A DNA stretch of 64,000 nt, taken from positions 3,348,001 through 3,412,000 of the forward strand of contig NC_134036.1 of assembly GCF_964204645.1 (NCBI RefSeq). The letters run 5' to 3'. Origin of the DNA: Tubulanus polymorphus. Taxonomy: Eukaryota > Animalia > Nemertea. The notes beneath the pieces are model-generated. The model was not told the DNA's origin. It saw nothing but the letters and a program-made list of their open reading frames with translations, and searched no databases. Each line of letters starts with the position of its first letter. The stretch's first letter is position 1. Below, in pieces: positions 1 to 64,000 of this stretch. The position numbers were made by a program, and so were the translations under genes.

Positions 1-2412
1 AAATACTTACGGAATTCAAACAAGAATTCCCGCATAACCTCGACCGAAGTAGAGCCCTCTCTTATTGTATCCCATAATCAATCTGGGAACAACTTGGAGT
101 GACCGGCACCGTCGACTGGTACCCCAGGGGAGGCTTCCCTCTTGTAATTGTACTGTAAAATAGGAAGGACATTCAATAAGAATACGAATAGCAATTATTT
201 CAATAATTTGTGAAAAATTTATTTACACTTAATAATCATCATCGCTGAACGATTGTTCTGGAGAGCGCTGGAAACATAAAAATCAATTGAAATTCATTAT
301 TAGTAATCAATATAAACAACTGGTGTAAATAAAACACTTGAAAATCAGATCAATTCAGGTAAAACTTACGGACACCAAACGTGGCGATCTGCGCGTCGGT
401 GGCGCCACATGCCTAGTTTTCTTTTTAGCTTTTGGCATCTAAAAAGAAAAAAAAAAGAAAAACTCCAGCCTGTTTACCATATACTCGAATATACTCCAGG
501 TAAAACATCTATCTGGTTTAAAGGATTACCTTACACCTTCCTTGTGGAATCAATTGTAAGGAAAGTCCAGACTACCCACATCCTCATTCGAGATCTCACT
601 TGAGATTGTTGTAAACAATATAGATAAAACCTCAATATTCAATGTTTTATTGTATTTGAATGTATTTATAAAAGCTGATTGGTTACCGTGGCTACAGTCT
701 TATCAAAGTTGAATAGACAAATAAAATACAATATGATACATTTTTATGATACTCTCTGCATTGTTCGAAATGATGGAAAAACAACGTGAGATAAAGAGTA
801 AAAAAGATTAGAAATAACATTACAAAATCATAATTATATATGAAATTGTTTAAAGCAGTTATCATTTAAAAGGGCTGATTCCTTTTCAAGGCCTTTCAAT
901 TTAGTGACTGCCTTATCTTAGGAACTTGCTTTTTGATCCGATTTAAATACATTGATAATTTAAATAGATAATTAATAGAATACTTGAGATTTACTTAGAC
1001 CTTGCATAAGTAAAAACCTTGTTGGTTAATACTGTTTTGAATCTAAGAACATTAAAAAACCTGTCTCTGGCCCAGGTTTAACTTGTTTCTGCTTTTAAGG
1101 ATGACTGAAAACCCTAAAAAAGTAAAAACCTCGTCAAATAATACTATGATGGTTGATTGTAAGCTGATTGGTTACTGTGGTTACATTCTACACTGCTGCA
1201 TCATCGTCACTTCTCCTTCACTTCTCCTTCACTTCTACTCGCGCTCTACACTATCTCGCGAATAACTCACCCCTCCTGACCGCACAAACACGTAGCATGG
1301 ACATGCTTCCTCTTCTGGAAAGAGGTTATTTTTAACTGCCAGAAAAAAACGTCCTCTTCCCTGTTGCTTTGTAAACAATATTAATAAAACCTCTCTAGGT
1401 GACCGGTTTAACTTGTATCTGGTTTTAAGGATTACTGAAAACCTTGACAAAATAAAAACCTCATCGCTTAATACTTTGATGTTAAATCTGTGTCTGGCCC
1501 AGGTCTAACCTGTATCTGGTTTGTAAGGATGTCCGTAAATCTTGAAAAGTAAAAAAACCTTGTTGGTTATTACTATGATTCAAATCTAAGACGGTTAATG
1601 TCTTGGCTCCGGGATAAACCTATATGAAACTGACCCCTACTGGTGATTATCGATGATAATAATTGGTCGTAGAATAGAATATAAAACAGAAGAAAATTAT
1701 AAATATTGATAAATACTTACGGAATTCAAACAAGAATTCCCGTATAAACTCTACCGAAGTAGAGCCCTCTCTTACAGTATCCCTTAATACAATCGGGTAA
1801 CAACTTTGAGTGACCGGTACCCCAGGGGGGACTTCTCTTTTCTGTTTGTAATCATCGTCGCTTGATTGTTCTGGAGAGCACTGAAAACATAGAAATCAAT
1901 TGAAATTCATTATAAGTAATCAATATAAACAACTGTTGTAAACTCAGGAGAGTCCAGACGACCCTCATCCTCGGGAATCTCGCCCTCCTACCGCTGCCGC
2001 TCCAAATCTTCTCGCCTCAGTGACTGTCCTATCTTAGGAACTGGCTTTTTGACCCGATTTAAATACATTGATAATTTAAATAGATAATTAGTAGAATACC
2101 CGAGATTGTTGTAAACAATATTGATAAAACCTCAATATTCAATGTTTTATTGTATTTGAATGTATTTATAAAAGCTGATTGGTTACTGTGGCTACAGTCT
2201 TATCAAAGTTGAATAGACAAATAAAATACAATATGATACATTTTTATGATACTCTCTGCATTGATCGAAATGATGGAAAAAGATTCAATACAAGAATTCA
2301 AATCTTAACTTGATCTATCATTAAGCCTTGAAAATCTAAAGTTCTATTCGAATCCACCAACAGATGGGCACATGTATGCGACCGGTGGACAGTCGACCAT
2401 TGCCACGGCTTC

Positions 2413-2950
2413 AAAGAGAACCTATAGTAATAGGATGCCAATTGTCAACCTCGTTTCGCGACCCTTTCTTGTACAGAAGAATGGTCCGGTTAACTTTGAC
2501 TTCAGCAGGAATGTGCCCTTGGGCACGCCAAACGTTGAAGATCGCACTAATACGAGTGGCTCCGATCTTTTTCAAGTTGGCAAGAGACAAATACCTATCG
2601 GGGCCCGGCGGCTGTGCTACTCCTTAAGCGCAGCTTTGACCGACTTCGGAAGAACACTTCCGTACAAAACCTCGTCTTCAAAACGTTCCGTATCAGACCC
2701 GTCATCGGGCTCATGATACGTGGAAGGTTCCTTAAGCCTCCTCTTATAAACCTTTTCAATGTCACATGTAGAAGGTACAGTGTCATCTACACAGGTGAGA
2801 TCATCTCCATCGATGATGGATTTAATTGTGCCAGAAGGGTTGTTAGTGAATTGTTTCTGTGTAACAGCGTACCGCTCGAGCCTTTTTGCGAAGCGCTTTT
2901 TGCGCATCTCAGTACGATCCGTTGTTAGTAATGGTTGTCTGTTGACTCTC
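2413..2950 (-). mobile_element. Frameshifted non-LTR retrotransposon (R2-like clade) reverse-transcriptase N-terminal fragment
   Basis: Minus-strand translation across frameshifts: RYAVTQKQFTNNPSGTIKSIIDG...VKAALKE / STAAGP / DRYLSLANLKKIGATRISAIFNVWRAQGHIPAEVKVNRTILLYKKGSRNEVDNWHPITIGSL*. This matches the AxGPD...IFNxW...IP...T(I/V)LIxK...NWRPITI motifs at the start of non-LTR RT domains. It is truncated before YADD. Confidence 0.85.
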
Positions 2951-3769
2951 GCCGCCCTCTTTTTTGGACAGGAGTTGCGTTGTGTTGTGCGTTTGCCATA
3001 TAATGATTCAATAGCTTTAGCAACCGATGGCCAATCTAATACTTGAGATAAAAATTTCATCAGTCCATATAAGAGTAAAATATATTTGTGTTCAGCTCTG
3101 CATAATTTCGCCTGTCTTTTGTGTCGTCTCTCCTCCCGCTCCCTCCGTGTCTCCTTTCGCAATTTAATTCTACTATGCTTTGTTCGTGCTAGCCTGCTCC
3201 TGGTGGTGATGGAGGTAGAGGTGGGGCCTGGGCCGAGAGGTCGCCAAAAGTGCTTAACAAGCTCGGTCACCCCAGCTGACAGACCGCCCTCCGTTCTGTC
3301 AAGTAATGGTGATAGAAACAACATCAACATCAACATCTAAACTTAAACATAACATGAAATTTTTTCCCCGAATCTTTCATTAGATAATTTCCCTTCTATT
3401 TATTTGACTGTTAAATTTGATTTGCTTCCTCTCCTGATACTATGTTATCTTAAGCTGCAAGAAAAAAAGTCCTCTTCCCTGTTGCTTCCTAAAGATCTCC
3501 ACAAGTAGATTATTAATGAAATACTTGAGATTGTTGTAAACGACATTGATAAAACCTCTCTAGGTGAGATAAATTCTCAAGTTTTGTATCTAATACTTGA
3601 GATAAAAAAAATCAAAACTTGTGGAATCAATTGTAAGGAAAAGTCCAGACTACCCATATCTTAACTCTTGTCTCCATCTATCCAGTTCAGCTAACGCCTC
3701 CCGCCACCGAATTCCCCTCTGCACCTACTTATTCCTCTCATATTGGAAACTTGGAATATTGGAATCGGA

Positions 3770-4175
3770 AGTTCCATTCAGCCCTACAATGATTCCATTT
3801 GCTTGAGTTGTTTCGCATTTTCGACTGTCATGTTTGCCCCAAGGTTCATTTTGCTCTTCAAAAATCCAACGTTTTTCATTTTGAGGATTGTTGCATTTTC
3901 GAATTGGATTACAGCCCCTTGTTCAATTTGACTCAAAATCCTTTGTTCCCATTGAAAGGATTTATTGCTTTTTTGAAGGGTAGTACACTTACCTCTCCTA
4001 TTACATTCTGCTCTTCAAAATCCTATTTTGACATTTCCTGGATTTCTTTTGGCTTTTCGAAGGTAGTGCTGCCCCCTATTCCAATCAGCCCTACCAAATC
4101 CTATGTTCTCATTTCCAGCATTTGTTTTGCATTTTCGTCTACAAAATCCTATGTTGTCACAACCAGGATATTTGT
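3770..4175. repeat. Degenerate ~75-bp tandem repeat (~5 copies)
   Basis: Core (t)cagccctac/ctcttc-aaaatccta...gcattttcga recurs at ~3777, 3849, 3928, 4007, 4084 and 4135. Confidence 0.65.
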
Positions 4176-7100
4176 CTTGTATTTTCAGTCACTCATCTGG
4201 GAGAAAAATTGATACTTTTGAATGAGCCATCATTCTTATGACTTAAAAACAAACATAACTGCCACAGCATCATCAAGTTTTCATACTACTTATGTTTATT
4301 GTTTTTGTTGTTATTTTTTTTTCTTTTTTTAGGTGCCAAAGGCCTATTGTATCCTTCAACCACAGTTTGGCCACTGTAAGTTTGCTGGATTGATCCGATT
4401 TTCTGTAGTTTGATTTAAAGGACTCTTTCGATACTAAATGAAATTCGTTCTATGTTTTCAGCGATCACATTAGGAAGATTCTCATAACCAGAGCGTGTGC
4501 TTAGTGGCCTGGCGCAGGGCCATCGAAATTGGTACCAAATGGTAAGTTGACCTTCATCATCTGTTCGGTAAAAGCCGAAAGTCGTGATTCTCTTTTCACT
4601 ATTTAATGGATAAAATGTAGAAAATGGTGACTGAGAATTATTGCTAAGAGATATAACAGGGTGGCCGCTGACTCAGGGGATCTGTAAATGGGTGGAAAGT
4701 GGCCACCCTTTATGTTATATAATGGATAAAATATTACTTCTTTAAATCTTCAAATCATTTGTTGTACATGATTAGGAACTAGAAGTATTCAATTACCGAA
4801 TTCAAAATCAGACCCTGGCAGGTGTGGTTAGTCTGTTTAGGGACATGTGCTTCCTGTAATGAGACACGTGTCCCTTTACAAACTAAGACAACAATACCAT
4901 AATTAAATAATGTTCTCTCATACTTTTCCTTATTTTATAGGATATCCACCACTATTGGTTGAAGATGGAGGGCAGTCCGTCAGGCGAGGTGGCCAAGGGA
5001 AACCCGAAAAACCAGGTACCACCCACACCACCACCAGCACAGCCAGCACCGACTCAGTTTACCCTCTGTCTTCGCGGGAAAGCCTTACCCGGTGATACGC
5101 AGTAAGCATCAAAATCTATTGAATATCAGTATTTAATGCTGCCAAGATGTCACAATTTAAGTCAAAGATTGGTGGCAATCATTTTTATTCAAACACAAAA
5201 AAATTTTAAAGGCAAAAATTACCGGATTCACACTGGTCTACACAATCGCTCCATTCGCATGCTTCCTGGACAATCACTTTTTGATATTCTTGTTTACCAG
5301 CAGCAGCGGGACCACTTGCTCCACCAGCAGCAGCACGAGCAGCACCCCGCGACAGCCCCGTCCAGCGGCCAGCAGGTTCTCCCTTCGTCTGCGAAACAAC
5401 GCACGGTAGAATTAATTTCATGTTATGTTTAAGTTTAGATGCTGATGTTGTTTCTATCACCATTACCTGACAGAATGGAGAGCGGACCGTCAGCCGAGGT
5501 GGCCGAGCTTGTTAAGCACTTTCGGCGGCCCCCTCGGCCCAGGCACCACCTCCAGCACCAGGAGCGGCACCAGCACAGCCGCCAGCACAGCCGCGAGAAC
5601 CACGGCAACCACACCCGGCCCGGCGGCTTCAAGGTTCTCCATCCAAGGTTCTCCATCCAAGGTTCTCCATTGCCTGCAAGGGAGAACCTTCCCAGGGGAT
5701 ATTTTGGATGATTGCGAGGGCGGTCCGTCAGCCGAGTTGGCCGAGCTTGTTAAGCACTTTCGGCGGCCTCCTCGGCCCAGGCACCGCCCCTACCTCTATC
5801 ACCACCTGGAGCAGGAGCAGAGGCACCGCTGCGACGACCGCGAGAGCCCCATCTAGCGGCCAGCAGGTTCTCCCTTCGTCTGCGGACCTGAGCCAGAGAC
5901 AGGTCAAAGTATTAACCGATGAGGTTTTTACTTTTTCAAAGTTTTCAGTAATCCTTAAAACCAGATACAAGTTTAAACTTGGGTTCAAAAAGCAGCAGGC
6001 GTGAAGCACCGCCGTGACGACCGCTAGGTTCTCCCTTCGTCTGCAGAATGTCGCCCTGTTGGAGTGGGAGGAGAGAACACAAAAGACAGGTAGAACACTG
6101 CAGAGGAATGAGTTTCATAAAAATGCATCAAATTTTATTAATTGTCTATTTAATTTTGATAACATTAGAATACACGTACTTTTGATTTTGTAATGGAATT
6201 TTTAATCTTACAATTTTTCTTTTCTCCTTGCAGCTTCGAATTACGTCCGTCCGTCCTTGGCGCGGACAAGGGGGTCGCGTTATCCGGGACGATGCAGAGC
6301 GCGAGTAAAAGTGACGAAGTGTAGCTTCATTCTGCGCTGGTTGGGCGCGCAATCGACAGGACGCCTTGCAGCTTGCAGAGATGGCACAGAACGCAGAATA
6401 GAAGAATTTATTTGTTCAGTTTGTGTAAATATGATTGTTCAACTATATTTGTTTGTAAATAAATGTACATAGCTATATCGTTCAATTTTTGCGTGTTGAT
6501 TTCAGGTTTTTTTTCTTCATCTTCACCAGTACATGTAAGGAATTATTCTGTAGGTGAAATTTCGTTCAAGCAACTTGTGATCTGTCAACGTGTTTTATGT
6601 TTGCAAATGACTCAACTGAGGAACCGACGTGTCCACATCTACTTCATCTATAACCGAAGCCCATATTAATGATTTTGGATGTCAAGACTAATCTCAACTT
6701 CCAACATCGCCCAATGTCTTCTTATTCTGTCAACGACCTTCTTGGGCATTGAGCGAGCACACTAGAGGATGACTAAGCTGGTAAAATAGCACAGACGACA
6801 TACTCCATTGCTGATGAATTAGATCCTACGGTCTGGTACTTGATGCTGGTGACTGCTGCATGCAGCCTGGTACGTGTACATTTACTGAAATTTGTAGCCT
6901 ACAACTCGCCTCGGAGGGATAGTGATTCCATGCTGCAGTCGGAGAGGTAGTCCTAGATAGCATTTAGGGCCAACTTCGGTTATCTGAGTTAGTCGATTAT
7001 AGGCGAACTCTGTGAAACCGAATGTCAGCGCATTCGGTTATTAGTTCCTACCACTATTCCAGGTATATAAATTGTATATAAGATTGCCTGAGGGTACTCA

Positions 7101-9425
7101 GAGGCTTATCCAGAGCTTATATTGAGGGGTAGCACCCGACAAGAAGGGCAATAATTAATTATCACAAAGAGGCACTACCACGCGTATGTTGGCCCTCCCC
7201 TACGAAAATTTCTAAAAATAAAACCCCGCAGATGAGATTTCCAAGGATTTGAGCTTGTTTCAACCAAAGGTAGTACCGAATAATTTTTGACGGGAATGAT
7301 TTTCGGGACAAACTGAAAAGGTATTTTCATTAAATCTATTCAGACGGTTTAGTCCACTTTTTTAGTACAAAATAGTGTTGTTAAAGTCGATTTTACCTGA
7401 GCGCGCAGTTTAGGAGTAGACACAACTGAAAAATAAACTCGTTAAAGAAAATTGATTTCTTTACTCACAATATTAGGGAGAAAAACACTGAGCACGACTG
7501 TGGATTTAAAATAGAATTTATTTAATTCTTTTCATGCGTATACATAAGATACAATCATCCCGAGAACAAATATCTGGCAGCGTTTTTATTCCATGTCCCA
7601 AACTAATTCAGTCAAAATCGAAGAAATTAGGGGGTTTTGGGCTTGAATGCGGACGATTCCTGGTCGCGCCTGCGTCTCCAAGTAGAAGTCTGCTGTCTGT
7701 AACAAGAGACCGTGTGACCTAAAATACTATAGTAATCCCTTGTAAAAGTCGACGGAGCGGTTGTTGGTGATTCCGCTTAGCCGATCACCGTGCGCGTAGA
7801 TTTAACACACGTAAAGGATACGCCGCGAAGAAAACTCATTGGATTATATTCTGCCAAGCAGAAAATTGAACGAAGTCTTTGGGGATAATTGAGACTGATA
7901 AATCAAGGATTAAATCGTGCCGCCTGGCTCGTCGCATCGCAATTACTGTAGGTAAGAGGTTTTCCATTCATTATGTTTCATAGTAGGTTTCCAAAGGAAT
8001 TTTTGTATTCGTTTGGTTTAAAAGGCGATGAAATGAGGTCCGGTACCTTGTATATATGTCGGTAAAAATAAAATGGCTCAAAAAGCCTCGAGTAAAATCG
8101 AGCCGCAGGAGGCCAAGACTAGAAAGAGATACCTGAGATACGTCGTTTGGTCGAGGACTGAGTACGATATTTGACTAGTAGTTAATTATATGAAAATATT
8201 AAGAATGAATCCTGACCCGTGTTCGAATAGTTGTTGATTAAGGGGGGGGGGGGGTTGTTGAGTTATGATAAATAGTGCTTCTCGGTAATTTTGCAATCTA
8301 GATCAGAAGATTTTGAAATTCTTTTCACTAAACGAGACTTTTTCCTAGTTGCGTCCGGGGGTTTTCTAACGAGAATTAATCAATTTCATATCAGGAATTA
8401 ATTGTGACAACTAATTGATAACTAGTTTCAACTAAAATCGCATCGGCCCGACTTTTGCTGTAGGACAATAAATCAATGATTTACAGTTGGATTTATCAAT
8501 ATTCTAATTTGAATTTGGATGGAATTTCAACATTCCTCTAAACTTTCGAACGACATTCTACGTGCTAGAAACATACTAGACTGGTTCCCGCTTACCAATG
8601 CAATCAAATGTTAATTTATTTCTACAAATTCTAGGACAATGTCCTTATCGGGTAGGAGACCACTTTCTCAAGTCTGGATATTGTCTCCTCACCTGTCCAC
8701 TCACTATCAGTGTCAATAGATCTGGTTCAAACTGCGGATAACTCCGGTTATCCTCTTGCATTCGGACCATTCTAACATCTATCTATTCTACTGTGGTAGA
8801 ACGGGTTCGAACCAGGGACATCCCTGGTTGCCACATGGACCACTTGGAATCAGCATCAATAGATCGGGTTCGAACTTCCGATATAAGTACATTGTCAATA
8901 CTTTTTATTGGAATCTCTGCTAAAGAAAGAAATTATCTACACCGTTGAATCTTAAAAATATCTTTTTTATTGCATCTGATTAAAACTCTATATTATTCTC
9001 ATTAAATCGGTTAAAAATCCCATAATCAATACATGTACATTGTCTACATTATCATCATATCTATGACATATGCGTAAGTCGACGTACAATACTAGCATAG
9101 AAGCTTAAAGACTTAATAGTAGACATGGGTTCCTGGTTATAAATACGTTGTACAAATAAATGCTTTTAACAAATATATAAATTCCTTATTCTTTTATACA
9201 CTTAAGCACATCTATACTCAACATTCAGTTACACTCGTCTGAGACAATTAAAGATCCTATGGGGCTGGACTTCTCACAAACAGCCTTTCTTTCTCTCTTC
9301 TTCGATACACTGACTAGACCATGAAAATTAAAAGGGATGGTCGGATGCAAGGAGCTCTTTGGACGCTTAAAAAGTCTCTCTGGCGATCCATCAAAAGTTC
9401 AAAGATGATCGACGTACGTTTGAAT

Positions 9426-12400
9426 TCAATCGAACATCAGCGACTGTAAAGGCGTCATGTCTGGGATGTATTTCACGGTTAAACGTCGGTGTTGTTTCGT
9501 CGCGGCACCTGTCGCCGGAAAATCTACAAACTCGAAACTGTTATTCGCCAATTTGCGACAATACGCGTGAAACGTGCCTTCGGCCTTTGTCAAAACAACG
9601 TCCAAATCCATGTTCAAACTCAAACTGAAAAGTAAAACATGATCCATGAGTAAATCTTAAGACTCAAGTGCGGATCAAGAGGGTGCAAGACTTCCTTCGT
9701 ATCATTCATTATCATTTAATGATTTAGCGATGCCGAAATGCCCATGAAAATTAGACACATTATCATAAGCGTCCTCCTGAGACTGGACTGGAGAGGTTTG
9801 GTACCTGTTCACGACGAAAAATACATCGGCGCAGTCGGTGCATTTAAAAATACGATCTCGATACTCGATGAGAATGCCGACGCACATGAACAGATCGAAC
9901 GTGTACTCCGTATTAAACACCGCATCGGCCATACGTATACTGCCACCTATCGGCAATAACAAGAAACAACATTGATTAGTTAAGCGAGTTGAATAATGAT
10001 CTACCATATATTAACAAATAACATATTCGCTTGGTCGACCTGGCTCAGATTTGGGGGAAATAACATTTCAAAAGTAATGACATAATCTGCTGCCTGCACC
10101 TTCTGCCGATATATGGTGCTTTATCAATGCCATTCTATATATTTGTAATTATCCACTCAAAACTTATCAAAACTGATTTCACATTTGTTCCTTGCTTCAC
10201 CTGAAGCATTCTTTCAAGGCTGCAGATTGATATCTACATTAGACCGTGATTCAATTACCCGGTATATCTAAATCAATCGCTCGTGCATATCCGCAGCTTC
10301 AGTTCCCCGGGGTTGATTATGTACCTTGTTGTTGGAAATCTTTCTGGCGTTCTTTATTCAGCATTTGTTCGGCCTCCATCGAACACAGTTCCAGATGTTG
10401 ACTGCTGAGAATCTCGAAACATCGCAACGAATCGTCGTACGAGAATTCGCGTTTGAATCCGAGAATCAGCCATCTACAAAAATTAAAAAAAAAAAACAGA
10501 GACGGACAGAATCGTTAACACGGTTTCTCGAATTTGTATGTTTCTCGCAGAGTTGAGAAGTATACCGACCGATGACAGAACATCAAATCTCCGACCTCAG
10601 TTTGCACGAGGTAGTTATACAGATCTTCATCCAGGTCTTTCAACAGTTGCTGTAGTAATTCTGCCCATGAAAAGATGAAAACAAGAAATGTGTAGCAGTT
10701 GTTGTTATGTGCTAAAAACTGAACAAAACATTTCGCAACTTGGACAAAATGTTATGCCTTAGGAAAAGCTTTGATGAGGCACCTGTATTACGCAGTTTTC
10801 ACATTTCTTGTCACTAACCTAGTTTGCGCACCATTCCCTCTTCAAGGAATTCCGACTGAATTTTATCGAGATAGTTGTTAAAACACCAATACGCCTCGAC
10901 CTACAAATATCCAATCATTACTAATTCTAATCACAAAGGAACTTCGATATCACTTTAGTCAAGATAAATTTTGCCTTAAAAGGGTGTAATGCAGCTTTTT
11001 GAAGTAAGTAATTCTGAACACAGGTCTGAAGGAGCAGAGATCAATTTTGGCAGTTTCCAAGGATACCAGTCATAGATTCAAAATGTCCATTGAGACACTT
11101 AGATTTTAAATCAAACACATGAAATCTCTGATTTCACCAGTTGAACATTTTGAATTTGTTCTTTTCTGCATTTTCTTGATTAGAAACCTAATTCAAACTG
11201 ACCCTGGGGTCTCATACCCCGAGGAGAACTATATAAATCCGAACGCTCACCTCATTTTGAAATACGTAGAGGAATCTACTGAGAATGTCGTTCATACCCT
11301 GAGTATAACCGACTCGCGGGTGAAACGTGGCGTACGTCACCAGCACATCCCGCAATAACAACAGATTAGGATTTTTATCACCGCTAGGAAAAACCAAAAC
11401 GACAAGTGATTCTGACAAGTGATTATTATTTTTAAAAAATTGACACCGGCCTGTTTCTCTTAATCGACTAGGGTTAGGTTTTTTCTTTACTTCAATGTGG
11501 CATTTTTCGATTAAAGATTCATTTCTAACCAACTTCCCGGAAACTGACTCCCGAAAAAGTGCTAGCTCCCATATGGCGGTTGACTTACAGATAGAATAAG
11601 ACATTGCGGTCGGTACGAGGCACGTCTTTATCGATAATACGTATATAATTTCGAAGCTGATCAATATCGGTTATAGTCAATCGACCGGCGTATACCTATA
11701 ATGAAAGCGACACATTAACCCTTTAGTCTTTGATCCCTACTCGAAGTGGCATCTACCCAGCATCATAAGTTCGAAATTGGCACATTTCAATTTCACTGAC
11801 CTGAGCTTGAATATCGACAAACTGAAGCTGTTGCACGTTCGTGGTTGGTGTGGTATCGGCTGGACTACCGGTACCACCTGCTGTCAAATCTGGTAAATAT
11901 GGAGCCGTCAAACCGACCTCTTCCATATCGCCTTAGGAAAGAAAATGGATAATGAAACCAATTAGAATGATAAGTTTGTTTACTAATTTCGGAGGGACTC
12001 GCCACATACCTGAATTGCTCGTCATGGCTAACCAGGTTTTCCACCTGTTTTTCAAAGCGCTGTATTTCGCTTGGTAATCGCTCAGTAAAACTTGTCTTTC
12101 GCTGAAAAAATTGGGAAGAAATTATGAAAAGCCACCCAAGGTAAAAATGAAAATAGGATGATCGCAGAAAAACCGTTTCAGTGCATCGTCACCACAGTGG
12201 TGTATAAGTTGGTTACAGACTAACACAGTGAAATTAGAAACTAATAATACACTGCACCGCAGTGTAGATGCACTATTAGTGGTATGTCTGTTATTCAACA
12301 CACTGGAATTTTCCAAAAATTTAAAATTACCTCCAGCACTTTCAGGTATCATTTAATCAGGGCCGAACTTACCGAAGTGTAGTCGTACATGGGTAAAGAC

Positions 12401-13192
12401 CAAAAACGAACTGCCAAACCTCACGTCTTATTGCCGGATCAACACCACCTGTACGCAGCAAATGACGATATCATTACTGCAGAAAATATCACAATTTGCG
12501 ATAAAATTTGGCGTAGTTTTTTACCTACCCTTAAATACAGCCTTCCGCAGGGCGTGTTCGTCGACGATGCGACCATCTTCATCGCGGAATTCGGCGAACT
12601 CTTCAGCAGTCAGCGCCGGTCGTCGGTGACTAGTTTCAGTCGTCGTCATAGTTACAACAGTATCATTGTTGTCACCGTTGAGGTCGTCAGATTTCGGAGG
12701 CGGGAACCGAACGTGTTCGAACTCATCGCCGACTAAAATCTCGAATTCCGAATCAAAGCTTTCTGATCTGAAAAAATATCGAGCGCTATTTTTCAAGCTC
12801 GGTCTAAAGCCATATCAAAAGGCCGCAAAGTTGAAATAAGGAAAGATGAAAATTAAAATCTAAATCTAATTTCTTTCTGTCTTTCTGTTTTCCATTTTGA
12901 AGTGAAAAATACATTATTGGATAAGTGACCCAGTCTAAGAGCGCATCATAGGGCCTGAATTTAAGTAATGTCAAACTTGCTTTTTCTTCATATGACATGA
13001 GGATTTCATAGTAGAATTCAAAGTCATCATTTCAGAAAAATCTTTCAATGACAGCACACTACATGAACACAGCACATTAGATATGCCTAGATCTAACGTT
13101 GTGGCCATCGAATACAATCTTAGAAAGTTTTCATCTAGTATTTTTGATCATTTGAAACTGTCAAACCTGTTGTTTATTTTGGCTGTCATCAT
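9426..13192 (-). CDS. TBC-domain Rab GTPase-activating protein (TBC1D15/17/25-related, Gyp7-like group), 12 coding exons
   Basis: GT-AG exons in phase: 13192-13167, 12767-12529, 12448-12373, 12101-12010, 11931-11801, 11695-11589, ~11383-11251, 10900-10819, ~10660-10570, ~10473-10325, ~9946-9805, ~9624-9426. Protein contains LRKAVFKGGVDPAIRREVWQFVFGLYP, the arginine finger IIDKDVPRTDR, the glutamine finger GYTQGMNDIL, EVEAYWCF and FCHRWLILGFKREF. Confidence 0.93.
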
Positions 13193-13520
13193 TGAGCAAT
13201 TAATAACCCACAATAAATATTCACTGCGCACCTGATCTAATTTTTATTTGAAATCAACAATTATCAATTTATGATTAAATATCCAAGTAAAATAAAAGTA
13301 AATGATGAATTTTAAGCGCTTTGGGGTACTTTTTAAAAGAATAAACGGCGCAATCAATTAAATCGGATTTTTCATTCACTGCCGAGAGTTTCCTATTATT
13401 AACCGAACCAGGAAGTGAAACAATTCGCCACAACCAAAATAAAACGACAACGAAGAAACAATAAAAAATCACGCGAAATATGACTATTCGGCAAGAATTG
13501 TCACGTTGAAATTAGTAATC
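13193..13520. promoter_or_regulatory. Probable bidirectional promoter (TBC gene / EB-module membrane protein gene)
   Basis: Divergent ATGs at 13192 (-) and 13521 (+) are only ~330 bp apart. ETS-type CAGGAAGTG at ~13408. Confidence 0.55.
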
Positions 13521-16500
13521 ATGAAACATCGGTTTGATTCGTTGATCGAGGCGTTCATCCTGTTCGCTGTTATCGCTCGTAAGTTGCATTAGATCCTGAT
13601 TTCTGAACTGAATTCAATTCAATCAAGAATTTATTACATTTTGACAGCTGTTTGAATATTATGAATATGAAAGTGAAATGGCTATTGCGCTGTAATTATG
13701 GATTTGTTCATCCTCGCTTGCCGGGGTTCGATTGCCTCCAGCTGAAGCTCATGCACAAACCCTGGGGCCTGGCTGCAGTTCCTATGTATGAAGCCAATTT
13801 AATCTAGTTTTGGTGTGAGCTTCAGTGGGAGGTAATCAAGCCCCTGGCAAGTGAGGATGGGATTGGTTAGGAGGAAGCATAAAAACTTGACGGTAGCTTA
13901 TAACGTTAATACGCGGTGATGCGGTGTATTACCAAAGTCTATCGCTGATTTATCGGCCGCACTGACGCAATGAAAGGGTTAGAATCTGCTGACGATAGGC
14001 CTATATCTGAATCTGTAGACTTGATTGATATCGAATATATAAACTGATATTCGGATGGTTTTATTTTATCGCAGTGCGTTATTGCGCCGTGCAGTCGAAT
14101 AGTTGTCAGGCGTTCGATCGGATTGTTTGGAGACTTAATAATCAAACCGATATCGAAATACACTGCATCAAATTACCACCCGTCAATAACCAATGTCTCG
14201 GCATCAAATGCTACGGAATATACGCGCCAGCCCTGGTAAGTGAACGTATTAAACTCGCTCAAACATTACCCCTAGAGTGCTGACTCTGAGGAGGAGGGAC
14301 AAAAAAAATATTGAAGCACACCAATGATCTTCGAATTATATACTAAATTGAAAACAAAACAGGAATAAAAGTGTTGTCCTAATGGTGAAAGTTTTGACCT
14401 GTTAATACAGTAGTAGGAGATAATATACATTATACCAAGGCTCCGGGGTCCTGGAACTTACGTGTTTCCATTATTGCTTAATAAACGTCTAAATACATCT
14501 GGATTCATTGAACACCATTCATTGAGTCATCCACCCTGAGCTAGGCCTGGTTTTTACCCCCTTGTCGTCACACATTTACTTGATCCGGCGTTATTTCTTT
14601 TCTATTCACAGATTCCCGGCAAGTTTCGAGTCGGTCGAATTCCGTTTTGCCTCCAGCTGTCGATCGCTCAATGTCTGAAAACCGGTCCAGGGTTAGAGGT
14701 GTACGTACACGCTCACAACACTACTGAACATCGTCTGGTGAACACCAGTTATCGAGCATTCCCCGTTGGAGGTACGTTTCAGGACCTACGCGTTTTAACG
14801 TCCAAGGACAGATCCCAGGGATTGATTAAAAACAAATAACTCATTACGAATACCCTGCAGTGCAGTGTACTAGCAAAGTCCATCACTGATTTATACACCG
14901 CGCGGCGGTGTGGGTGCACCGAAAGAGTTGAATTACGAGTATCATTACCAATCTGATGGTTTGTTACTTCATGTTTTACAGATCTGAAGTTTCCACTTTC
15001 GCCTATAATTCTTATTCAGCCGTATTTAGCCGTGAATGTGAAGAGACTGAGCCCGTCACCTGTCGGGCTCGATCGGATTCGAATCGGGGTGAGTATCTTT
15101 ATCGCGACAAGGACCTCGACCTTGATTCCTTAAAAACCCCTTCTTAACGCGAAATACTTTTAAAGGTGCTTAAAATGACTTTAATTTGAGCAATACACCT
15201 CGAACTCCTTTGAAACCCCTTCAATTTTAAGAAATAGGCAATAAGAAATATTTGTAGTTGTACAGTCAGTAAACTACGCCTGAATCGCTTCATTTGGGAC
15301 CAGGATTTCTTTTTACCCAATAAGGCGGCTACCGAATTAGAAACCAAGTTTAGGTCGCGATAGGATAGAACTTTGCTTACAAAACCACTCAACTTCCTTG
15401 AAATAAACAATTCCGATTTAGGAGGAGTCTACAGTAACTGGGATGTGGAAGAGATGCAGACGCTTCCTCAAATTATGAAACTTTCTCCCTCAGAGCTCCT
15501 TATATCCAGGAATGACCAATCTGTGGGGACCCTGAGACTGCCGCCGAAATCTCAAAGTACATGCGAATCATAACGGCCACAGGGCGGCTAAATTGATAAA
15601 TAACTTTTTCTATTTTGTATGCGAGTATAGATGGTTATGGAGCCGTACCAGACTGGCAAACTTCTACCGCTGCACGAATTCCTGCACGCGTACGACGAGG
15701 TTATCGTGCCGAATACGACCTTGACATTACCGGCGTGTACGCGGAGAGTGGCGAAGACGACGCCGACCCCGGTTACCCCGTGCCACAAGTGGACCAAGTG
15801 GCATTTACATTCCGATAAAGGTTCGTTTATATTAACGAGATTTAAGAGCTGTTTAATTGTTGTTTAATTGGTTCCGTAGTTGAGACTTAAGACCAAAAAT
15901 CTTAAGACTGGTCTTAAGTTGTAAAGGAACCAGGGGCCGGTTCCATAGACAGGGCTTAGACTTAAGACCATTCTAAGACTAACTTAATTCTATAGCCAAT
16001 CTAAGCCCTGTCTATGGAACCGGCCCCTGGTTCCTAAAGCCCGCTTCTCTGTGTGTTTCATGGACTTGCGAGTCCGTGAATGGGCTGGGATGATAACTTG
16101 CAATAACGTTTTGATTGTTGCATTGCATGACCTAGAATCTTTAGAATGTTTAATGCATAGAGGATTCTCTGAAAGGGTTAAACGTATTCAATCAAGCCTC
16201 TTTTGAACGCATGAGTGGAAAGAAAATTGCGCGCAAAACTAAATACAGAAATTCAAGGGCAAAGAGCCGTCCCTGATCATTGATGGCCACTCAGTTTGCT
16301 GTTGAGGCATCGAATTATTCTTAAGAATCTTTTACGCAATTAGTAAATATACATGTATGAAGATGCTATTTTATTTTCTCCGAACAGTTAAGACTAAGAA
16401 GGCGTGTCGAAATGATTTGAATTGCGGTATCAACGAGGAATGTAAAAAGGGACGTTGCGTTTGTAAGAACGGAACGTACTTGAAACCACGCACCGATCTG

Positions 16501-19312
16501 TGTTACGCCACTTTACCGCGTAAGTATCCTAGATTTCTATAGCCTGCACGCCACTCCCCTTAGATTCTATCAGCGCACTTTCAAAAACTGATCGTCCACA
16601 CTTCACATGTGTTCAGTAGCTTCATCTGAGACATTTCTAATTGAAAATGAACTACAAACACCAGATATTAGACATTCTATCGGCACACTTTCAAAAACTG
16701 ATCATCGATTTTTCATGTGATCAGTTCTTCACCCGAGACATTTTCAATTGCGAATGAACTACCAATACCAAACATTAGAACTTTCAAAAAACTGTTCCGC
16801 ACACTTTGCATGTGTTCAGTGCTTCACCTGAGGCATTTTCAATTGAAATTGAAAATGAACTACAAACACCAGACATTAGACATTTTATCAGACATTTTCC
16901 ATTTTCATCTTTCTATTCGTTGTATTGCAGTGAAACGGTGCCAAAAACACAGTCTAAGCGGAGCGCGGCGCCCGACGTGTGGCGTTAACGAGATATGTGG
17001 CGCCACCGGTCGCTGCTCGTGTATCGAAAGAGCCGTCTACGACACGAGTACCCGTCGGTGTAACACGTCGACGAACCCGTATCGCCCCCTACCCGTCCAA
17101 CCGGGAACCCATACGCACGAACACGGCGGCGGGGGTGGCAGCAGCGGCGGTCCCAGTCCGGTTCAACCTAACCGTCCAGCAACAGCGCAACAACAAGGAA
17201 ACGATAACAAACAGAGTAAGTAATGAGTTCAATACTTGACTGAATAATCTTCAATTTAATGGCCTGATGGCCTTACTTTTGATGATGCGTGTACGCGGTG
17301 ACACCTATTTCAGCCGGATAAGAACTATATTGAAAGCAGACAGTCTTCTGCTGATCAATAAACCCCTATGTACTGCGTAGTAGTGCGCTGTCCTGTATTA
17401 GCACACTTTTTCATTCGCAATGGTAAACAATAGAGAAAATTACCGTCCGATATTTTAGTGTCTATCGGTGATGTGTCTAATGGTTGGGTAACTTTTCACA
17501 ATATTTGATTTGTAAGTGTAACTATGCTAGCCACATGCACAGCCCAAAAATTGGGGTGATCAGAATCAAGATGACCGACTGGTAGCCATTTATGCTTGCT
17601 TTAAGCAATACGATTGGATATTTTTCAGGTTTTCATGAGATATATTTTTAATGGTTGGATCACTTTTCTCAATATTTGGTTTGTACGTGTAACTATGGTA
17701 GCCACATGTGCGGCCCAAAAATTTGGGTGATCGGAATCAAGATGGCCGACTGGCAACCATTTATGCTTGCCAAAAGCGATGCTTTCGCATATTTAACAGG
17801 TTTACATGTGAAATTTTTTAAATGCTTAGAATAATTCTCATAATTTTTGGTGTGTAAGTGTAAATATCCTAGCCACATGTGCAGCCCAAAAAATTGGGGT
17901 GATCAGAATCAAGATGGCCGACTGGCAGCCATTTATGCTTGCCAAAAGCAATACGATTGCATACTTTTTAGGTTTTCATGAGAAATTTTTATAATGGTTT
18001 CATCACTTTTCTCAATATTTGGTGTGTAAGTGTAACTATGCTAGCCACATGTGCAGCCCAAAGATTGAGGCGATCAGAATCAAGATGGCCGACTGGCAGC
18101 CATTTATGCTTGCCAAAAGTAATACTTTTGCATATTTATCAGGTTTTCATGTAAAATTTTCAAAATGCTTAAGACAATTCTCTTGATTTTTGGTGTGTAA
18201 GTGTAACTATGCTAGCCACATGTGCAGCCCAAAAAATTGGGGTGATCAGAATCAAGATGGCCGACTGGCAGCCATTTATGCTTGCCAAAAGCAATACGAT
18301 TGCATACTTTTTAGGTTTTCATGAGAAATTTTTATAATGGTTTCATCACTTTTCTCAATATTTGGTGTGTAAGTGTAACTATGCTAGCCACATGTGCAGC
18401 CCAAAGATTGAGGCGATCAGAATCAAGATGGCCGACTGGCAGCCATTTATGCTTGCCAAAAGTAATACTTTTGCATATTTATCAGGTTTTCATGTAAAAT
18501 TTTCAAAATGCTTAAGACAATTCTCTTGATTTTTGGTGTGTAAGTGTAACTATGCTAGCCACATGTGCAGCCCAAAAATTGAGGCGATCAGAATCAAGAT
18601 GGTCGACTGGCAGCCATTGATGCTTGTCAATGTCAATACGATTGCCTACTTTTTAGGTTTTCATGAGAAATTTTTATGATTGTTAGATCACTTTTCTCAA
18701 TATTTGGTTTGTACATGTAACTATCCTAGCCACATGGGTGACCCAAAAATTGGGATCATTGGAATCAAGATGGCCGATAGGCAGCCATTTATGCTTGCCA
18801 AAAGCAATACTTTTGCATATTTTTCTGTATATAATATTCAGTAGACAATCTAGAGATGTCTAACACTGAGCGAACACTGACGGCTTCACTTTTATTTGTG
18901 TACCAGCGAGTCCTGGATTCTGACATTTGTAACCAGGGCTTCACTGGGGCTTGAGTCCATCATTTTACTATAGTAGACTCAACCTCATTCGGTACCATTC
19001 GGATTATAGATATCTCACAGATCTGAGAATGGAGGATATTGAACGTTTTACCAAATAAATTTTCTCGATAGAATTCTCCGATTCAACTGTTATTGAATAA
19101 GGAGGAGTCTACTGTATCGTTGAGTTGTTTCGGAAATTTATAAAATAATTTCTTTCTTCTTTGCAGGGACGATAATTATAGCGTGCAGTTCTATCGCCGT
19201 GGTGATCGTATTAGCTGTGATAATTATTCCGGTTGTCGTGTATTGGCGGCGGCAGCGTCTGCGTTACGCCGACCACGACATTCTACTGACCAACGACGAG
19301 GAGATCATGTGA
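13521..19312 (+). CDS. Uncharacterised type-I membrane protein (~412 aa): signal peptide, Cys-containing N-terminal domain, two EB/EGF-like modules, TM helix, short tail
   Basis: Exons 13521-13578, 14075-14235, 14612-14771, 14982-15088, 15631-15820, 16388-16519, 16931-17215 and 19167-19312 splice in frame (GT-AG). Signal MKHRFDSLIEAFILFAVIAL. Modules CRNDLNCGINEECKKGRCVCKNGTYLKPRTDLC and CGVNEICGATGRCSCIERAVYDTSTRRC. TM IIIACSSIAVVIVLAVIIIPVVVYW. Tail RRQRLRYADHDILLTNDEEIM*. Confidence 0.88.
13709..13859. mobile_element. Small hairpin-type MITE
   Basis: Long imperfect inverted ends: catcctcgcttgccggggttcgattgcctccagctgaagctca ... tgagcttcagtgggaggtaatcaagcccctggcaagtgaggatg. Confidence 0.6.
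15135..15534. mobile_element. Diverged copy of the hAT-like MITE at 19339-19724
   Basis: Shares gggaccaggattt, aattagaaaccaagtttaggt, gcttacaaaaccac, ccgatttaggagg-gtctacagtaa and the terminal gggaccctg. Confidence 0.7.
15868..16035. repeat. Dispersed short repeat containing a perfect 36-bp inverted repeat (15925-15960 / 16000-16035)
   Basis: aggaaccaggggccggttccatagacagggcttaga and its exact reverse complement are separated by 39 bp. An unrearranged family member lies at ~35534-35672. Confidence 0.85.
16575..16900. repeat. ~105-bp tandem repeat (3 copies); dispersed relatives at ~35340-35520 and ~55000-55110
   Basis: ctttcaaaaactg...cttcacctgagacatttt-caattgaaaatgaactacaaacaccagacattaga is repeated. 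Confidence 0.75.
17490..18828. repeat. 171/172-bp satellite array (~8 monomers) with 343-bp dimeric higher-order structure, intronic
   Basis: gtgtaactatgctagccacatg anchors at 17516, 17687, 17858, 18030, 18201, 18373, 18544 and 18715. 17858-18200 and 18201-18543 are nearly identical. Confidence 0.95.
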
Positions 19313-19338
19313 TCATCGGTCAGTCTCTCGCGGTGTCA

Positions 19339-19724
19339 CAGGGTCCCTATATGACCTTCAAAACGGAAAATATTTTTAAAGCTGCTTGAAACTCCTTTGA
19401 GCAAAATGTCCAGAACTCCTTTAAAAATCTCAGTTTTGTCTAGTTTAATGTATGAACTACACCTCAATTGACATAGTTGGGACCAGGATTTTTTTTTACC
19501 CTAAGGTGGTTACCAAATTAGAAACCAAGTTTAGGTAGTGTATAGGATAAAATTTTGCTTACAAAACCACCGAATAACCGGTTTACTGAGATAGATAGAA
19601 CCGATTTAGGAGGTGTCTACAGTAATTGGGATATGAAAGTGATGCGAGCGCATCCTCGAAATTTCAAATTTTCTTATTTAAAACTCTGTATATATCCAAG
19701 AATGACTGATCCGTAGGGACCCTG
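19339..19724. mobile_element. hAT-like MITE
   Basis: Perfect 11-bp TIRs cagggtcccta / tagggaccctg. A second copy lies at ~15135-15534. No clear TSD. Confidence 0.7.
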
Positions 19725-22700
19725 GGTAACCCAATTAAAACCACAATATAGACAGGCGAACAACCATTCAAAAACAAAATGCAGATGCGAGACTTGATCT
19801 CTTCACTCGCGAATCATTGACTTAAATCAATACCCAAAGTGCTGGAGATAAGTTGAAATTTAAGAAAATTCCACTCCAGTGTGTTGAAAAACTGGTATAC
19901 CGCTATAGTGCGTCTACACCGCTGTGTGGTGTATCGATTTGAGATAAAAACTAGTTACCAATTACATCAATACATTACCAATTTATACACTGCACTGCGG
20001 TGTAGATGCACTGACTGGAATCTGAAGCAGACTGTTTCTTCACCGAGACAATACTCGAATTCCGAGGCAATCGGCAACTCATGAATTAGAGTTGGTAAAT
20101 ATTAGACATTTCCTCCACGCAGGGTTTGTAATAATCTGAGATGATTGGTTCCTTTGCAAGCACTGTTCGCCGTAGTTTCTCGGCCCCAAAACAGTCTCAG
20201 TCATATCTCAAATAGGAGATTATGTCCAGGCGCATGCTCTCCTTAGAAACATTTAGAAAATGATATTTCTCGTGAGGACAAAATTGTTGTCGATATTATA
20301 TTAAAAATTTTTCACATTAATTGATAGTTAAACTATTAATGCATAGAATATGTAGTTGGGAATACAATGCATTTGATTTGAAATAATTTTCTCTTTTGAG
20401 TTTTTGAAAATCATGAAAATGAAAAAGTTCGAATTTTGTATGAAAGTTATTTATTACAGAACTAAATGCATGAATGAATATACATTGTATTCAATAATAC
20501 CATTTATTAAACCAACGATTTAAACTCATTATTCGAAATAATTTTAACGCATTATTCCATTAATTGAATTTGTAAGTAATAATTTAACTGATGTTAATAA
20601 TAATCAATTATGTAAATTAGTCGATGAATATTCATATCTCTAACTGAACCATATCGATTGTAAGAATATCACGTTTATACTGTAGAATAACTCCTATAGT
20701 AGAATATTTTTACCAAGAAGTTGATGATCCAGTTAATTGAAAGTCTCAGTCAAATCTAAGTCTTGAGAGCAGTTGTCCCTCCATGAGTCAACTGGTGCTA
20801 GGTTTTAGACAGGGGTCTACTATACTGTGCTCTACAAATAGGGTATAGAGTAGTCCGAAATTTGAACATAGGGCGGGAACGTAAAGATCATTGAAAACAT
20901 GAATTCGAAAGACAATTTTTTCATTCCAAACTTGAATTTTTCACAAATTTTTTTATTGCCATGCAGGCGCATCATTTTTTTTCGAGTCTCGCCCTTGGTA
21001 GATTTAGAAATATTTCTTGTAAATATCTTTTCCTGCACTGTACAATAAAAAATGGCACCATTGAATACTGGGATTATATATATTTTACATTTTATCACGT
21101 AATATTCAGATTTACAATGTATTATTCGCTTGAAATGAAAAAATCTCAAAAACGGCTGTTAAAAAACTTTACTACTTTGGAATCTCGAAAAATTATTGCT
21201 TTTTTTGTTTTAAGTAATAAATCTCTTTGAAAGATCGGTGCAAGGAATTGTGCAAAGGTTCACTGCAATTTTTTTTTTAATGTTCGGACGAAACTCTTTG
21301 TTTTCGCGGTTCTTTTCATATGTATAAATGAATAAAGATTTATTGTTACGATTAAATGCTTGAAGATCGTTGTTCTCAGTGTTCTCTTCGGGAAGTTCAG
21401 TTTGTTTAATTCAATCGATTTTTGAATTTTTCTCTGAATAATTTGTCTTCTCTCTGAAACACTCCACTTGCACCCTGCGCTACCGTCGAACTAGTAGTCC
21501 CCGATATACCGCATGTTTCTGAGAAAGGAGCATCCGTATTATGCCCCAGCCTCTTAATAAACAGCATTCAAATTACTCAACTGGCCATGTTTCCAAGAAA
21601 AATTTAGCTTAGGAAATTTATATTTTTGAGATTTTTTATCGTTTTTACTTAGGGATAGTGTTTGGTGTCGGGAGTTGGTGTTGATGAAGTTCTGACTAAG
21701 ATATATCGTGAAAGGTAAAAACGGAAATTTTTATCAATGTTTTGGATGAATGATCTTTCTAAAATGTTAATGAATAATCAGTGTTGTGTTTTACTAATCT
21801 GCATTGGACAAGCAAAGTCGAGTTTTTGCTATAAGAATATAAAATTGTCGCCAAAAAAATGAAAATATCGTGGTGATAAACATCATTTATAATTCAGGAC
21901 TGATTCATAGTGTCATAGATTATTAGAATTGGGCACTACAGTTGCCCGTATTGTACGTAATAAGGAAATTTATACACCCGTGGTAAATATTTGCCAATAA
22001 TTTTGGTTCAGAGAAATTCCGCTATCGTTATTCCTAGCGGCAGCACTGGACGGTTGAGATCTAATGCAAATCTGATATTCTACTGTGGCATGTGAGGCAC
22101 AGGGATATTTTTCATAGCCAAATTTCATTCACCCCTCAACATTATCTTGCTTTAAATCAATATTTGTGCCAACGTGAAAGCTTGATTTAAGGGGAATCTA
22201 CTTTTGAAATTAACTTTCAAGCCACTTTTGATAGAACTCTTTTCTCAGCGAATGTATTCATTGTATTAGTATACCGTAAAGCTACAGATTCACATGCCAC
22301 AGGAAGCAAATTAAGTTTTATTGCCTTCACATGCCACAGGAAGAATTTAAAGCCAATTAAATTTTATTCCCCGAAGTTTTTCAAACCATTAAATTAAACA
22401 ATATTCTACTAACACAGAAGTTTGTACTTCTTGTTAGTTATTGCCAAGTGGTGATGCGTGTGCTTGGCTTCTGATTATTTGATCACAAATTAAGAAGGCT
22501 GTTACGAATATTAGTTAGATGACTTTCAAGTCCTAATGTGACACTTGTTGAAATTTCTCATGAATAGTAGGCACAGGGCCTTAGAATTTTTCCTAACAGT
22601 TGCACTTCATGCACTAAATCGTGAAATAGACCAATTTCCATATATTCTGCAAAATAGAATCCCAATTCCTCTACCAAATATACACGAAAACAAAAGCTAA

Positions 22701-22866
22701 TTTCTTTGGTAATATAGACTGAAATTTATTTTTCAGATATACGTAATTTACAGTATGATCCTATCGGAATTAAATGCTCAGATAATAATAAGTATCAGCA
22801 AGCTGCACTAGTGTGGTGGAGAATTAGAAACAGAATTGCTAGTAATTTACAGAAAAACTAGAAAAA

Positions 22867-25226
22867 TCACGAAGATTTCGTTGGCGTTCCATTGGTTCCT
22901 GATTTTTTCGCCGCGCCATCAGTCGCTGTTTTCTCAGTTACATCATCGGATACGCTCGACTTAGCGGCGTCTCCGGAGCAGGACACTCCTCCGGTTGAAC
23001 CGAATCCTCCGGCTCCGCGCTCCGTTTCCGGCAACTTCGTCTGAAAAATTCAAATAAATATACTTTATCGTTGTTTTTTTAGAAATACCGATAAAGGAGA
23101 GAAGCTTCCATCGTGACGTCGAAGGAGATGAAGTGAGTAAGAGGATAATGTTTTGAAGACGATTTGAAGACCTAGAAACACGCCATCTGGTGGTGCACCT
23201 TGAAAACTAATTGTATAGTAGAGATATGAACAAGTCCGTAAATCGTGCCAGTGTTACACGGCGGCCACTTTCCACCAATTTACAATTCTCGACTTTTTCC
23301 AATCATACAATAGAAAATTCCCTTAGTGAACCAGAGAAATTTTAGGTTTAGAATGTTTCACTGTATTCTTTCCTATGAAGAAAGTGATTGAGAAACACAT
23401 GGTCAATAGCATTATCCGAATTCCTTCAGTTTTCCTGGTTCTTTTGCAAAATCTTTCAAATTCCTCCAGGTTTTCGGTAAAATTTCTCATTCTATGATTT
23501 TTTTCTAGATCTATCCGATCCCCCGAGTTTTCTAGGTCAGTGATCGCCCTGTTGGACAGCGTGCAGTTTTTCGAGTAGACCCAGGTCAGTGACCACTATA
23601 AGAATCATTCATTAATTACGAACGCATTAAATTTGAATTTTTCAACCCCCCCTCCCCCTCTGTACACAAAATCAGCCATTTTTTCGTATACATTAAGCAT
23701 TACAGTACGTAATTACACCCGAATGCGTACATAATAAATGAATGACCCCCTATTTGTTTGTTTAAAGCACACGTTACCTCTGACTCGACGATGTCCGGTA
23801 TATAGATACGTTCGAGTATCAGCTGCGCGACGCGATCGCCGCGTTTTATCGAGAACGACTTCGAGTTGTGGTTGAACAGAACGACGCCGACGTTGCCGCG
23901 ATAATCCTGATCTATCACACCGGCTGAAATATTTAGACAACGAATTCAATCGAGAGATTGGGAAAATTCTCATCAAATTCTGGGCGACCACTTTCAGCTC
24001 GTTTACAAATCCCCACCACCTTCAACTTGTAGGATCAGAGAAATTTCTAGAATTAAGAAATAAGAATAAGTTAGAGAATATTCCTGATATAGGGTGATTT
24101 TTCCATGTTTAAAATGCTACTTAAATTCATTCATTTTTCATTGAATCAACTATAAAGAAACACGTGGTTAATAGCATTATCTGAATTCCCCAAGTTCTGG
24201 TAAAAATTTGTCAAATTCCCTGAGTTTTTTCTAGATTTCTCAGATCCTCCAAGTTTTCCAGCCATCAGTGGCGCCCCCCGGGTATGCCTCAGCCACAAAA
24301 TATCTGGACCCGGGAATGAACGCTGCTCAGAGGACTATACTTAAACGCACCTCCGACGTCGATGTGGTGTTTCCAGGCGAGTCCCGATCTCGGAGCGACG
24401 CGACCGTAGCATCCGTCCGGTAACGCGATTTGAATATCGGTCATCGCGCAGACTTTCCCATTCGCTTCGATCGTGTAATCATGAGCGCTGAAAACGTAGT
24501 TAAAACACGCGATGACGTTAAGTCTTCATTTCGGGGGCGAAATCAAGATACGCGCGAAAGCGAGATTTCGGAGGAAAAACCTTCCGTTTATAAACGAACC
24601 TGCACAAATCCAAACCAGCAGCGAACTTGGAACCTCGAACTGGCGCCAGTGCGTGCTCCGACAGTTTATGGTATAACAGTTTGATCCGGTTTGGCGTCGT
24701 CACAGACTCTGAAACCAAAAACAACGCAATGAACAGGGATTAATTAGTTAAGATAACTAACAACGATCACAAAAAGTACAAAGCAAGGGCTTTGAAAATT
24801 TTTCACCGATCAGCTCTAGTACAGTGCAGCATTCGCCATTCACATACAAAACAAAAGGCGACAATTTTTCGCCAGCTGGTGCGGGTGTGGCGGTGGGGAT
24901 GAAAATTTGTTCAGACAAAATTCCCATTTTAAATGTACGAAACACATGCGCTTACCTTCCATTGCTACATCAGTTTGTTCTTGCACTTGTGAAGGCATGA
25001 TTTCAGCTCTTTTCGCCGGCTGTTCCTCTTCGTGATTCGATTTATCCAGTGATGAATTCATTGACATTGATAAATTTGATGCTTTTCGAATTTTCGCGCG
25101 CCCTGCTGGTTGGTGACTACGCGCCAAGGTCAGCGTGGAGCCGATACTCGGTGACTGAGATCGCGTAGTTATCCGAGACATCGCCGCTGTTAGAACCCGA
25201 ATCCCTCCCGTGATCCTGAATGTCAT
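22867..25226 (-). CDS. DUT: Deoxyuridine 5'-triphosphate nucleotidohydrolase (trimeric dUTPase)
   Basis: Exons 25226-24956, 24708-24600, 24487-24351, 23923-23778 and 23040-22867 are in phase. All five motifs are present: [49 protein letters not shown]. Confidence 0.97.
23390..23552. mobile_element. Copy of a dispersed CAGGGTGGCCAC-type short repeat/MITE (other copies ~24155-24280, ~28790-28915, ~35100-35288)
   Basis: Shared agaaacac-tggt-aatagcattat-cgaattcc...tttttctagat...cagtgg/atcgccctg between 23390-23552 and 24155-24280. Reverse-orientation relatives occur elsewhere. Confidence 0.55.
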
Positions 25227-25415
25227 GCTAACAAAACAAATCGGCGATATCAACAGACCCTATTCGAGGATCTGAGTAGAAGATCTGACCCTGAAACTGT
25301 TTAAAAACCGCCGAAATCCGAGAGATTTAATAACATTTCTGGGTCTACCTTTCTCAAGGTCGTAGAGCCACTAACCCTCTGTCCCTTGTTTGTTTGCTAT
25401 TTCGCCCGATTTAAA

Positions 25416-28400
25416 ATGCCGTTTGTGATGATGTGCGGCTTTCCTTGCTCGGGAAAAACGACCAGAGCCGAACAGTTGAAGCGTTTTATCGAGGAGAACC
25501 GCAGCGGCGTCAGGGTTCATATTATTACTGAATCCGACCTAGGAAAAAACATTGTTTACATTGGTACGATACGGTCAATCTCAATTCAAATTATGATTTT
25601 ATTCGCCCACACTTATCAGACATAAACTAAGCTAATTTAATTCCATTATAAGCTAGCCAATTTCCATCCGGAGAAGTTTATTTATCAGCCAGTGTCCGGA
25701 CTATAAGCTGTCCAGTTCAATGTCTACTCTAGATTATAAGATGCTATAAGTACAGTTTGGACCAGACCCTGGCTTGCTTGAAAACCGTACAGTGTCCAGG
25801 CATCGATCCAAGCCTGTATCGAATGTCAAAATATGGCTAATATCCAACAAGGCCCAGTCCAATCTAGCCAGTGTCCAGTCAGAATTAACTAATGTCCTGT
25901 AATGCGACCAGCCAGCAGTGTCTCATTTAAACTACCTAATGTCCAGTTTAAGCTAGCCAATGTCCAGGTATCAATTCAAGCCAGTATCAAATATCGAAAC
26001 ATGGCTCATATCCAACTAGGCCCAGTCCAAGCTAGTCAGTGTCCCGTCAAAACTAGCTAATGCCTTGAAATGCTGCCAGCCAGCGTCGAGTTAAACTAGC
26101 TAATGTCCAGTCAAAGCTAGCCAATGTCCAGTCAGAATTAGCTAATGTCATGTTATGCCACCAGCCAGTGTCTCGTTTAAACTAGTGTCCAGTTCAGGCT
26201 AGCCAGTGTCCAGTCTGGCCAAATTAGCTAGTCCAATTTAAGCGGTTAATGTCCAAGCCAAATATTTTTGTAAAATATTGATATATCTATTTTCAGATTC
26301 GCTCAAAGAGAAGGAGACCAGGGCGACATTAAAATCAGAAGTTCAGAGGTGAGGCATGATTTATGTTTTTGATATGGCATGATCTATGTTTTTGATATAT
26401 CATTTAATGGCATTATTTGTGATAGGCCTTGCAGTCTGACTGGTTAAATAGTAATGAATGTTTATCTAAGACTAATTAAAATGATTTCATGTTGATTTCT
26501 TTAAATTTTCAGAAAAATCTCCAAAGAAGACGTCGTGATATTGGATTCATTGAATTATATAAAAGGTAGAAATCATTCGTTTCAGTTTGATAATGCCTGA
26601 AATCTGAGAAAGTACCAGTAATTATCTGTTGTATAATACGATTTCCAATTTTCTAGGATTCCGTTATGAACTTTTCTGCGTAACGAAATCAGCACAAACT
26701 CCTCAATGCGTGGTATGTATTTCACTAATAGTTGACCTGTGCCCGCCTGGTATCAGTTGTATACCATACTTGTAGTTATATATTATTCTGACGTAACTTG
26801 ATCAGCGGATTTAGTATTACCATATATGTAGATAAAGAGTATTCTGACGTAACAGGCACTTATCCTTAGATAAGGGCTTGTTATGCTTTCAGTCAAAGTC
26901 GAAAAGTCAATCAGAATTTTTTTGACTTGTTTTGAATTCAATGACAATGTGAACATCATCATCAGTAACTAATCATAATTTTACTGAATTGTTGAAGTTA
27001 CTGAGAATGAGATGGTCGTCATCAGTAACTACCATAATCATAATTTTACTGAATCGTTGAAGTTATTGACAATGCGATGGTCGTCATCAGTTACTTATCA
27101 TTATTTTACTGAATTGTTGAAGTTACTGAGAATTAGAAGATCGTCATCAGTAACTAATCATAATTTTACGGAATCGTTGAAGTTATTAAGAATGAGAAGG
27201 TCGTCATTAGTAACTAATCATAATTTTACTGAATCGTTGAAGTTATTGACAATTAGAAGATCGTCATCAGTAACTAAACATAATTTTACTGAATCCTTGT
27301 TTATGGTTGTTGATGTTTTAATCGTGTAGATATTCTGTGATATTAGCGAAGAATTATGCAAACAATGGAACAGCAGTCGTCCTGATGCTGACCAGTATTC
27401 ACATGATGTGTAAGTTTCTGCTGTTGACTAAAAAGAAAATCGTGTATATTAAATAAGGCTAAAAAAGAATACCTCGTTTCTCCTAATCAGCTGGGTCATT
27501 TTGTGAAACTGCAATAAAATTAGTAATCAGTTCATTTCCATATCTGCCGGGTCTGACAATGATAATGATTTAAGAATTGCAATATGATATGTACAGGGTT
27601 CATAGGGTCAACTCTTAAAAGCTCAAACAAGAAATGAGGTATCAATTTTTTTTAAAGTTAATATTCTATATATTCTATTGTTTTCTCTATATGTTAGTTT
27701 GAATGGATTGCTGATGAGATTCGAATGTCCCGATTCTCGGAATCGTTGGGATTCGCCGCTGTTCACGATACAAACCGACGACGAGCTGCCGTACGCGGAC
27801 ATCTGTAACGCCCTGTTTAATCAGAAAGCTCCGCCTCCAAATCAATCAACGCAATCGGTACGCCTTAACCCTTTCAGTGCTGACTAATTAATACCCTATA
27901 GTGCTGGAGAAAATTTGAAAATTCTAAAAAATTCCACCCTAGTGTGTTGAACAATGGGAATACCACTATAGTGCGTCTACACCGCAGTGCGGTGTATCGT
28001 TAGTTACTAGTATTTCACTATGTTTGACACTTGCTGCCATTTTTCAATAGAGATAATTACAAATTACTAATTCCATCAATACATCGCAGTGCGGTGTACT
28101 AGCAAAATCCATCACTGATTTATACACCGCACTGCGGTGTAGACGCACTGAAAGGGTTAAAGAAATTCATTATTGACCATTTTTTATGAAACTAGAGGGC
28201 CAGCCACCCCTATCATTTTTATATCCACCCGTCTGAGAAACAGCCATACCTTTTAAACTATCTGCTGCCCCTATCAGAAATAGAAAATTACACCAAAATT
28301 AAGGTTAAATTTTCTGTATTTTTGGGGGTTTGAAAAGGTGCAGCCCTGATGTCATACACTTAACACTCAATGCAGTCCCTTTAAGATTCCATCATATATG

Positions 28401-31400
28401 CATGGCTGGCTTCATAAATCCCCCTATGACATCATGGAAGTGGGCAACACATGTAACCTGAAAAAAAGGGTTGTTTAGATCGACTGACAGGATTGCTGTT
28501 CCAGAAAAGATGGCTGCCTCTGTTATCCTCCCTTTGACATTGTCAAATTTAGTGGGTCGGTCCATGCACTCCCAGCGAGAAGGGATAGTTGCAAAAAATA
28601 TCTAACTGTCTTTTGTTGTTTCAGCAACCGTTATCGTCATCGGATTTCCTTTACGAGTTGGATCGAATTACGAAAGAAATCATAAGCGTGAGTTCACTGT
28701 TTTATCTCTGCGCATCTGAATTCCACGGTTCAGGCTGCAATTTCACGAAAAAATTGACCACTTGGAAAATATTTTGAATTAACCTACACAGGATGGTGCT
28801 CCTGACCTAGGAAACCTGGAAAACTTAGGGAACCTGAAAAATCTAGAAAAAAATCGGGGAAAACTCGGGGAATTTGACAAATTTTACCAAAATCCTGGAA
28901 AACTGACCTCGTGTTTATTGATCAATGAATTCACACGATTCAATGAAAAATGAATGAATTGTAGCATTTTAGACCTAGAAATTTCTCCCGTTCACTCGAT
29001 GGAAATCGCATTGTGTAATCGCATGGAAATAAATATCTGGGAAAATTAAACTCGAGGGGATTTGTAAATTGGCGGAAAATGGCGCCAACCTGTTGTAAGT
29101 AACCATTGAGCCAGTTTATCTTAGATCGATTTAGGAGTTGAATCTTCTCGTGAAACTGGACAGTTTTGTTCATTTGTTCTGTGATCTTCGTGAATTGTGT
29201 TCACAATTTGTTCACATTTTTATCGTTTAGGAAATAATGTCTAGTCAAAAAACAGCCGTTCCCGGCGATGAGCTGAAGATTTCTGCAGCCAACGATTCAA
29301 TATCCTTTTTATATGATAATACCGGTATGTAGTCAGGTGAAGATCTAATTTTATACTAAAAAGGTTTGTTTAGAGACTGATTTATTCCAGTTTGGAAATT
29401 TTCCTACTATCTGGGAAATGTTCTATGCCTACTTACACAGTGACGGGTTTTGGGGGCGGTCTCGGGGTCGGGACACCTGCCTTCCCATTGATGTGACCCT
29501 TTTCAAGACAGAAATCGTTAAAAACCTGTAAATTTGAAACTCCTCCACTCGGAAATTGCAACCTTTCGGATTTATTTCCTCGAAAATATTCAAAACCAAG
29601 GGCGAAACTGTGGGGAACCGTAATAGAGGCCTCTGACTTGGCTGCTTCATGCGAGAAATGTCTTTTCTTTTCTTCTGGACCCGGCCCCTTCCAATTTTCC
29701 TCCATCCACCCCTGTTGCATACACGAAGGTTGTTTCTGTGCGTGATTTTTCATTTAGGTTTTCATAATAATAAAGACAAATTGAACGATAAAGAAAGAAC
29801 GATTAAGACAAGAGTATGTACAAAAATGTATTACTAGCCTATTTATAAATGCAAAATAATCGCTTGAAATGACTGAATTGAAAGCTTTATAAAAAGATTA
29901 TCAAGCAGTACGATTCACAGCTATAATCGATTGGATGATTGTGGTGGCATGCACGTAACAAGCCGACAGTTTAAGTAATTCAACTCAACGCAATATTTCT
30001 AAAACACTCCGAATAGTAAAAAAGATTCGACTAATGTTTCATTCTCTTGATTTCAATACTCATCAAGGACACGTTTAAACATGTTCAACATGTCCGTCGT
30101 GTTCGATAATACAATCAGATAAATGATACATGTATTCTTACATCCCTTCGCACTGCGAAGTAATAACTTAAGTTTTGCACAGGTATCTCATCGTTTAACT
30201 GGTTCCTAGCGCTGTCTGGCCTTACCGTTGACTTTCTTAAGGGGGCCAAGTCGGAAAGTCGTGGCTTAACTAATTCTAAACGTTCGTTGTCATATGTCGT
30301 AAGACTGGTCTAAACAAAATCTAAGACTTTACTGCACAACGGCCCGCAGTTTTCGAGTATGGATAGTACAACCTTGGAGAAATCATTTGACGAATGGTTA
30401 CTTCAAGGTACACAGCCCAGCCAGCCGCTGTTATCATGAAGATAAGTAAGGACTATAGGGCTAAACCCATTTAACCCACCCATCCAAAGCAAAAACAATT
30501 GACTTAAAGTTTTAGAATGACTCACGCATAGATATACATGATCACAAGCTAAAAGTGTGACTCAGACTACCAAAAAATATGAAATGGATTTTCCCTGATT
30601 AAAGAGGTTAAAGCTTAACTTTTACGGGGCCAGATTTCGCCTGGTGAGTTTATAGTTAAGTATATATATATATATATATCTATGAAGTAGAATTCTCTGA
30701 AAGCTGACTAATTTACATAGACTTATGCATTATTGCATTGTTTCTTTTTCTCACTGTAGAATAAGAACTATCGATATGTAACACCACCGACCGAAAAGCT
30801 GCGCGCTTCATCTCTTTTCGATCCCGACTCCACACTGAAATCCAACTGTCATTATCAGATCTAAAGTTCGAAATTTACCGCTGTTGTTGCTGCTGCTACC
30901 GGCTGCTCGATTCGTTCAAGTATTTCCGTCACTCGAATTTTGATTATCCATTAATTCAATCTCTTCAGAAGCATTTTGTCTGTGCGATTGTTCTTCTTGA
31001 TGATCTTTATGTCTGGCAGAAGTCGGTGACCGCGGCTTATTGCGACGATAGAGACAAACAGCCAACAACCCGAATAATACTGCCACGCACACCACTCCTA
31101 CTACCACTCCTACAATTTGACCGGGGTCGAGCGGATTTGATACCTGCTTTCCACTCTCGACTGTAGACCTTGTGCTGTTTAATACTGTTTGATTCAAGCG
31201 TTCTGTAGTCGCATCTTTACCTGGAAAAATTCAGTTTAGAAATGGTTAAATTCCTGAACCTAATTTTCTAAATCTTAGTCTATACCCAGTTCAACTGATG
31301 GGTTTAATTCAACTATGGACCTAGTTCCACAGTTGTTTGGGTCTCATTCGAATACGGATCCAGTCCACAGTTCCACAGTTTTTTTGTGGTTTAATTCTAG

Positions 31401-34400
31401 TGTGGATACAGTTGTGTGAGATAAATTTGTCTCTGGTCCCAGTTGCACGGTTGTTAGGATTTAATTTAAGTCTGGATCCAGTTTCACAATTTTGTGGGAT
31501 AAATTCGTCTCTAGATCCAGTTCCACAATTTTGTATTATATTTATTTTCTGAATAATTTACATCAATGTATAAAGGATATATTAATTTAGACTTGCATTT
31601 AACAGAAGTTATATAATTAATTTGTTTTATATATTACATATAAGCTCAAGCCATTGTTACATAAAGGACATAAAGAGTTCAATAATCAACGTTCAAACTT
31701 CAAGAAGCCCTTATCGCGGGGAAGTCCCTTTTTTATGGCGTCATCATGACGCATATATGACGAACAAACAATACCTCTTTTTTCATAGACTACGATGTCG
31801 TGGCAAACTTTTCTTAAGTCGTTAATCGAACAACAGATTGTCATGTTTCTGGTGACCGTGAACTGTACATGCTCGAGCGGTTGGTTCGTCGGTGTTTTGC
31901 TGATGTTGTTGCACTTTTTCCCGATCTTACCCTCGTACGGCGACTCGCGGAATTCGGGGCTCGTCGTGCATTCGTTCGACAACATGACGTCTTCTTCCCC
32001 GCGGCTCCGAGATTCGAATCTCAGAGTGCGCAGGAGCGGGTCATCTACGTGGTGTATCCACTGACATGTGGCATCCATCCTGGTGTTGTTAGCTACAGGA
32101 CTCGATGGCGTCACGGTCAATTCGAGTAAATCTGAAAGTATAGCAACGATCATCGAAGAAACTATTGACATTGATAAGACCGTTATTGTAGTTATTAATC
32201 ATTAAAGACGTTGCTAACAGCAATGATGACTCAGGATCATTTTAAAACACGTCAGCAAAAAAAATACATGCACCATCTTATCAGAATCTTGTGCTGGAGT
32301 TTCATAAGAATTCACCCGAGACATTTTTTGATAGAACTAAACATGAACTACCGCCAGTAATTAGATATTTCACCAACACGCGCCTTCGGACGGTGGACAA
32401 CGATGTGCGAGTAGGATTTCCAGACTGACGATACCTGTATAAAGTGAATGGTTCGAGTAGAATTTGATTTTTAGAACACTTACCCACTTCGATCTTCCGG
32501 AATTCTCTCGGATAATTTTTATATGTGCAAACGTATGTACCAGCATCGGCGAAAGTGAAATTATCATTCGTTACATTGACGACCGCATGATCACCGTCCT
32601 GCATCTGATTCGAACTCCATTTGTTGAATTTAAGGACATCGCGTCCATTTGCGATGTATTCATCGTCGGTGCCATTTTTTTTGCATAATCGCGTTTGGTA
32701 ATCTCTATCGTCGTCAGCCGGTCCACACGCTATCGTCACCGGACCCCCGCTCGCCGGTAGCCTCAACGAAGACGGCGTGACTGACATGTTTATCTTAGGA
32801 GATCGCACCACACCTGTTGAAGAGATGATGGTATTACGACATGCTCATGTCAATGATGAGGGAAACCTGGAGAAGGGAGCGATCGACGTCTCGTAGAATC
32901 TTTGGCATTGGTTTGCCGAAAACCGTTCTAATACGAATCCAAATTGTGAAGCATTATTGAAACCAGAGTAGTGATTTCGTTTGGAATCTACGATGTCTGG
33001 TGTACTAGAACTCATCATCGGATGCCTTAATTGAAAATACCGCTACCGACCGGCACGCATTAGATATTCTATTAGCACACTTTTAAAAAGCAGTACTTCG
33101 CCAGAGACGTCGATAGCTGTTTTAGTCAACAGCCGAACGCCGTGGTTTCATTTTGATAAATTCTGTCGCATTAAATTCGAATTGTGGGACTTCCTCATTT
33201 ATTCATTCTACGTATTACCATTCATCTCAATTTCTGATCGTCCATTCGATGCTTCTCTGGAAGGCAGTGGTTCGAAGCCTGTGACATGATGTAATGCCGG
33301 GCATGGAAAATCTCACGGATCTCTTTCGTTTTCTTGCAATAAAACAATGTCTATTCTGACTTACCTTTCAAACTTCTGGCGTTCACCGCTCGTGGTGTAC
33401 AGGTCGAGACGATGAGACAAGTCGCCATCAAAGCGAAAATAAGCCGGATCATTTCTACTATAACATCAGGAGAAACTATGTTGCCTTCTGTTTCAGTTAA
33501 AGCCCTTTTCATCATCGACCAGCTCGGTAACCTGCATCGACGGAAGTGAATCATTTACAGTCTGCGATACAAATTTTAATCGTTTGGTGGCGTCTCGTAC
33601 GCTACGTTAGTGGGTAATGGGTAATTTATGCAAATTTATCCACGAAAATCGCGCACCGTCGCCATACCCGGATCAGTACGCGTGTTCGTTTCTGAATAAC
33701 TTATGCAAATTTACGATCCGAAAGGCAACATGGCCGCCCACTCGACTTCATGTTAACGTTTTATAATCCATCGCGATAAACCTATTATCCAAGTTACATG
33801 TACTATTAATTGTACTGAATGGAGTATTTGAATCGACCAATGAGTCCTAACAGACTTACAATTAGAAGTGGGTTCGATTTTGTTTGCAAGAATGGGGAAA
33901 ATCCCGTGACGTCATGGCTATATTTAGATAGCGTACGTAATCATATGCACACGGAAGTTACATATTTACATGGAGTCTAACTGTGTGACACAAATTCGAT
34001 TGACGACGAGTAAAATCTGTTGGCGAATTTCCAAGATAATATAATGTGAAAATATGTATTTGATTTTTATAACTGTTCGGTGGCGGATATTGAGGCAACT
34101 GATGAAACACCGGCGGCCGTAGATGTTAATTAGACCATTCCCTAATCCCATATGACGTCACCATCAAACTACCGACTGTGAAATCGCTAGTAGTTTCAGG
34201 CGCAAATTTTGCAAATTCTTTTTTACCCTTATTTAAATGAAAGTTTCGTACCTTACCTTTTAAAAGCGTCTAAAGCCCGCGATACCAATTTTCAGAAAGT
34301 GAAAGTTTGTTCCAGACGCCGTCGAATAATCACATTTATCGTTTATCCGTTTAACACGCGAAATACTGAAATTGATACGATTCGCTTTCTTTTACGCGAA

Positions 34401-36440
34401 ATCCTGTTAAAATCGACACAATTAGCCCTCTGTTTGTCGCAGAAACGTTGGTTCGATCTATGTTTGACTGAAGACTGAAGGCGTAATGAATTGAATACGC
34501 TCCTGTCGTCGCTTTTATCTTGCACGGGTCAACGATGGCGTTTGGGTTTCCCTGATAAACTAAATTAGGATCTTATCGTCATACTAGGTGCTTACGTCAT
34601 GCTTAAGAGTATACTTGAAATTCCGGACCCATCACTTTGACTCAGTTTTACATGTACGGTCACATTTAGTCGCGAAATGAAATCTAACTTTTACATCAAC
34701 CCTTTATCCTCGATTTGTCGTCACGTCGCAATTCACATTTTGATTTTTTTTTACGTGCACGTTCGATTCATATTGTCCCGTTTCTATCCGTATAGTAATC
34801 TGTAGTATATGATCATTTATTATGCATAAGTCTATTTCCATTAAGTCGATTAAACATATCCAGGACTCACGCACGTAAGCGAGTTGTTTATATTTCATAT
34901 GCGTAGAGAGAGTAATAGGCCTATATTTAATCTGTGTTGTTATGTAGTGTTTTTCCGACCGGTTATGTGCGACCAAATTGACTGATACTGCGTCACAGCT
35001 GTGTCAGAAAAAGGGCCTTCTGTAGTACATTAAATACATAATTGAACGGTTAAAGTCGCTGTCTAGAAATGGCTGAGATAAAAATCCTGAACTCTACAAT
35101 TCGTGGCCACTTGCCTCGAAATCAGGAAAAGTTGGGGAATAGTCAAGGAATTTTGTTTAAAAAAAGAGAGCTAAAAATCATGGAAAGATTAGGGAAATTA
35201 GTTGAGATTTCTAATTCGCGCACAAAATCCAACAGTTTCCATCTCTGACTGTGCAGATCAAGAGTCAAATAATAGTAGCCACCCTGATCTAGATGAACGC
35301 TTTTAGGAAAGTGTGTTGTTGGAATGCTGATATATCTGGTTTTTTGAATTTAAAGTATCTCAGGTGAAGTTCTGAACACATGTGAATTGCGCAGATAAAA
35401 TGTCTAATGTCTGGTGTTTGTAGTTGAAATGTCTTTTGTCTGGTGTTTGTAGTTCAGGTGATGTTACGAAAATACACGCGAAGCCTTGGTGATCAAATAT
35501 TCAAAAAAAAAGTCTCAAATGTTTTAAGTCTTTGGGCTGGTTCCTCAGTTGAGACTTAAGTCCAAAAATGATCTTAAATTTTAAGACCGGTGTTTAGTTA
35601 TTAGATTGGTTTATAGAACTAAAATGGTCTTAAATTGGTCTTAAGTCTAAGCCATGACTATGGAACTGGGCTGTGGGTTGATTGTCGCATTACTGTGGAC
35701 AAAAACACCATACGGTGCGTGCAAGTGTAGTATTTTTTTTGTGAAAGGAATATACCGGTAGTGAATATATCTGTCGCATATGTGTCACCGAAAATTTGTA
35801 GCAAGTTTCATATGGTCTCAACTATGTTTGTCACCAATATTGACCTAATTAGGGAACCTGGTGATTGTTTACCTCTCTCTAAAAATATACCATCATAGAT
35901 CAGGGCAGTGTAATAAGTTACACATTACACTTCCTGCATAGATATAGAAATGAAAAGTTATTAGGGATGAAAATGGCTTTAGAGGAGTTGATCCAGGCTG
36001 AATAAAGGGGTTCACATATGAAAAGGCACTTTTCAGTAGTTAAAAAGAATAAAAGTTTGAAAATTGAGGTAGATTTTTATGCAGTTTTAGCGCATATTAG
36101 TGCTTTAACCCTACTGTGGACTTTAGTCATAAATCAAGTAAAGAGTAGCTCTTTAAATATAAATGTTAATACCAATTCTTGGTATGTAGGTTTTCGTTGT
36201 GAGATTTTCTCGCTTCGGAGAATTTTCTTTCTCGATTCTGTTTAATTCTAGGAAATATCCGAAACGTTTATGGCGTGTTTTTTTCCTTTACTGTCGTACT
36301 TCAGTTTTCAGCGAGTCATCACTTTGGCCGAACTGCAGAGATCCCGCCGTCAGTTCATCACCTACACGAAAGTGCACACGGTCGACGTTCCCAAAATAGC
36401 GAACTTGTTCGTTCAGTATCTCAACAACAGCGTCAAATAA
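25416..36440 (+). CDS. KTI12: Protein KTI12 homolog (Elongator-associated P-loop ATPase), 9 exons, last intron U12-type AT-AC
   Basis: Exons 25416-25563, 26297-26348, 26513-26565, 26657-26712, 27330-27409, 27698-27857, 28625-28687, 29231-29299, 36300-36440. Protein contains MPFVMMCGFPCSGKTTRA, VILDSLNYIKGFRYELFC, MRFECPDSRNRWDSPLF, PPPNQSTQSQPLSSSDFLYELDRIT and TLAELQRSRRQFITYTKVH...IANLFVQYLN. Confidence 0.96.
25640..26260. repeat. Degenerate ~22-bp minisatellite (agctagccaatgtccagt) in KTI12 intron 1
   Basis: Many recurrences of ctagccaatgtccag / ctagctaatgtcc. Confidence 0.75.
26958..27296. repeat. ~60-bp tandem repeat (~5.5 copies) in KTI12 intron 4
   Basis: tcatcagtaactaatcataattttactgaatcgttgaagttattgagaatgagaagg is repeated. 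About 1.5 copies also occur at 55425-55510. Confidence 0.9.
27865..28160. mobile_element. piggyBac-type MITE with TTAA target-site duplication
   Basis: TTAA|ccctttcagtgc ... gcactgaaaggg|TTAA. Relatives at ~12170-12330 (inverted), ~14850-14925 and ~19860-20015. Confidence 0.85.
30916..33452 (-). CDS. Two-Ig-domain type-I membrane protein (Ig gene A), nested antisense in the KTI12 U12 intron
   Basis: Phase-1 exons: 33452-33365 (signal MIRLIFALMATCLIVSTC), 32813-32484 (Ig1: VTIAC...FTFADAGTYVC), 32131-31775 (Ig2: DATC...MTICCSINDLRKVC), 31220-30916 (stalk, TM IVGVVVGVVCVAVLFGLLAVCLY, RRNK tail). Confidence 0.88.
31290..31535. repeat. ~30-bp minisatellite (tctggatccagttccacagttg)
   Basis: ggatccagtt(c/t)caca units are repeated. 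Confidence 0.7.
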
Positions 36441-38118
36441 AACCGTCGTTTACCGCGTAATTATCTTGTACGATCTTCTTTTTAATCGTTTTGTTGTTTG
36501 AAGAACTCAAAACGGGGAAAACTAACCACTGGTTGAGGCGCATGTTTTTTTTCCCATTTTCGTTTCGAACTAAAAACTTAATCCTCAAGAACACACGTCG
36601 TGTTTCGACGATCACTTCGTCATTTTATTTCATTAGATGCATGCCAAAGTGTGGGCGAACACCTTCTGTTCATTTTGAATTTGAAAATGTCCCGGCAGGA
36701 ACGCACGTGAAGTATGGACAATCGAGAAGAAAGTCGTTTCATGAATATCGACAGTTCTTTTCCTACCAAGTTTGCGTTATGAAATTTGTTCGATTTGAAA
36801 GCCAACTGATATTTTGATATCGTACTCGTTGTTCGCACTTTATTTTCGCATATTATATAATACAGTCGAAACACATGCATCCACAGTTACACACTGCACT
36901 ATCAAGCGCACATATCGTTACCAGTTAAAAAAAAACTTTATCAATATCAATACAATATATGAGGAAAGCGAACTCCTAACGTGTATAAAGTTCAATGGTC
37001 ATTGGCACGTTGAAAAAAATCTTTTTCGAATTCAATAGATAATCTCAATAGATAGAATGAAGTGAATACAATGATTGATTGTAGCGTAAATATAGAAAAT
37101 AGAAAAAGAAGGCCTAACGATCAGCATTGCTTCTGCACACGTCGTGGTCTGCTGTAAACAGCACCGATTTATGAAGTCATTTGATTCGCATAACTCTAAT
37201 ATCATATCATGCGTAATATTATGTATCATTCCTAAGATGGCATTATTGGATCACGATATAAACTAAGAAGGACTTTCAGTGAATGTTGAGGATTGTTATG
37301 TACCGTTTTATCTATATGAGCCCAATGAAAAACACCAGTGCATCGGTAAACTGAATGGGAGGTGCCTCAACGTGTGTTTTAGCACTTTGAATTGAATTGA
37401 GCAGACGCCTCTAGTGTGAATCAAATCAGTCACTGTTAACCACTCCACTCGGGACTTAACTGCACTATGCACAGTGAAACACAGTGTGCTCTTAATCTTC
37501 ATCTAGGCACGTTACCAAACGAATTTGATAAAATTATAGTTTTGAATGTTTAGGTCAACAGGATTGTAATAAACTATTGAATAGATATACGAAAACTTAA
37601 CGTGCCAACGACCTTAAAATGCTACTGCGGAAGTTGTTTCAGCTGTGGGAATAACAAGGAAACAGTTCAATATATATTTATGGAAAATTGTATCGTTTAG
37701 TTTCTCATCCAAAATTTATTCATCTTTCTACGTATCTTTAATTGACGTGGGAGATCGCTTTCCACGCCCGTTTTCAATACATCTACAGGCACATACTACG
37801 AAGCATACTCAGGATTTCGTGACCTCGATAAATGTTGATTGACAAGCTCATAATTAGGTACCCTAATCGGAAAAAAAGATATCTGTTCCGAATGTAAATG
37901 ACCAATAGTAAAAACAGCGAATACATTTCAGATCATACAGGAATGTGTGTTAGAATTATTAATACTCTCATCGGAAAAATGCTAAAAATGCTTTTATTTT
38001 GATATGATCACATTGTAAGAAACCGTAAATACCCTTATCTAGTGTCAAAAAATAATGTCAAATATCAAAAACATAGCAAAAAGATTCGTCGTCTCATTTT
38101 AAGTCACAGGAATGTGAA

Positions 38119-39752
38119 TTAAAAAGCCAAAAATGCCATTGATATAATCGCAATCGTAATGGTGATGATGGAATAAACATCGGTTTCTGTACCACTGAAT
38201 GTGTATGCAGGTTCCTTACTGGTTGTTGAGATCATTGTATGAGTTTCTGAAAAAAGACAAGGAAACATGACTATAGAGATATCCAAAGTTTTCCAAGACA
38301 AATCTTCCATTGTCAAATTATATTTTATATTACTGTCTGAAAATTCTAATAACTGAAGGCTAATTTCAACGACCGGATCGTCTGAATTCGGGAAATAGAG
38401 AACTTCCACTGGTAAAAGGATTAGATTATATTACGGTACCTTCATTTGGCACAATGGCTGTAATTGTGCTGCATTGCTTGTTTCCTTCACCGAACTGACA
38501 GCAAACTTCCATCGAATCGGACGCTTCGATTTTCATGCGAATGGCCCGTCTGCCCGATTCGTTCGGACACCCGGTGACGTTGATGTTAAAACCTGAATCG
38601 GAATCTTTGCGGCAGCCGCTTACAATCATTTTTCCATTCACTGCGATGATGATGTCTGATTTTATGACGTTTGCTTCCTTCGCGTAGATCGTTGAGCACT
38701 CGACTACCACTGGATCTCCTACCTGGCTTATTGGAAGAATTCGGAGATCAACCACATCTGTGGGGAAAGATTTAATGATGTTTTTAAGGTTAAACGGGCA
38801 ATTGTCTTCTTCGGGAAAATGGGGTGGGCAATTGTATTCTTCAGGAAAATGGGGTGGGGGAGCTTTGTCTCTAAACTTAAGCTAAAGGATGCCACTTGGA
38901 ACGTTGTACATACCGATGCTGATAGAAATACTGGCACATGCTTGTCCACGACAGCATGTGTAGACACCTGCATCTCCTAACATCATGGCGTTCTTAGTGA
39001 CATCTATGCACCCCTCTTTTGAATCCGATCGTCGCCAACCTTGTTCAACTTGCCTCTCGGATGCGATCAAGGTGTTACTGGGTTCGTGCAGCAGCAGAAG
39101 GCTTGCTACCTGGTGATTCGGTACACCTAGGTAATCGCAACGTATTCGGAATGATGCGCCGTGACGAATCGGGGATTCCGGATATGCAGATATTGTCATT
39201 TTTCCTGGAATGGAACACTATGCTTGACTAGTACATGGGCGTCCCAAGGATTTTTTTTTTTTGGAGGGTTCGTTTTTAGGAATAGAGGTGTCTGGGTGTC
39301 CTCCCCAGAACATATTTTGTCTGAAAATTCAAAAAGGGGGTTCGTTCGAACTGCCGAACCCCCCCCCCCATCCTAGGGACACCCATGTAGTACCTAGAAA
39401 TAATGCTGATGAACAATTTTGCTACAATACAGCACCAGAATACAGTATCACCTCTTCCTCGTGAACCTAACTGACAAGTCTGGCATCAGAACGCATCCCA
39501 GTCTTCGACTGAGAAAATCTCGTTAAATAGGATTTTTACCTCTTGCATCTAGAGGACATTATGCTAAGCAGGTTGGCGCTGGTAATCCCCTAAAAGATAA
39601 TGTTAGAAATGATTCTGCTATAGTATGAAATGAATCTTAAAACACTTACCTGAGTAATTTTCGCTCTTATTATTCGACACTGAGCTTTCGGACGAATTCA
39701 GAATTACGAGAAAAATCACAATGATAGCTTGGATTCTTCGAGAAATAGCCAT
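38119..39752 (-). CDS. Two-Ig-domain protein, probably GPI-anchored (Ig gene B)
   Basis: Phase-1 exons: 39752-39650 (signal MAISRRIQAIIVIFLVILNSS), 39204-38914 (PIRHGASFRIRC...DAGVYTCCRGQAC), 38757-38440 (DPVVVECS...IVSGC...DSMEVCCQFGEGNKQC), 38246-38119 (ends VYSIITITIAIISMAFLAF*). Confidence 0.87.
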
Positions 39753-40869
39753 TTTGCTAGTAGAATGCCGGCTCGAACAGCGCCACCTGTCATGAATGAA
39801 ATTATCTGCGTATATTATTCTATTGAATTGTGTAGGACACAAAAAATTAATCTAGAATTAAAGAATTCAATTAAAATCTTATTCTGTCGTTTTATTTATG
39901 GATTGAATATCGTATTTAAGTTTATAAACGATTTTTTGATCCCTTAAACACACTAGTATAGAGCTGATATAAAATGGCGGACACTTCCTGTTTTGATATA
40001 TCACGATTTCCATCGGTTTCGATCGAATCCCATATTTCTCTTTACTCCAAAAAGTTCGAATCTTGCTTTCCAGTGATATCAAAATGTTGGAATCCGCGTC
40101 GGGGCTTGCTTAAAATTGACTATATTGATGATATCTTATTTGCAGCAGTCTCTTGGATGTCAACGTCAAAAAACCTTTGACACCAACTTCGAACTATGCA
40201 AAAAATACCACGTATAGTATGCTAGAAAATAATGCCATTGTAGTCACCATTCACTCGTTCATTTAAATGCAGCTTATCCTTTATGAGAACTTGGAACGTC
40301 GTTTTGCCTAAGTGCTTTTAGTTTCGAAATGTCCTCATTTGGTTTTTCTAGCCTGATCTATATATGTCTGATCGTCGAAATCGTTAAAAATTAGATTACC
40401 GTCACGAGTTCCAAATATCTGGAAACTTTCCAAAATTCCCGCGCTATCTTCACTCAAGCATACGCCTTCTATCATTTCATTTTTCGATTTTTTCTTATAA
40501 ATCCTTTCATTATTCATTATGGCACCTCTCTGTCGCTGTTGGTGTTTACTTCCATGTTTCATGATGTTTCTAGCTTGATCCGAATCGATGTGTTTGAGTG
40601 CGTTTATTATGAACCTTCATACGTATTGTCCAATGCAATATCTAATACATATTTATGCCTAATATATATGCTGATTGCCAATAATATAAATTAAAAATAT
40701 GGAGCACTACTTTCGGTCAATATCAGCGTCATCTATATTTTGCTTCGAAAGTCTCTGTTGTTATCAAATAGGTATCGTACTCCATCTATGGCCAAAAGAT
40801 TGCGTGACATGGGGACATTCGACAAATCCAATTGAGTAACGATTATTTAGAATCGTTTCGCTTTACGAG

Positions 40870-41520
40870 AGCAATAGAAACAACGACCATTAAAAGCACA
40901 TTTCTTTAATTACATCCACCAATATTTACAGAATTTCGAAACGAATCAAAAATATCATTTTGTTTTCTATATTTTCAACTTTCTCTATGAGCGTGATGGT
41001 ATCTACAACTAGCTCTTCACATAATGAACCTGGTATTCTCGAGATTCATTCTTGAGCTCATTGGCCAACGTAATACCATAATCAGTCCATTAGGACATAT
41101 TGTCCAGTCACATGTGTACGGTAAATTTAGGTCATTTATTGTACGTTTTGACCAAGCGCTTATAGGCCTATCAACGTTTTTCGTCAGAATTGCGAATGGC
41201 AAAAGTTTTAATGATGCATCGTTACGAAACTATTTTGCATTGTAACTCATCATTCATTTGTTCGAGCAAGTGTAACTCATCATTCATTTGTTCGAGCAAG
41301 TTGGCCATTGGAGATGGTGCCGTCTCCAATTCCTTTATGTCTGTAGCTTCCTCCTTTTTCCCAACAACTTGGAGAATGTCACCATACGTCTACTACTCGG
41401 CACGCCGTACGTCATTAGGCGATTTAGCGGTCACGTTCGATAGATCCTGCGCACCATCAACTGCTGCAGCAACAGCAGTGGTGACGGCAGACGTAAATCG
41501 GAAGCGTCGATGTCATACGA
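40870..41520 (-). pseudogene. Degenerate duplicate of the 3' end (last codons plus downstream sequence) of the large orphan gene
   Basis: 41376-41490 aligns with 44601-44715 (aatgtcaccatac...cggcacgccgtacgtcatt...cgttcgatagatcctgcgc). 40873-41330 aligns with 44125-44560. Confidence 0.85.
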
Positions 41521-42020
41521 TGTATCAGGAGGAATTGAAGTAACAATTAAAGAAAGTATCATCCTTGTAGTTCGCGCGTGTTTTATTTCTTGGAAAGTTG
41601 TTTGAAGACCACATATAATAGATGTAATAAATAAATGATTAAAGAGAATTTCCTAACGTGGTTCATGTATAAAATCTAATAATGCTGCACAAGTTGTTTT
41701 GTACAACACCTTTGTATGATTACCTAATATCGGGTGGAATTGCTAAACAACAAGGAAGCAATTCAATATGTACGTCTAGTATTAACTCCTAGTTTTAATT
41801 GTGGGAGTTCACTTTCTACACATACACACCCACTGGTCGATCCACTCGTTTGAATCTTGGAGTGATCATTTGACAAATGATTACTCCAAGTTTGAATAAA
41901 GAGTCTTTGATACACGTACAAACATATTCCAAAGCATATAGATTTGATAAAAAACATTATAGCAAAAGCTAAGATTTAACTATTCAGTTTTTACAGGAAT
42001 GTATCATATTCGGTAATACT

Positions 42021-43700
42021 TCATCGGCAAATAGCTAGAACTGTATTTGATATGATCATAATGATAATCGTGACGATAAGGTAGACGCCGATCGCTGTGC
42101 CATTGTCGGTGTATTTGTATTCAGCCTCCTTGTTTGAGATCTGTTTCTTCTGAGTATCTGAACAGAAAGAAAAGGAAACATGGCAAAGTGAATATACATG
42201 GATAGAATTTATTTCCCAATTGAAGAGAACTGAAAACTTCCCTTCATTAATATGATTGGTAACGTACCGTATGGATTATCCATGCTATTTGTTGGAGTTG
42301 CAACTCTAATGTTGCGGCATTGTTTCGTAGCATCACCGAGCTGACAGCAAACTTCCATAGAATCAAACACCTTCTTGATTCGAAAGTGAATTCCTTTCTT
42401 TCTAGTAGGGCGATTCCAACACTTGTCAATCTGGACGCTGTTCTCAAACTGAGGAGCAATGCTGCAGCCGCTTACTATTATTTGGTGGTTCGATGTGGTG
42501 ACGATCATTTCAGATTGTTTCAATTTGTTGGTCTCGCGATCTGTGTTGTTGAAGTCGTAGACAGAAGAGCATTCTACAATGACCGGATTTCCTTGGTTCA
42601 CCTGGGATTCTGGATGGATTCGGATTTCTACGACATCTTTGGGGAAAAATAAAATGAAATGTGATTTTATATAATTAAGTAGTGATTGTATATAACTAAA
42701 AGACCATTCTTCTTCTCAATGTCGATTCAGTGACAAAATGATTAGTATCTGATGTCGACCTTCTCATTCTTAATGATTTCAAAGATTCAACGAAATTATG
42801 ATCAGTTATTGTCGAAGATCTTCTTTTATTCTCAATAGATTCAACAATTCGTTGAATTTATGATTAGTAATTGGCGACTTTCTCATTTCAAAATAATTCT
42901 AATGGCCTCTATGTCATGTCTCCAAAACTATAAGCTGAAACTGATCACTCTACGCACCAATGCCAACGACGATACTGTCGCATTCTGTCTGATAGCAGCA
43001 TTTGTATTTGCCCGCATCTCGTGATGTCATTACGTTCTTTTGTACATCGACAGCAACCACTGACTGAGTAAACGATTTCTCCTCGGATTGCGTTCGCAGC
43101 CAGCACGTGCTGGGGTCTGATTTACCACCCGACGCTAAAAAGATTGATTCTCGTTCCGTTTCGCGCGTCAGAATTAAGTCGTTCATCGCCGGGTAATGGG
43201 ATATTCCAGGGTGTTGGCATTGTATCCTTAATGATGTCCCATGGCGAATCGGTGGTGAAGGGTCCGTCTTTATCGTAACTCCTCCTGGAATAATGAAGAA
43301 TTGGTTTATTCAGGAATACAAGTCCGTACCCCATAGCAATATCAAAATGGTGCCTATCCTGAAGCCGGCATTGTTGGTACATTCTTAAAACGATACTGGT
43401 AAGATGGGATCTCTGCTTCCAGAATCTCATGTTTTTTACCCTTTGGTAGGGTAATCTTGGAACAGCCCTTGGTAAAAATTGGACATGATGAAATTCCTCA
43501 TCACAAAAGATTGCAAGAAAATATGTTGGGGGAAAGGAAACATTTGGTTGAATCTTGTCTTTGTCTTTGCAGTACATTTTCCTACCTGTATGATCGGGAT
43601 TATGTTTCACTCCACTACAGGACTCTGCGATTCCAGGCTTCAAGCATGCCAAGAATAGAGCGTATGGTATAAAGGACCATAGTAACGCTGTAGTCTTCAT
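42021..43700 (-). CDS. Two-Ig-domain protein, probably GPI-anchored (Ig gene C, paralog of B)
   Basis: Phase-1 exons: 43700-43586 (signal MKTTALLWSFIPYALFLACL), 43284-42958 (PIRHGTSLRIQC...DAGKYKCCYQTEC), 42636-42268 (NPVIVECS...IVSGC...DSMEVCCQLGDATKQC), 42157-42021 (ends NGTAIGVYLIVTIIIMIISNTVLAICR*). Confidence 0.87.
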
Positions 43701-44594
43701 CTGTCTCGTCTGTTAAACGCCCATCTATGCTAATAACCGTTTCCTGTATAATTTCGAAACTTCGATTAGGGTTTTTCCAACAGGGTCTATTTCACATCTA
43801 AACGCCTTGAAAATCCTTCGACATGAATATTCAATCATCGATTTGACGATGGGAAGAGTTTTGATCATCGAGAATAAGGCACATACCTTAGGATTGTCAG
43901 CTAATCGGTTTTAACCCGGTTTTGACAAAATCCTCTTTCCGTCAACGTCGGTTGGATCTACTTTCGGTTTTTCATATCATTGAAAACGCCGTGCGCCTAT
44001 ATTCTTCTTCCACAACATCCAGCGCCATCTATCGCCTTTCCAAAAGATTACATGGAATTAGAACAAAAAAAGACGACCATTCGACTATTCAGATCAACAA
44101 TCATCTTTATTCGCTTTACAACAAAATAGAAACAACGACCATATATTATACATCTCTATTTAAGTACATCCAACAATGATTACAGAATTTCTAACAAATC
44201 AAAGTGTATTTTCTACATTTTTGGCTTCCTCTAGGAGCGTAATGGTATCTACAACCTGCTCTTCACATAATAAGTTTGGTATTCTTGATATTTATCCTCT
44301 AGCTCACTGGCCGACGTAATGCCATAATCAGTCTACTAAACATATCACCCCGCCATAGATACACATTTAATTGAGGTCACCTGCGACCCATTGTATATTT
44401 GACCAAGCGCGTACTACGCTTATATCAACGTTTTTCGACAAAGGTGTTAATGGCAATTACTTCAATGATGCATCCTAACCAAACTATCTTGTATTTGTAG
44501 GCTTATCATTCATTAATGTTCAAGCAGGATGGTCATTAGAAAAGGTGTCATCTTCAATTCCATTTTGTCCATGGCTTCATCCCTTTCACGACAA

Positions 44595-51322
<6,728 letters not shown>

Positions 51323-51714
51323 TTTCCGACTCGTCCCCGGATCGGCCGACGAACATCCGGGTGATTCTTCCGTCTACAGTGTCCGGCTACTGGAAGATTC
51401 GGAACTTATCGCCGCAGCGCTCTGTGGAAGATGAATATTTAGACGATTGTAGAATTATTGGACTCAAAACGGTTTGATTTTGTGGATGTTACTATTATAT
51501 TTCTCATTTGGATTTGGCCTGCAGCACCCAAACTGAAGGACTTAGTCTGATCCTAGTTGCGGCCAATTCTCTTTGTTAATAGAAAGTGATTAGTTTCCTG
51601 CTGAAATCTTCTGAACTAAAAATATTTTACTGCGCGTAAAATATGGAGTCTACTCGAAATCTTCAACTCCGCATTTGATGTTTAGTACAGAGACGGAGAT
51701 CATTGTTTTTCTCG

Positions 51715-52255
51715 AACTATTACTCAGTATTTGACACCAACTCTGGGTAGAATTTTACCAGTCTCAGCTTTACGGCAGTAAGATACAGAGTCTACTGTAT
51801 TTCACAAACTATTACTCAGTATTTGACACCAACTCTGGGTAGAATTTGACAAGTCTCAGCTTTACGGCAGTTAGATACAGAGTCTACTGTATTTCACAAA
51901 CTATTACTCAGTATTTGACACCAACTCGGGGTAGAATTTTACCAGTCTCAGCTTTACGGCAGTAAGATACAGAGTCTACTGTATTTCACAAACTCTTACT
52001 CAGTATTTGACACCAACTCGGGGTAGAATTTTACCAGTCTCAGCTTTACGGCAGTAAGATACAGAGTCTACTGTATTTCACAAACTATTACTCAGTATTT
52101 GACACCAACTCGGGGTAGAATTTTACCAGTCTCAGCTTTACGGCAGTAAGATACAGAGTCTACTGTATTTCACAAACTCTTACTCAGTATTTGACTCAAA
52201 TTCGGGGTAGAATTTTACCAATCTCAACTTTACCTAGCAAGAGACAGAGTTTACT
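51715..52255. repeat. ~92-bp tandem repeat (~6 copies), intronic
   Basis: aactattactcagtatttgacaccaactc...agagtctactgtatttcaca at 51715, 51807, 51899 and onward. Confidence 0.95.
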
Positions 52256-55200
52256 GATACACTCTTATCAATGGCTCCAAACTGTGTCGAGAGACGACAA
52301 ATCTTTCGTTCAAACTCAGGTGGAATTCTATGAGCAGGGAGGAAGCTAAGTTGAATCGCGATAGAAATATTGATTCCAATCAGGAATTTGTCATTCAATA
52401 TTTCTATTCTATAGGAATTGTTAACATGCGGTTTTTATCCCAGCACTTGACACAAATATCTCGAGTATTGAATAACAAACATATTTAATATTTGTATAAT
52501 AAAGTATTACAGATGTATGTGTGTATGTACCTCAATGATGAAAACACTTTTTTTAACATATAATCGACGCACGCAGTAAAATGTATAATAATGTGTTGAT
52601 AGTAAAATCGAAATTTCCCCGAATTCATAAGATTTTCGAGCGATCATCTTTTTGGAAATCGTGCTTTTGCAAAATTCTTCAGAAAAATCTAAAGTACTTA
52701 TAGAATAACAGGGGAAAATGGTAGAGTTTGAAAAGGGTGTTCGTAGAATTTCAGCTGATTATATTTCGAGTTGAAATTCGACGCGAAAAATACTGATTTG
52801 TTTTAATAGAACATCGATTCTAGAGTTAGGAAAATTGCTTCATACCTCCGCAAGTAGCGTTCGAATTCAATCTTCGATTTTTCAAGCTTTTTCCATTTTC
52901 TTCATGTCCGCTATCAGTGATAACGATCATTCGCGTCCGTACTTCTTCTGTCGGCTATTTCTTTCCGACTTTTTGTTGCGATCGGTGCAATATTTCTGTA
53001 CGGAATTTTTCCCTTTGCGATGTATGTAAAACTGTATTCCGGTATGAACGAAATAGATTCCCTCTCCGCCCTAAACTTTCTCCTCTCCAATTAGCGCAAC
53101 GACAGTTCCGCCTCTCTCGATTTTATTTCATATACTCCGATATTTCATATTCCGCATCCTTCACTCTCTTCGCTCCAATCCGACCTTAGGGTGCTAGTCC
53201 GCTATACCGCGCCGGATATCATTCCACCTCTATCTCTGTATCTGGCGTCTCTGCGCGTATTTACGGGTTTGGTTTGCGGGTCGAATTTTCACATTCGTTT
53301 TATAGATCTAAATAAATATCCATATGTATATACTCTCTATTATAGTCATTAGCTAGCTTTAGTCATTTAAACGTGTACATACCCGGTTTACAACCCGTGC
53401 CTGCAGTAATGTATAGTCTTCTTTATATCAGGTATATACAAATGGTGTATGTTTCTTAAAAGAATTGAGCCACCCGCCCCCACTCTGTACGTGTAGATTC
53501 GATTCGGGGGTATTTAACCGTGCACCATTCGGGTGCCCGCTTCGACGGAATTTCGCCTTAAATGGCTGTTTAATTATAGATTCCTTTAGCGCTGGTCTGT
53601 TAAGTAATCGAGGTCTATCGAGGTTAAGTTATACTATAAGACAGCGGATAATCTTGTGTAAGGCTATTAGTCATTATTGTCGATTCAATTTTCAGTAGTC
53701 TACGGCTTACTTATTAGAAAAAGCAGATAACCCTGTGTAATCCAATTCAGTTATTAAATTTCTTTCTTTTGAATTTCAATAATCAATTTCTTCATCAAAT
53801 ACCGAGGATCCCGTGAAACAATCCCGCAATTAAATTCTCGTTTGTTTGGTATCGGATCTATAGTTTATTAACATAATCTGTTAATATACACTAAAGTTTA
53901 TTCCCCGCAATCCTGAATACCCGATTTCTTTGTTGATTTAGTAAACGCAATGAAATGGCTTGGGTTACGAAAAAGATGATTTCTTATTTATTCGGTCCAA
54001 ATGATTTCACTTTGAGCGGATTTATGAAATATTGTTTTTTATCGTTTTTTATTTTAACAAATGAAAATCGCTTTCTTTTTATTTCAATAGATTCAATGAT
54101 GATGGAGAAAAATGGAGATGGCCCCGAAATGAATGACAGGACTACAACATTCCCGAGGGACCAGACCCGTCTGCCAAGGTACAAGTTGTAGGTACAATTT
54201 GAGACCGGTTTTACGGCCGCCTGACGGTTGAATGGTATATTCTCCTTCCATTTTTTTCATGGCTTGCGTGGAGGTAAAATATCTTTTGTTTATGAATATT
54301 TACGAACGAGAAATAAAAATTGAGACATTTTTAATAACACAATAAGGTTATTTACAGTCATGTATGATATATACCATTTACGATACACTACCGGGATCGT
54401 ATGAATTGCGACTAGGACGCCATCTATTAGAAACGTTCACGCACTAATGTAAATAACCTGTGAGTAATTATCCGTGTTCTAGGCATGTTCCTGTTAATAC
54501 GCGATCGCGGTTTAACGATTTCCTACACAAGCAGAAACGTTAGCTTCTCGACGACGACCGCTTCGATAGGCAACGTTTTACGCGCACATCTTAGAATGGT
54601 TTTGCTTGATCACCGTTTTATTTTACCTATGGAAATCTATACATATTTGCACAATCGTCCATGTTGGGCAAGCATTTAAGCGAGGAGGCAGCGCTGACTG
54701 TTCTCTTTTTCAATATATCAAGTAGGTCTTTGTTCTTTCGAGGACTGGCCTCACGACGCGAAGGAAATCAGTACTTGGCCAATAAACAAGAACTGGGATA
54801 TCCTACCTCATATATGTTCATCTGCTTCAGTAAAGATATCTCTAAAGTAAAAATTATCGTGTTGCGCTAGGGCCCTGTTTTATAGACCGGTATAACCTGT
54901 GACCCCGGGGTAAACTAAATTGAAAAAATGAATTAATTTAGGCCCTAAGTTGAAGGTAATACCAGTCTGCAAAACCACCCCTCGGAATTAGACATTTCAC
55001 CAGTGAACAAAAAACGGATCGTCCACACAATTTTGAAGGACAATCAATTGAAAATGAACTTCAAAACATAAGATATTTTAGACATTTCTATCAGCAAACT
55101 TGAAACTAAAAAGTGTCGATTTCACACTGCGATGGCGAATGTGAGCTGCACTGCAAGGGTTAAAGCATCTATACGGAATTCTATGCGCGGTAGAAAGATT

Positions 55201-55788
55201 GATAGATAAATGTTTGAGTAACACTAGCATCATAGAGTTTTTGAAACTCTATGAACGTCAATCGGGGATAGAGATGTTAATCAATAATTTTCTGGATAAC
55301 ACTCCGCCTCATTGCTATTGAACCTCGAAGCATCTGGGGTGTAGAAACGTTATCATCACATACATAATCATTTTGGATAACAAAAATACTGTCAATATTT
55401 AGAACAAAAAGAGGCCGGGTTAGGCGTTGAAGTTATTGGGAATGAGAAGGTCGTCATTAGTAACTGATCATAATTTTACTGAATCGTCGAAGTTATTGAG
55501 AATGAGAAGGTAGTTTTTACTTGTTATAACTAATCATTTCATTTATGAGATCAAATGAAAAATTTCAAATTTCATGTTTACACGTGACGTCATAGTATTT
55601 TGTCCGAATGTGAATCTTTGAAACAATGATCCGTTTCACTGGATTATTGAATATCTTGTTCTAGATTTTCGTATATCGAACGGGAATAACAGACGAATTT
55701 TTCAGTTGATCGGCCATTGACCATTGTGACGTCATTACGAGAATGCGAATAGTCGGCGAATATGTTCGAATGTTTACCGGTCACAATC

Positions 55789-55990
55789 GGGCGGACCGGA
55801 TGGCTTAGTCGGTCGGCGACTAGCGTGTCACCGCTGTGGCCCAGGTTCGAGTCTCGGAGGAGGCGGGTCAGGATGTGGCAATTGATCTCCGGTAAGCGGG
55901 CGAGTCGAGAGTACTGTCCTCCCTGGAATGAGGTTGCTAATGCGTGAGTCCTACAGAATATCTGGCGTGGGGTAAATTATGTTTAATTCA
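55789..55990 (+). mobile_element. tRNA-derived SINE
   Basis: Pol III A-box TGGCTTAGTCGG and B-box GGTTCGAGTCT, followed by a non-tRNA body. Confidence 0.65.
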
Positions 55991-57551
55991 GTCGTTTCTG
56001 GCTGAATTATTTATTTATCCCACAATGCCGGTCCAGGTTGCGGAGTAATTCCCCCAGGGACCTTCGACTTTTTTACAATATTAGTTTGTTATTTTAAGTT
56101 TAGTGGTGAGGGTTTGGGAAATTTTTATATTTATTTAATTCCTCGAACTGAAGAAATCCAAGCGAGAATTCGGTGGTATCTGCATGCAACGCGGACGGTG
56201 ATCAATCACTCAACTGATGACAAAATTTCGATGATTTTTAAACGTCACCAAATTCCAGTCAGAGTAGATGTTCACGCGGCAATGTCTGGTGAACGTCTGT
56301 ATAAAATCGGCTTCAAAACGACTCTATCAAATAGAGAATAACTCACTGGAGACCTGACATACGCTCTACTACACAATAGTGCCGCGTGACTGCACAAACC
56401 CTTAAGCAAACTTCAATATCCTAAAGCAAAACTCGAAAATAGTAAAATTCAGCCGGTACTATAGTTCAAAACCAGACGTAAATAGAAGGGAAATCTACAC
56501 TAAAGTTTGTTTGATAGTTTAGATAAAATTTCAGCGTACAATTTTAGGCTAAAATCGTAGCATTCGATATTTCTATCTTTAACAATATGTGTCTCTATGA
56601 ATAGTCGAATTAAACTCGATGACCTGTAAGCCTCATTGAAAATGTTTGGCACGAATTGAATGGTTCTCGAGGATTAGCGTCACGTACTCGGGTCTGTCAC
56701 AGGAATGCGCGATCGAGCTTTCTGATTGATCCAATCCGGTCGCATCGATGATGCACCGTCGCTGATTGGTCGACGTAGGTATTAGAAGCGCGGTTCGAGC
56801 CTCCCGATGCCAGTCCGAGAACCGATGTCCAGTGATGAAGGTCAATCTATAAGAGCTCTGCAACAAGGCGTGAAGAACGTGTGGCTCCAAGCGAACAACT
56901 TACTAATTAGCGGCTGATGATGTTAGGAGAGACTGGAACATGAAGGAATTTGTGACGCCTAGCGATTGAGAACGCAATATGAGACTGACGGCTGTTGGTG
57001 CTGATGATTGCGGAGGAGTTCCCGATCTGCTGCTGCTGCTGATGCTACGGCTGCTGCTGCTGTTGATGTCGGATACTCAGTTGCTTATGAGGACGAGTTG
57101 CTGTTGTTGCCGATTTCCGATGTTCTATTTCAAATTACACACATTTTGATCAGGTTAGAAATTTCATATAGAATTCAAAACTCTGAATCAAATCTTGCGA
57201 AAATTATTGCGTTTTGATTGTTGAACCTAATTCGGCTTAATTTGAATCGAAATATTTCAAATCGCTTTCCTCTGGATTATATTAGTCGCAATTTTATACA
57301 TTATGAATATTGTCTTTTTAGGGTTAAACCGAAACCAGTTCGCTACTACTGACAACTACATGTACACGACTTGTTTGTCGCAACGTTCTGAAATAGTTTG
57401 ATGCTGCTAATGCTGCATTGGGAACCGCATCAACCCACATGTTTCGGTATCTTTACACTAAGATAAGGTAATTATATTAAACTGCACCCATCCGGAATCG
57501 TTTTCCAGTTCATCCGATTTCTTTTTCAGCCGGCAATATTTGAGTTACAAC

Positions 57552-57858
57552 AAACCTCGAGACGCAGACTCTACTCCGACTACGGCACCATCTTCAAACC
57601 TCGAGACGCAGACTCTACTCCGACGACGGCACCATCTTCAAACCTCGAGACGCAGACTCTACTCCGACTACGGCACCATCTTCAAACCTCGAGACGCAGA
57701 CTCTACTCCGACTACAGCACCATCTTCAAACCTCGAGACGCAGACTCTACTCCGACTACGGCACCATCTTCAAACCTCGAGACGCAGACTCTACTCCGAC
57801 GACGGCACCATCTTCAAACCTCGAGACGCAGACTCTACTCCGACGACGGCACCATCTC
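57552..57858. repeat. 44-bp minisatellite, 7 copies
   Basis: aaacctcgagacgcagactctactccgac(t/g)acggcaccatcttc is repeated head-to-tail without spacers. Confidence 0.95.
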
Positions 57859-58179
57859 CACTCCGTCTTTATTTCGTTTTGCCGCATGTTATAAAGAAAC
57901 GTGTAAATAAATAAACGTCTATATATAAATTATTCGTCTTTACTTAAAATCTCTGTCTCGGGCACTTTGCCCCGGAAAGGACTCTTCCGCTTACAACTTC
58001 TCACGTTCAAGGAAAGGACAAAGTCAAAAAGGAAAGGAGAAACGCAAAGTACAAATCAAAGCATTTATTCCAAATTCAAAGTAGGAATTTCTTACAGTTT
58101 GTTTGCAAAAGTAAAATTCAACATTTTATTGAAACATCAAAAATAAAATTCAACCAGTAAATTTAACAAAATAAAATTA

Positions 58180-58241
58180 TGGGATTTGAACCACCAACCC
58201 TTCGACTAGCAGTCCAGCACCCTACCAACTACGCTATAGGG
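58180..58241 (-). mobile_element. tRNA-derived SINE head / tRNA pseudogene
   Basis: The reverse complement ccctatagcgtagttggtagggtgctggactgctagtcgaagggttggtggttcaaatccc has A- and B-boxes but no intact acceptor stem. Confidence 0.55.
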
Positions 58242-58367
58242 ACGTACTGACAGCACACAGAGGAACTCCTATTTATCCATTGCTTAAGCAAATTTCATTT
58301 AAAAAAATAATGCCATCTACCGGGCGAGACGGGAACTTTAGTTCCTATCTCAACCCGGTAGATGGTA

Positions 58368-58500
58368 GGAGAGATGAGAAGAGAATGAGAGGAGAGAGTG
58401 AGAGATGAGGAGATGAGAATGAGAGATGAGAATGAGAGATGAGAGTGAGAGATGAGAGTGAGAGATGAGAGAAGATAGAAAGATTTAGAGAGAGGATAGG
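58368..58500. repeat. Purine-rich (GAGAT/GAGAA) microsatellite
   Basis: gagatgagaatgagagatgag... Confidence 0.85.
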
Positions 58501-58869
58501 ATGGCATATCACCTGAACTTCCTTGTTTTCTATCTAGGATGCTGTCAGCAGTTAGTTTTAAGTACAAACACATATTTATCCCATCAGCAGCAACGTCATC
58601 ACATAGTAGGTCCTCTAGGACATAAAGTTCACTATAACTGAAGTCAAGTTCTCCCAATATTTGTTCGTTTGTTTGTTTATCCTTTCGCTGAGTTCGAACA
58701 CTGCCCACACGTATTTATTTATCCAGTTCATCTGATGTGGTCCTGATCATCAAACACAAACGTCAATAGTTCCACCATATTGATGACAAACATCCTAAAA
58801 AATATAAATGAAACTTAATAGATTTGAGGCCACCAAACAAGAGTTATAGTTAAGTCTAGTTACCGGTGT

Positions 58870-59480
58870 ATCTAAGGTACCCCCAAAATGAGGGTCAGGG
58901 GTCAAATATTTTTTGTCTCCGATTTCGATGAAGTTTAGTATAGACATGTATTCTGGGGTGCTGATCACAGATCTGAAAGAATTTTTAGGATCCAGGGCCC
59001 CAAAAATGAGAAATTAGAATTTTTGGGGGACCCCTAAATTTTCGAAAGGCCTTGGACCCCAGAATTTTCGAGATATTCAAAATCTGATAGCAGATTTGGA
59101 ATTAGCACCCCTGAAAATAGTAAGGACTAAAATTTTAACCAAATCGAAGAGATTCGATTTTTTGGCCAAAAATGGCAAAAATCTAAGGTGTAAGTCCAGG
59201 AGTTTTTTTTCGGCGAAAAATTTTTTTTCTCCGATTCCTTCGAAACTTAGTAGGAAGATGTATTCTGAGGTGTAGATTCCGGATCTGCAATCAGATTTTG
59301 AATCGGAATTCATCTTCATGACCAATTTAGGGTTTTAACGGCCAAAATATGCACCCCAAAAATGGGGTACAAAGTCAAAAAAATTTTAGGCCCTATTTTA
59401 TCAAAATTTAGTACTGACATGTTTTTTGGGGTGCTGATCACGAATATGGAGTTGGTTTTTGGATACAAAGCCCCCGAAGA
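58870..59480. repeat. Repeat with internal direct/inverted subunits (likely non-autonomous DNA element)
   Basis: ccccaaaatg...ttctggggtgctgatcac appears at ~58880-58970 and ~59353-59445, with inverted-like copies between them. Confidence 0.5.
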
Positions 59481-62400
59481 CAACAGAAAGAGTAAATTAT
59501 CTTAGATAAGAATATCAATCAAAATCTGTCAGTTCAATCGTTCTGCTGTCTGCATACAAGTAGGTTTTACAGTATCAGCGCACACAATTTATAACACCAC
59601 TGGTTATCAGTCAAACTTAGATTTCAGTATTTGAGTTGAATCTGCAATCTGCAATTATATCGACGCCTTTCTGACTCAAAGTACTCTTTAGAATTGTTCT
59701 AATGTTTTGTCGAATAGACCGAAAGTGTTTGGAAATCATATTTACTTACACCGAGTCTATCTGCAATATCTCTTTAATTGTTTCTGATTCGAAGTCTGAG
59801 AAACAGAATTCGATGTTTGTGATCAGTATGACGCTGATCCAGTAATAACCAGTTCAATCAAGTATACATAATAATAGCTTATGATGTACAATGAAACCTC
59901 CATCATATTTCTGAACACATAGTGCAGCATCTTATGTTCAAATCAATTTAGTCATATTTGAATTTTGGCTGCAGGACCAAAACTGCATAAAATCTAGTAT
60001 CTGGCAACTGGTGTTTTGACGCCAACTATGATATAACTATGATGAAGGTCCAATGTTAACATACTACGCTATAATAGGAAGGAGTTTATATTCACCTGAC
60101 TGCTTGACCGAATTCGAATGAAAAGTGCTGAAATCTTCATATGGGTTCATAGTTGAAACACGTTTTAGATTTAATTCGTTATCAGCATCGCGCAGCATAA
60201 CGTAGGTCCATATTGTTAGAAGGTGAATCCTACCGACGGCTTTTTGGTATGTCCCTTCCTTCAATGAATATTCCCTGTATGTCAAGTCATGGTGGTAAAC
60301 ACACACTTAGAGTTCAAAGTTCTATGTACAGGCGACATCCATGAAATGTCCAAGATATCTAAGATGTTCTTCGCGATGTCTCCAAGATTCTGTAATCAAT
60401 CACAAAAATATAAAAGTTAAGATTGAATTAAGCAGTGCCATTGCCAATGAAACTCGTAAGAGGCTGGACCCAGATGAACAGTTGTAATTCAAGTACCTAT
60501 AAGATGAAACTAGTCTAAGTGCACAGATTTGATAGGTTTGTGAACAGATTACTGTACTTACTTATGGCATCCTTTCCAAGCAATCACATACGTGCCTTCA
60601 GACAAACACATCTTAGGAGCAGCAATGACCACAGCAATCAAACTCAGATTAATATGACGCTCTCCTTTCGAATCCAATTACTGTGACCATTCAACTGGTT
60701 AGTGAGTAACCTGCCAAGACAATTTGGAAAGAAAAAACATATATTCACCCAACAGGTACACAACAAAATGTGGTCTAAGTACCTGCTAGCTGCTCAATCA
60801 GTCCCACTCCTTCGCGACTAAGCTTGAGCATAGTTACAAAGTCAAAAGTTCCACTATCCCCGTGAGCATAGTAGAGCCATACCTATGTCCATCATAACAA
60901 GTATCTGAAATATATTTCAAAAAAAGATATTTAATAAGAGCATCGGGCAAACTGAATAGAATGATAATCTAAACGCGATTAACGAGTTGAATATACCAAA
61001 CCAACGAACCATAACTGAGACGTAAATGGATAGAACTCTTTAGGTATGAATGGATCCATTTAAATCGGCAACGACAACACACGCAAGCCAGCAACACGTT
61101 GAATTTGGGTTCGAGTCCCATTTCTCCAACAGGCGAAGTGGTTTTATGCAGTTTGGTAAATCTCGGCAAATTTACGACTAAGAAATTCCCCTAGCATAAA
61201 TTATCATCATAACCGATAACGCTTTTACAGTTTGCCGAGAAAATAAATTACATATTGCATACAGTCGTATTATAAATGAGCAGTACAAGTCATTTAACGA
61301 CTAGTGTTTATTGTTGATAAGCGGAAAAATTAATTTTTTAATCTACTACGAAACTAACGCATTCAACTAGTGACCACTGTCCTGTACAATGGAATATTTC
61401 ATACAGTCGTTTCTGTAGTGAACGGGTAGATAACTTATGTTAGATTTGTTACCCTTATAAATTCATTATGAACACTTTTAAATAGCATCACGTTACTTAA
61501 TTAATCGTGTTCTAACATTTCGCTACATTTGCGCGTGGTTAGATGTTGTCAAAACATTAGTTTCAGTAAAAAATCGTCTCTAGCGGAATTCCCGTGAACT
61601 AAAAATCTCGATGTTGATAGTTCACGGAAATTCCGTCAGTGGCGCTGATCAACTGATTAAACGTTTTCCTATTGAATGCGGCGTTTGAAAACTTAGCGAA
61701 AAGTTGAAGTACTATATCTGAAACACTGTAGTGGTGTTGAAAATAAATCAAATAAATTTCAAGTCGGTGAAAAAATGAACGTAAAAATATGAACTGCAAA
61801 ATAGTAACGAATGATGAACAATATTCCTTTAAATCGAATTAGTTCACTATAATTCCGATAAGGGGCGCCACAAAACGGGCCAAAAAATCCAAAATCGCTA
61901 CGTATATCAATCACTCCAATAGTGTACATGTAAATAACGTTTGGTTGCATTTTATATCCAATTTTCTGTTTTTAATAATTGAATAACTACTCCATATTAC
62001 CATAAAATGGTTACAGTGGAAATAAATCCATCCCATTCGATTCTAAATTCTAGATGTCCTTTCAAAAAAGAAATTCAGCCTTAACGATGAAGCTAACACA
62101 ATCGATGCAATCTGTTTTGCCGACTGGTGATACTGTGAACCCTGGGTACGCCGTTTCAGACATCTATCGATGAGAACTTTAAATCAAACCTATCATTACA
62201 GAGAGTTATATATATTAACAACCAATGATTCATTCTAAATACGTATTGAAAATAACCTCCAAGTAGATGTAGATGATAGATGCTAAACCAGAAAACGAAA
62301 CTAGGTTTTATCAAGGCTTTTGGAAAGCCTTTTTGAAATAGGTAGGTTGTAGTATGCTTTATACGAATTCCAAATAACAGAAGAAACAATTTTTGCACCG

Positions 62401-64000
62401 ACAGTGATGATGAAAGCAATTTAACTACAATCGATGGCGCACTTCTTAAATGAAATCATGGAAGCTTACCTTTGTTACAGTCGTTTTCCTAATGTCTCAA
62501 GACGTGTCCTGTGTCCTCCTGCCTTCGAGACGAACTATATTGTTTTCAAATATTGGTATCTTCTCCACCGATTTTACAGGTCCTTTTAAATTCATTTTCA
62601 ATCCAGCATGCCTGCCTGGACCAACCAGTTTACTTTCAGACACTGGAGTTTCCGGTTCCAAATTTTGGTGTCATTGTCTCCTTTAAAACTGTCGTTATTA
62701 TGTATTTTAAACAAAATCCTAAAATCTCCCAAGTTCCAGTAATAATATGGCGGTGGTATATACTGTTCTATATACGGGAGGCTCTCCTGGTTAGTTGGTG
62801 AGTTAACTCATGCGAACGAACCCCGATTCGATCAACGATTCCTAATCCGGGTGACCTTGAGCAACGCTGAATTATTGACGCTGCGAAGCCGTTCAAAAGA
62901 ATGGATTAGTCAAAAATTAAAATTAGATGGCCTAAACAAAATTAAATAAATAACAACACCAGTGTTTATTTCATTAGTGCATTTGAATGTTAATCATAAT
63001 GGTTTTTACAATAAATAAACGTGCCTTCTTTTACAATTTAATCAAGAGCAATACAATATATTATCGCATCTATTAAATGTGATGATGATTGTTAAGAGTT
63101 ATAAAACACACCATGCAAATGAATGATTAAGAAAAATAAACTCGAGATCAGTGAAAATGTTCTTTTAAACTGCAACAAGTGCTCACAAGTGCTGTAAAAT
63201 AATGAAAGAATTAATGGTTATAAAGATATCACGTAACCTCCTCCCCACTAAGGGGTTTTTCCAAAAAGGCAATGTTGTTTTTGCCTACTTGTGGGTCGAA
63301 AGAAAATTGGTTGGGAAGAAATTTTCAACTCACCCTATAATACTATCCACGCACGTCTTCTCCTTACTCGCACGGGCAAAGGGGGTTCACGCTTTTTCCA
63401 TATTCATCTTTGAAGCCCAAATCCGATCGATCACAAACTGATGTCTGTTCTAACCCAAACAGCTCTTTTCAATCCCATGGCCATGTATTGACCTGATTAG
63501 GACATGCACCGATGGAGCCATCACCTGAAAAATACAAACACAGGTAAATTTCCAGTTTTTAAACATTGTTTAACAAAACCATAGCAAACCCCTGAGTTCG
63601 TTTGAAAAAAGATAAACCTACTGATGAGTTAAACATGTTCAATCAAACTCGCTAAGTTATTGTAATTGGGATGATCATTATAGATATGTTGAATTATGTA
63701 TACAAATGATGACTTACAACAATTTAGTCAATCGGATTAGAAATACAAATCTCGAGATCTTAAAATGGCAATGACCTAAGTGATGCAACGACTTTCCGAT
63801 GACTACTCAAGCCAGTTTGACCATACATTAATTACCTGTTGTGTATTTTAGTGATGTGTTTCAACATGTTGCCTTTCTGGAAGAACGGTTTGCCGCAATA
63901 ATCACACAGGAACGTTCCCATACTCGTGTGCAGTTTCAAGTGTTTCTGCATCGACGTTGTTGATTTGAAACCTTTACCGCACGAATAGCACCGATACACC

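What the first reader, a model, noticed from the sequence alone, without database searches (positions are those of the whole stretch)
29300..36299. 7-kb U12-type AT-AC intron in KTI12 hosts an entire antisense Ig-receptor gene
Seen in sequence: KTI12 exon 8 ends ...AAC GAT TCA|ATATCCTTT, the U12 5' consensus. The conserved KTI12 C-terminus resumes 7 kb later after TTCCTTTACTGTCGTAC|, exactly in frame. All other KTI12 introns are GT-AG and under 800 bp. The whole of Ig gene A and its promoter lie inside this intron on the opposite strand. Established: minor introns are rare and often rate-limiting, and GT-AG-only gene finders mis-annotate them. Inference: transcription of the nested gene could modulate splicing of an Elongator/tRNA-modification cofactor, or the Ig cluster expanded into this intron.
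Basis: partly seen in the sequence, partly recalled or inferred. Interest (0 to 1): 0.8.

Follow-up and report, generated by a model that had tools for sequence, protein, structure and literature searches.

The report
Old minor-type intron holding a nested gene
The last intron of this ribbon worm's KTI12 gene really is a rare "minor-spliceosome" AT-AC intron, inherited from early animals and here swollen to 7 kb by a small membrane-protein gene on the opposite strand; this is a sound but ordinary case, and the public gene model already uses the junction.

Summary
Confirmed. KTI12 (+ strand, 9 exons, 25416-36440) has seven GT-AG introns of 91-767 bp. Its eighth intron, 29300-36299, starts ATATCCTTT and ends TTCCTTTAC-N8-AC, in phase 0. 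All nine exons match the public protein "KTI12 homolog [Tubulanus polymorphus]" residue for residue (273/273), junction 29299|36300 included. So the window is that palaeonemertean, not human, and the AT-AC junction is already annotated.

The genome carries U11, U12, U4atac and U6atac. The same intron position and phase is AT-AC in acorn worm, sea urchin and salmon. It is U12-type GT-AG in abalone, U2-type in Lingula, Owenia and a chiton, and absent in Lineus. It is therefore an ancestral bilaterian minor intron with the usual fates. Orthologous introns are 141-1539 bp, and in none did the collection call a second gene within the KTI12 range.

Here the intron holds a coherent 4-exon minus-strand gene (CDS 33452-30916, 359 aa): signal peptide, two Ig-like domains, membrane anchor, all introns phase 1. 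The Ig call is weak in Pfam but supported by sequence motifs and language-model features. Whether nested-gene transcription affects KTI12 splicing is untested speculation.

The scan also noted other AT-AC introns in this genome (ADAM10, Urb2). Low novelty.

The parts
25416..25563 (+). KTI12 exon 1 (ATG, P-loop GFPCSGKT)
   Evidence: Pfam PF08433 positions 1-41, 40.6 bits; identical to P0270 residues 1-49
26297..26348 (+). KTI12 exon 2 (52 nt)
   Evidence: same length as in orthologues
26513..26565 (+). KTI12 exon 3 (53 nt)
26657..26712 (+). KTI12 exon 4 (56 nt)
27330..27409 (+). KTI12 exon 5 (80 nt)
27698..27857 (+). KTI12 exon 6 (160 nt, DSRNRWDSPLF motif)
28625..28687 (+). KTI12 exon 7 (63 nt)
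29231..29299 (+). KTI12 exon 8 (69 nt, phase 0 at both ends)
   Evidence: identical to P0270 residues 205-227; aligns without gaps to orthologues
29300..36299 (+). KTI12 intron 8: U12-type AT-AC intron, 7000 bp
29300..29308 (+). U12-type 5' splice site ATATCCTTT
   Evidence: complementary to the AAAAGGGC near the 5' end of this genome's U11
36283..36291 (+). U12 branch-point box TTCCTTTAC (branch A at 36290, 9 nt before the terminal AC at 36298-36299)
   Evidence: complementary to GUAAGGAAA of this genome's U12 snRNA apart from one U.U mismatch
36300..36440 (+). KTI12 exon 9 (last exon, stop at 36438-36440; AATAAA overlaps the stop)
   Evidence: Pfam PF08433 positions 234-271, 38.4 bits; P0270 residues 228-273
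33365..33452 (-). Nested gene A exon 1: start codon and signal peptide
32484..32813 (-). Nested gene A exon 2: Ig-like domain 1 (VTIAC ... DAGTYVC)
   Evidence: Pfam Ig_3 19.7 bits and ig 18.1 bits, both below cut-off; language-model features nearest V-set/I-set clusters, 0.93-0.95
31775..32131 (-). Nested gene A exon 3: second beta-rich domain with a CC motif
30916..31220 (-). Nested gene A exon 4: membrane anchor, short tail, stop codon
35534..35671 (.). About 140-bp dispersed repeat, the only repeated DNA found in the 3' part of the intron (33600-36250)
   Evidence: at least 50 genomic copies at 88-94% identity

Best explanation
Intron 8 of the KTI12 gene of the palaeonemertean Tubulanus polymorphus is a genuine minor-spliceosome (U12-dependent) AT-AC intron. 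The U11/U12 di-snRNP would recognise ATATCCTTT at 29300 and TTCCTTTAC at 36283-36291. U4atac/U6atac.U5 would then catalyse joining of 29299 to 36300. The intron is ancestral to bilaterians. In this lineage it has grown to 7.0 kb because it now contains an independent, oppositely oriented 4-exon gene for a 359-aa type I membrane protein with two Ig-like domains. This is an ordinary host-gene/nested-gene pair. Shown here: the sequence signals, reading frame, identity to the public protein model, snRNA genes, orthologous introns, and the nested gene's coding structure. Inferred: actual use of the minor spliceosome, expression of the nested gene, and that its promoter and untranslated regions stay inside the intron.
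For: The junction signals and frame are. All nine exons are identical to NCBI 'protein KTI12 homolog [Tubulanus polymorphus]' (P0270, 273/273 residues), including ...AANDS|FSFQRV.... Exons 2-8 have the same lengths (52, 53, 56, 80, 160, 63, 69 nt) and phases as in five other phyla. The same site is AT-AC with a U12 branch box in Ptychodera flava (1539 bp), S. purpuratus (141 bp) and Oncorhynchus tshawytscha (646 bp). In Haliotis rufescens it is GTATCCTT...AG (815 bp). The exons tile without gaps on orthologues in alignment A1. U12 scores 111.8 bits, U6atac 96.5, U11 98.1 and U4atac 73, all above Rfam cut-offs, with conserved recognition sequences. For the nested gene: three GT-AG phase-1 introns and a 1080-nt CDS, plus Ig-like signals.
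Against: No RNA reads were examined; the public protein is a model, and I could not see the evidence behind it. The branch box has one mismatch to TTCCTTAAC, and the branch A lies 9 nt from the 3' end, at the short end of the 9-15 nt seen in the orthologues. One in-frame GT-AG alternative exists: donor after 29324 (GTATGT) with acceptor CGAG before 36316, adding 3 aa. The nested gene's Ig call is below Pfam cut-offs, and the single-sequence fold was unusable (pLDDT 42.6). No relative of its first domain turned up elsewhere in the genome at E <= 0.01; only one candidate was scored.
Confidence: 0.9

Rival explanations
1. The mature mRNA uses a major-type GT-AG splice instead (donor GTATGT after 29324, acceptor AG before 36316), and the ATATCCTTT is coincidental or only a minor isoform.
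For: This pair is in frame and stop-free, and it keeps the conserved C-terminus. GTATGT is a decent U2-type donor. Cryptic U2-type sites near U12-type sites are known to be used when minor splicing is weak (general knowledge).
Against: It inserts 3 residues into a stretch whose length is the same in all the orthologues aligned. The acceptor has G at -3 and lies 4 nt after a much better TTTTCAG, which would put the message out of frame. The public model uses AT-AC, and orthologues have AT-AC at exactly this codon boundary.
Confidence: 0.04
2. Gene A is not a working nested gene. It could be a decaying duplicate of the neighbouring two-domain genes, or its transcription unit could start beyond exon 9, in which case it would overlap KTI12 rather than nest inside it.
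For: There is no expression evidence. The Pfam Ig hits are below cut-off. Similarity to neighbour B is only marginal. The only canonical poly(A) signals on its strand lie 1340 and 1530 nt past the stop, 80-280 nt from KTI12 exon 8.
Against: All four exons are open. The three introns are GT-AG and all phase 1, as is typical of Ig-superfamily genes. Signal peptide, the Cys...DxGxYxC pattern and the membrane anchor are intact. Language-model features place domain 1 among V-set/I-set clusters.
Confidence: 0.2
3. The nested arrangement is regulatory: convergent transcription of gene A through the region next to the U12 5' splice site slows or blocks minor splicing or elongation of KTI12.
For: Only geometry supports it. 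The genes are on opposite strands, and gene A's likely 3' end lies near the AT-AC donor. Minor introns are often slowly spliced (general knowledge).
Against: No data here bear on it. Antisense nested genes in long introns are common, and most show no demonstrated coupling (general knowledge). The nest is absent from every orthologue examined, so KTI12 function does not depend on it.
Confidence: 0.1

Closest known systems
Orthologous KTI12 intron 8 in Strongylocentrotus purpuratus, Ptychodera flava and Oncorhynchus tshawytscha (NCBI gene models)
   Same: Same codon boundary and phase (141 nt before the stop; 138 nt here, where the last exon is one codon shorter). ATATCCTTT donor, TCCTT-type branch box 11-15 nt from a terminal AC, and identical lengths of exons 2-8.
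   Different: Those introns are 141-1539 bp, and the collection called no second gene within those KTI12 ranges. Here the intron is 7000 bp with a nested antisense gene, and the branch box reads TTTAC instead of TTAAC.
U12-type intron evolution as described by Burge, Padgett and Sharp 1998 and later surveys (cited from my own knowledge): subtype switching, conversion to U2-type, and loss
   Same: The KTI12 site shows all three fates. It is AT-AC in Tubulanus and the deuterostomes, GT-AG U12-type in Haliotis, U2-type in Lingula, Owenia and Liolophura, and lost in Lineus.
   Different: Nothing differs in kind; this is one more worked example.
Nested (intronic, opposite-strand) protein-coding genes of animals
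   Same: A complete coding unit sits inside a long intron of a host gene on the other strand. It was gained in one lineage, which is the usual direction of change (general knowledge).
   Different: The host intron is of the minor class. I found no paper dealing specifically with this combination, but nothing suggests it behaves differently.

Membership tests
U12-type (minor) intron, AT-AC subtype | 5' splice site /ATATCCTT | tested here: met
   ATATCCTTT at 29300-29308, directly after the last codon of exon 8
U12-type (minor) intron, AT-AC subtype | Branch-point box TTCCTTRAY close to the 3' end, which terminates in AC | tested here: met
   TTCCTTTAC at 36283-36291 (one mismatch), branch A 9 nt from the 3' end, terminal AC at 36298-36299; orthologues show 10-15 nt
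U12-type (minor) intron, AT-AC subtype | The junction restores the reading frame and the conserved protein | tested here: met
   Phase 0; exons 8 and 9 equal residues 205-227 and 228-273 of P0270; tiling on orthologues is gapless
U12-type (minor) intron, AT-AC subtype | The genome encodes the minor spliceosome snRNAs | tested here: met
   U12, U6atac, U11 and U4atac all score above Rfam gathering scores
U12-type (minor) intron, AT-AC subtype | The orthologous position holds a U12-type intron in other taxa | tested here: met
   AT-AC in three deuterostomes and GTATCCTT-AG in Haliotis
U12-type (minor) intron, AT-AC subtype | Spliced junction seen in RNA, and dependence on U12/U6atac | not testable with these tools
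   Only indirect: the public NCBI protein model uses the junction
KTI12 (PF08433) | Match to the family profile above cut-off, N-terminal P-loop, conserved C-terminal tail | tested here: met
   Exon-wise hits of 61.5, 40.6 and 38.4 bits against a 22-bit cut-off; GFPCSGKT motif; 57-62% identity to animal orthologues
Nested intronic gene | Whole coding sequence inside one intron of the host gene | tested here: met
   CDS 33452-30916 on the minus strand, inside 29300-36299
Nested intronic gene | Transcript start and end inside the intron; gene expressed | not testable with these tools
   Canonical poly(A) signals at 29571 and 29381 lie inside the intron; there are no RNA data
Immunoglobulin superfamily | Ig-domain profile match above threshold, or an Ig fold | tested here: inconclusive
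   Ig_3 19.7 bits (cut-off 30) and ig 18.1 bits (cut-off 21.8). AlphaFold2 single-sequence pLDDT was 42.6. ESM feature hits of 0.93-0.95 went to V-set/I-set clusters, with 175-185 shared features. The Cys...DAGTYVC pattern and phase-1 introns are present.

The most novel reading that the evidence does not exclude
The lineage-specific insertion of an antisense membrane-protein gene into an ancient, slowly spliced minor intron has made KTI12 (and so Elongator-dependent tRNA wobble modification) output depend on the activity of the nested gene, through convergent transcription next to the AT-AC donor.
Probability: 0.08. Interest if true: 0.45.

Novelty: new member of a known kind. Interest (0 to 1): 0.2.

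Why it matters
It matters little beyond good annotation. It documents that KTI12 carries an ancestral bilaterian minor intron at a fixed site. That site shows every textbook fate of such introns across phyla: kept as AT-AC, switched to GT-AG, converted to major type, or lost. One ribbon worm kept the AT-AC form while the intron grew about 5- to 50-fold around a newly nested gene. This could serve as a marker site for studies of minor-intron evolution and as a test case for gene finders, because several public models of other species read through the AT-AC donor. The regulatory idea would be of moderate interest only if RNA data showed coupling.

Tried and rejected
(1) GT-AG and other alternatives. 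I enumerated all GT/GC-AG and AT-AC pairs around both ends. The only plausible in-frame pair (29324/36316) has a poor acceptor and breaks the conserved spacing.

(2) Literature. 'KTI12' with 'U12-type' or 'minor intron' gave 0 papers. 'U12-type intron' with 'nested gene' gave only general papers.

(3) Rfam scan of 24000-45000 found no RNA family in or near the intron.

(4) AlphaFold2 on Ig-like domain 1 without an alignment gave pLDDT 42.6, so no fold search was made.

(5) Alignment A2 (Lineus plus the exon rows only) was misaligned and discarded; A3 was used instead.

(6) The look-up of encoding contigs found nothing for P0018, P0205 or P0270. I therefore could not see how the public record annotates the nested gene.

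(7) Paralogue search for gene A. tblastn within the window and a six-frame search of the genome found only gene A itself.

(8) The second ATATCCTTT (31572-31580, minus strand) lies inside gene A's third intron. It is not at an exon boundary and comes after a stop codon, so it is a chance match.

(9) The full-length spliced protein of gene A could not be searched, because exon-sized queries cannot reach a 359-aa protein under the length rule.
Full report
WHAT IS THERE

The window is G000:C12:3348001-3412000. On the + strand a KTI12 gene runs from the ATG at 25416 to the stop at 36438-36440. Pfam PF08433 matches it exon by exon at 61.5, 40.6 and 38.4 bits against a 22-bit cut-off.

Reading the boundaries directly gives nine exons:
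- 25416-25563
- 26297-26348
- 26513-26565
- 26657-26712
- 27330-27409
- 27698-27857
- 28625-28687
- 29231-29299
- 36300-36440

Introns 1-7 are GT-AG and measure 733, 164, 91, 617, 288, 767 and 543 bp. Intron 8 (29300-36299, exactly 7000 bp) begins ATATCCTTT and ends TTCCTTTAC TGTCGTAC. It lies between two complete codons (phase 0).

The 9-mer by itself is not remarkable: there are 2 matches in the window against 1.05 expected. Its meaning comes from sitting exactly on an exon boundary.

IDENTITY OF THE GENOME AND OF THE MODEL

Earlier notes of this scan called the animal a ribbon worm. A word search with an alignment whose rows were the nine exons given one by one by reference, plus three orthologues (A3), returned P0270. 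This is NCBI's 'protein KTI12 homolog [Tubulanus polymorphus]', 273 aa.

Checked exon by exon, with split codons checked separately, all nine exons are identical to P0270. Exon 8 equals residues 205-227 and exon 9 equals residues 228-273. The window therefore comes from Tubulanus polymorphus (Palaeonemertea) or something indistinguishable from it. It is not human. The public annotation already joins 29299 to 36300. I could not retrieve that record to see its supporting evidence.

MINOR-SPLICEOSOME FEATURES

The genome has one strong copy each of U12 (111.8 bits), U11 (98.1) and U4atac (73), and two strong copies plus one weak copy of U6atac (96.5, 93.5 and 40.5 bits). All are above Rfam gathering scores, and none appears in the prokaryote controls.

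The U12 snRNA keeps GAGTAAGGAAAAT. This pairs with the intron's UUUCCUU, and with the C that follows the branch A, leaving a single U.U mismatch where the consensus has A. U11 has AAAAGGGC three bases from the start of its Rfam match, complementary to CCUUUU of the donor. U6atac keeps AAGGAGAG. The branch A (36290) is 9 nt from the 3' end.

COMPARATIVE EVIDENCE

An HMMER search with exon 6 and a word search with the abalone protein gave orthologues. I fetched eight of their genes and mapped the annotated proteins back onto the DNA exactly.

Seven of them have eight introns at the same positions and phases, with exons 2-8 of identical length to the window's. Lineus has six introns, at six of those same sites.

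State of intron 8 in each species:
- Ptychodera flava: AT-AC with ATATCCTTT and a TCCTT branch box, 1539 bp.
- Strongylocentrotus purpuratus: AT-AC of the same kind, 141 bp.
- Oncorhynchus tshawytscha: AT-AC of the same kind, 646 bp.
- Haliotis rufescens: GTATCCTT...AG with a U12 branch box, 815 bp.
- Lingula anatina: plain U2-type GT-AG, 360 bp.
- Owenia fusiformis: plain U2-type GT-AG, 685 bp.
- Liolophura sinensis: plain U2-type GT-AG, 1322 bp.
- Lineus longissimus: absent; exons 8 and 9 are fused, and intron 4 is also gone.

This is the classical pattern for an ancestral U12 intron: retention, subtype switch, conversion and loss. It makes a chance origin of the Tubulanus signals untenable.

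Several public models of other species read '...K-ISF' or '...K-ISL' at this point (P0209 amphioxus; fragments P0007, P0010, P0018, P0051). That is the translation of ATATCCTT, so these look like read-through of the same donor.

ALTERNATIVES AT THE JUNCTION

One search listed every in-frame, stop-free pair of GT/GC-AG or AT-AC sites near the two ends.

One GT-AG pair is in frame: the donor after 29324 with the acceptor before 36316. It uses a GAG acceptor 4 nt behind a much better CAG. It also adds three residues where every orthologue aligned has the same length. I rate it at about 4% as the main product; it could be a cryptic product.

THE NESTED GENE

On the minus strand inside the intron lie four open exons:
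- 33452-33365: start codon and signal peptide.
- 32813-32484: first domain.
- 32131-31775: second domain.
- 31220-30916: hydrophobic anchor, basic stop-transfer residues and a short tail.

All three introns are GT-AG and phase 1. The CDS is 1080 nt, encoding 359 aa.

Domain 1 has the Cys...DxGxYxC pattern. Its Pfam Ig matches are sub-threshold: Ig_3 19.7 bits and ig 18.1 bits. Protein-language-model features put it among V-set/I-set clusters, with scores of 0.93-0.95 and 175-185 shared features. A single-sequence AlphaFold2 model was too poor to use. 'Ig-like' is thus probable, not proven.

Two neighbours downstream of KTI12 lie on the same strand: B at 38119-39842 and C at 42209-43700. They share the four-part layout and are clear paralogues of each other (37% identity, E 2e-18). 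A resembles B only marginally (E 0.03 and 2e-4). KTI12's last exon therefore sits between A and B.

Canonical poly(A) signals for A lie at 29571 and 29381, still inside the intron but within 80-280 nt of exon 8.

THE REST OF THE INTRON

The part searched, 33600-36250, is unique DNA apart from a ~140-bp dispersed repeat at 35534-35671. There are also two short tandem arrays inside gene A's third intron and no Rfam family. The 5' stretch 29300-30900 was not searched for repeats. The growth of the intron is thus mainly the nested gene and its surroundings, not a pile-up of transposons.

HOW IT MOST LIKELY WORKS

Shown here are the signals, the frame, the public model, the machinery, the orthology and the coding structure of the nested gene.

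Inferred is the mechanism. U11/U12 binds the donor and branch box as a unit, U4atac/U6atac.U5 completes the reaction, and exon 8 is joined to exon 9 across 7 kb. Gene A is transcribed independently from its own promoter within the intron.

I put it near 10%.

COMPARISON AND NOVELTY

This is a member of two well-known kinds: U12-type AT-AC introns, and nested antisense genes in introns. The junction is already in the public annotation. I found no paper naming KTI12 together with minor introns, so the cross-phylum history of this site may be undescribed. It is nonetheless unsurprising.

The scan has also noted AT-AC introns in ADAM10 and Urb2 of this genome, which I did not test.

PROCEDURE NOTES

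The spliced model of the window was never sent to any search or fold tool as a joined sequence. Exons were given one by one by reference. The joined search step was left out, and the public protein P0270 made it unnecessary. Two scripts touched the join. One search combined exon 8 variants with exon 9 in memory, only to test frames, and printed those short junction peptides. One search compared each exon separately.

Noticed in passing
window 24289-24724 (-); L015 1113-7754; L016 8137-9796; L017 1-1907: A dUTPase gene lies head-to-head immediately upstream of KTI12 in Tubulanus, Haliotis, Lineus and Lingula. This is a conserved divergent gene pair across three lophotrochozoan phyla.
   Followed up: partly
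window 33626-33638 and 33701-33713 (-): Two exact copies of TAAATTTGCATAA, which contains the octamer-like ATTTGCAT, lie 174-261 nt upstream of nested gene A's start codon. Chance expectation is 0.26, and 2 of 100 shuffles reach two copies. This may be a promoter element.
   Followed up: partly
window 35534-35671: A short dispersed repeat of about 140 bp has at least 50 copies across all large contigs at 88-94% identity, often in adjacent or inverted pairs. It looks like a SINE or MITE.
   Followed up: no
window 26959-27299 and 25793-26215: A 60-bp tandem repeat (5.6 copies) in KTI12 intron 4 creates a spurious 105-aa ORF. Nested 168/85/21-bp tandem repeats lie in intron 1.
   Followed up: no
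P0209 (Branchiostoma floridae C3YDP1); P0007, P0010, P0018, P0051: These public protein models of other species continue '...K-ISF/ISL...' at the intron-8 site. That is the translation of ATATCCTT, so they look like read-through of an AT-AC donor by a gene finder. I did not check their DNA.
   Followed up: partly
L016 10001-12467 (Lineus longissimus): The heteronemertean KTI12 has lost introns 4 and 8, and the whole gene is 2.5 kb. Within Nemertea the minor intron is therefore kept in one class and lost in another.
   Followed up: yes
window 31572-31580 (-): A second ATATCCTTT lies inside gene A's third intron. It is not at an exon boundary and looks like a chance match.
   Followed up: yes
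window 44595-46883 (-): A 762-aa open frame contains a run of about 60 aspartates and serine-rich low-complexity sequence. It lies downstream of the three two-domain genes and was not identified.
   Followed up: no
G000:C1:26931462-26931695 and G000:C2:3921843-3922426: Weak KTI12-profile matches to the N-terminal kinase-like part only occur elsewhere in the genome. They are probably PSTK or another P-loop kinase rather than a second KTI12.
   Followed up: no
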